Notes under the pieces: generated by a model
What the model saw: the letters and a program-made list of their open reading frames with translations, nothing else
The model's database searches: none
What the model was told of the DNA's origin: nothing
Made by a program: the position numbers and the translations under genes
Shown: piece by piece, positions 1 to 64,000 of the stretch
Numbering within the stretch: position 1 is the first letter of the stretch
How the letters are laid out: each line of letters starts with the position of its first letter
Assembly (NCBI GenBank): GCA_951406725.2
Contig: OX597824.1
Span: 52,824,001-52,888,000, forward strand
Direction: 5' to 3'
DNA: 64,000 nt
Source of the DNA: Octopus vulgaris
Lineage: Eukaryota

Positions 1-145
1 GTTTGTGAAAGCACGTGGTTGAATATATAGAAAATAGTAAAAAGTGAAAAACTACAGAAGGCTTAAAGGTTAAAAATATATATATATTTGCGTCAATATG
101 TCTGAAGAATATTAAAAAATTTTTTCTTACAATGACATAGTTTAG

Positions 146-184
146 AAGAAAGACCGGTTTCGCGTTTAGCTTTTCAAATTTCTT
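146..184 (-). ncRNA. Minimal hammerhead-like motif (U3/A8 core variant), left arm copy
   Basis: Reverse complement of 3178-3216. Confidence 0.6.
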
Positions 185-300
185 GCGACGTTATGTTTAT
201 CTTGAACAGAGTTATCTTTATGTTTATGTTTAAAAGAGTTCTAAATAAGGGGAGGTAATGAGTGATTTCTTCCGGTGTAAGGGAAATAATCGCTTAAAAA

Positions 301-783
301 TTAAAAAAATTTTTTTCCTTTCCCTTGGTGTGAATTTCTCTGTATCAGTATGTTGGCATGGTTAAGTCTGGGCTTGTACTTTTCAATGAAGAATGTTTCC
401 TTGTTTAGTCTAATTTGTGTTGATGATCCGATAGCACATTGGTAAAATGGAAAGATTAAAAATTGTGGTAGTAGTTGCATTGCGCATTTCTCAATGTGCT
501 CACTAAAAGGTATCATTCTGTATTCTGGGAATGCAATCTGTTGTCGATGCAGTGTGCATGTACGTCTGAGTGAAAGTCCCGTGGATCCCACGTAGTCTTG
601 GTGGCAGCCCGAGCATTTTATGACATAAATTATGTTTTCAGAGGCACAAGTAAAGTTAGACTTGATCTTGAATTTCTGTCCCTCTTTAAAGAGGAATTCT
701 GATCCTTCTAGCAGGTTTGGACATGTTGCACAGTTCGATCTACCACATTTTTTTACTTTTGCATCCGTAATTTCAGAAAACAA
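301..783 (-). pseudogene. Inverted duplicate of the PLE GIY-YIG domain
   Basis: Nearly identical to ORF 2597-3016 but keeps the C-terminus KETFFIEKYKPRLN. Confidence 0.88.
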
Positions 784-946
784 TTTTGCCTTTGTGAGAA
801 TCTTTTTAAGTGATTTAGGTTGTTTGTAGCTTTTAATGATTTGGTGTGTTTAGAATTTCCTTTAATTTGGGGTCCTTATGAAGTATTGGTAAATTCTGGG
901 TGATGATGGTGAAGGCTTCTTTGTTTCTGGGGTTGTATGTAGATAT

Positions 947-3016
947 CTTCAATACTGAAGATGAATCACTAGTCAAGAACAAAAGTGAACACATCCCACA
1001 CAGAGGAAGAAATAAATATCTTGACGAATTCTATAACCACATTGAGAACTTTCCCTACCATACTATACATAAAGAGAAAGTTAACTCAAATTTTAACACT
1101 ACACAATGGAAGGAACTGATAGAACTTCAAAATGATGAGGATATAACCATTAAGGAAGCAGACAAGGGAAATGCAGTTGTAATAATGGATACATCATACT
1201 ATAGAAATCTTGTAATTTCCTTGCTTGATGACGACCTACATTATGAAAAAATTACCAACTACACCCCACAAAAAAATAATGAAAACTCTATCTTCACTAA
1301 TTAAAACCCACGAAAAGGAACTAACAACCAAAGAGATTGGCTTTCTAACAAACTTTAAATGCAAACCTAGCCTTTTCTATGGTCTGCCAAAAATCCATAA
1401 AAGCCAAATTATAAATGAAACCATTAAAAAATCACTAAAGACATACATACACACACCTAACCCGGGGGACCTAAAACTACGACCCATTGTAGCTGGCCCA
1501 ACCTGTGAAAAACACAGACTAAGTCTATTTATGGACATCCTCCTGAAACCCTTCCTTAAACATATCGATAGCCATATCAGAGATGACTTAGATATGTTAA
1601 ACCACCTCCCAAAAAAAGCCAAGGAAGAAACAATCCTGATTTCATTTGATGTAGTTAACCTGTATACCAGTATACCTCATAATTATGGACTAGAGGCAAT
1701 ACAGTTCTGGCAGGACCAATTTCCGGAAGAAATACCAAAAAGGATCAGTAAAGAATTCATTACTAAATCAATTGAATTCATCCTACATAATAACCACTTC
1801 ATGTTTGACAATACATTTTACCATCAAAAATCCGGAATTGCTATGGGTACAAGGGCAGCACCAGTCATTGCGAACCTAACAATGGGCGACATGGAAATAA
1901 TCATTTACCAGGAATCTTTATCAATATTTGGAAACCCCCTTTCTCAATACATAAAAGAGAATTGGAAACGAATCTTAGACGATTGTTTTATACTCTGGAA
2001 TGAAAACACAGATAAACTCCTAAAATTTAAAAACCTATTGAACAGCATAAACCCAAATATACAGTTCACAATGAAATACAACCAAAAGGAGCTCCCGTTC
2101 TTGGATATACTAATTTAAAAAATTAACCTTAAAATAGAAACAGACATTTTTTACAAAGCCACAGACGCCAAACAATACCTTCTTTTTAATTCATGCCACC
2201 CAAGACACACTAAAACAAACATCCCCTTGAACCTTGCAAGAAGGATATGCGCAATAGTGTCAGAACAAAATACCAGGAACTTTAGACTGCAAGGACTCAA
2301 AAACACCCTAATTGACAGACATTACCCAGCTCAACTCATAGAGGGTGGGATCAGACGTGCAACAGAAATCAACATAGAAACTTTAAGAAAAGTTCAACAC
2401 AACAACACACCTTCCCCGAAAATACTACCTTACATATCTACATACAACCCCAGAAACAAAGAAGCCTTCACCATCATCACCCAGAATTTACCAATACTTC
2501 ATAAGGACCCCAAATTAAAGGAAATTCTAAACATACCAAATCATTAAAAGCTACAAACAACCTAAATCACTTAAAAAGATTCTCACAAAGGCAAAATTGT
2601 TTTCTGAAATTACGGATGCAAAAGTAAAAAAATGTGGTAGATCGAACTGTGCAACATGTCCAAACCTGCTAGAAGGATCAGAATTCCTCTTTAAAGAGGG
2701 ACAGAAATTCAAGATCAAATCTAACTTTACTTGTGCCTCTGAAAACATAATTTATGTCATAAAATGCTCGGGCTGCCACCAAGACTACGTGGGATCCACA
2801 GGACTATCACTGAGACGTAGATGCACACTGCATCGACAACAGATTGTATTCCCAGAATACAGAATGATACCTTTTAGTGAGCACATTGAGAAATGCGCAA
2901 AGCAACTACTACCACAATTTTTAATCTTTCCATTTTACCAATGTGCTATCGGATCATCAACACCAATTAGACTAAACAAGGAAACAAGCCCAGACTTAAC
3001 CATGCCAACATACTGA
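947..3016 (+). pseudogene. Frameshifted PLE reverse transcriptase / GIY-YIG endonuclease polyprotein
   Basis: ORF pieces 900-1304 (IKEADKGNAVVIMD), 1225-2118 (RT core), 2227-2547 (thumb), 2597-3016 (GIY-YIG), separated by frameshifts or stops; catalytic motif reads ILDD. Confidence 0.9.
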
Positions 3017-3177
3017 TACAGAGAAATTCACACTAAGGGAAAGGAAAAATTTTTTTTTAAATTTTTAAGCGATTATCTCCCTTACACCGGAAGAAATCAC
3101 TCATTACCTCCCCTTATTTAGAACTCTTTTAAACATAAACATAAAGATAACTCTGTTCAAGATAAACATAACGTCGC

Positions 3178-3216
3178 AAGAAATTTGAAAAGCTAAACGC
3201 GAAACCGGTCTTTCTT
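3178..3216 (+). ncRNA. Minimal type I hammerhead-like motif (U3/A8 core variant) in the PLE 3' terminus
   Basis: AAGAAA-T-TTGAAAA-GC-TAAAC-GC-GAAA-CCGG-TC-TTTCTT; palindromic helix III; helix I needs a 1-nt bulge. Confidence 0.62.
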
Positions 3217-3326
3217 CTAAACTATGTCATTGTAAGAAAAAATTTTTTTAATATTCTTCAGACATATTGACGCAAATATATATATTTTTTAACCTTTAAG
3301 CCTTCTGTAGTTTTTTCACTTTTTAC

Positions 3327-3358
<32 letters not shown>

Positions 3359-3566
3359 GTAAATGTAATATGTGACAATTATTCGGCAGCCATGATAAAA
3401 CACCAAGTTTCGGATGCCGAGGTGGAAATCCACGCCGCCATCTCTTCAGTTATCCGGCCATCGTAAAAATGGTATGAAAAATGACCGTTATACAAAGGGA
3501 AATTACTGTGTGATTGACCGTTATTAAGACAAAAGAGCTATTTTGTTGTCTTACGGTTTTTATCAA
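3359..3566 (-). mobile_element. Short non-coding HHR-bearing unit (solo PLE terminal repeat or retrozyme-like)
   Basis: About 210 bp, contains the HHR, bounded by (TA)n on both sides. Confidence 0.55.
3394..3454 (-). ncRNA. Type I hammerhead ribozyme with canonical core and extended helix II
   Basis: Minus strand reads GATAA-CTGAAGA-GATG..GTGGA-TT-TCCAC..CATC-C-GAAAC-TTGGT-GTT-TTATC; helix I GATAA/TTATC pairs perfectly. Confidence 0.78.
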
Positions 3567-6372
3567 TATATATATATATATATATACATATAAGCAAATA
3601 AATGAATAGCAAACGATAGATAAATGTGAGTTCATTTTAATTGTTTCTAACGCATTTTTCAATAGATGAATAAGTACATTATATCATAGCGAAAACTGTA
3701 TTCATCAGATAACACATAGAATTTCAAATAATAGAAGAGCAATCCATGGACACAGTAAGAATACAACTAGACTCCAGCCCATCGTTTGTTAACTATTTAT
3801 TTATTTGCTTATAATACACCAAAAGGGATTCCTGACCTGTCGGACATCCTGGAGTATACCGAAAACCTTGCGACCAATACAACGTGCTTTGGAGCAGTCC
3901 CTAGGCGTTAAATACTCATAAGGGTTAAATACTCTGTATGCATAACCTGAATATTTCTCTGGATGTTATTTATTCGACTAAAGGTGGTGTTTACAAGTTA
4001 ATTCACCCCAACTTGGTGCCTATCATTTTTATGTATCTGATTCACTCCTGAATACTTAATATTGTATGTATAAAATATGTATGTTCATATATATAGTAAT
4101 GGGTTTTTTTTATATCGAGTTATGATAAAAACAATTTAACGTTAAACTAATACATTTTGTTGCGTACATATATATTACACTGTTACAAGAAGACAGTTGA
4201 CAGTGACTTCAAATTTTTGACTTGCAAGCTTTCGTCAAGATAGTAATAATACTAATCTTATCCTATTATGTCTAATCTCTACTATAAAGGAATTTCTCTG
4301 TTTCATTTGATTATATATTTTCTGTGATTATCATAAATTTTGATATCATTGTATCGGTCACCATCTTAGCTAAATAACAATATGACATCATATGGTTATT
4401 ATGTTGCATATTGGTCAATAATCATAATATCATAGATAACTGGCACCATCTTAATCCTTGGTCGTATCAATATTATACCTTCTATGACGATCTTATATCA
4501 TGTGATAATATGTAACATACTGTATATTTTGATATTTTATGATATCATAATTTCATGTCCTATCTATATCTGTGATCATCCAATTGATACATCTTTTTGT
4601 ATTAACAATTAATCATGGAAATTTAATGCAAATTATTTGATTAGATAGAATGAAAATGAAATGTTTAAAGCACATGGAATGGCTATAGATTTGAGGTGGC
4701 ATGTCAGTAAGCAGCTTTTATCGTAATTGCTCTACGGATGTGCAATGCACATCTTCAGATAATTACACAGAGATACGATTCAAAACAGACGGAAATGCAA
4801 TATTAAACATTATAGTCACCGATCTGAAACATAAAAGATAACGCGTCCACTGACAAGGGTCGAACCATTTGCTGGACATCCACCTTAGTAATTATATTGG
4901 AAATCTCAATGTAATTAATAATACAGTCATCCGGCAAGTAACAGATACGCAGTTTCAGTCCTATGGGTGAGTATTTCTTCTATTTGAACTCAAAGTGGTG
5001 ATTATAATATCTATCACATTTCCGTGTCTTCTGAATCTTATCTTTGTGTCATATCTAAAGATATCTTCAGCAAATACTTTGAGCAAATACAGTAAAAATT
5101 GCCGACTGACTGGGCACTCTAAACATTTCGTTATCAATCTCTCAATGCAAGCCATCCATGGTATCAGTTTGGAGTATCTTATTCTATGAATGATATTTAT
5201 ACAACTTTTCCATATGTCTTCTAAGTTAACATAGAATTGTTATCAATATTTACAATATATATTTCGAAGGTCGAAGGTTGATAAGACTGATACCAGTCAA
5301 GTACTAAGAAATGATATAATCACCTTTTCCAATGTCCCAAATTTGTGATATGCAGAAGTGTTTACATGGTCGTGCGACCTGCTAAAAGTAACACCCAAAT
5401 CTTCAAATAACCCTTTGCTATCTGAAAGGAGGTTACATTGGATAATGTAGTATTAAATACATTGTGTCTGAATAAAAGATGGCATGTCACGGCTGGAACG
5501 TCATAGATAATAGTTCTCTTCAGAAATAATCTAGTGCTAGTAAAACAGCAATAAATATTTACGATATATTCTCGCTTATTAATGTTTATAATATATCCTT
5601 ATTTTTCAATCTTTATAATACATCAAAATTCGCCATTCTTACTGTATATTCTTTTGTCCTGCTTTAAACAGGTTTCAACCGTCTTCATTCTCTAAACTAA
5701 GGTTGTGGCTATTCAAAACACGTTCTAAACATTATTTTCTAAATTGTTTTCTTCCATTTCTCTTCCCTACTCTTTCTTTCTTTAATTTCTTTGCATTGCT
5801 CTTATATATACTGTTCTTCGCTGTTTTATACTCCCTTTCATCTTAATAGAACTACCATAACATTTTCCTTTCTCAAGCAACGCATCTTCCTCCTATCACT
5901 TATTATGCCTCTTTAAGCATTTAAAGAGTCTTCTGTTCTTCTATGTATAGCTTTTGAGCGTCACTAAAACTCAGATATCAAGCCTATATTTTCATTGATT
6001 TTTATATCTTCAAATCTATTTTCTTAGAAACTTGCCTCTCATTTACTGTTACTATTTACTTTTTTATATTTTATTTTCTACCTTGTCTCACCTTTCATTT
6101 TCAGATTGTAAGCCACCAACATACACTATTGTATATATTCCTCTCACAACATTATCAATATGTAATCTTCTCCAATTCGAAACCAACTTGAAATTTGGCA
6201 TTTTACCAATTCTGAATGTACCGTCCTCTTTACGCCTTCCATTGAATCTTTTCTAGATTTACCTCCTCTGTTGCTCCGAATTTCAGAATCTTTGAACTAC
6301 ATTTAATTACTCAACCTTGAAACCACAAGAGAGAGAGAGAGAGAGATACACAAACAGACAGACAGACAGAGA

Positions 6373-6730
<358 letters not shown>

Positions 6731-8509
6731 CGCATAACGTAAATGAATTGATATTTAAAACCAGATACGTACTTTATTATCAGGCTCTGGCTAATCACAT
6801 CGAATAGTTAGCGGTATATAAAATTGCTTAAGGTAAACAATTATACGTTACTTTATTCGGCAGATAAAAATACTGAGTTCGCTTGATTGGATTCTATACA
6901 TCATACAGATATAAAAAAAAAAGAATGAAGAATTGTACATCTTCAAATCGTGTTTAGCAGAGTATTCTTCACATTACATTCACGTTAGATTTCAGTTTCG
7001 GAAAAAAAAATTGGATATAAACTGTTTTGTTGGGAGATCTAGGAGAGAAGCAGTCAAATTGAAGCAGAAAACAAAACAAGTGTTAAAATGGGAATATCGG
7101 AGTCATGACGGCTATGCTTCATTCGTTCTGTTATGTTCTATATAATGTGGTATGTCTACAACGCAAACAACAATAATTAGTATTACTACCATCACAACCA
7201 TCATCAGAATAACACTTGTTCACTACTAACGTCATTGTGGAACCACTGTTTTATGTTTTTAGACGCAACATATTAGTCACTACATTATGCTGGCATTACT
7301 ACACCATACATAATATCATTTCATACTAGACAACATCATAAAGCCGGAAAAGCTTCTCAACACCCTGCATACTATACTCTGATTACCATCACCACAAGAT
7401 GTTGCTAACAACATCCACACCTCTACCAAAACCATTGCCTTCAACACCATCTCATAATATAACACTATTCTAACACTAGAAGTCACTACCATTTCAAAAC
7501 ACTACCGCGTAAACAATATGACAATAAAGCAACAAAGGAACCTCTTCGGTGTCACGCGACACGACAGAAACAGCTGAATCCTTCTTAAATCGCACCCAGC
7601 TGTTTCTTAAGCAAAACCATATTGCATAATACACTCATGGATATACAAAAGTCATAAGATAGTCACCGTTGGAACATTTTTTGATCATAACACTGCTCGA
7701 CAGTTGCTGATATTTTAAACAACTGCCTACAGATCTGCCATCATAATTGAAGACAACAAAAAACATCTCTATTACTATCAACACCACCACCGCATACGTC
7801 ACCAGTACCTCGGCTACCGTTATCATCATCATCAACAGAATTACCATTCTATCAACACTACCACCATTTTCAGTCAGTATTCATTAAATATAATCAATGT
7901 TATACACATTGTCATTGACTAATTGCACTGAAGTTGCTATTCATTAACAACTATTCCCTTGATTGAGATATGATTTGGAACAGTTATTAATTCGTCATTA
8001 AAATATATATATAATTTTTTATATTTGTTTATTTTTCGAAAAATATGTTTACCGTTCTAGAAATTTCCGATTTCTATATTGATTTACACTTAAATTATTT
8101 AAAAATGACATTCTCAAAAACAATTGAAAAATAAAACTTGCAATGATGTGACAGTTCTTAATTAGAATTCAAATATTGTATTTTGTTTTCAGGGAATAAT
8201 AAAGAGAATGTTGGACGAAATGAGATATTTAGATTCCAACATTTAATGTTCTTGATTGTAGCCTCGCTGAGATCGATTTTGCCTTTAATTCTTCCGACAT
8301 CGATGAATCAAAGTTTTCACATACTCTAAATTTCCTAGCCTTATGTCAATGTTAAAAATGAAGTCAAGGACGATTTTACCTTTCATCTGTACAAGATTCA
8401 CAAAATAAATACCAATGAATTACTAGATTAACAGTCGTCTATGTTCTCCCATGAAATACGTAGTCTTGTGCCCGTGCGAGAAATCCACCTCATCATTATT
8501 ATTATTATA

Positions 8510-10530
8510 TGTTTGACTTTTGTTTTGTATTTGTACAAGTACTATCTTAAATTTCTGCCATTTAGGGGTCTCCTGGTATCTAAGCTCGGTAGCAATCAGC
8601 CCCTTTTGTAATCATTCCTAGGACCTATGACAACAGGTATTGTTTTAGTCTAGAGGTTCAATATTTTGCCAGTTTCTATTTCAAGATCTTTATACTTCCT
8701 CAGTTTTTGGTAGGTCTTGGAAGATACATTTATATCGATTGGGACAGTCATATCAATGCGGAGGTATCATTTTTGTTTGACGTCTTTCAATATAATGTCT
8801 GGCCTATTGGCATCTATCTTTCTGTCAGTTTGAATGGTGAAGTTCCAGAGGAGTGAGATGTGATCATTTTCAGGTTTTTGCAAATTACCCAGTGAATATA
8901 TCGTGCTGCTCTATCGATGTCATCACTGAAATGTTTAACAATCGCTAGTTGGTCATTTTTTGCAGAGCTTTAAATCATCCATGTAAATGAGATGATTTAT
9001 ATTTTTATCAAACATTTTATAACCGTATTGTACATCATTGAGCAATTTCGAGAGAGGTATAGAGGCTAGACAAAAGAGGAGTGGTGATAGAGAGTCACCC
9101 TGGAAAATGTCACATGAAATTCTTACATCTCCAACATGAAGAGATTCGTTGTCACTGTTCAAAGTTAGTGTGGTTCTCCATGATCTCATACTTACAGACA
9201 AGAAGTTTTGCAGAGTAGGTGCTATTTTATACATTTCCAGACATTTATTAATCCAGCTATGTGGTAGGCTATCAAAAGCTTTTTTATAGTCTATCCAGGC
9301 TATCGACAAGTTTTTGTGCCGTTTGTAAAATTAGCTACACATCATTTTATTGATGAGGAGCTGATCTTTACAACCATAGGACCCACATTTACATCCTTTT
9401 TACTTATTAGGGAATATGCCACTTTCTATTAAAAAAGCTATAGATATATTTAGTCAAGACAGATGTGAGCATTTTATACATTATTGTTAAGCAGGTTATG
9501 GGTCTATAATTTTTTTGGTTCATTTGTTTCTTCATTTTTTGGAAGTAGGAATGTTACACCATTAACTAGCCAAGAGGGAATCATACTAGGTCGTTGCAAA
9601 ACATTGTTGTAAATTTTGTTGGCAGTTCATGGTTCTCTGAGAAGGCATTCAACCAGAAGTTAGGAATGTTATCCTTTCCTAGAGACTTCCATTTGCTTGA
9701 CTTCCTGAGAGCAGATCTCACATCCTCTACCCTCCCGCTTTTGCTCTTGATACCCTCCCACTTTTGCTCTTCTAATGAGTCTAAGTCTGCAGATATTTTA
9801 TGAATCCAAGGGGCCTTTTCATTGTGTTTTATCTTCTGCCAAAATTTTATTCCAAAATTCCTGCACTTCTTTTGATAGGACAGACTTTACTGTAGCTTTT
9901 GTTTTCCTTATCTTTCTGTAAAACATTTTTGGGTTATTTTATGGTGGTAGTGTTGATAGAATGATGATTCAGTTGATGATGATGATAACGGTAGCCAAGG
10001 TACTGGTGATGTATGCGGTGGTGGTGTTGATAGTAATAGAGATGTTGTCCTTGAAGAATCTAACACGCTTTTCATACCTTGCTATGCGGACAGCTTTAGC
10101 ACATACCTTTTGCTTAGTGGTTTCTATGATGGTATCGATGTCAAATATGGCTTTCATATTATATTTTTTCTTTAATTTTGGGGTTTTGTTGGTTTGATAG
10201 TCTTATCAAACTTAAGGAATTTTAAACATTCTATGTCAGACCTACGTAGCTGAATTTGGTGTTGAATACGCTCTTGTCAAGAAGGCTTTTTGTGGGAATG
10301 TTGTCGTTTTCTAATATTTTCACCACATAGAATTGTTGAGATTTTCGCGGATGCATAGAACAGGTGGTAGAGATTTGTAATGCCAACATCATTAGCTGAA
10401 ATTATATCTTTAAGTGCAAGGCAGATTTTGCAAATTATTTTCAGGTTTTTATTACACTCCGAATTTTTGAGAGAGTGTCGTGTTCATTCATACTGGTTTC
10501 TTTAATGTTCAGCCACTCAAACATGAACTT
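8510..10530 (-). mobile_element. Degenerate R4/Dong-like non-LTR retrotransposon (RT + REL endonuclease)
   Basis: WIDYKKAFDSLPHSWI, FQGDSLSPLLF, YMDDLKL; downstream NRPDIILKD-like REL motif near 8790-8810; 3' end abuts (ATT)n. Confidence 0.85.
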
Positions 10531-10644
10531 GATAGTTGTTGGATATATGATTAGATATATAGTGGTTCCAATATATGAATAAGTTTCATCTTTTTAATTC
10601 ATCTTTAATTTCTTTAAATTATAGTTTAAGGAAATAAAAAATGT

Positions 10645-10800
10645 TTGTGTGTGTGCCTTTTGTCTATGTTTGTCCTGCCACCCTCTGCCATTTGACAACT
10701 GGTATTGATGTGTTTACGTCTGCATAACTAAAAGTTGTTCAAAGCGGTGCCCCAGCATAGCCATGGTCTAATGATTAAAATAAGTAAAAAAAAAAAAGAA
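10645..10800 (+). mobile_element. SINE family A, 3' half
   Basis: ttgacaactggtattgatgtgtttacgtc..gcggtgccccagcatagcc..A-rich tail. Confidence 0.7.
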
Positions 10801-11317
10801 GCTAAACAACACCTTCCTTGTTAATTTCATTATATTTAAAAGTATAGTTTTGATTAAATGACATTTTTCAAAAATATTTTTTGAAATTTCTTGCTTGTGT
10901 TTAATATATTAACATAATGTTTACAAATATACTGACTTATATCTTGGAATTTCCGCGGGTCCGGTATTTATAATTATTTTACTCAGAACTTAGTAGTTCT
11001 TCCCAATTTTTGAATTAAGCTGCGTTCAGCAAAACGTAGGTATCTGGTTGTTTGCTTATGGTTTTTGTTGTTGTTACAAGCAAAGTAACTCTGAAACAAC
11101 ATGAAATAATTCTGTTTTGCAGCGGTGAAACTCCAAGCAGATGAAGTTATAACTAATAACGAGTAAATATTAAGTTAAAATACTGGGTCCAACGAGCAGC
11201 CTTCGACTTTTTCTATCCAAGAAGATATTTAATCCAATATTTATACTCCATTATCTGCTTCGCGTTTCCCCATTCCCCCAAAATTATTTCACGCTCTTTC
11301 AAAGCTTCCAAAATCTT

Positions 11318-11605
11318 GTGGCTGTCTGGTAAGAAGTTTTTCTCCCAACTACATGATCTCGGGTTCAGTCCTCCTGTGTGGCACCTTGAGCAAATATCTT
11401 CTGCTATATCTCCGGGCCGACCAAACCTTGTAAGTGGATTTGGTAGTGGAAAACTGAATCGAATATGTGTGTGAGTGCGTGTGTGTACGTATATGTGCGT
11501 GTGTGTGTTTGACGTCCCCACCGCTTGGTGATTTGTTGATTTTCCCGTAACTTAGTGGTTCGGACGAAGAGAACAATAGAAGTACCGGGCTTTAAAAAAG
11601 TACTT
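11318..11605 (+). mobile_element. SINE family A, degenerate
   Basis: gtggctgtctggtaag..ggttcagtcc..ggcaccttgagcaa..gtaacttagtggttcgg. Confidence 0.75.
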
Positions 11606-11999
11606 GTGTCGATACATATATGCATGTACACACACACGTATATAAATACATACATATATATATATATACATATGCAAATGCATACACACTACTTTAGAAG
11701 GGATGTTAGAAGACTCTTCTTTCCAAGCATCTTCTAACAAGAAGTTCCTTAACCGCAACTCTCTGATTGTATAACTTATTAACAACACAACCATTCTTGC
11801 TCCCTCTTTACCATTCAGCAATCGCTGAATCGAAAATTTTCTTTTGTTGTCTCGGTTTATTGATTGTGTATCTCATGAATTCAATTATTTTTGTTTTTGA
11901 TATAAAAGATCCATTGTTTTTTAATTCGTCATTATAATAGCCCCTATCCGTCGCCTTCGCGACAATAAAACAAATAATAATAATAACATTCTAGTAACT

Positions 12000-12350
12000 T
12001 ATTTAATGCATACTATCATTGCACATCTCAGAGAGCAGTTTATGCAGTGTTTTGTTTTCGTATTTACTCTTGTACGGAAATTACTCAGGGTAATATGTGT
12101 ACAATTCTTAGCCATTCAAATTTCTGTATGCTGTATGTACGTGTAAGTCCTTAGGCTTTCATCATGTATTAGGTTGCATATTTGTTAGTTATTCCCAAGG
12201 CACCTATTATTATAGAGAGGGTTGCTATTTTTCGTCCAAATATTCTGTTTGCATCTATTTCCAGATCTTTATATTTAGATAATTTCTCCACTTCTTCTAG
12301 AGATGTATTATTGTCTGCTGAAACTAATTAATATTTTGTCCAACAGACTT
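12000..12350 (-). mobile_element. R4/Dong-like LINE 3' fragment (REL domain)
   Basis: Minus strand reads KLSKYKDLEI..IIGALG, similar to 21771-22001; adjoins (TAA)n. Confidence 0.55.
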
Positions 12351-12559
12351 ATTTTCGTTGCGTGCTTCCGCTACACAGCCAACCTACTCCCACTTAATAC
12401 AGTGTTGATCAATTTACTCCCTGTAACAGACATGCTATTAGTTGTAATGATATTTTATGTTTTGTCTGTGTGGTATGTATTAAACGCATTCGTTTCTATG
12501 ATAGAGGTGCAGTCCTGTATCAAAGACCAAGAATGTTTGTCATCTGGAATTTGTTAAAA

Positions 12560-13130
12560 GCGTTCACAACCTTCTACCAGTCGAACATTGCAATCGGTGG
12601 ACGTTTGCAATCTCTACAGATCGAGAGGTGGTAGAGAAAGGATGGTGTTGTCGACGAGGACGATTTGATACGTATGTTACGGAAGACTGTTGCTACGATA
12701 ACTATAGATAACTTACAGAAATCCTTGCTCTGACAGAATTAGCGAAGGACACTACTTTTTCGAGATAAATTCTACTGGCACAGAAATTCTGTCAAAAGCT
12801 CTACCAATGACGTGCGCAAAGCGACGAAACTGATCTGCTCATTTCGTTCAATGTTTGGGTATTATTGATCTGTGGAATTCTGAATCCAGCTAATGACCGA
12901 ATTCACCGTGATGATCAACGTGCAGCGCTTCTAAAACCTAGTTAAGCAAGTCAGTTCTCTCTATGATGGCCATAAGGAAAGAGGTTGTGTGGTGGATGAG
13001 GTTGAAAGAAGTGAAAGCGGATACTTTTTACTTCGGTTAAGACTATATCGAATTTTAGGTTAGGAAGATGAATGTTGAGGAGGAAGTGATGTCTGCCTGG
13101 GAATTTAGAATATGAATGTGGTGACAAAAA
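12560..13130 (-). mobile_element. Highly degenerate APE-type LINE remnant
   Basis: Composition and weak similarity in style to the 60730-62560 remnant; no intact motif. Confidence 0.3.
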
Positions 13131-13468
13131 TGGTAAAAAAGAATTGTTCTTTTCACAGAATATACCTGTACGTTAGAGTTTACCAGTAAAGCGAGGGTAC
13201 TTGCCTTTAACGGTCAGGGTAACCTTCGTTCTGTGAAGCTGACAAATTGAACCTAATTGAAGATATTTTGTATCAGAAAGACCGAATTACGTTCATCTAT
13301 TTGTATACCTAGTATACTTTTCTAATTGTTTATTGTACCTCCCATTTTGTATAAACATACACCTTTTATACAATCTTTCTTCTTTGTATTATCTTCTTTA
13401 TCCAATGCCATTATATAGCAAATAAAGACACATCATTATCGTGGACATTATCACTATTATTATTACTA

Positions 13469-13901
13469 AGGCGAGCTAGCAGAATTGCTAGCACGCCAGG
13501 CACAATGATTAACGGCAATTTGTATTTACGTTATGAGTTCAAAATCCGCCAAGGTCGACTTTGCCTTTCATCTTTTCGGATCAATAAAAAAAGTACCAGT
13601 TGCGTACTCGGAATCACTGTAATCGACTAAGCCCATCCTCACAAAATTTCAGGCTTTGTACCAACAGTAGAAGGGATTATTATTACTAAAGCGGTGAGCT
13701 AGTACAATCTTTAGCACGCTGGACGAAATGCTTAGCGATATTTCATCTGCCACCAGGTTCTGAGTTCAAATTCCGCCGAGCTCGACCTTACCTTTCATCT
13801 TTTCAGGGTCGATGAAATAAGTACCAGTTATGCACTCGGTTTGCTGTAATCGAGTTGCCCCCTCCCACGAAATTTCAGACCTTGTGCCTTTAGTAGAAAG
13901 G
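13469..13901 (+). mobile_element. Two tandem copies of tRNA-derived SINE family B (13469-13683 and 13691-13901)
   Basis: Each has gagctagcagaat..gagttcaaat..tcgactttgcctttcatc..aataagtaccag..agtagaaaggatt and an (ATT)n tail. Confidence 0.85.
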
Positions 13902-13960
<59 letters not shown>

Positions 13961-13995
13961 CATTATTATTATTATTATTATTATCATCATCATCA
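13902..13995. repeat. (ATT)n/(ATC)n microsatellite, SINE tail
   Basis: Seen directly. Confidence 0.95.
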
Positions 13996-15047
13996 TAATT
14001 ATATCCTGTACAAAAACAATTATTTGTAATGTATCCTGCCATTTTTCCATCAATGTGAACATTAAGATAATATCCAAATCTCAAATTTATTTTAATGGTA
14101 CATGCCAGGAAGTATTGAAACAATTACATTTAGTGAGAAAATGTTTAATATTTTATAGTGTTTGCTCATTTTGCAATCATACCTTTAAAGTATATCTTTA
14201 TGAGAAACAATAAACATGAACAGCCTAGAATTTTCAAGATTATTCCAGAAAATATTGCACATATTCCACCAAATATTGCTCTGTAAATAAAGTAAATAGA
14301 AAATGTGTTACTTAAGAAGCCAAATATGCTGTTATAGCTCTGATACAAGATGGTGAATCTGTCAGGAGAATTGAAAATTCTCTTGTTATGGTTAATTTTT
14401 ATAGTTCATCGAATTATAAAACAGCATAAAGCAACTGCATTATCTATGATTAGAAGACTTTCAAAACTTATAGAAGGAATTATTAAATAGTAAAGAAAGC
14501 GTTTTAGTGCCACGAATTGTTACACGTCAATTTGACATTTCACTCGTTTGAATAGATTTAGTTGAAATCTAGGATCCTATACTACAGAAAAGGGAAGAGA
14601 TAATTTTTAAAAAAATCTACTTCAATAAATAAGAGTTGTTTCTATATCACTATTGGCAACGTTACCAATTACTTCAACCACTATCAAAAACTATGTGATC
14701 AGTTCATGGTCTCCGAACTCCTTTAAATAATCTAAACTAGCGGTTCTCAAACTGACAAACACCCCACTTACTATATTAATGAATATTCGAAACGCACGCA
14801 CACGCACACACACTCACACACACACTCACACACACGCTCGCACACGCACACGATCACAGTTTTTTGATATGTATACAAAACAACTCCCAATAATTCTTCA
14901 TTTTGTGTCATTGTGTTTAGAGTGGTATCTGAAGGTAAAATTTTATAGGTCAAGTGAAGACAGAGGGGCTTCTTTTGAAATGACGAGTGTTTCCTTGTTA
15001 TTGTTTTGGGAATTGTTGGGGTTTAACCGTGAATCACTCTTGATCAA

Positions 15048-15087
<40 letters not shown>

Positions 15088-15089
<2 letters not shown>

Positions 15090-15486
15090 TCTTTTACTTG
15101 TTTCAGTCATTTGACTGCGGCCATGCTGAAGCACCGCCTTTAATCGAGCAACTCGACCCCGGGACTTATTCTTTGTAAGCCCAGTACTTATTCTATCGGT
15201 CTCTTTTGCCGAACCGCTAAGTGACGGGGACATAAACACACCAGCATCGGTTGTCAAGCAATGCTAGGGGGACAAACACAAACATACACGCGCACACACA
15301 TATACATATATATACATATATAGGACGGGCTTCTTTCAGTTTCCGTCTACCAAATCCACTCACAAGGCTTTGGTCAGCCCGAGGCTATAGTAGAAGACAC
15401 TTGCCCAAGGTACCACGCAGTGGGACTGAACCCGGTACCATGTGGTTGGTAAACATGCTACTTACCACACAGCCACTCCTGCGCCT
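15088..15486 (-). mobile_element. Full-length SINE family A
   Basis: Reverse complement of 24905-25345 at high identity; flanked by (TA)n. Confidence 0.9.
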
Positions 15487-15492
15487 ATATGG

Positions 15493-15596
<104 letters not shown>

Positions 15597-15684
15597 TAAA
15601 TAAGGGTAGAAATTGATATTAATCAATTAAAACCAGTGGCCTGGCATATTTTTTAAAAATCCGAAGATTAAAAATTTTTTTACA

Positions 15685-15939
15685 TACAAAATTTAGAGGA
15701 CTGACCACTAAAAAAATAGACACCTTATATGCTAGATATAGACGTCAAAATCGCCATTTTCCACGAAGAATGAGTTCTCAAGAAAAATTCAGCAAAAAAC
15801 CTAAAAATCATTTTTACATTTTGCTTTTTTGCTGAATTTTTTCTTGAGAACACATTCCTCGTGGAAAATGGCGATTTTGACATCTATATCTAGCATATAG
15901 GCTAGGCTGTCCATTTTTTTAGTGGTCAGTCCTCTAAAT

Positions 15940-15950
<11 letters not shown>
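15685..15950. repeat. Fold-back inverted repeat (arms about 115 bp, loop about 25 bp) within a (TA)n-flanked unit
   Basis: aatttagaggactgaccactaaaaaaa..aattcagcaaaaaa versus ttttttgctgaatt..tttttttagtggtcagtcctctaaatt. Confidence 0.9.
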
Positions 15951-15996
<46 letters not shown>

Positions 15997-15999
<3 letters not shown>

Positions 16000-16830
16000 T
16001 AGGGACTTTGGACTGACTATAAACCTAAAGAAGACACAGGTCTTGCAACGGGACAAAAAGCACTGCCGGTCATCAAAATCGATGACTACGAACTTGATGT
16101 CGTCCATCAGTTCACTTATCTCGGCTCCACCATCATCGACAACCCTTCCCGGAACACAAAGCTTGACTAGAAGATTGGGAAGGCAGCCACGACACTTGCT
16201 CGCCTCACAACCAGAGTGTGGACAAAATCCAAGAAGATGGTAAAGACCAAGATGGCAGTGTACAACGCCTGTGTCATCGGCACACTGCTGTATGCCAGTG
16301 AGACTTGGCCACATATTCCAGACAAGAGCGGCGACTCAACACCTTCCATTTAAGAACCCTATGCTACATACTGTGTAGTCCCTGGCAACACAGACTCTCC
16401 AACGCTGAGGTCCTGGATAATGCAGGCCTTCCCAGCATGTTCACGTTGCTTCGACAACGTAGACTACGCTGGCTAGCACAAGTCCACCGCATGAAGGATG
16501 GCCACATCCCAAAAGAACATTCTCTACGGGGAGCTGGTAGCTGGAAGAAGAACCACTGGTTGACCTCGGCTGCGATACAGGAGTGTTGGAGTCCCTTGTT
16601 ATCAAGATTTGGAGTCCCTTGTTATCAATGCAAAGTCCTAGGAGAGCCCCGCAGCTGCCGGCCAACATGGAGGAGCACCATGATTGAACACCTCAAGTCA
16701 AGAGAAAATAGGTTAATGAGCACAGAAGGAGAGACTGTCACTCACAGACTGTCACTCGCGTATAGATCTGTTTATCCACCGGAAACGCTACTCCAGCCGA
16801 GCTGAAAACAGCTCTAACCGAAGGAGGCCT
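15997..16830 (+). mobile_element. RTE-clade LINE 3' fragment
   Basis: DFGLTINLKKTQVL, FTYLGSTI, RIGKAATTLARL, RLNTFHLR, RQRRLRWL in shifting frames. Confidence 0.85.
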
Positions 16831-17062
16831 AGGAGGCCTTGTGATATAGGTAGTTAGAGTAAAACCCACCTATTTCCTTCTGAAGCACATCTGCCCATTC
16901 TATTATTAAAGTAAATAAGTATCCATAGTTACACAACACACTTTAAAACTGAGAATTATGGAAATATTATTTGCAGAGTTGTTAAATAACAAATCAGGAA
17001 AATGGAAATATTTTGGAATTATTTATTCTTTATTTCACGTGTTTCATTTGCTAATAGTAATT

Positions 17063-17210
17063 ACAAAGATTTACATGCTATATAGACATGTAAGGAATTT
17101 CCTATTAGACATTCAGCAGACAGAGAAAATGTGTTTTATAAAAGAATTTTTCTATCTGACACTTGTAATAGGAAATTCCTTACATGTCTATATAACATGT
17201 AAACCTTTGT
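17063..17210. repeat. Imperfect palindrome of about 148 bp
   Basis: acaaagatttacatgctatatagacatgtaaggaatttcctatta versus taataggaaattccttacatgtctatataacatgtaaacctttgt. Confidence 0.9.
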
Positions 17211-17469
17211 CATGCCTATTAAGAAATGAAACACAAGTAATAGAGAATAAGCAATACCAAAATATTTTCTATTGTTATATATATTATTATTTAGCAGAAA
17301 TAACAGAGTGGCTCAAGGTCCGAGAGTTACGTGTGTTGGCACTTATTAAACTAGTCGACTTCTATATTTTAAGTTCTATTTTTCTTGTTTACAGCACCAA
17401 GCTCGCCCACATATATATTCACATGTGCTTGCCCACACTCATACACAGCATTTTCACATACACATATGC

Positions 17470-17705
17470 GTTTGTGCACCCCAGTTCGGCCGGGTCACCA
17501 TTATTATCTCCCTTTCACTTAGCCTCTTTCTTCCGGTCATTTCATCCTGTTTAACCGTTGAACCCTTGACATGTTTTCTTTTTCTTTCTTCTTTTTGTTC
17601 TTTTTTTCGTTCTCTCTCCTATTTTTTCCTCTCAATCCTTTCTCTCGAAGAGCGTAGAATCGAAACGTCAAAGACTTTTCCATTCTTCCCGAGCATCAAA
17701 CTTAT
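17470..17705 (+). mobile_element. Probable PLE terminal-repeat remnant with degenerate minimal HHR at 17638-17676
   Basis: TCGAAGA-GCGTAGAATC-GAAAC-GTC-AAAGA after a pyrimidine-rich tract. Confidence 0.4.
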
Positions 17706-18677
17706 ATATAGATATTTGATACGTTGATTTGTTTTGTTGGCATATTGAGAATGTGCAGGGGAAGAATTCAATCAACCTCAATATATTACTGGTGTTTAGA
17801 TTATTGATCTCCCAGGGATGAAATACAAAATCAAGCCTGGAAAGCTTTTAACATTGAAGTATACAGGAAAAGAAAAACTAAATACTACAAGATATATCTG
17901 TGACACTTCATTCTGATAATAAACAAATACTTCTTAGAAGATTAAACTTGTAATTTATCAATAAACTACATACTTACTACTTGGAAAATTTTTCCTCACA
18001 ATTTTTAGGGCTTCATATGAAAACTCCAGAGTATATTTAGAAGTTTACTGAAATAAGCGCGCAACCTTCAAATTAGCATTTTAATTACTCAACAAATACT
18101 TCATTTCGAATAAGATTTTAGTGTTTTGTCGGGTGTTCTTTCGTTTTTTAGTTGAAGAGTCGCGATTAAAAACATTGCTCTTCGGTAGTTTCTTGTATTT
18201 TAATTACTTCGCCGAGAAACTCAAATTTCAAATTCCAGCCCGAGCTGAATTAATTAATTTCTGTTATCAAGTAAACAGTAATTATGGCGCGTTAATTTCT
18301 GAATTCCATATCATCTGAAGATATAAATTTAGCAGCACCTTTCAATGCATAATTAGTTGTTATGGAACCTGTGATCTCATTACAGAATGTTACGTTATGT
18401 CAAATCAATATGATGTGGAAAGGCGAATATAAAATAACTTTCCGCTGGTCTTTTGCATTAGTTTTAAAGACAGTCAATAAAGCCATTAATGAACTTAGTA
18501 AACTTTTGGAGATATGTATTCGACACATTCATTAGATAATATCCGTTTGATCATTAGAGATACAAATCTAAGCACGGTACACTCAATATGTACACACTAT
18601 ACATATATATTAGAGAACTAAAATCTAAGCATACACATTGAGAGATTGTGAGTGTGTGTGTGTGTGAGTGTGTGTGT

Positions 18678-18742
<65 letters not shown>

Positions 18743-19196
18743 GCAGCTCAAAACATTTATACAGGAGATATATGCACACAGGATGCAAAATTATGTACGC
18801 TATCCTCACGAATAACAAACTGAATATTTCTTTTTATAGACGTGATGCTAATAGATATGCAAATGAAGAGGACCCCGAATTAGATGAGTCGATTAGATTA
18901 CTGGTTATAGTTATTAAAAGCCAAACCGAGCATCGCGGAAAACTCAAAAAGCAAATATCGAAATTAAATGCATTAGAGCATTCAAACCCAGACTCTCAAG
19001 TTCTTGCCAATATGCAAATGTATCTACACATTGTCACTATGCTGTTGGATTCAATTTGCTTCCCGAGGAAAGTGCAAGTTCTTATGTGGTGCTCTTGTTT
19101 CTGGGAAGATGTGAATTAAAGGCAGGGGAAATTTCTAAACTGTAGTAACACGGTTTTATGAAAAGGCCTTCAAGACTGAAATGAAGCACGCACACA

Positions 19197-19260
<64 letters not shown>

Positions 19261-19739
19261 CACGCCCACGAGATTTTTAACAGACGGTACACAACATCTA
19301 AAAAATTAGAATACCACATTTATAAATTCAATAATAGAAAGGTAAGCCAATTGATAATTAACACAATTAGTTGGGGTAAAGACAATTTATTCTTCAAATA
19401 AGGATTGTTATAATAAAGAAAAACCTAATGAAACCAGTCCAAATACTTCGGATAAAAATAATGATATAGGCGATGGCAAAAATAATATGAATGATAATCG
19501 AAATGCTGAAGATCTCAATGACTGGAGTACTGGAAACAGCAACAAGGACAGTAACGAAGGGAATATAAAGAGCACGAATGGTAATCATTAAAATAATGGA
19601 AAAATTAGAAATAGAAAAAAGACTGATAAGAAAACAGTGCAGTAAGGAATAGTAGTTGTAAGGACAGGAATGCATGTCCTCTGGAAAATTAGTGCCTTCT
19701 GAACGATACTGCATTGATTAAAAACATTAATAAGAGACA

Positions 19740-19950
19740 CTGCACGAAGAAAAAGCGCCATACATTATCACGTGGACCGTGATAAAAATGCATATCCGTC
19801 CAATACGTTCTCAAGATCTTGCAATCTCTATTCCGAAGAAGGGCTCTGCATTTTAATCTGTACAGATAAACTGGGGAATAGTTAATCCGAAAGAGTTATT
19901 AGATGTAAACACAGATTAATATGCTCATTTCGCAAGTTTGTAAATATATT
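19740..19950 (+). mobile_element. Degenerate PLE GIY-YIG C-terminal remnant
   Basis: With frameshifts reads WTVIK..AYPSNTFSRSCNLYSEE..IRCKH, matching the W.I..Y..C.LC..EK..CRH pattern of PLE endonucleases. Confidence 0.5.
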
Positions 19951-20402
19951 TATGTTTTGAAACTATCGATTCAATCGGCTTAAATCTTTTCTTATAATAA
20001 TGTATGTATTTTCTCAGGTTTTAAAAATAGCTAGGTTTTAAAAATGTAAGAATATATATATATATATATCAAGCTATATGCATTTCCTTGTATGTGGGTT
20101 GGAACTAGGCTAACAATGTTTATTACAAGTGTGTCTGTGTCCATAAATAAATAGATATGTGTGGATATATTCTATTTCACTCATCTATATATTATATTTA
20201 ATTTAAATTTATCATATTGTATTATCTATTTTTGTTTTCTTATAAACAGTTAAAATGTATGAAGTGTGTTTATATGCATGTATTTCATTTTTATTTAAAA
20301 AAAATTTTTTTTTTGCTTCTGTCTTTAGAAATAGTATGTATATAAAAAGCGTATATATTTCATTTTACGTTTTCATACTATTTCTCTTCTGGCTTTATAA
20401 TA

Positions 20403-20460
20403 GACGAAATACCGCTAAGCATTTTGCCCAGCGTGCTAACGATTCTGCCACCTCACCAAC

Positions 20461-20556
<96 letters not shown>

Positions 20557-20770
20557 ATCCTTTCTATTGGAGGCACAAGACCTGAAACTTGGAGGAGGAG
20601 GCTAGTCGATTACATCGTCCCCAGTGTTTCATTGGTACTCAAATTATGGACCCCGAAAGGATGAAAGGTGAAGTCAACCTCGACGAAATTTGAACTCAGA
20701 ACAAAGAGGCAGATGAAATACCGCTAAGCATTTGGCCCGGCGTGCTAACGATTCTACCAGGTCATCGCTT
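20403..20770 (-). mobile_element. SINE family B copies (full 20556-20770; 5' fragment 20403-20462) separated by (TAA)n(TAG)n
   Basis: Reverse complement of the 13691-13901 unit. Confidence 0.85.
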
Positions 20771-20789
20771 TAAATAATTATTATTATTA

Positions 20790-21115
20790 TTGTTATTGTT
20801 TTGTTGTATTTGCACAGCTTCTAATGCTGGAGATGTACTACGGTGTCAGCTGTTCACTATCAGTAAACTTATTTTTCGAGCACCATCCGAAGTATTCGGG
20901 CTCCAAGCAGTGCTGTTTTCTGGAAGTGCTGCACCCTTATTGCAGCCCCTATTTGTTCCATGTACTTCTCAAGATTTTTACTCACTGTTCCCAGGGCTCC
21001 GACAATAATTGTTACTACTACCTACTACCACCTTTTTCAGCGACCACGACTGCTTAACCTCCCGAGTTAGCCTGTTATATCTATCGATTTCTCTTTCTTC
21101 CTTATCGCATACCTT
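20790..21115 (-). mobile_element. R4/Dong-like LINE 3' fragment
   Basis: Minus strand encodes V.PVVA..V..IIVGALGTVSKNL..LQKTAL-like C-terminus; adjoins (ATT)n. Confidence 0.65.
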
Positions 21116-21119
21116 GTAT

Positions 21120-21290
21120 TTTGCCCGGCGTGCTAACGATTTTGCCAGCTCGCCACCTTAATAATAATAATAATAATAATGATGATGATGATGATGATCC
21201 TTTCTATTGGAGTCACATGCCTCGAATTTGGGGGTGCTGACTAATCGATTACATCGACACCAATGTTTCATTGGTATTCAATTTATTATT
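21120..21290 (-). mobile_element. SINE family B fragments
   Basis: gcccggcgtgctaacgattttgccagctcgcc and atcctttctattgg..taatcgattacatcgac. Confidence 0.75.
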
Positions 21291-21653
21291 TCTACTCAAG
21301 ACCCAATTTGAAATTTTTTACTTTTTCTCTCCTTTTCTTTTTCTTTCCCTTTCTTTTTTCCACTATTTTCTTCTTTCTTTTTCATTTTGCCAGTTGTAAA
21401 ATTGAACTTTAAAGACTGATGATGCCATTCCATCAACGTGTGGACGCTGGTTGCTTTTGTTCATATTTTGGATTTGAATCTCTATAATTTTTAATTTTTA
21501 TCATTTTTAAATTAAACTCGACAAAGACAGGCTACCTTCGAAATATCGCTCAGCCAATGAAATATGTTTTGCAATCCCATCGCGCTCTTCGTATTGTCTA
21601 TTTGTATCTGTGAAGAGATACATCAATCCTTTAAAAATATTATTGCTATTACC

Positions 21654-21699
<46 letters not shown>

Positions 21700-21706
<7 letters not shown>

Positions 21707-24700
21707 TATACACTCAACAGATTAGACTTTTGGAAAAGAAGAGAATCCTAACATCGAGCAACAAGTAGTTTCAGATGCCAAGAATCCTCGTAAGTACCCT
21801 AGCTCTCCCTAATGATACTGTTTTCTGGAGTTGTACTAAACTTGGTTTTATGCCTATTTCCTCTATCCATCTGTTTAGATCTTTAGAGATAGTTCCCAAT
21901 GCACCTATAACTACTAGGATACATTTTACCCGCACTTTCCATAGTCTCTGTAATCCAATGGCTAAGTCCTGGTACTTTGCTATTTTTTCTATACTTCTCA
22001 TATTAATTTTTCATCATTTGGGTCTGTAAAGTCAATTATCTGGCACTTTCTATTCTCTCTATCTACTACTTCCAAATCAGACCTTCTAGCTTCTATGTCA
22101 GTCAGAATGTTAAAGTCCCATAATATTTTTTATTTCTTACTTCCTAGTACATAACTAGGTTCATTTATCAGTATGTTCAAATCCTATCTTTCTTCAAAGC
22201 TTGCAGTGGATTGCTCTCCCTAGATTGTCATGTCTTTTCTTGTATTCTTTCTGTGCCAGTATGCTACATTCACTTACTATATGAGAAACACTTTCCTCTT
22301 TTGCTTTGCATAATCTACATTGGGGATCTACTTGGTTTTTGTCTATCTTGGCTTTTATCCGATTAGTCCTTAAATTAATCTTGTGCAGCTACTAAAAACC
22401 TTTCTGTCTCCCTCCTCTTCGGCTTTCCTTTCTGCAACCATAACCATTGCCTTCTTACTACTATTATTTGCTGCTACTATCTGTGGGAATCTACCATACA
22501 ACGCCTTCTCCTACCAAACAGATAATTTCTGTTCTTTTTCTGGGTTTTTAATTTCTTTTTTTTTTTTTGCTTTCCCTATGTCTTGCCTTGACTCCAGCAG
22601 CTTTTAATAAATTTGATTCACTATTACCTACACAGGAGTCTATATCTACTCTAGCTAACTCCACGCAGTCTTCTACTGATATTAACTCTCTTCCGTCTTC
22701 CTTTCTGGGTACGTATAATCTTGCTACTCCCGCTCTTGAATGGAGTCCGCCATTCATATTGAATTCCTTTCTACTTCTGTCTAGCTTTGCTAATTCAGTT
22801 TTTGTCCAATCTACAAAAGCTGCTGAGTATCTAAATAATGATACCACCCAAGTATTTACAGCCTTCACTAGATCCGGACCATTTAGCTTTGACTTCATTA
22901 GCTTCCTCACCCTTCTGATGTACAGCTTCTCAATTTTCGCTTTCATTTCTCTAGTTAGTACTCTTTCAGATTCTAATATTCCTAGATACTTATAACTTTC
23001 CCCACCTTTCAATGCTTTTTAACGTCTGGCCTTCTAGTAATCGGATGCCTTCGCTGTTGACTAACTGTCCCCTTCTCATGACTAATATTGCATACTTATC
23101 TTTGCCAAATTCCATGCCTGTATCTTTGCTGAAGAGTCTTACAGTCTGTATTAAGGAATTTATCTCTTTTTCATTCTTACTAAAAAGCTTCAGATCGTCC
23201 ATGTAGAGCAAATGGTTATTTTTTCCCTTACTATTTCTGAACTGATACACTGTCATCGCCTTCCTTAGTACTAAACCAAGGGGAATCAAACATAAGACAA
23301 ATATTAAAAAGAATAACGAGTCCCCCTGGAAATTAACTTTCCCTAAGGGTGCCACCTGAATAGAGATCTACTTTCCATTTCTTCATGTTACAGCTTATTA
23401 ATTCTTTTATGTTGTCTGTTATACTGAATATACTCAAACATTCACTTATCCATGAGTGTGGGATAATGTCATAAGCTTTCCTATAATCTATCCATGATAT
23501 TGCTAAATTTTTCTTTCTAGATTTTACTTCATTTAGAACTGCTTTGTCTATATATAATAGATCATACTTTCCTCTGGCTTTCTTCCTACAACCTTTCTGT
23601 TCTTCTGGTAGTAAATTCTGGTTGTCAAAGGGCTCCTAAATGCTTTCTGAGAGATTTCTTGTAAACAGCTTCCACACTAATGGTAAGCAAGTAATTGGTC
23701 TATAGTTGCTAGCTGTAATACCCTAGCTCTTATCTTTCATAATTAGTATTGTCCTCCTTCTAATCATCCAATCTGGTATTATTCCTCCATTAAGACAATC
23801 CTGAAGTTGTTCCCTCAGCCTCCCGTGTAAACTACTGAATTTCTTTTGCCAGTACCCTTCAATCAAATCTGGTCCTGGGCCCTTCCGATTCAGCATTTCC
23901 TAACACTTTACTCATTAATGCACTAGTTAATCTTAGATCTGGCTGCTTCTCATTCACTACTTCTTTCCTCACTTTCTTTAACCATACTGCATCTCCATTA
24001 TGATTGAGTGGATTATCCCAAATATTACTCCAGAACTTTCTAGCTTCTTCTGCATTAGGTTTCGTATCTTCAGTACTTCGTTCTCCAATATTTATTTAAT
24101 TATAAAATCTCCTCTACTTTGTTTCAAATAATCTATTCTGTTGATACCAATCTATTCTTTTCTGATATCTAGAGAGGTTGCCTGCTATGATATGCTGTTT
24201 TAACTCTTCTATTACTGTCCTAAATCCTTTCTCTTTAACTAAGTATCATTTCTCGAGGGCGGATTCGCATCCTGTTTTCTACCTTGTTCAATTTCCAGGC
24301 TTCTATTCTACTCAGATCTTGTCTTAAAGTTTTCACTTTATTTTGTTGTCCCCTTTTCCACATTTGCTATTTTTAAATCTTTACCTGTGAGTTATCTAAT
24401 CTTCTGGTGACTACTACTCCTCCTGCATAAATCAATAAGTTACTAACTCCTATATTTTTAGTATCTATACTACTGATAATAGAATCTACTTTCCTAGTCA
24501 TTTCTAGCAGCTTCCTTGTGTTTGCGTCTTTTGATGCTGACAATCTTTTTCTTCTTTACTCATTAGTTTCTGCAATTCATCTAAAATCTTTTGATCATCC
24601 TCACTTAAATCACTTATGTCGATGGTGCCAGTTGTCCCTTCCTTATTGGTGGCACTATTATCATTTTGTTCCTTTAGGTTCTTCTTTGGTTTGAGCTGCA

Positions 24701-25070
24701 TCTCTTATGTTGTTGTTTGTCTTCCCCACTGCCTGGTCTTTCTTTTACAGTTCTCTTCAAATCTTTTTTACCTCCATTTCTATCATCCACTTTCTTTTGT
24801 TACCTCTAATTCTGTCATCCAATTTCTTCTCCTAATAGTATTAGCTTGATCAACTAATCTCTACTCAGTCACTTTAAATATATCCTTCTCTACCCAGAAT
24901 GCTAAGGAGTGGCTGTGTGGTAAGTAGCTTGCTAACCAACCACATGGTTCCGGGTTCAGTCCCACTGCGTGGCACCTTGGGCAAGTGTCTTCTGCTATAG
25001 CCTCGGGCCGACCAAAGCCTTGTGAGTGGATTTGGTAGACGGAAACTGAAAGAAGCCCATCGTATATATG

Positions 25071-25101
<31 letters not shown>

Positions 25102-25560
25102 GTATATATATATATGCGTGTGTGTGTTTGTGTCTGTGTTTGTCCTCCAAGCATTGCTTGACAACCGATGCTGGTGTGTTTATGTCCCCGTAACTTAGCG
25201 GTTCGGCAAAAGAGACCGATAGAATAAGTACTGGGCTTACAAAAGAATAAGTCCCGGGGTCGAGTTGCTCGATTAAAGGCGGTGCTCCAGCATGACCGCA
25301 GTCAAATGACTGAAACAAGTAAAAGAATAAAAGAAAAAAAGAAAAATCCGTTTCTCATAACCACTTCGTTTAGGTTCACTTTCTTAAGTAGCACAGCATC
25401 CCTATCCCGTTTTCTTCGCTGGCCTACTTCCTCTTCTTTGCTCTATTATCTACTGATGCTGTATTAGGATATTAGCCGTAGTTAGTCTAGATCTTTACTG
25501 AACCACTGCCGAGCGAGAGGTCTTCCCTTAAAGGTCCAGCTTCATTTTTGCTGTTTCTTC
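21700..25560 (-). mobile_element. Near full-length degenerate R4/Dong-like non-LTR retrotransposon, interrupted by a SINE
   Basis: FQGDSL, YMDDLKLF, YKYLGILE, KIAKYQDLA..VIGALG; Cys/His knuckle near 22250-22330; (ATT)n arrays at 21655 and 25983. Confidence 0.88.
24905..25345 (+). mobile_element. Full-length SINE family A inserted in the LINE
   Basis: tRNA-like head (tggctgtgtggtaag; ggttcagtccc), internal (TA)/(TG) spacer, 3' ggcggtgctccagcatgaccgcagtcaaatgactgaaac plus A-rich tail. Confidence 0.9.
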
Positions 25561-25981
25561 GTAAACTCTTACCTCTCATAAACTGGGGTAAGGTAATGTT
25601 CGTCACCTTTGTTGCACCACTATTATTTTTCGACGTCTGAAAGTTTCAAGCAACTTTATATTGCATCATTTGTTGCACCTTTGTGCTGATTTTTTTTTGT
25701 GAGGAATATTTTATTTACGTTTTGTTATGGGGTTTGGAGTGAGTCTTCTATTGTATTAGTTTTTATATTGTGTGTTGTTTGTGCAGCATTGGTTGTGTTC
25801 TTCTGTCGGGCATCGACTTTCTATGGTACATGTGGGTTTTGTACATTTTGTTGGGTATTTACAGTATGAGATTATTCTTTATTTTTAGAAGGTGTTTTGC
25901 ATAGTGGTGTGTGTGTGTTTGTGTGTGCATAACTGATAAATCAACTATTTTATGATATTTATGATTATCCTATGGCTTCCG

Positions 25982-26027
<46 letters not shown>

Positions 26028-27299
26028 CATCATCATCATCCTCCTCCTCATCCTCATCATCATCATCATCAATTCTGTTTCCTTTTCTTGCCGAATGTCT
26101 TTCCGACACCTAGGGCAGAGGAACGCACTGTATACATTTGTAGGCTATTAAAATAATCACACCAGATTGTTCATTATTATTATTGCTGTTGTTGTTGTTG
26201 TTAGTGCTGAGTTCTTTTTCAACTCTCATATTTACATAAATCCGCTACACTTTATGAAACATTGATCTTTTTCTCTCTTCTTTCCTTTTCAATCTCTCTC
26301 TTATTCTCTCTGCCACTTTCTACTTTTATCTTCCTCTGTCTAACTTAATATTTCTCATAACATGAGCCAACTTTTTTTTTTGTAATATCTATGAGGAAAA
26401 TGACCTAATTACGTGTTATTCCGGAATTACTGTGAACCTTGTAAGAGAACCCCAGTATTGATTCTTATAATAATGTCTTGCTCGAAATAGTGAGTTAACT
26501 TTGATTCCTGAGATTATCTCCCTTTCTCATATGGAGCTGGTTTTGATTTTCATTTACTAAACTGTGATACAACTTCTATAGGCGGAGATAATTTTAATAA
26601 ATCAATCATTTTTGTTGAATGGTATTCATGTACGCATATTTATCTAGGTTATTCATATATTACACCTGCCACTGGCCAATGAGAGTTATTTCTTTTAGCT
26701 AACTTATGTCTAAATTATGTATACATATATATGTGCATGCGTGCGTGTGTGTGTGTGTGCGCGCGTACGTGCGTGCGTGTGTGTGCGTGTGCGTGTGCGA
26801 GAGTAGTGCGCGCGCACGCGTGTAATTTCTGTTACTGAACAATTAAAAAATGTTTTGCTGTTTTAAATGGATTTTCATTTGAATTTCTAAAAATTGCTGA
26901 TTCCTCTAATGCCAGGCAAGATATTTACTAGAAAGAGCAGAAATTCGGTCGTTGACGTCTGCAACAACAAGAATTCTGAAGAAACATGTAATGAAACATG
27001 ACGAATTAAACAAAGCACAGAGAGAACAGCGACCAAATATGCATCGCCTGGACGTTCACTGGAGAACTTGTTCTTTCACATGAAGGACTTTGTATTAAAC
27101 TAATCTTATCACATGTGATCAATCTTGTCACACTGAAAAGATCTACTGTCACAGCAGGAAATGGAATATTAATTAAGTTTAATTGACCATATTGCGATCT
27201 TAAAATGTTCAGATTAACATTATACGAACTTAATGTGGAACAGAACTGAATAAAATAATTCTTCTAAGTCAGACCTTTGATAATCTTGCAGTAATACCA

Positions 27300-29170
27300 A
27301 ACATATTGTCAACTTTATGGAAAAAGAAACTGTAGCAACATCCAATATTCGTGTACTTTAGCCGTATTACAATTAATAATTATGACTGTCTCACACAAAC
27401 TACCTTGGGTTTATACAACCATGTTGTCATTGCAAATTAACGTATAAAGTTTAAAAGCTGAAATAATATGAATAACCACTGAAATAATATGAATAACCAC
27501 ATTATATTGTGTTTTCAATACACAGGCATTATATTGTGAGAAGGGGTAGGAAAACATTACCGTTAAGAAATCTCCTTCACAAGAATATCTTGAATCATTC
27601 TCGTCTAAAATCTGGAATGAAAAGAGACATTTCAACCAGGATGCATCATGGCTAAATTCTGCTGGGAAAGAATGATATACCAACATCGACAGTAAAATAT
27701 TTACAATCGACACTAAAATTTTCACCATAGCAATAGACAAACTATATAATGGGAAGGTATCTGGATGAGACATAATAATATAATGTGGACATCCAAGATC
27801 AGATTGACATCCAAATTGGTTTGCTATAAGAAAGAACCTTTTAGCCACAAATGAAACCATTGACTTGGTAGAAAACTACAAACCCGTTCTAGCTAAACTC
27901 TATGTACAAGCTTTGCACAACCTGTCTCAAACAATTCCTCCAAGATCAATGTGAGTCCAACAACATCATGACTATGAGCAGGCAGGTAGAAAGAAAGAAG
28001 TGCTGGGATGTACCAAGCAACTTTTGGTAAATAAAACTGTGCTCGTAGTTTGCCGAAGTCTTTGAATTTAGTATAAGTACCAGTTACATTAGATGCAGCT
28101 ACTGTGAGGCTCACAAAATCTAGACAACAATCTTCACACAGAAAGAGAACTGGAAGGCCATCTACGATGTTATAAATATTTCAAAGAGTGTATTCTAATG
28201 AGATAGTCATTCTGTAATTTTGTTTATTTTGGCATCAAATCCGTTATCACTTCTCTTACGAAAATCCAATACCTACATGCTAGGATCTTCAACTGCTAGC
28301 GATACCAATGTAATCCATAATTTCTTTATGGATGATTGAAAGATCTATGCTAAAAACGTTTGCAATGCCAAAAACAGCTGGGCTTAATTAAATTTTCAGC
28401 TGACATACGAATATAGTCAAGGGAAGCGTTTGTATTTGATTGATGAACGTAGAGAATCAGTCTCCTAAACCCAGAACCTGTGCATCTGTGGTCTCTCTCT
28501 ATCTCTCCTGTTCCACACAAAGAATGTTACAAATACCTAGGTCCTGATGAAAACATATAATTAAGGTACTGTGAATAAAAACAGAGTGACCCGAGAATAT
28601 TATACCAAAATTTTAAAAAAGTATGGCAGTCGAAACTTTCCTCTTGTAACAAGACAATACTCCAAAATGCTTTCGCAGTACCAGTGCTCATACCAACATT
28701 TGGGGTAGTATTTCACTGGTCTGTAGAGGAAATCTATGGACATTAAAACCTGCCAGATCCTGACAAACTGGAAACTTCCACACAAACAGTGATATTGAGA
28801 GGGTCCACCTAAGAAGAGATGAAGAACAAAGAAACTTAAAAACAGTGCAGACAGCCTTCGAGTGTCGTATAGTCTCTCTCTGACAGCACCTGCTAGACGG
28901 CAGCAACAGCAAAGATAAATATATGGACCTAGTGTTGAAGAGTGAAGAGAACAATGTCCTAAATGTCGGTAGTGAGCTCCTCAGGAAGTAATCTCTTCCT
29001 GACGACTCCCATAGACCATCAGAACAGAGCAGCTGATCTCTATAGTCACACCACAAAAGAGATCAGTTGCTCTGCTGAGCTGGTCGGTATATCTCTTCGA
29101 AAATCACAGAGGATAATTACGAACAACTGCTTCGAAACCTCCAGTTTCTATACCCATATTGTAAATTCAC
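27300..29170 (+). mobile_element. Highly degenerate R4/Dong-like LINE
   Basis: FFMDD*KIYAK near 28322, YKYLG near 28528, AFAVPVLIPTFG near 28668. Confidence 0.65.
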
Positions 29171-29549
29171 ATTTATACTTATAATAATTTGTAGCTAAAT
29201 GGGAATCTAAAATTGTTGGGGTTTTCAGAAAAAACAAAGCAACCTGCTAACACCACATTGCAAATATAATCTATAAGTGAAACAGTAAAAATATGCAAGA
29301 CTTTCCTCAAGTTGAGAATGTGATATTGTTTTTGTTAACTATATTCCAACGATGGGACTTTGTATCTTTTTAAAAACTAACTCCTTCCTTACAAGGCTTC
29401 GGATAATTAAAAACAGAAAAGAACATATGAGTACATATGAAATACATATGGGTACACAGACATAAAGATAATGAAATATACACTTCAGTTTCATCGTGAT
29501 GTGCATACTCACAAGTGTGAAGTTTTCCACTCATACACTTATAATCAGA

Positions 29550-31009
29550 ACACACACTTACATACATATATCGACTAGTTTAAATAACACAAATCTGTTA
29601 ACGTTTTTGAACAAATTCAACTCGATACATCACCCAAATCGAGAGAACAATGAGGAAATCGATACGAAAAATGCAACCTCCGAAATCGTCGAAAAACCTT
29701 GGAAACTTATGCGAAACAATTAGAACATTTTTTTCTAACAACATGAATCAAGGACCTCCAAACGAGACAGCATATGGGATCAATACTCTCACAACATGCC
29801 AAATGAAACACCACATAGTACCACGATGGAACAAATCACTCAGAGATAGAAAGTTCGCCTTTTGGAAGATGATCCAAAACAACAAAGCGGATATATACAA
29901 AAAATGGCTCAATCGGACACCGTTAATTCTCCCACGTAAATTCCAGATCAAAGCTATTACAGATGAACCTGAAACACAAAGACGCTTCAGGGAAAAAATG
30001 GCACTGGAAAAGATGAAAATGGAAATAGAATGAAGATAATGTAAAATCCACTGATGAAGAGATCAACCAAGAAATTAGCAAAATGACCCAAGAGAAGATC
30101 CCCAAACTATGGAAAGAGGATTGTGATAAAGAAGACTTGAAATCTCTCCAACGCTGGGAGAAAAGCGCCTCTTGGTTCTCAAACTATGAAACCATCTTTC
30201 AAATAGAGCACGCTTCCAACAACCTTTTCCTGAAAATAAGAAAATCAAAACAACACTCAAACACTGATTCACGCCTGTCTAAAAATCGGAACCATCACCC
30301 CTGCCAAAAAAAAGAATACAGTACTTAACCCTAACTTTGTAAGCCACCAGCGATACAATATCGGTAGTACCCTAACTTCAAACAGAGAAAGGAAAAATCA
30401 CTACCCGAAGGATAGACATTGCAACCTCCCTCCCCCCATAAGGAGTTACCAACAAAACTTTCGTTCCAACAATCTACTAAACAACCATGCACAACAAACC
30501 CATACCACACGCAATAATTACCAACGACGGCCCCCTAAAACACCACATCTGAACATGGGATATCGGGACACACTTTTCAATACCGTTCCAAGAACCCACA
30601 CCATAAATCACAACAGGGCACCCCACAACAACAAGGAACAACTACATGATAGCTACCGTCCCAACCACCGCAATCGGTTTTTAGACCCAATACGCAAACA
30701 TAGAGACACAAGATAGCACCAAACAGACAGGAGGAACCAAAAGTGATAAAGATTATCAATCAAACTCACAAAGAACTAGCAGTAAACCAAATCAATATAC
30801 TCTCCAAAGGGCTCGAGTTTACACCCACCCCACAACGCCCTAACTACAATGAAATGAAAGAATTCTGTAGAAAATTACGACTCGCTGAGGAGCTATACGA
30901 CAAATACAACGAGGATGAATCGTTGGTTGGAAATAGAAGTAACTACACCCCCTCAAAAGGTAAGAAAAAAACTCTTGATCATTTCTGTGAACACATCTCC
31001 AATTTCTAA
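29550..31009 (+). mobile_element. PLE N-terminal region fragment
   Basis: ILSKGLEFTPTP..EFCRKLRLAE..NEDESLVGNRSNYTPSKG, homologous to EDESLVKNKSEHIPHRG of the 947-3016 element. Confidence 0.75.
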
Positions 31010-31020
31010 TAAGAGCGATT

Positions 31021-31373
31021 ATATATTATAAAGTAAGAGCAGGAAAGTTACATCAAAGAATTATCACAGAAGACATACGTTCAAAATAATTTTGTATTGA
31101 TAGATAGATGTATAAATATATAAAGTATGATTATTTAGAAAGTTTAAAAGTTTAAAATATCTTTAGAAATGGAATCTAAAATAGGTAATTATCTATTTTA
31201 GATTCCATTTCGAAGGGTAATACGTTCATGAAACGATCGTAAGATATTTTAAACTTTTAAACTTTCTAAATAATCATACTTTATATATTTATGTATCAAT
31301 ACAAAATTATTTTGGACGTATGTCTTCTGTGAAGATGTTTTGATGTAACTTTCCTGCTCTTACTTTATAATAT
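31021..31373. repeat. Nested fold-back: outer arms 31021-31163 / 31241-31373, inner hairpin 31166-31211
   Basis: tattataaagtaagagcaggaaagttacatcaaa versus tttgatgtaactttcctgctcttactttataata; inner gaaatggaatctaaaataggtaattatctattttagattccatttc. Confidence 0.9.
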
Positions 31374-31389
31374 GATATATAATATATAA

Positions 31390-31735
31390 TTCTGCTGGCT
31401 ACATTGAGATCCTGGAAACAGTTGTCAAACCCTGGATAGATAGAGTACATAATGGAATGCCGTACGTGTTTCAGCAGGACTTTGCGCCATCACATAAGAA
31501 TGCGCGGCAGACAATTTTCATGACCATATAATCCCTAATATTTGGCCTCCAAACACACCAGATCTCAATTCATTGGACTACTATGTGAGGAATGTTGTTG
31601 AGAGAGAGGTCAATCAACATTCTCATAATACCAAGAATTCTTTGAAAGCCACCATAGCTAGAGTAATGTCCGATACGTACCAGGGCCATTTAACTTGGGC
31701 ATGTAGATGATTCAGATCTCGCATAGAAGTATTCT
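31390..31735 (+). mobile_element. maT/DD37D-like Tc1-mariner transposase fragment
   Basis: YIEILETVVKPWI..YVFQQDFAPSH..WPPNTPDLNSLDYYV. Confidence 0.75.
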
Positions 31736-32013
31736 AATGATTGAAACAAGTAACAGATAAAAGAGACTAAATAGTAGTAACAATATGTTTAACGAGAACA
31801 AAATAACCTCAGCCTGAAATATCCTACCAATTTCTTCGCCACTTTTACCTAACATATACAACCAACATCTCCCCTCCGCAGTACCAACGCACTAACTTTT
31901 GAATAATCAACTAGCAACCGCATTTATAGTATCAGCATGAAAGCTATCTGTAGTTACATAAGCTGTATGTGAACACGACGGAGTGTTTGTGTTTGCTTGT
32001 ATTTTCTGTGTGT

Positions 32014-32094
<81 letters not shown>

Positions 32095-32379
32095 GGAGTA
32101 GGGTGTTTAGTTTTATGGTTAAAGTAATGGGTGCAATCGACGAGGTACGCACGAACCAGGTAACCTTTTATTATATTCTGTTTGTTCAGTTTTTGTTTTC
32201 GCTTTACTCCTTCACCCTTTCATCTCATCTCCATCCTTAAATCCACAGAAATGAGACAATTTTTGGAACTCACAAAATGTTTTGATCCTGGTTCCATTTT
32301 TTTACAACTTATTTCTTGTGAATATATGTTGAGTGCTTCTACTATAAGATTTACCAACAATTCAAGATATCTGGAAAGA

Positions 32380-33900
32380 AGCCATTAAGTAGAACAGAAA
32401 GCAATACTATGAAAGGAAACTGTCAAAATAATTACGCTGGATATTATACTTAGTGCTTTAAAAGGGCTTGATGCGAAAGAAAAATACAGCCACATTGTCA
32501 AATCATTAAAGCATACAAAGGTCTGCAGTAGAAACATTACATAACAATAAATAGAAAATTAAATGAAGTTCTCTAAAGGCTACAAATTAGCTTTTTTTTT
32601 CAATGATCTGCGATGCATAAAATAGATCGGTTCTCGGATGTATGAATCGAGGATCGTTGATAAGCACGATAGTAATTTTTAAAATGTTTTCATGACAATT
32701 AGTAGAGAAAAACAGGTGAAACTTCTAATGAAAAACTTTTTCTAACTAGTAAAGGCTGGCTGGAAGCGTTTGAATTTTCACACATTAAAAATGGCGAAGC
32801 AGAGGCTGTCACTAATTATCCTGGGTAACAGAAGAAAATAGTTGGCGAAGCGTGTTACACGCTGGAGTTATGTATATTTTCCTGGAAATGCAACTGTGTT
32901 AGAACTTATATTTCGCGAAAAAGAAAATCGGCCTCATTATATAAAGCTTCCAAAAATCGCCCGACGCTTCTTCTGAGAGGAAATGTTGCGATGGTATGCA
33001 ATTAAAACCCTTACTCGTGTATCACTTTGAAAAGCGAAGGGCTTTGAAAGTTTAATTTGCCTTTGATTTCGTGTTAATATTAAAAAAGAAAAGCATGGCT
33101 AAGAGCCTTTTCGAAGAGTGGTTTACAAACTCTTTTGTCTTGCTGTAGAAAGGTAGAGTGCCTCACATAATATTTTCAACAAAGCATTGCTCCTTTCAGA
33201 CAATGTGCTAAGCAATCCAGTGAACTTAATTAAATGAGTTTTCTGATAATGTGAGAGTAGAATATATCTTCAAGAATACTTCTTTGGAGCAGCTAATTTC
33301 AAGGCATATTATCTGAGAACTTTCAAACAACCTATGGAAACAATTGATAGGAAAATAAACATACAATTAGAGACATATGGAGAAGTTCAACACAATGGAT
33401 GCTGTGGGTTACATGGCTGAGCCATGGGAAGAAGCAGGACCATCAAATGTTAACGGTGCTTTGAAAATACATAGTCAGAGTGTATCCGTGACTTTACTAG
33501 TTTTTCCGAAAGCAACTCAAATTCATAAAGATATCATGACAATTGCAAATGATGTCGGCTTTGAAGGTGTTATAGATGATGTGGTTTAGTTACTAGTATA
33601 CCGTAGAGAAAGATTTTTTCTAAAGAGGAGCCGATACTGTTAGACTGAGAGCAAACTGAGAATACAGATGATAATGCGGAAATTCTCAACGTCACTTAAA
33701 TTGATAACAACATAAAAAACCTAATGGTTGCAACTTATAGAAGAATGATGCAAGTTTTTGCTAACATCCCGAATCGTGAATGTAACAAAAATTACAACAA
33801 TTTCACTTCTGACTCTGCGCTACAATGATATTGTTAATGAACTGCAAGATATAAGATATTGTTCCTCATCTTCTCTGTAACCAACATTCCGTCACAATAA
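32380..33900 (+). mobile_element. Degenerate Tigger/pogo-like DNA transposon
   Basis: Scattered motifs KGW, GEA, FWK, TLLLRGN, KPLLVYH, KAW, LLLSDN in the expected order. Confidence 0.65.
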
Positions 33901-34247
33901 CTCCTTGCATAGTAGTTAACGTTTATTGTGGCAAGAACAAATCCTATTACAATAATGCGATTCTTATATATTTCTTAACATATTTCTCTTCAAATATTTT
34001 TATGTATACATATTGTACCGTATGTGTTTAGAAATTATTTCTATGCATAAAAATAATCATGTTGTTTTTGTTTTTTTTATTGTTTTGGTTTTCATAAAGA
34101 AAATGCTTCGGAGCATATTATCACATTATGACATAAAGATGGGGAAAATTGATATTACATTACGGGACTTCATGTAACGGCAAGATTTTCAGGAAGGCAT
34201 TACTTGTGTGTGTGTATGTGTGTGTGTGTGTGTGTGTATGTGTGTGT

Positions 34248-34304
<57 letters not shown>

Positions 34305-36279
34305 CATGCATATATTAGAATATATAAGCCTAATACATATATTCATTCACATATACATGTATTCATGTATATAAATTGATAAGTATGTATATTACAATTA
34401 GGATCGGATTAAGGGCAACTGACATCCTAAGCACAACTAAACACTGTTGTTCCCTCAAACCTTTCATTGACAAAGTATTAAGACATAAAATCTGAATATA
34501 AACTAATAGATTAAAATTTGAGTTTTCTCTTCTAAGAGATTATCATATTTACTTCCAACTAAATCAGTTACAAGCTATTTTTTAACACGAAATAGTTGTA
34601 GCCAAGAGAAGCGAATTATTTACTTATTTGTAAAGCAACAGAAATATTTTAATATTTTTTTAATGTGTAGCACTTATTTCAATATCACCGTTGTTCATGG
34701 TGGCAAATCAGATCCTGCAACAATGTCTGTGGTACCAAAATTGGTCCCCAAAAAACGGATTTAATACCTTTAATTGTGAATCTGGGCCTAGTTACTAACA
34801 ATGCGAAAAATTCAAATAATAAGCTTCGGAAGCCGGTTCCCACTCTGATTGCAAGGATCAGCGTCCAAAATGATACTCCCAATGCATACGTGCATATATT
34901 TTGCATAGTAGCTGTATGTCTGTTAATTTATCTGTCCTCCCAACCATCTATCTTTCCAAAGATATATGTATATTTGTAGCCGTGTTTCGACCCTTGCGTT
35001 CTCTACTTTTCCGTTCTTATTCATCCTTTCCAACATCTCTCTATCTGTCTGTCTTTATTAAGGTGGATAATCAAAACAATAGAAACAACATTCAATCGCC
35101 CGTCAATAGTAGTCGCCGGTTGTAAAACAGAACCCAAACGACTGAAGATATTAATTCATTAATTCGTATTCGTTCATTCGTATATTCATTCATTCTTACA
35201 TTTTTGCTTCATTCATTCACGTATTAGTTTATTCTTTTATTCTCACAACCAATCAGCCTGCATAGCAAGCCAGTGTTAGTCAATAACACAGGCTTACAAA
35301 GAAGACAGACAGACAGACATGCGGACAGGCATGCAGCCAAACATACATGCAGACGCAAAAGTAACGCATTCATGAAGGCGCAGAGGATTATATCCATTCA
35401 ACATACCTCCAACCCTTACTCGCCCATCCTTCTCACGTCAGTCAGCCAACAAACCGGACAGCCAGCCAGTCGTCAACCTACATTAGGAATCGACGCCAGC
35501 CAGCCTACCGAGCAGGTAAGTCAGGAGTACAGGTATCCTCGTAGTGACATGCAGTTTCTAAACTGCTTGACATACGGAATTCAAACAGTAAAGCGCCGAA
35601 CTTTCTAAGCTTTTTGTTTCTAAGCTTTTTGTTCCGCCGTATTAGCGTCAAGTCTGCTCCATCATCGATACAATGATTAATAGCATAACATGGCTAGATT
35701 ACATTCCCCATATAAGTGACCATATGCAAAGTCTTACCGGAAACAGTAGGATGATGTGTCAAACGCTATGAGTTAAATAGTCACGTTCTTCGAAGTTTGA
35801 GTTCCAACCTCACCAGTGTCTATATAGTAAGTACAAAATATATTTGTAGTTGATTTAATCGTATATATCCCTCCCTTACAGACTTCCATCCTTGCAAGAA
35901 AATAGTGACGTTGTTGTTACTAGCTAAGTGGGACTCGATATCACTGAGGTAGTACGCATCAATGACTTCTTAGACCACCATTCATTATGTGACCATAACA
36001 ACATAAGGAATATTAGAGGGAATAATATATAGATATTTTGCTGCATTTCTGACGAATACACCCCAGTTTCTGTATCGGAATTGCATTTATATGTCGAGAA
36101 ATTGAAAAACTCACATTGGAAGTACCTAGAACTGAAGTGATAAAATTACGGTCTCTTTGATTTAAAGTGGCATAAAACCGAAAGAACTGGTCTTACGAAT
36201 CTTAGAATTCTTTCAATTATTTGAGTTTTCGTACATGTACCTATACACATCCAAATGTGCATGTATATGTATGCACTGA

Positions 36280-38607
36280 CATCCACATCAACATCAAAGC
36301 ACCGGAGGACCTAAAACTAAGGCCCATCGTGGCTGGTACCTCCTGTGAAACACACCGCCTGAGTAACTTCCTAGACATCCTTTTGAAACCTTTCCTTACC
36401 CACATCAAAAGTTTCATTAGGGATGATCTGGACATGCTCAAACACCTCCCGAAAACAGTTAATGAGGAGGCACTCCTGGTATCCTTTGATGTCATCAACC
36501 TCTACACCAACATTCCACATGAGTATGGTATAGAGGCAATTGACTTCTGGCTAGAAAAACACCCAGAGACATTCCCTGACCGCATTAACAAGTCTTTTAT
36601 TACAGAATCTCTTAAGTTCATTCTGACAAACAATTTTTTTCTCTTCGACGACACACACTACCGTCAAAAATGTGGCATTGCGATGGGTACCAAGGCTGCA
36701 CCAGTCCTTGCGAACCTCATAATGGGTTACTTCGAACTGTCACTCTATGAAATATCAAGCCAGAAATTTGGACATGTTTTCCACACCTACCTAATGGAAA
36801 ACTGGAAAAGGTATTTAGATGATTGTTTCATCATATGGAAAGAACCTTATGAAAAACTCCTGGAATTCAAAACCATACTAAACAACATACATCCCAACAT
36901 CCAATTCACTATGGAATTAAGCAAACATCATAACAGACATCTACCACAAACCTACAGACTCACAACAATACCTCCTCTTTAGTTCATGCCACCCAAAACA
37001 CACCAAGACAAATATCCCTTTCAATTTAGCTAAAAGGGTATGCACCATTGTCTCGGATCCAAAAACACGAGAAATACGCCTTCAAGACCTCAAAAAAACA
37101 CTATTACAACGTCAATATCCCTCCACCCTTATAGAGTATGGAATAAAACGCGCCAAAGAACTAGACAACACTACACTGAAAACCACCCAACCTAACACCA
37201 CACACAACCTCAAAATACTTCCATACATTTCCACCCACAACCCCAAAAATATCGAAGCATACACCACAATCATACAAAACCTCAGTCTACTGTCAACAGA
37301 CCCAAAAATGAAAAACATTATAAATACACACAAAATCCTCAAATGCAAAAGGCAACACAAATCTTTAAAAAAACTCTTGACAAATGCCAAACTTCACACA
37401 CCACATCCACCCCCAACAGTAAAAAAATGTGCACGCTCAAACTGTGGTACCTGCCCCTTTCTACTTGAAGGCTCTGAATTTACCTTCAAACAAGGTACGA
37501 AGTTTAAAATCAAGACTAACTTCTCCTGTTCCTCCGAGAACCTTATCTACGTTCTCACATGCGCTGGTTGCCAACATAATTATGTTGGACAAACGAGTCT
37601 CCCGTTACGTAAACGAGTAACGGTGCATAAAGAACAAATAAATCTCCCGGAATACCGACAAATTCCACTGAGTGACCACTTAGACTCATGTGCTAAAGAC
37701 TTAAACCCCAAATTCTATATATTCCCCTTCTACCAATGTAAAGACGGGATCACCACACAGGAGAGAATTAACAAGGAGAATCTCTTTATTGAAAAATTCC
37801 AAACACAACTTAATATGCAAACTCCTAGTTGATCAAACTTCCTTTCTCTACCTCACTCTTCATGGATGGACTAACACAAATATATAAAGATACCATGCAT
37901 TCATCACTTCAAGCTAAAACTTATATTCTTTAAATATCATTTTTACTATTGTTGTTATTACTATCATTTTTATTAAACTTTTATTATAAATGATATGACA
38001 ATTTGAAATGCAATTGTCTATGCAGATTTATATTATTAGAAAATAATATAAATAAAGTGTCAAAATCTGAAAGTTAAGTTAACAAGCAATTATATAAAAA
38101 AGATAATGCAAATGAAGCTAAAATGATAGTTTTATAATTTGGGTTTTATTGAAGAACTCAAAAGAGTTGTCTCCCCTTACTCACAACACAGGAACTGAAG
38201 AACCAGGACCACAATTACTACTACTTCCTGTCCTGCAAACATGCTGAATTTAACAACACAACACAACACATGCTCTTAATCCCTTTGGATCTTAACACCT
38301 CAAGGTAATTTTTTCGTAAACAACCATAAAACTCAAGATACACAACGAACTCACAATGTATCGGAGAACTTATTTTTTAATTTTTGTACATTTTTATCAT
38401 TATTCTTTTACAAAAAACAATGCAATTTTCTTTTTTTCCCCTTTCTAATTTTTAAAAAAACTTCTTAAAACATAAATATTCTTGACAAGTCATACAATGA
38501 CGAAAACCGGTTGAATAAATATATATTTATATATTTTATCAATTTCTCATTTTATTAAAATTTTCTTTCATTTGAGCATTCTGCATTTTTAAAAAAATTT
38601 TTCCTTA

Positions 38608-38608
<1 letters not shown>
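36280..38608 (+). mobile_element. Second Neptune-type PLE (different subfamily), 5'-truncated
   Basis: ORF 36221-36982 (RPIVAG, SFDVINLYT, GIAMGT, RYLDD) and ORF 37308-37832 (CARSNCGTC, IYVLTC..YVG); long 3' UTR ending in (TA)n. Confidence 0.92.
38477..38517 (+). ncRNA. Hammerhead-like motif (U3/A8 core variant) in the PLE 3' terminus
   Basis: TATTC-TTGACAA-GTCAT-ACA-ATGAC-GAAA-ACCGGT-T-GAATA; helices I and II pair perfectly, helix III is palindromic. Confidence 0.68.
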
Positions 38609-38668
<60 letters not shown>

Positions 38669-38697
38669 GTGTATATATATATATGTATATATGTATG

Positions 38698-38747
<50 letters not shown>

Positions 38748-38870
38748 GTGTGTGTGTATATATATGTATGTATGTATATATATGTATATATGTATGTATA
38801 TATATATATGTATATATATATATGCATATATATATATATGTATATATATATGTATGTATATATATATATG

Positions 38871-38911
<41 letters not shown>

Positions 38912-38988
38912 TTAATATGTATGTATTATGTATACATGTATACCTGTACCTTTACAAACATAAATATACAAATGTGTATGTATGTATG

Positions 38989-39024
<36 letters not shown>

Positions 39025-39075
39025 TGTATATATACATATACACATATATATATATATGTATGTATGTATGTATGC
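38609..39075. repeat. (TA)n/(TATG)n microsatellite block
   Basis: Seen directly. Confidence 0.95.
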
Positions 39076-39295
39076 ATTCGTGCATCTGTGTTTGTCCCCC
39101 ACCCACCATCGCTTGACAACGGATGTTGGTGTGCTTACATCCCCGTAACTTAGCATTTGGGCAAAAGCGATCGATAGAATAAGTACTGGGCTTACAAAGA
39201 ATAAGTCTTTGGATCGATTTGTTCGACAAAAGGCGGTGCTCCAGCATGGATGCAGTCAAATGACTGAAACAAGTAAAAGAATAAAAGAATAAAAA
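39076..39295 (+). mobile_element. SINE family A, 3' half
   Basis: cgcttgacaac..ccccgtaacttagc..gatagaataagtactgggcttac..ggcggtgctccagcatgg. Confidence 0.85.
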
Positions 39296-39456
39296 TAATA
39301 TATAAACGATGTGTGTGTGAATTTGGGAGTAGAATATGTTGAATAAAATCATAATTAACAGATCCTCCTGTATTTTATTTTACACAATGCTTCAGCATCC
39401 ACTCGTTTACATATATGTTGTGTGTGTGTGTGTGTGTGTGTGTAAATTATATATAT

Positions 39457-39551
<95 letters not shown>

Positions 39552-39629
39552 AGTTGGGGATGGGGGGACAAACACAGACAAACAAAGAAAATTACTAGAT
39601 CACATCTAAAATGCTCTTAAACAAACTGA

Positions 39630-41563
39630 AAACATCTAGCAAAAGATCTGATTTGTTTTTTTCTCAAACGACAAAACTTCGACCAAGATCAAAAAGTTAA
39701 CAGAAGAAATGACAGATAAATATATTCAGACCTTTCTGAAGTTCCAAGTGTTATGTATACAAAATTTCCTGCAATTGTCATGGTTTTAGGGATTGTCAGC
39801 CTGGAAATAATTGTTAAGCCCTGGATAGACAGAGTATGCAATGGAAGGACATATATGTTTCAGGTTATATGCTTTTCAGTAAGACTCTGCACTATCACCC
39901 ATGGCTCGAGCAACACATTTTCATGAGCACATAACTCCTAACATTTGGTCTCCTAATTCCCTAGATCACAATCCATTGGACAATTACAGGTAGAACGTAG
40001 TTGAGATAGAGGGCAATGAACACGCCCACAACACCAAAGATTCTTTGAAAGCTGCCATAGTCGGAGTAATGTCCAAAATGAACCGGGACCACTTGATACG
40101 AGCAGGCAACTGATTTAGATTTCATATAGAAGCAGTTGTTGAAGCTGAAGGTGGCTTTAGTGAATAACATTATAGAAAAGAACGTTTATTTTTATCTTCA
40201 AAGCATTTTTTGATAAATAAAGTTATTATCTGTTATTACGAGGGGCGTTCAATAAGTAATGCCCCTGACCCACTTGCAGTTGTTTGATCTAGCTGAAATT
40301 TTGCATGTGCACTTATTTATACCTCTATAGATTAAGTGGCGAATTACAGCTCTGAACTAATTGTGGTTTCTGTTTACAGGTGTTTGAACTGAGTCAAGTG
40401 TGAAATGGAGCCTGTTGAGTGTCGAGCAGTGATCTGGTTTTTGTATTTGAAAGGACGCACACCACGGGAGACTTTTGATGAAATGAAACTAACTTATGGT
40501 GATGATGCCCCATCATATGACCTTGTAAAACGCTGGCATTGTGAATTCAAACATAGTCGGAACTCTGTGGAAACAGCTCCCAGATCTGGTCGCCCCCTTC
40601 TGCCGTTGATGAGACGTCTGTCCGTCAAGTTGAGGCTGCCATTTTGGAAGATCAACGCATAACTATTCGCTAAATATCCCATAAGGTCAAGATTAGTACC
40701 GGGTCTGTGAAAACTATCATTCATGACCATTTGCATATGCAAAAGGTGTCTGCCAGATGGATTTCCAGGTTGCTCACACCTTTCCAGAAGCAAGAACGCT
40801 TTGAGTGCTCGAGGATGAATTTGGAGATGTGCCAAGAAGATGAGTCAAAATTTTTCAAAAGACTGATCACACAGGATAAAACCTGGGTCCATCACTATGA
40901 TCCATAGACCAAAGCCCAATCAATGCAGTGAAAGCACCGTGACTCACCTCCTCCAAAGAAGGCAAGGGTGCAGCCCTCCGCTGACAAGGTTATGCTCACA
41001 GTCTTCTGGGACCAGGACGGAGTAGTGATGAAAGATTTCCTGGCAAAGGGTACCACAATTACAGGAGCCTATTATGCTTCACTTTTGAGGAAATTAAGAG
41101 AAGCTATCAAAATCAAGAGGCGGGGCAAGATCAGCAAAGGCATCCTCCTCCTGCAGGACAACGCTCCGGTCCACAACTCGCGTGTCGCCAGATCAGAAGC
41201 ACAGGCGTGCAGCTATGAACTCCTCCCCTTGCACCCTCTGATTTTCACCTCTTCCCAGCCATGAAGTTCATTTTGAAAGGAAAGCGTTTCCCAGATGATG
41301 CAGCCTTGATTTCTGAAGTCACGTCGTGGTTGGAGGACCAAGCTGGGGTCTTCTACAAAAACGGTCTCCAGAGCTGTATCAAACGATGGGAGAAATGCAT
41401 AACTCTGGGTAGTTCCTATGTAGGAAAAGACTAATAACTGTGCCAAGTGTCGTTGCTCTACTGCTATGGGAAGTGGGTCAGGGGCATTACTTATTGAACG
41501 CCCCTCGTATATATCTGATTTTTTATAAACAATTCTGTCCTCAAGTATCTTACGCACCCTGTA
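39630..41563 (+). mobile_element. Degenerate maT/DD37D-like transposon, interrupted near its 3' end by a mariner
   Basis: Homologous to 31390-31735 (VKPWID, WSPNSLD); sequence resumes after 41509 and ends cttacgcaccctg-TA. Confidence 0.6.
40239..41507 (+). mobile_element. Full-length mariner element (about 1.27 kb) with 37-bp TIRs and TA target duplication; transposase pseudogene
   Basis: TIR cgaggggcgttcaataagtaatgcccctgacccactt at both ends; TA at 40237-38 and 41508-09; motifs WISRLLT, ITQDKTWVHHYDP, LLQDNAPVH; stops and a deletion in YSPDLAP. Confidence 0.95.
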
Positions 41564-42096
41564 TATGTATGTGTGTGTGCGCGTGTGCTTGTGGTTGTGT
41601 CTGTTTGTGTGCGTGTGTGTGATCTCACATACACACATCGGTAACATTCGCTAATTTCTTGGAAATGGGGTCATATCCCCAAAATATTGAATGCAAGGTA
41701 AGTCTACATTAATTCATATATTTGATTTCTTCTGATTTGTTTTGTATTTACTTCATATTGTTCTGGCCTTAACCACGATCCTTTATACAATATATTCTAC
41801 ACAATACTTCATAGTAATTACATATGTATGTGTGTGTGTACATGTATGTGTATTTATATATATACATATACATAAATATATATATATATATGTATATATA
41901 TGTCTACATATATATACATATATATATATGTCTACATATATATACATATATATATGTCTACATATATATACACATATATATATATATACATGTATATATA
42001 TATACCTATATATAGACACAATATATATATAAATATATATGTATATATACATATTTATATATACATATATAATAAAATACATCAGCAATCTCCGCT

Positions 42097-42140
<44 letters not shown>

Positions 42141-42149
42141 TTACATATG

Positions 42150-42214
<65 letters not shown>

Positions 42215-42559
42215 CAAGGGTGTAGTTTTCAGGTTTTAGTGATGCACACATACAGACAGACAGACACACACATTCTCAGTTTTATAGATAGATATTTACA
42301 TATATATTTATATATATACATACACACATACTTACATACATACATGCATACATACGTACATGCATATCTATATACAAGATTTCAGTGTACATAATATAAT
42401 ACATACACGTATAAACACATATACATACATATATGCGTATATATATTATATATATATACATATATAGAGAGAGGGGGAGAGTGAAAGAGAAAGAAAGAGA
42501 CCGAAAGACATGCTGCCGCTCCCACAATGTTCAGCTGAGTCAACCTGTACAGATGATGT

Positions 42560-43450
42560 TTAGTTTCTCTTGAATAATCCCAATAGTGATGGAGGAATGG
42601 GAGGTAAGTGCTGTCAGTACATTACTGTCTAGCGGTAGTAAGTCACACATGCCAGCAAAGCAAAAAGAACGGCAGGAAGTGGAAGGCTTAGGAGGCTGTA
42701 AAGGAATCGGAAACGTACTGAAAACAGCGGAGATTGCTGATGTATTTTATTCAGGACGATTAGGACTGGGCAATACATCTCTTAAGGATAGAAAGTACCA
42801 ACACCTGAGATAAGAAGGAACTCATAATGCCCGCCTCGGACAATTGATATAATGGGACCAGAGACTTGAGTACCCAGAGTCCGGGAGAGAATTCTGGAGT
42901 ACAGAACAGAGAAAACTGTTCTCCGTCATATGAGCTGGAGCTGATCGCTTGACAAACTCAATCTTAAAATAAGGAGTAAAGAGAAAAATCCACCCGGCAA
43001 GCAGAGTGGAACAATTTGTCGTACCTTGAAACGTATTTTGATTGGAAGCCCTGGGTCACTGGGTGGAAGGCGATACAAATAAAGGCATGAGAAGATGCTT
43101 ACATAAATTTCCAAATAGACGTCCCTGCAAAGAGTTGAAGCTGACAAAGATCCTCATCCAACGTACCAAATTCCTAAGGAAATATGAGAGGAGGGACCCG
43201 GTTTCTATATTACATCAAGCTTCTAACTAGGAGATGCAGGTTGACCTAAAGGGTAGACTGGTCTGCACAGAAAAAGGTGTCCTTAACAAAGCTCTAGCCA
43301 GAAATGTTCCTGCTATCCAGGAAGTTAAAAACAATAATCGTAACTGAACTGTCAGTGCCATAGGGGAATAGTCTATATTTCTCACCCTGTAATGAAAGCC
43401 AAATATTGTTTGATGAGGTTTTTGTGAAAGGACGACACGCAAACTTGAAG
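42560..43450 (+). mobile_element. Degenerate Hero/NeSL-like REL non-LTR retrotransposon, 3' part
   Basis: RKWKA*EAV, GRLGLG, ASN*EMQVDLKGRL and TELSVP*GE (cf. ELTVPWEE). Confidence 0.55.
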
Positions 43451-43621
43451 AATTTCTTTTTGCTATTATTTTCAAATTTGTTACCAAATGTATGGAACCT
43501 CTATTTTGCAGGATGTAAAGAAAGCAACACTGGCGTATTCAACGGCGAGAAACAAACATAAAAACATAGACCTAACTCATACACATATATATGTGTGTAT
43601 GTATGTAAACATATATATATG

Positions 43622-44793
43622 CAGGCATGAAAGAAGTAAATACATTAAAACATCGTTTTATGTTTATTCTAACATGTAATGGTATATATATATTTTTATC
43701 AACATTTTTATGTTTCAGGTTCTATATGTGACTGTTTAATCATTCCATGTAAAAAATTAAAAAAAACCTTTGGAACTCTCTGAATTTCAAAGAGGCCGCA
43801 ATGTGGGTCATTTTGAAGCTAGACATAAAAATTTGGGATCCCGCTTTCTACAGTTAATAGAGTGATTGAGAGGGGAAGCCATTCACATCACCTCGCCAAG
43901 ACCAACCAGGGCACTCTGACAGGACCGTTCTTTTTGCTAAGAGAAGTGTGAAGGATAATCCTCGCTCCAAGGCCTCTGACATAGCAGAACAAGTTGATGT
44001 CAGTCCCAGAACAGCTGTCATGTATCTCTACAAACTTGGTTACTATGGCAGAGCAACAAGAAGGAAGCCACTACTTCGACCAGCCGACATCAAGCGGAGA
44101 AAAGATTGGGCAGTGAGATGCCACTAGCATTTTGGAACACTCTTATATTCTCTGTCGAGTGTGGGTTTGGAGAATCTGTGATCAAGAATTCTATGTGAAA
44201 AGATTGCAGCCAACAATGAAACACGGCGGCTATTCTGTGATGGTCTGGGGAGCAATTTGGAGCAATAGTTGATAACAGCTGGTGGAGTGTGAGGGAAACT
44301 TAAACTCAGATAAATATGTGTCCATATTGCAAAAAATATTCCTTCTAATCTTCTCCAGTGGTGAAATGATTGAATAAGACTCTTTATTTAAGGAAGATGG
44401 GCTCCTTGTCACACGGCTAAAATGATCTAAGATTTATTGAATAAGATTGGCAAGAAAAAGCGTCTATAGCCAAGCCAGTCATCAGTTATGAACCCTATTG
44501 AACACCTCTGGGAAATAATGGACAGAACACTTCATAAAAAGAACATGAAAGCATCTTCAAATCCAGATATTTTGAGATTACTGCTTGAAACTTGGCAAGA
44601 CATTCCGCTAGAGAATATTCATCTAATCTGTAACAAGCATAATAGGGTCCTGGCACTGAATAATGTAAAGGGCATGTCTACTAAATATTAAATGTTGACA
44701 CTATAACAATTAATAAATAATTTGAATGTATAACTTCAGATTTAAATAAATTCTAATGACTATAAGTGTGTCTATTTACTTCTGTCATGCCTA
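43622..44793 (+). mobile_element. Degenerate Tc1-like transposon with TIRs
   Basis: TIR caggcatgaaagaagtaaata versus tatttacttctgtcatgccta; motifs [30 protein letters not shown]. Confidence 0.85.
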
Positions 44794-44928
44794 TGAATAT
44801 ATGTATTTGTGTGTGTATAGTATATATATATATATATATATATATAGTTCCGTGATGGTAAGATCAACAAAAATAGTACTCCATCTGGTGAAAGATAAAT
44901 ATTATTTCATAAACAATATATGTTTTAT

Positions 44929-45012
44929 GTGCTACTATTAGTTTCATCTACCGAGAACATGCGAAACAGTATTTTTAAACACATCTAATGTGGTAGCGTA
45001 ATCATCAGGCAC
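44929..45012 (-). ncRNA. Type I hammerhead motif with long helix II (left arm of palindrome)
   Basis: Minus strand GTGC-CTGATGA-[about 56 nt including CTACC..GGTAG]-GAAAC-TAATA-GTA-GCAC. Confidence 0.62.
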
Positions 45013-45048
45013 TGCCCACATGGCATAACGACGTATGCCATGTAGAAA

Positions 45049-45132
45049 ATGCCTGATGATTGTTCTAGGACACCAAACGTGTTTAAAAATACTGTTTTGC
45101 ATGCTCTCAGCAGATGAAACTAATAGTAGCGC
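45049..45132 (+). ncRNA. Type I hammerhead motif with long helix II (right arm of palindrome)
   Basis: ATGC-CTGATGA-[56 nt]-GAAAC-TAATA-GTA-GCGC; helix II pairing is poorer than in the left arm. Confidence 0.5.
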
Positions 45133-45280
45133 GTAAAAGCATATACTGTGTTTATTAAATTATATATATATGTTTGAATTTCAGAAGATTATTAAGGAAA
45201 GTTAACCTCGGCGGTATTTAAACAAATTCGCAAGACCATTATACCGGCTCTCTGAATATATCCTGTCAGCTTGCAGCATT

Positions 45281-45326
<46 letters not shown>

Positions 45327-45977
45327 CAAACAAACAAACCGACGCGCACACACTCACACTTGTAGGGCCAGCAAGACTGGTAAACTTGAACCCGTGCAGA
45401 AAAGAAGTCACCAGGTAGATGATTCTATCCGAATTTTCTTGCGAAGAATGACTGTATATGGTGGTTACTGCGGGGTCCAATGTTTTAATGCAACATTGGA
45501 AAACGATCGATGGAGAGTCGAGTGGAATGAAGGTACCGAGGAGGAGATGGAGAAATGAGACGGACAAGGTCTGAAGTACAGAGGCCATTATCATAGGAGT
45601 AGAAAAGAAAACATAATATATTTGTGGATCTGAGAGTATCCGAGTCTATTATACCATGATAATCAGTAGAGTGTAAAAGCTTTGCATGCAATCAAAGTTA
45701 TGTTGTGTGTATAGGGGTGGTGACGCGCATTTGTGTATGGTGATGCACAAATATCAAACTTAAACGTGAATTGAAGCTGAAACCGATTTAGTGTCCCCAC
45801 TCTTTCGAAGCTTCTCCTTTTAGAAATTATATGATATATACAGACATACATATATATATATGTATGTGTGTGTATATATATATATATATATGTGTGTGTG
45901 TATGTATGTATATATGTATGCATGTATGTATATGTGTGCATATATATGTATGTATGTATAATGTATATACGTGAATT

Positions 45978-48419
45978 ATATAAATCCTTAAATCCTTAAA
46001 AAATGTTTTAGCCCGAAGGCCGCGGCCATGCTGGGGCACCACCACTGAATGAGCTACACTAATATGTGAATCCACCTCTGATACGTGGCACTTGATCAAC
46101 AAGGGAGTTCGATGCTGCTGCCCGCATCTGCGTCTCCTGTCGTGAGGTAGGCTCATCTGGGACTCCCGACAAGAAGAGATCCAGCTTAGTTTTAAAGAAA
46201 CCCACATCCACACCATGTAAGTCTCTCAGGCATTTAGGGAGGATGTTAAAGAGCTGTGGTCCTCTGAAACCCAAGCTGTTGCAGTATCTGGACCTGTATT
46301 TTGATAGTGATGTTGGAATCTTTGGCACCATACAGTGGCGCCCCGTTCTGCGGTTGGGGTAACTTTGAATGCCAAAGTTTGGGACAATACCCTCCAGGAC
46401 CTTCCAGATGTACATCACCGCATATCTCTCCCGGCTCCGCTCTAGGGAGAAGAGGTTCAATACTTTCAGTCTTTCCCAGTAGCTGATATTTTGCATTGAG
46501 ACGATTTTCTTTGTGTAGCTTCTCTGAATTGCTTCGAGTTCTGCTGTTAGTTTTATATTGTGTGGTGACCATAGTTGGGAGCAGTAGTCCAAGCGGCTGA
46601 GGACGAATGTTTTCCATAGGACCATCAGTGTCTCCTTCTCTCTTGTTCTGAAAGTTCGGAGAATCCATCCAGCTAGCCGTCTGCATTTTATCACCAGATT
46701 AGTAATATGCACTTGGAAAGATGCATCATTGCTCATGTCAATGCCCAGGTCACGCACTGATTTTGACTCAGGGATTGCAATTCTTCCTGGGCCAGTGTAT
46801 CTAGTCTGCACGTCGTTTACCTTTGTCTGCCGGTAGCGCAGGGCCTGGAACTTACCTGCATTAAACTGCATGTTGTTGTCCTCAGCCCACCTGTATATTG
46901 TGTCCAACTCCTGTTGCAGATGCGCAATTATTTCAGGGTTTTGTATTGCGTGGGAGACTTTTGTGTCATCTGCATAGCTAGCAAGCGTGGTCATCGTAGC
47001 AACTGAAGGCATGTCTGAAAGGGCCACTATGAACATCAGTGGCCCCAAGACAGTGCCCTGTGGGACACCGCTTGTTATTTGTGTTTCCTCGGAGGTGGCT
47101 CCATCGCTCACAACTGCCTGTCTTCTGTCTTTTAGGAAGTTGTGCAGCCACTCTCCAAGTTTTCCGCCTATGCCGAGACCACGCAGTTTGTGACAGATCA
47201 TACCATGGTCGACTTTATCAAAGGCTTTTGCAAAGTCGAGATATATTACATCCACATTTGAGCCATTTAGTAGCTGTTTCAACACCCAGTCATAGTGTTG
47301 CAGGAGCTGTGTTAGGCAGCTTCTACCTGGTCGAAATCCATGCTGGGTGTCAGACAGCAAGTCATTTTCTTCAAGGAACATGATTAGTTTCTTACTCACT
47401 ATTCGTTCCATGACTTTGCTGATGTGTGAGGTCAGAGAGATAGGCCTATAATTTTTAGCATCTGCTCTGCTTCCTCCCTTATGGATAGGGCATATTACCC
47501 CCTCTTTCAATTTGACTGGGAGCTTACCACTTGCAAGAAAGCTCTGAAAAAGAAGCTGTAGCGGTTTTGCAAGGGCTCGTTTGCACGATTTGAGATGGAT
47601 CGCTGGGAATCCATCAGGTCCAGCAGCTGAGTTTGTGTCAATCTCATCTATGGCTAGTGTGATATCATCATCTTCGATATTGATGTACTCAATTTTTGCC
47701 TCTTTGGCCGCAGGTAAAGTGGCAAAGAATTCTTCTGGGTTGTTTACTTGCCTGTGTCCTAGAGGTGTAGTAAACACACTTTGGAATTGTTCGTTCAGTA
47801 TTTCACTTATCCTCGTGGGATTTCCTGTGAGAGAGCCATCTTTTTGGAAGAGAGGTCCTATTCTCTGGTGCACTGTGGCTGTCTCTTTGGCAAACTTAAA
47901 GAAAGCTTTAGGGTTTGATTTTATATTTTCTATTACCCAAACTTCTTTATCTGCTCTCTCCTTTTCCTGGGACTGATGCAGACTTTTCTCAATTTCCATT
48001 AGCATTCTCTCGAGCCGAGACTTCTCACCACTTTTGGTGTGCTTGCTCAGGCGGTTCGCAATCCTTGTCCGTCGTCTCATAAGAATCTTCCTTTCTCTAG
48101 GGATCCTGTTTTTCTTTATGTGTGTGCTGGCCCTGCACACTGGGACATATTTGTCACATATGGCTTGTATTATGGACATGAAGTGTTTGTGTTTCATGTT
48201 AATGTCCGGTGTGGAGAGACATTTAGGCCAATCCTGTTTGAGTATCTCTTTCTCAATCAACTTCCAGTTTACTTTATGAAAGTTTAAGTTGGAGAGATGG
48301 TGGATGCTTCGTATAGGCTGTGTGTCTACGGGGGCTTTTGGTCCATACATAGACAGCTCTATTATGTTGTGATCCGAGATCATTGTCGGCATCACATTAA
48401 CATTATGGATAATATCCAT
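45978..48419 (-). mobile_element. Young 5'-truncated LINE with short 3' UTR and tandem (AAGGATTT) tail
   Basis: 3' UTR 46058-46000 then ttttaaggatttaaggattt; 5' junction lies in (TA)n. Confidence 0.9.
46059..48419 (-). CDS. LINE ORF2 (CR1/L2-group): end of APE domain plus reverse transcriptase, 5'-truncated, uninterrupted 786 aa
   Basis: ISDHNII, AAGPDG, NYRPISLTS, QHGFRPGRSC, YLDFAKAFDKV, GVPQGTVLGP, YADD, RDLGI; no stops. Confidence 0.9.
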   Translation of the reverse strand: MDIIHNVNVMPTMISDHNIIELSMYGPKAPVDTQPIRSIHHLSNLNFHKVNWKLIEKEILKQDWPKCLSTPDINMKHKHFMSIIQAICDKYVPVCRASTHIKKNRIPRERKILMRRRTRIANRLSKHTKSGEKSRLERMLMEIEKSLHQSQEKERADKEVWVIENIKSNPKAFFKFAKETATVHQRIGPLFQKDGSLTGNPTRISEILNEQFQSVFTTPLGHRQVNNPEEFFATLPAAKEAKIEYINIEDDDITLAIDEIDTNSAAGPDGFPAIHLKSCKRALAKPLQLLFQSFLASGKLPVKLKEGVICPIHKGGSRADAKNYRPISLTSHISKVMERIVSKKLIMFLEENDLLSDTQHGFRPGRSCLTQLLQHYDWVLKQLLNGSNVDVIYLDFAKAFDKVDHGMICHKLRGLGIGGKLGEWLHNFLKDRRQAVVSDGATSEETQITSGVPQGTVLGPLMFIVALSDMPSVATMTTLASYADDTKVSHAIQNPEIIAHLQQELDTIYRWAEDNNMQFNAGKFQALRYRQTKVNDVQTRYTGPGRIAIPESKSVRDLGIDMSNDASFQVHITNLVIKCRRLAGWILRTFRTREKETLMVLWKTFVLSRLDYCSQLWSPHNIKLTAELEAIQRSYTKKIVSMQNISYWERLKVLNLFSLERSRERYAVMYIWKVLEGIVPNFGIQSYPNRRTGRHCMVPKIPTSLSKYRSRYCNSLGFRGPQLFNILPKCLRDLHGVDVGFFKTKLDLFLSGVPDEPTSRQETQMRAAASNSLVDQVPRIRGGFTY

Positions 48420-48514
48420 ATATATATATATATATATATATTTATATGTAAATTATAATCTAAAAATATTTTATATATTAATTATATTATGCATTTATAT
48501 ACTGAAGATATACA

Positions 48515-48995
<481 letters not shown>

Positions 48996-49324
48996 TATAT
49001 GTATGTAACAATGTGCGTGTGTGTATATAGGGTGGCTACACACGGTGAAACACGATGTATTGCAAAACATTTATTTTAACAGAATATATATATGATTAAT
49101 ATGTTTGAATAATACATAAATATATAAACATATATATTTTACATAATATATAGATAGATATAATATATATATAAATATAAGCATATATTCATCAGCATAA
49201 CATATTTATATATAATACATACATGAATATAAGAATATATATATATATATATATATATATATGACACATACATAAATATAAAAACACACGCATGCATGCA
49301 CGCACACACACACACATATCAATT

Positions 49325-49620
49325 GGAAAATATTGCGACAGCAATGCCGAAATGGTATTGGCATCAATTTTAAAATTCACCCAAGCCTTGATGCTCATAC
49401 CATCCGTTCTCTACAAAAATTATACTGGCCTCATACTGCAACACTAAAACAGAACTATTTCACCTCAACTGGCCCTGCTCTCTTTAACATCATCCCAACA
49501 CACATAACATATGAAAAAGATTTTATAACATTGAAATGGCTCCTGGATGAATATCTTCAACAAATTCCAGAGAAAACACCTACACCCAGATATATCTCAG
49601 TAAACAATAACTCTTGGAGT
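49325..49620 (+). mobile_element. 3' fragment of a LINE related to 46059-48419
   Basis: GPALFNIIP..LLDEYLQQIPE versus GPQLFNILP..LDLFLSGVPDEP. Confidence 0.65.
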
Positions 49621-50399
49621 TTGCAAATTAAGTGTCCAAGATACGCTTTTTAGTTTCATAGGTATTATTATCAGAACAACTACAATATCTGGGCAATAAA
49701 AATGTGCAAGACTGTAATATTTTAAGGATGGCGATCAAAATGATACGCTTTTTTCACAACCTTGCTAGCAGGAAGTTGACCGTTCAAAATGAAATTAAGT
49801 AGAGAAAGGAGAACACACACACATACATATACACACACGAACACGCACACATACATACACACACACACTTATGTATGCATGTATGTATGCTTATATATGT
49901 ATACACACGTCTGCATACATCTGAAAATTTATATACGTATATATGTATATATGCATATATATATATATGTGTGTGAGTGTGTGTGTGTGTGTACATGTAC
50001 ATAAACATAGATATAAATGTATACATATGTATATACATAGATATATAAACATACATATATATACATTTATACATGCATACATATATATATATATATATAT
50101 GTTTATACAAACACACACACGCACACACACACACACATATATATATACAAATTTACATATATAGTAAATATATATGCATGCATAACCATGCATACATACA
50201 TATATACATGCATGCATACATACATATATACATACATGTATACATACATACATACATACATACATACATACATACATACATACATACATACACGTGTATA
50301 TGTCGCTCAGGGTGGAAAATGCAAGTGATATTGTCAAGGATAGTAGTCTCCTGAGCCTAGATACGGATATCTATAAACTTGTTTATGCCATACAAGTGT

Positions 50400-50900
50400 G
50401 ACAGATATCACTCATAACGTCCGTAGTTGTCCAAAAATATCTACCAGAAACTACTTCCCAATGAAACATGACATTGTCACTAAGTTTACTACGCTATACG
50501 CAAAGTAGATTGTCCTTTCGTACACCAAAAGCACACTATAATCAAGGAATATATGTACACTTAAAATTAAAGGATCTAGGTAAAACATTCCAAAAATATC
50601 TGCAACCCGTTGGTAAGCACAACAGGCCAGATATGGTTGTATATGACAAGGAGCAAAAGTCATGGTACATTGTAGAGATTAGCTGCCCAGCACATGTGAA
50701 TATCTTTCAGAATACGGGGGGCAAATATCTATTAAGAATTGATGTAAAATCTACAACTCTTATATCCAGTCTACAGGCTTTCATTTGTTCTTATTATCAT
50801 CGGTGCACTGGGTTACGTAACATCAGATACTTGATTTCTCCAGAAACTGATTCGTATTTTCCATACATAATCGATCAGAGGAACAGTAAAACCTTGTAAA
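50400..50900 (+). mobile_element. REL endonuclease fragment of an R4/Dong-like LINE
   Basis: KHNRPDMVVYDK..IVEISCP, then IIIGALG in a shifted frame. Confidence 0.7.
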
Positions 50901-51100
50901 ACATACAAGTATATTCTCTATTTGAGTTTCCAGTGGCATATGTGCACAACTATATATGCATATGGGTTACATTTATACGCACACTCATAAACAATAATGA
51001 AATATACGTACTAGCGTTCTGCAACGACTTGCACACTCTCGACTGCAAGTTTATCCAAATGCACACACATATCTATATATACATACACGCACACACGTGT

Positions 51101-51155
<55 letters not shown>

Positions 51156-51232
51156 GGTCGTGGGTGACCATTCAGAGGAGACACCTGTATAGAGTATATC
51201 TAAGTCGAGTAAACTCTAACAGCATCCTTCGT

Positions 51233-51332
51233 NNNNNNNNNNNNNNNNNNNNNNNNNNNNNNNNNNNNNNNNNNNNNNNNNNNNNNNNNNNNNNNNNNNN
51301 NNNNNNNNNNNNNNNNNNNNNNNNNNNNNNNN
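51233..51332. other. Assembly gap (100 N)
   Basis: Run of N. Confidence 0.99.
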
Positions 51333-53001
51333 CACAAAAGAGTATAGTTTTGTAACATGTACCACGCCTTCGCTAGTTGTTTTAGGTGCCTATGTAGTCG
51401 CGATCAACCATAAACACAGTCTTTAGTCCTTCACTTTTAGGCCCAGCAGAACATCCAGAATATGGCAGAAAATATGATGATTGTTCTAATGTTTTGACTG
51501 TTAGAATAAGTTTAGTAGATATTTTGAGAATTCGGTGAAATATGTAGAATACTGAAAAAATATATAAACACAAAACACTTTTGTATGCATAAAGTATGAT
51601 TATGTTGTCATTTGTGCATGTGTGTGTGCGTATATTCACACACAAAATGTATAAATGTGTATATATATATATGCATATGTGTGTGTATTTTTATCTATAT
51701 AGATACGCAGGTATGTGTATGTGTGTGAGCGTGTGTGTGAGTGTGTGTGTGTGTGTGTGTGTGTAGCGTGCGTGCGTTCGTCTGTGTGTGTGTGTGTATT
51801 GACTAGACACAGCAAATTTTTGCAGTGGAGAAATATAGTTGATTATATCGACCACAGGGAAATTATTGAAAAGATATTTTATTGATCCATGAAATATACG
51901 ATGCTAAAAATCGATCCTTCGTATCATTTGAACTCAGCACGTAGATAGATGAAGCAACATACTGCAACGTGGTATTCCTCTGTTTCTGTCGACAAAAAGT
52001 CTTCCATAGATCTAGTTATATTGGTTTCTTTTGACTAGCTCCATATCCAATTATTCTGAAGAGATTTATAGATGATTGAATCGGATACAATATATTAATG
52101 GTGATTAGTTTATCGATTAGTTTATCGATTCCGGATAGATGAAAGTCATAGCAGACCCGGTGTGATTTGAACCTAGAATGTAGGACGACGAAAGCAAATA
52201 TTATAAAAGAAATAACATTTGGTGAGGTGCATCAACGTATGAGCCTCAATGTATGTGTTGATCGATTTCCTAGTCAAGCATAAAGTCACTAATTCGTAGG
52301 AGAGACACAAGCATAGAAACAGACCTTAGTGTATACATGGTACTTGCTGCCTACCCGCAAGAGATGTGAACTCTCAACCTATACACACGAAGTTGCACAG
52401 TTCACAGTTTTTAACTGCAATACTTTATTTATGCTGTTTCCTCATATTGAAACACGTGTCTCTATCTTTCCCACATGATCCTCCTAATTTTACAAACAAA
52501 AGAGCCACATGCGTACGCATTTAAGTGTGGATGTGTGTGTATGTTTGTGTGCGTACGCGCACATGTATGATACGTGTATGTGAAACAAAAGCGGTGTGTG
52601 TATGTAGAGTAGTGCTTCATAGATAAATAGATGTCTTTTACGATATGTTATGTTATTTATTAATTAATTTATTTATTTATCTATTTATTTATTTTGGGGA
52701 TGTTTGTTTACGAGGTAGTGGATGTATGTGACAATGGTTTTCACAGATTTTCCTGATTGCTCTGCAAGTGTATTTGTAAATTATATAAATGTATACTAAT
52801 GTGTATTCGAGTGTATGTATTTGTGTATATACGAACACATATACATACGCACATACATACGTACATACATACATATATATATGCATACATATGTGTATGT
52901 ATGTGTATGTATATATATGCATATATGTGTGCTGTATAAATAAACTCATACACCATATATATAAATATATATGTGTGTGTGTATGTATGCATGTATATGA
53001 A

Positions 53002-53044
<43 letters not shown>

Positions 53045-53071
53045 GTATGTATGTATGTATGCATATATGTG

Positions 53072-53120
<49 letters not shown>

Positions 53121-53679
53121 AGCTTGTGATGAACCCTACACCTTAACACAATATGTGTACCCGTTGATAGATATATTCATGTCATTTTAACAAATTATCA
53201 CTAAACCAAGACGATGATATTTCGTTCATCATTATATTCCTTTGTTTATAATACGAATATTTTGTATATTCCTTCTCTTCAAAAATATTTGATATGCCGT
53301 TGCATTCTATCTCCTCTTCATCTTAACATCTTAAAATGACAATCTGTGAAAATCGTGATATATGGTATTAACGGCGTGTAAGGGCCAGCTGAACAACACC
53401 TGAGAATGATCCAGTGATCCAATGAACCGATGCGTGCATGTACGTGCGCTTATGTATGTACTCGCGTGCGCGCATCACATTCTCATACACATACACACAG
53501 CTTTGCCAATATGAACGACACAAACAAATATTTATTGATGCGTGTATCCTTACAGGTGTGTACATGAGCGTGTGAGCGCATACATAATAAAGTATATGCA
53601 AAAACATTTCAAACAAATTAATACACACACACACACACATGAATAGATTTATACATCTATATATATGAATATATATATA

Positions 53680-53734
<55 letters not shown>

Positions 53735-53868
53735 GAGGCAGAGAGACAGAAGGAGACAGTGACAAAGGAAGAGATACGAAGATACATACATAAATGTAGC
53801 CATATATACATTTACATACATGTAAATGTCTACGTAAAAACGGATGTCATCAAAATGTGAAGGATAAA

Positions 53869-53948
<80 letters not shown>

Positions 53949-54416
53949 TGCACATATATATATATTGATAGATATTTATATATGCATACATATATATATA
54001 CATACATGCATACATACATACAGGCAGACAGACAGACAGACATATGTATATGTGTGTGTGTGTCATATGCAGGGTGTTTATATTTTATGCATACATGTGT
54101 GTGTGTGTATACACGCACACATACACATGCTTTCCGTAACAGTATGTGTACATATATATGCATACATATATACCTATGAGTGAGCGTGCGTGTATCTCTG
54201 TGTGTGCGCGTTTGTATGTTTGTATGTGCGTGCTTGTATATTCATATATACATATGTATATGTGTGTGTATATCTGTGTATGACTATGTGCCTATCTATA
54301 AGATTAAAATATATACGTATTTACACATAAATACACACATATATGCACACAGACATGCACATTCGTACATATACACATATACTGACCAAGTTTGATAACA
54401 AAAAAATCATACTCAC

Positions 54417-54605
54417 AAATCCACCGCTCCATATTGGTGATACGCTGTGTGCTAACCATACTTCAGCCTTAATACTGGACACTACTCCGACACACACACT
54501 GACCAGTCCAACAAAGAAGTGAAGGCCGGAGAGGACGAATACACCCGTCTCAACCACCTTCACCATTTTCTGTGCCGTCTTGTCGGGGTCCTGATTCCAG
54601 GTCAT
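54417..54605 (-). CDS. First coding exon of a CD20/MS4A (sarcospan-like) four-pass membrane protein
   Basis: 63 codons MTWNQ..LSGLHFFVGLVSVCVGVV..SVSPIWSGGF: TM1 plus the family's P-x-W-x-G motif at the start of TM2; consensus phase-0 donor GTGAGT at 54416-54411; candidate acceptor upstream near 54909-54917. Confidence 0.75.
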
Positions 54606-55950
54606 TCGTAGACTGGTGTTGGCAGACGACTTGCAAAAATGTACGTGAAAAACCAAAGAGGTTTTTACAAGCTAGGTTCTCAAAGGGGAGGGATGTCGAG
54701 GGGCGATAAAAGAGAAAAACCAGCTGTGGTTGTACAGTGGTGTCAGTATGAGGTAAAGATACTGTTAAGCAATTCTTCTTGCTATTAAAGCGGTCGTGTT
54801 GACCACGCTGGAACACACGGCAGCCCGTTCGGCCAAGCTTTTCCCAAAATGATGCTCACACATATGTGTTACTGACAACGCGGTTACGTCTGGGTCATCA
54901 ATTGATATCTATAAACTGAATGTGTGTTTGTGGGAAAAGATCCATATATACATACATGTATGTGTGTGTGTGTGTGTGTATATATATATGCGTGTGTAGA
55001 TATATGTATGTATGTATATATGTTTGTGAATGTATATATATATATACAGAGAGAGAGAAAGACAGTCAGACAGAGGCAGACAGACAGACAGATAGATAAA
55101 TAGATAGATAGATGAGTGTATGCTTTTTTGTGTTTGTGTATATATTTATATTAATGTTTTTGTGAGTGCGTGTGCATCTATTTACATGTGTTTATGAATA
55201 TATATCTCTGTCCATGTCCCTACGTGTTTTTCGTGTGTGTATTTGTGTGCGAAAGAGCAGGAGAGAGAGAGAAAAAAAAGAAAGTGAGAGACTGAGTGAG
55301 TGAGTGAGTGAGTGAGTGAGTAGTGAGTGAGTGAGTGAGTGAGTGAGTGTGTGTGTGAGTGAGCGAGCGAGGGAGAAGGGGAGAGAACAAGAACAATGAG
55401 ATTGTGAGACCGAATGAAAGAGAAAGACACAGATACAGAGAGAGAATATGCGTGTATGCAAGAGTGCTGTATTTGTGTGGGGGATTGTATATATGTTTGT
55501 GTTAATGCTTATTGTATATACGTGTATGTGAGTATATGTCTACTTATATTGTTTGCAATGTGTGTGCTAATTAAAGGTATACATACATATTTAAGAGATT
55601 GTGCATTTACTGATGTATATTCATTTTTACTTTTGGATGTGTGTGTGTCTGTGTTTCTGTGTGTGTGTATGTGTGAATGTGTCTATGTCTCTGCTTTAAT
55701 GTGTGTGTGTATGTATTTGTATGTGTACGTGCTCTTCAGCTCTTGGTATGACCAGAAGAAGGAGAAAGGTTCTTCTTAAAAGTGAACGATTTCCTGCAAA
55801 ATATAACTCCTTCCTTGTTTGTTTGGTTGATTTTTTTTTTGTGTGTGGTTTTCTTTTTATTGCTCTGGTTATTCTCGTTAATGTCGTCTTAACTGTCGTT
55901 TCGGTTTGGTTAGGGCTTTCTTTTCCTTACTTAGTACCAATATCGAAAAG

Positions 55951-55958
55951 CATTATAA

Positions 55959-56020
<62 letters not shown>

Positions 56021-56027
56021 GTTGTTG

Positions 56028-56091
<64 letters not shown>
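55951..56091. repeat. (ATT)n(GTT)n(ATT)n microsatellite
   Basis: Seen directly. Confidence 0.95.
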
Positions 56092-56092
<1 letters not shown>

Positions 56093-56242
56093 TCTGGTCG
56101 TTGGTTGTCTTGTTGTTTGTGTTCTTGCTGTTACTGAAGAGACAACTGTAACGACGACTATGATAGTGCTGAATGTCGGAAGTTACGGCAGATCCGACTT
56201 TCAGCCCGAACAGAAACGAGACGAATAACTAGGAGTATTACA

Positions 56243-56286
<44 letters not shown>

Positions 56287-57052
56287 TATATACATACACA
56301 CACACAAAGGTGTGTGTGCGGGTGTAAAAAAAAAAAAGAACGAAACAGTTCCCTTATAGGTTGCTTAAAACAACGCGGCGTATATCACTTCTTTTCTTCT
56401 ATATCACCCGTATTTTTTCAACAGTTTATTTTTCTTATTCTTTCATTTACAAATTATTTATATAAACGTCTACTATTTTAACTTCCTGTTATTCTCATTA
56501 ATATCTTTTTGTTTGGGTTTAATGAAGATATTTATATAGACATGTGTGCTTTTTTTGTTATTATTTATTATTTTTTAGTTCAGTTGTTTTTATTCGAAAA
56601 CGAAAGTGAAAGTTAATAAGGTAGCAGTAAATAATCACCAACGGCGAGAAAGCGACGCAAACGCTGCTAGGCCAACCAAGGATAAACAGAAATATAGAAT
56701 TGTTGTCTGCAGTTGTGAAAAGGAAAAGCTAACATTTTACTAGTTAACTCCGTTTCTTTTACATACATACACCCATGTGTGTGTATGTATGTATATCTAT
56801 ATATATATACATACATACATGCATATATATATACATACATATATTATATAAATATATATTTATATACGCGCGCACACACAAGTATTTGTATACGTATTCT
56901 CCCTCTCTCTCTATATATATATATATATAGGAAATTATATGTAGGTAGGTCGGTCGATCAGTTTGATAGATATGCTGACAGGTGGATTAGGGAATAGATG
57001 GATAGATAAAAGAAATGAATAGACAGACAGACAGACAGACAAATGAACAGGA

Positions 57053-57121
<69 letters not shown>

Positions 57122-57199
57122 TGTGTGTGTGTGTGTGTGTGTGCAGAGAGAGAGAGGGGGGAGGAAGATTTTCATGTACGCTATATTTCAACCTAGGTA

Positions 57200-57900
57200 C
57201 AATAGCATCAACACCACCAGTGCCGCACCTTTCACCGCTGTTATTACCGCCGCCGCCGTCACCATCGCTACTGAAGCCTTCACCTCTCCAGCACCGCCCT
57301 TAACTTCCTTTAGCAACCGTTGCAACAACTACAGCGGCAGCATGGGGCTCCCCCACACCACCATCAACATCACCACCACTACTATAAGCGGTACGGCTGA
57401 GCGTGTTGCCATCCCCACCTTCACTATCATCACTAACGCCACTAGAAGCGGTGTTCTACCACCACCGCCGCTTCGGTGAAATCACCAGCGCTTACCGCTG
57501 CAGTCGCCACCGCTGTTATTACCGTCATCACCCGCAAATCTGCTACTGCTGCTACTGCTGCTGCCTTCGTGCAGATCAATATCAACCAGAAACAACCTTA
57601 CCACCATCATCGCTACAACCACCACCACCACCAACATAAACACCGCTGCTGCAAATATATGCCATATCACCGATCAGCAACCTCAACACCGCCACCACCA
57701 TCACCATCACCAGCGACAACAACAACACCAACCCCGTAAATATCACCATTAACATCACACCACTATCATCATTATCACAATCACTACCCTAATAACCTTC
57801 GATGGTACAAGCTACCACCACCACCATCACCATTATAACTTCACAAACCGCCTTATTACAGTTACTGCCACTATCACCATCACAACTATCAACGCAAACA
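57200..57900. repeat. Decayed trinucleotide (CCA/CCG/CAT) low-complexity tract
   Basis: Triplet periodicity; low-complexity ORFs in several frames. Confidence 0.7.
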
Positions 57901-58649
57901 ACATTAGATGCACAATCGTCACTCACACAAGTGCAACTAATGTATACGCTTAAGCATATGTGCGCGCATGACTGTGTGTGTGTGTGTGTGTGACGCTGTA
58001 ATATGTAAATATATGAATAATCATACAAATATACTAACACAGTATGTATGTATGTATGTATGTATGCATGTATGTATGTATGTATGTATGTATGTATGTA
58101 TGTATGTATGTATGTATGTATGTATGTATGTATGTATGTATGTATGTATGTATGTATGTATGTATGTATGTATGTATGTATGTATAAATACATTCGCAAA
58201 CACGCATACGTACAATTCATACACGCACCCACTCGTGTGTGTGTGTGTGTGTGTGTGTGTACGTCGTAGTCGAACGGAGTCGAGTAGTGCCGAGTGGAGC
58301 CGAATTGTACGAAGCCTATCCGATCGGACCCGAGCAACAAATATTTTAATAGTAGTGACAGATGCAATGTGTGCAGTAATGCAGTTCAACGGCAGCAGCG
58401 TGCAGTAACAGCGACATAGCATTACTTAGCTTCATAGAGTTTTCAGAGTTGTGAGAAGTGATTTGCTGCGAGAAACGAATATTGAAATCGAACGGTAGTG
58501 TCTGATGGAGTGTATTGAACTCAGTGTGGGTATCGCCTTACTGAAATTTGGGAACTTACTGTGTGCCTCGCTTGGTGATAGATGACTGCGTGTAAGGTTG
58601 TATGGCAGAGTGATGTGTAATACCTACATATATACATACATACATTCCC

Positions 58650-58682
<33 letters not shown>

Positions 58683-58723
58683 CAATCATTCATTCATACC
58701 TACATCCATAAATGCACACACAC

Positions 58724-58819
<96 letters not shown>

Positions 58820-60729
58820 CACACAGATACATCCACAAACAGCTATTCATGCACGTGCATACAGAAAGAGTTAAATAAAAATATATATAGAAAGATAGTA
58901 GCAGGGAAAAATGATTATACGTTCGCTTTAAACTATGGAAAGAGTTAAAAATTGAGGATTTTGCAGTACAGGTATCCCAGTCAATAGAATAGAAGAGAAA
59001 GAGAGAGAGCGTGTGTTAGTGTGTGTGTGTTTGCTTGAGCGTGCGTATGTGCATATACCTATGTATATATGTCTGTAATTTTTTTAATTCGACTGATAAG
59101 CCGACAGATGTTCAACTGTAAACTTTTCTTAAAACACGTTTAATTGACAATAACCTAATTTTTTAATTATCTTGTACTGCATTTTACACAGTGTTACATC
59201 AGACACGGGAAATGTTTCTCTATCAGTGGGCCTTATACGTATTGCTCAGCATAAATCGAATCACAACAAAACCAATATTTTAATATTGCATATAATAGAG
59301 AAGACAACATAGATTACTCTAACTCATTCTAAAACAATCATCGTGAGAAAATGCAAATGAAGAAGGAAAGGGAAAATAATTGCTTTAATTATTAGGGTTA
59401 AAATAATTACGTTCATATAATGTGTGTCGTAATATACGAGTCAAGTGTCGCGAGTTGTCCATACCTGCATTTATTTAATTGCAATATTCTACACTTCAAA
59501 TACAACAAATTCATTCGCATTTTCCATCGTCTTCATTGAGCTTCTGATGATGTAGAGTAGTTTTACTTGAGGAATGTTACACAAACAGAAATTATGGACA
59601 ATTTCTTACAAAATACATTGAAGCCTTTAGCTGCGTATTTGTGTGCATGCCCTGCTGACTTTACCATTCTTCCTTTCTTCCAGGATCGATAGAATTATGT
59701 ACTTGGATCTAATTCTGAACGTCGGTGCTCTATCCAGGGTAATTTTCGCGCGTATTCGCTCATCTTTAGGTTTAATCCTGTCACTGGCAGAAATGCTGAT
59801 TCGGAGAGTATAGACGCGGTAGGTTGACCGTTAAAGATAGTTGTGACGTAGGGTGAGTCGATAGGAATGTAGTAAGGAAGTAGCGGGCATGAAAATAAAT
59901 GCAATGGTAGTGATATAAAAGTAATGATAGAACTGTAGTAACCTCTTTTCAAAGAAGTTTCTATAGTTCCGATGAAAAGACAAAAATGGAATTTACGTCG
60001 GTAAACACTTTTATTCGTACAGTTTGTATTCCAGTGGGAGAAAAATTTTCGACTGTTCCAGCAGAGTGCTTCTTCAGGGAAGTATTTTTCTTGTTTTACT
60101 TTTTGTCTTTGAGAGCGTGGCAAAAGCATGAGTGGACATAATGAAGAATCAATTATTGCGAATGTTTGTAAGAGAAATGGTAGGAGGAGAGAGAGAAAGG
60201 AAAAGTGTGAGATTCGAGGTAGAAGGAGAACAAGGACGAGGAGAAAGGCAGTACAAAGGCAAGGAGAGCCTTGCTTTGATCGGTTGAAGGTCAATGATCA
60301 GCTAGTAGCTAGTCAATACCAATATTCACACACACATATACACACATACACACTCGCACTCACACACACTCACATAGAGATGTATACGGAAAAGTGAACT
60401 CTATCGGCTACACAGTATATTATCACACATAGACATACATATAATGCAATCATTATTGGTATCTCCCGTTCATTTTGTACAAACGAATATCATAAGCTAA
60501 GCAACTTTGTTGCGTATTCTCTCACAAACGTACACACCGACATACACACACTGAATGCAAATATATACATATAAATAGCCTTGAAAGCATATGCACGCAT
60601 AAACATGTTCATCCATACATGTAACTGAAAATATTAATTTAATTAAATAAAATTATTCTGTATCAATTAATAAATACGGTCTTTTGATATGAAGTGTCCT
60701 TAGCAGCATACCTGTTTTACTTCTGCTCC

Positions 60730-62560
60730 ATCAGAAACAGACAGGCGGGTGACTGAATGCATCCTTTTGCCCATGTTCCTCCACATCTTATACATCAACA
60801 AAAATTCAGTGACTCAAGTTTTTCCAAGTGATTCACATCTAACTATGCTGCAGCCCTTTAGAGAAAACAAAACACATGGTCTACATCACCTAAAGAAGTT
60901 CATCCACTTCCCAAACCTGGTTTGCTTTCACAGCTCTAGCAAGACCGCTATCTGGAGTGCAAAGGATGCCTTTGTGCTTTATATGACTTTAATCTCTCAC
61001 ACTTCCCAAACTAAGTTCGGTTCTCTTGGTCTGTTATCAAAAGAATCTCTACCAACTCTTTTTCTCTTCTTATAGATAATGTTGGCTATATAAGCAGGAC
61101 CCCCATGGGCAAAGCCCCCACCAGCTTTGATCCAACTGCACACTACACAACCCTGGTTAATCGCTTCCAAATATATCTTCTCCAACTCTACCAGGCTCTC
61201 CACCTTGCATATACATTCGCCAAAATAAAGCCATCGCTCCTTAAAATGTTCTTTCCGTTATACTCAAGCATAGAACTCCTATATTCACCAAAATCTTAAG
61301 TCTCTCACTCTTTACGGAAGTATTCCCTGCCATTTGAAGCACTCCTCTGTATGTCCTATTTAAAAGAAAGAAAAACCTTCCAACACAGCCAACAATCATC
61401 CTATTTCTCTCAACTCTTCATCTTTAAAATAACGAGGATGACAACGACGTTTTCTTACCCCCCCTCTCTCTCTCTTTCTCGCTCTCTTCAATGACCTATA
61501 ATACTGCTTCCACAAAAACAGACCCACTCTTATGCCACTCGCTTGAGGACTCTCGCTCTATTGAATTTCAGTGTAATGTTGTTGTCCTGACATCAACAAA
61601 CGCTTCAACTGTGTCTGGCATGCAAATCTCCAGTCAAAACTTTCTACCTACGGAGCCCATTCATTTTCATGTCAGGAATCGGTAGCTTCCTGTTTGATCA
61701 CAACATTTTGGCATTTGTCAGTGGAGATATTTCTTTCCTACTCTCAGTCAATTCTGGTGTTCCCCTGGGTTAGGTTTTTACCTCCCCTCCACTCTATTCT
61801 TTCTATACTTAATGGCCTACCTGGGGTTACATCCATCAACGCTCACTTTTATGTAGATCGCACCCTTCATCACTCTCGAACATTCCTCACCCATGCATCA
61901 ACAACATGCCAACCCGGCCTCCATTCTATAAACGGATAACTGGAGAGTATTTTTAGTAGGGCCATGTCAATTTTGTCTCCTTTAAAATCAAAAGAGCTCA
62001 ATACTTCTCACATCAAGGAAATACCACTGCACCATAATCCCAAAACACGAGCATCACTCGGGTAGGGCCCTGATGATCGTTGTAAACGCTTGTCTTTAGC
62101 CTCAATCGAGAATTTTTCTTGGTGGAACCACATGCTATGTATAGCTAGGCAATCTCAAAGGCAAACCCTTCTCTTCAGGGCCAGAAACTATTTTATCTCC
62201 CAACAACTGCTAACACTCTACAAACTCAGGATATCTTAGTGCGTATCACCAACATCGTCTCAGATACAGGAGTAGAACAGAAAGTGAGGCTCACATTCGA
62301 ATTCTACTCCTACATGTGAGACAGTGCTGGTGAAACGCACTAAGACATCCTGGGCCTGTATGCATAGTGAATCCACGAAATTAATTGGCCTTAAATAACT
62401 AAATAGGCACAGACTTTCATCTAACCTAAAGATGTGCCGTCACTTTTGTGTATTTTCTATCAGCACTATAATGGCTTCATCTCCTCTGATCTCAGTTCCT
62501 TAGTCTGATCTCGTACTTTCTCTACTCAAATCCTATCGACCCACTTTACTTTTATCACTA
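60730..62560 (+). mobile_element. Highly degenerate APE-RT LINE (Ingi/Jockey-like)
   Basis: SDSH (cf. SDH) near 60830, KAPT..D, NNHPISL near 61391, NSGVPLG near 61750, KVRLTFEFYS near 62281, in the expected order. Confidence 0.6.
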
Positions 62561-62908
62561 TTACACCTTCTCAGTTGTGCGCTTGTGTGCGCGTACAAAT
62601 TCTACGACTTGAACTCAAGGAATGTACGCACACAAGGTTTCCACGATGAAATCAATATTTTTTTTTCAAGGTAAATTATTTGCATTGTTATGCACATCAT
62701 ATCTATAAAAGGGAGGATCTGTGTGCGTGTGTGTGTGTACGTGATTGTAATTTATGCACGTCCACAAATTAGCACGCATGTCGCTCAAATTTTAGGAGGA
62801 CATTTGTTAACATCCTATCTGAGTTTTGTCAACATTTTTGCCCCCGAGGTACCCGTGGATAGCGTAAATATCTATTTTCAGACATAGCTTTTAGCCACAA
62901 AAAATATC

Positions 62909-63180
62909 GGCCATTACTTTTTGACAGCGTCAAGCAAAAAAAAAATATAAAGAAAAGTGGAAGAAGAAGGCAGAGAGTTTCACGGGAAAGACAAAGTGAG
63001 AGAAGGAGAGACAGAGAGTAAATGACGACGTTCATGAAAATCTATTTTTAGCCATTGCTTATGGACGGCATCTAACAAAAAAGAATAAGATAAAGAAAAG
63101 TGGAAGAAAGAGGCAGAGAGTTTCACAGGAAAGACAAAGTGAGAGAAGGAGAGAGAAAGAGAGTAATTGATGGCGTTCAT
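62909..63180. repeat. Two diverged tandem copies of a unit of about 140 bp
   Basis: gccatt..taaagaaaagtggaaga..ggcagagagtttcac.ggaaagacaaagtgagagaaggagag..cgttcat occurs twice. Confidence 0.85.
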
Positions 63181-63262
63181 AAATATAATGTAAAATGTTT
63201 TTTTTTTTGAAAGACACTATATTTTATAATCATAGTATATATACTTTCTCACACAACAATTA

Positions 63263-63820
63263 CAATATACTGCGTTCCATTTTGTTTGTTTGTGCGCATG
63301 TATGTGGGTCAGTGTGTGTGTGTGTGTCTATACATGCATACATGTACGTATGTATGTGTGTGTGTGTGTGTTTACATGTGTTTGTATGTTAGATATGTAA
63401 ATAAACATATCAATATACAGACGGATAGGTCTATAGACTATATGAACAGACACATATGGAGACACGGATCCACACATATAAAGATGCACATCCATACATA
63501 AGAAACATGGTACATAGTTACATAACACATACACACAGATATGCACACACAATGAGACAGAGGTGCATATATATACAAACACATGCACACACACACATAC
63601 ATAGAAAATACACAAACACGGACAGGCAAGCACATAAATATGTAGTATACGTACATACAGATGCACACACATACATACATATGCACACACACACTTATAT
63701 ACATACAAACACATGCAAACACACACACATACATACGTACATGCGTGCATGTATAGGCACACACACACACACTGACCCACACACATGCACACAAACAAAC
63801 AAAAGGGAACGCAGTGTATA
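63263..63820. repeat. Inverted repeat, arms about 120 bp (63263-63389 / 63701-63820)
   Basis: actgcgttccattttgtttgtttgtg..gtgggtcagtgtg versus cacactgacccac..cacaaacaaacaaaagggaacgcagt. Confidence 0.85.
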
Positions 63821-64000
63821 TAACGGACAGTCAAAACTATTGAAAAGGTTGCACGACGCAACGAAAATTTTAGGAAAATAAAAATAAGAAATAACTGGAA
63901 ATTTTACCGGTGAGTGTGTTAAATAATAAGGCACAAAAAGAAAATGACTCTCCCCAGACACAACAGAATATGCTTCAACACACGAACTCATATAAAGAAT

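What the first reader, a model, noticed from the sequence alone, without database searches (positions are those of the whole stretch)
44847..45170. Palindromic non-coding unit with two divergently oriented hammerhead ribozymes, flanked by (TA)n
Seen: a fold-back of about 250 bp centred on catggcata-acgacg-tatgccatg near 45030. Each arm has a full HHR core, CTGATGA..GAAAC-TAATA-GTA, one per strand and pointing outward. The arms match at the catalytic core but differ strongly just after CTGATGA, in the helix II insert. Known: PLE terminal repeats and retrozymes carry type I HHRs. Inference: this is a non-autonomous dual-ribozyme palindrome mobilised by Neptune PLEs. A transcript from either strand could self-cleave or fold into a long hairpin that masks the ribozyme.
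Basis: partly seen in the sequence, partly recalled or inferred. Interest (0 to 1): 0.8.

Follow-up and report, generated by a model that had tools for sequence, protein, structure and literature searches.

The report
Penelope-type head-to-head hammerhead stub
Two tail ends of an abundant repeat, each with a hammerhead-ribozyme motif, lie head to head inside a TA microsatellite; this is likely a decayed insertion scar of a Penelope-like jumping gene, a layout already described, and not a new two-ribozyme element.

Summary
Two arms (82% complementary over 105 nt, 6-nt spacer) each carry an intact type I hammerhead core pointing outward to (TA)n. The reading as a dedicated dual-ribozyme unit is only partly supported. 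Public contigs show that the arm belongs to a large repeat family whose coverage falls steeply from the 3' tail towards the centre. Six other head-to-head junctions of this family have their own centres, and one arm carries a 48-57-nt one-sided tail. These are published marks of Penelope-like element (PLE) insertions. Family-majority letters form 16 of 16 helix II pairs; each arm here forms 13, so both look decayed. The arms share three minority letters, which suggests one template. A read-through RNA would make the antisense arm first and bury its single sense ribozyme. The window holds a second such palindrome and a Neptune-type PLE with an inverted partner. Still open: the family's coding partner, whether a few tens of copies share this centre, and whether the long (56-nt), U·U-closed helix II variant cleaves. 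New member of a known kind; interest 0.2.

The parts
44821..44846 (.). (TA)n run at the left end, inferred target microsatellite
   Evidence: sequence
44847..44903 (-). One-sided 3' extension ('tail') of the left arm, 48-57 nt, absent from the right arm; most abundant part of the family
   Evidence: depth and loose ends
44904..45027 (-). Left arm: inverted copy of the element's 3' end
44933..45008 (-). Left type I hammerhead motif; predicted cut between 44933 and 44932; helix I 4 bp; helix II 13 of 16 family pairs (7 Watson-Crick, 6 G.U)
45028..45033 (.). 6-nt spacer at the head-to-head junction, 19 nt upstream of each CUGAUGA
45034..45160 (+). Right arm: sense copy of the element's 3' end without tail
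   Evidence: 45083-45275 found with 0 and 1 differences at single-copy depth in runs X1 and X3
45053..45128 (+). Right type I hammerhead motif; predicted cut between 45128 and 45129; helix I 3 bp; helix II 13 of 16 family pairs (12 Watson-Crick, 1 G.U); palindromic helix III
45060..45115 (+). 56-nt helix II region; in the family majority a rod of at least 16 pairs closed by U.U next to the core
45161..45171 (.). (TA)n run at the right end

Best explanation
The unit is two copies of the 3' end of an abundant hammerhead-bearing repeat joined head to head inside a (TA)n run, likely left by one Penelope-like element (PLE) insertion and decayed since. Inferred mechanism: a PLE RT/GIY-YIG protein nicked the TA microsatellite and copied one RNA template into two oppositely pointing cDNAs. 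They started at two nearby sites, which leaves the tail on one arm only. Both ended about 20 nt upstream of the hammerhead core, either at the RNA's 5' end or by fold-back self-priming, and were joined there. The ribozyme is the ordinary pLTR hammerhead of the family, of the dimer type. At this locus it would be masked, because any read-through RNA makes the antisense arm first and carries only one sense motif. Shown: geometry, tail, high copy number, 3'-to-5' fall in coverage, other centres in other copies, broken helix II pairs. Inferred: the enzyme, the clade, the order of steps, inactivity.
For: (1) 1787-2377 contigs were laid per run in X1-X3, a count that includes the neighbouring Tc1 end. 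Against the unique flank (53 in X1, 43 in X3), summed depth is 62,423/94,708 at the tail, 21,893/20,186 at the right GAAA core and 637/1,095 at 45038-45059. The tool warns that depth is no copy number, so this is used as a rough gradient only. (2) Table 5c lists 7 distinct joints; 6 join left arm to right arm on one strand at other centres (44912>45083, 44947>45053, 44947>45086, 45011>45066, 45031>45098, 44962>45086, letters read by eye). (3) One-sided tail, as described for PLEs (Craig et al. 10.1101/2021.04.23.441226; PMC11167929; PMC3846280). (4) Head to head is the most frequent PLE inverted arrangement, with palindromes at the junction. Dual minimal hammerheads 100-700 bp apart on opposite strands were reported in 2014 (PMC4209133). 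(5) A PLE ORF with a CX4CxxC linker (882-3016) has a 96%-identical inverted 3' partner, both with decayed minimal hammerheads running into TA; a similar ORF at 36206-37832 matches RT and, weakly, GIY-YIG. (6) Family letters form 16 of 16 helix II pairs against 13 of 16 in each arm, and both arms depart from the majority at the same three sites (table 3). (7) Pairing probability of helices I and III is 0.0000 in the full palindrome on both strands.
Against: No coding PLE was tied to this family: no similarity to the window's PLE ends, and no real relative in the metagenome, viral or prokaryote collections. The tail is longer than the 30-40 bp reported. A target-site duplication cannot be read inside (TA)n. 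The near-exact symmetry of this centre is not what two independent random truncations would usually give. One other contig (45031>45098) ends its inverted arm within about 4 nt of the same point, so a preferred 5' end may exist. Contigs with this same centre would give no joint row, and only 32 of 6524 pieces and 15 of 54 joints were listed. Low depth near the centre also reflects this copy's own divergence. Only 2 of the 6 joints show a side over 30 letters. The helix II register was read from the majority letters, so 16 of 16 leans toward the family.
Confidence: 0.8

Rival explanations
1. The family is a short non-autonomous PLE derivative (a monomeric retrozyme-like or SINE-like RNA of about 190 nt, starting about 20 nt before the hammerhead). 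Symmetric palindromes recur because both cDNAs reach the same natural 5' end. The palindrome is still rebuilt at each insertion. This refines the best explanation more than it opposes it.
For: Near-exact symmetry at this locus. One other contig ends its inverted arm at about the same point (45031>45098). No linked ORF was found. Animal retrozymes are proposed to be non-autonomous PLE derivatives with many monomers (10.64898/2026.07.22.740005). Unchecked notes from other genomes report ends piling up just upstream of the core.
Against: No pile-up of ends was reported (table 6: none), though contigs show ends poorly. One X1 contig carries 127 further letters upstream of 45029 that do not fit this locus; their nature is unknown. 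No tandem copies lie here.
Confidence: 0.35
2. One reading: the whole palindrome is a mobile non-autonomous unit with two ribozymes, copied as such.
For: Both cores are unchanged while the arms differ by 18% (p about 0.011). Depth in the centre bin is 46-71 times the flank, which leaves room for a few tens of copies.
Against: Other junctions have other centres; the centre region is at most about a tenth as deep as the core region with both arms summed; no listed contig crosses the centre. Helix II is broken in both arms. Other non-core blocks of 19 and 10 nt are also identical between the arms. The sense ribozyme is always made after its antisense.
Confidence: 0.1
3. Post-insertion event: a single-arm insertion was later duplicated by fold-back or inversion, or two separate copies landed side by side in one TA run, or it is an assembly artefact.
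For: TA runs collect many insertions in this window. No listed contig bridges the centre.
Against: No TA lies between the arms. The arms share three minority letters yet differ at 19 of 105 sites, which an assembly fold-back would not give. The right arm with its flank is present in runs X1 and X3. The same geometry recurs in other copies.
Confidence: 0.07

Closest known systems
Insertions of endonuclease-bearing Penelope-like elements (Neptune, Nematis, Hydra, Penelope/Poseidon): pLTR, inverted 5'-truncated partner, one-sided tail (Arkhipova et al. 2013, PMC3846280; Craig et al. 2021; Frangieh et al. 2024, PMC11167929)
   Same: Head-to-head inverted 3' ends, short palindromic junction, tail on one arm, hammerhead near the 3' end, (TA)n target.
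   Different: Both arms are cut down to 125-180 nt with no coding sequence; the tail is 48-57 nt, not 30-40; the parent family was not identified.
PLE hammerheads of metazoans (Cervera and de la Pena 2014, PMC4209133)
   Same: Type I core, short helix I, palindromic helix III (dimer type), pairs on opposite strands a short way apart.
   Different: Helix II region is 56 nt (rod of at least 16 pairs) against 7-8 bp in the Schistosoma motifs; U.U, not G10.1-C11.1, next to the core.
Animal non-LTR retrozymes, including axolotl HHR_Amex2 (Cervera and de la Pena 2020, PMC7229834; Li et al. 2026 preprint)
   Same: Non-coding, low GC, type I hammerhead. HHR_Amex2 also has U.U at the base of helix II and cleaves weakly as a monomer (22% in 1 h), better as a dimer.
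   Different: Retrozymes are head-to-tail tandems that give circular RNA. This unit is head to head, so one strand never carries two ribozymes.

Membership tests
EN+ Penelope-like element insertion | Inverted 5'-truncated partner, head to head | tested here: met
   other centres
EN+ Penelope-like element insertion | One-sided tail | tested here: met
   48-57 nt on the left arm only, longer than the 30-40 bp
EN+ Penelope-like element insertion | Hammerhead in the terminal repeat | tested here: met
EN+ Penelope-like element insertion | 5'-truncation series in the family | tested here: inconclusive
   Steep coverage fall towards the 5' side; subfamily divergence in helix II contributes to it
EN+ Penelope-like element insertion | Continuity with an RT + GIY-YIG ORF | tested here: inconclusive
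   No similarity to the window's PLE ends; no genome held
EN+ Penelope-like element insertion | Target-site duplication | not testable with these tools
   Both ends lie in (TA)n
Neptune clade | RT phylogeny and CX2-5CxxC linker | not testable with these tools
   The unit has no protein. Other PLE ORFs in the window have CX4CxxC; no tree was built
Neptune clade | (TA)n insertion bias | tested here: met
   shared with Hydra and Naiad, so not diagnostic
Type I hammerhead ribozyme | Core CUGANGA, GAAA, NUH | tested here: met
   Both arms
Type I hammerhead ribozyme | Helix I and helix III | tested here: met
   Helix I 3-4 bp; helix III 3 bp with a 3-nt loop, palindromic, predicted dimer -4.2 kcal/mol
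Type I hammerhead ribozyme | Helix II with G10.1-C11.1 next to the core | tested here: not met
   U.U next to the core in both arms, with no other letter listed there (60 rows of table 3 hidden); 2 of the first 6 pairs are broken in each arm
Type I hammerhead ribozyme | Match to an Rfam hammerhead model | tested here: not met
Type I hammerhead ribozyme | Self-cleavage after GUA | not testable with these tools
   Needs an assay
Non-LTR retrozyme | Head-to-tail tandem units with a hammerhead in each | tested here: not met
   Head to head at this locus; no further copy in the window. Other loci were not tested
Non-LTR retrozyme | Circular RNA product | not testable with these tools
   Only contigs could be laid; no raw RNA reads

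The most novel reading that the evidence does not exclude
Octopod-like genomes host non-autonomous mini-PLE families whose RNA starts just upstream of a natural hammerhead variant with a long rod-shaped, U.U-closed helix II. A subfamily of this one spreads as a ready-made palindrome in which the antisense arm switches the ribozyme off unless transcription starts at the centre. The left arm's new 5-bp stem, built from four private changes, would then be a re-selected helix II.
Probability: 0.1. Interest if true: 0.55.

Novelty: new member of a known kind. Interest (0 to 1): 0.2.

Why it matters
As read here it adds a likely octopod PLE family, with a long-helix-II hammerhead, to an architecture already in print, and shows that such dual-hammerhead palindromes recur in this window. 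The modest value lies in two places. Hundreds of copies with varied centres could test how PLE inverted junctions form (self-priming against two-site priming), which is unresolved in the papers read. The long U.U-closed helix II is a natural variant that could be assayed. If the novel case held, it would be a self-masking ribozyme element spreading as a palindrome.

Tried and rejected
Rfam: no match at gathering in the window; only weak hairpin-type hits at E up to 10. No whole genome is held, so copies could not be counted directly. Metagenome pattern scan: 55 loci, none homologous beyond the motif (best blastn hit 26 nt), helix I of at most 2 bp in 52 of 55; treated as chance. Viral and prokaryote collections: 0 matches to a 22-nt arm stretch. 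No RNA holder is listed. Run X4 (RNA is a guess) holds one contig over 45108-45275 at depth 3.5, which is not used as evidence of expression. ADAR hyper-editing as the cause of the arm differences: 15 of 19 are transitions, but changes polarised against the family show no A>G excess (read by eye); rejected. MITE: rejected, because the arms are directional 3' ends with a one-sided tail; the real TIR element is the Tc1 remnant next door. Single-arm folds do not reach the hammerhead shape (z 0.50 and 0.76; helix I/III probability under 0.3%). This is weak evidence, since dimer-type hammerheads fold poorly as monomers. My descriptor scan found 4 motif sites against 0-2 in 5 shuffles and missed the motifs at 3399, 17000, 31200 and 38482, so it is not a census. 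Literature: no description of octopus hammerhead palindromes in the listings seen (5 of 6; 20 of 51; 20 of 55; 15 of 45; 15 of 53). The O. vulgaris repeat paper has 0 uses of 'ribozyme' or 'palindrom', and its one held supplement lacks the motif. One supplement file of PMC4209133 could not be searched, preprint supplements were not seen, and Repbase/Dfam were not available; the family may already be catalogued there. Earlier scan notes gave no sequence look-alike.

Full report
Observation. The fold-back is real: arms 44923-45027 and 45034-45138, 82% complementary, with a 6-nt spacer, extending to 44895-45169 at 80% with gaps. Each arm has an unchanged type I hammerhead core pointing outward, at 45053-45128 (+) and 44933-45008 (-); the generic pattern is expected 0.07 times by chance in the window. 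Both ends run into TA repeats. Nine of 19 arm differences lie in the 17 nt after CUGAUGA-UU and none in the core. The left arm continues 48-57 nt beyond the right arm before its TA run. Rfam does not recognise the motifs.

Setting. The window is microsatellite-rich animal DNA of about 35% GC. The only species named among relatives of its PLE protein are Argonauta hians and Octopus bimaculoides, so an octopod host is inferred, not shown. A Tc1/mariner remnant (about 43621-44794, TIRs, transposase-like pieces recognised from recalled motifs) ends just left of the unit. Two PLE frames lie at 882-3016 and 36206-37832. Both match RT, the second weakly matches GIY-YIG below the curated cut-off, and both have a CX4CxxC linker. 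The first has a 96%-identical inverted copy of its 3' 860 nt directly upstream, a short hairpin at the junction, and decayed minimal hammerheads near both outer ends ahead of TA runs. So the same geometry occurs here on an element whose identity is plain. These elements share no sequence with the unit.

The family. No genome is held, so I laid contigs of 4 of 24 listed runs on 44620-45275 at 80% likeness. The unique flank has depth 53 (X1) and 43 (X3). The tail reaches 62,423 and 94,708, the right GAAA core 21,893 and 20,186, the centre bin 2,448 and 3,075, and 45038-45059 only 637 and 1,095. The tool warns that these sums are not copy numbers. As a rough guide they mean over a thousand tails, several hundred core 3' halves, and at most a few tens of copies resembling the inner arm ends, even with both arms summed. 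The right arm plus flank (45083-45275) is present with 0 and 1 differences in X1 and X3. Six of the 7 joints listed with their letters connect left arm to right arm at other centres, some symmetric, some not. By eye, one has its inverted arm starting at the predicted cut site, and one ends within about 4 nt of this centre. Limits: 15 of 54 joints and 32 of 6524 pieces were shown, only two of the six show a side over 30 letters, and copies with this very centre would give no joint.

The ribozyme. With the commonest other letter at each site (four of them carried by only 39-68% of the depth), helix II forms three stems, 16 of 16 pairs, against 13 of 16 in each arm of this copy. The register was read from those letters, so the contrast leans toward the family, but it shows that the family motif is structured and that both arms here have lost pairs near the core. 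At three sites both arms depart from the majority (table 3), which suggests one template followed by separate decay. Seven of the nine clustered differences are left-arm departures. Unexplained: four left-arm changes together create a new 5-bp stem in a shifted register (seen in the fold); this may be a subfamily trait, template switching or chance. Next to the core lies U.U, not the G10.1-C11.1 of the minimal consensus. The axolotl HHR_Amex2 has the same closure and cleaves weakly alone, better as a dimer. Helix III is palindromic and predicted to pair as a dimer.

How it likely works. Craig et al. describe PLE insertions with an adjacent inverted 5'-truncated copy, a 30-40-bp tail on one end and (TA)n bias. 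Arkhipova et al. report head to head as the commonest inverted arrangement, with palindromes at the junction, and propose self-priming. Frangieh et al. show in vitro that a PLE protein cuts and extends both strands, starts at two RNA sites whose spacing equals the tail, and does not need hammerhead cleavage. Cervera and de la Pena noted dual minimal hammerheads 100-700 bp apart on opposite strands. Applied here by inference: one insertion into a TA run produced two short cDNAs from one RNA, joined 19 nt upstream of the core. Function at this locus is unlikely. In a divergent pair the antisense arm is always transcribed first, the hairpin is -139 to -157 kcal/mol, helix I and III pairing falls to 0.0000, and a strand has only one sense motif, so no dimer forms in cis. 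Only a transcript starting at the centre would free the ribozyme; nothing here shows one.

Rivals. A short non-autonomous RNA with a fixed 5' end (0.35, overlapping the best reading) would explain the symmetry. A palindrome spreading as a unit (0.1) is limited to a small minority of copies. A later inversion or an artefact (0.07) fits poorly with 18% arm divergence and recurring geometry.

Comparison and verdict. It works like, and meets the testable marks of, an EN+ PLE insertion. The coding parent and clade are not established. It fails the retrozyme test at this locus (not tandem) and the canonical helix II test. A second head-to-head palindrome with decayed hammerhead-like cores and a long helix II lies at 17006-17267, and a third with one such remnant at 31023-31373. 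Unchecked notes from this scan report the same pattern in other genomes; they are not counted as support. New member of a known kind; interest 0.2.

Papers seen: PMC4209133, parts 1-2 of 4 and supplement passages; 10.64898/2026.07.22.740005, parts 1-2 of 5; 10.1101/2021.04.23.441226, passages; PMC11167929, passages; PMC3846280, passages; PMC7229834, passages and section 15; PMC13282606, passages and one supplement search. Hammerhead numbering and the Tc1 motifs are recalled knowledge.

Noticed in passing
window 17006-17267: Second head-to-head palindrome (81% arms) of another family. Both arms hold decayed hammerhead-like cores with the same AU-GAAA-C junction, a long rod helix II and, on the left arm, a palindromic helix III; only weak similarity to the main unit.
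   Followed up: partly
window 31023-31373: Third fold-back between TA-rich ends. The right arm keeps GAAA plus a palindromic helix III; the left arm lacks about 27 nt there.
   Followed up: partly
window 22-3331: Neptune-type PLE (frameshifted RT and endonuclease pieces) with an inverted 860-nt 3' partner at 96%, a short hairpin at the junction (941-968) and decayed minimal hammerheads at 152-177 (-) and 3185-3210 (+).
   Followed up: partly
window 3399-3449 (-): Hammerhead-like motif with a 5-bp helix I and a long helix II, in a 200-nt piece between two TA runs.
   Followed up: partly
window 36206-38512: Second Neptune-type PLE remnant with a decayed minimal hammerhead at 38482-38512 ahead of a TA run.
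   Followed up: partly
window 43621-44794: Decayed Tc1/mariner element with terminal inverted repeats directly left of the unit; its 3' end is very abundant in the laid runs.
   Followed up: partly
window 46059-48452 (-): 797-aa stop-free frame with a strong RT match, LINE-like (CR1-like by recall).
   Followed up: no
window 62219-62360: Fold-back of about 140 nt (78%) with no hammerhead seen.
   Followed up: no
window 44907, tables 2 and 7: Many tail-bearing contigs diverge right at the tail/body boundary into unlike sequence, so the tail may be shared among several families or often inserted alone.
   Followed up: no
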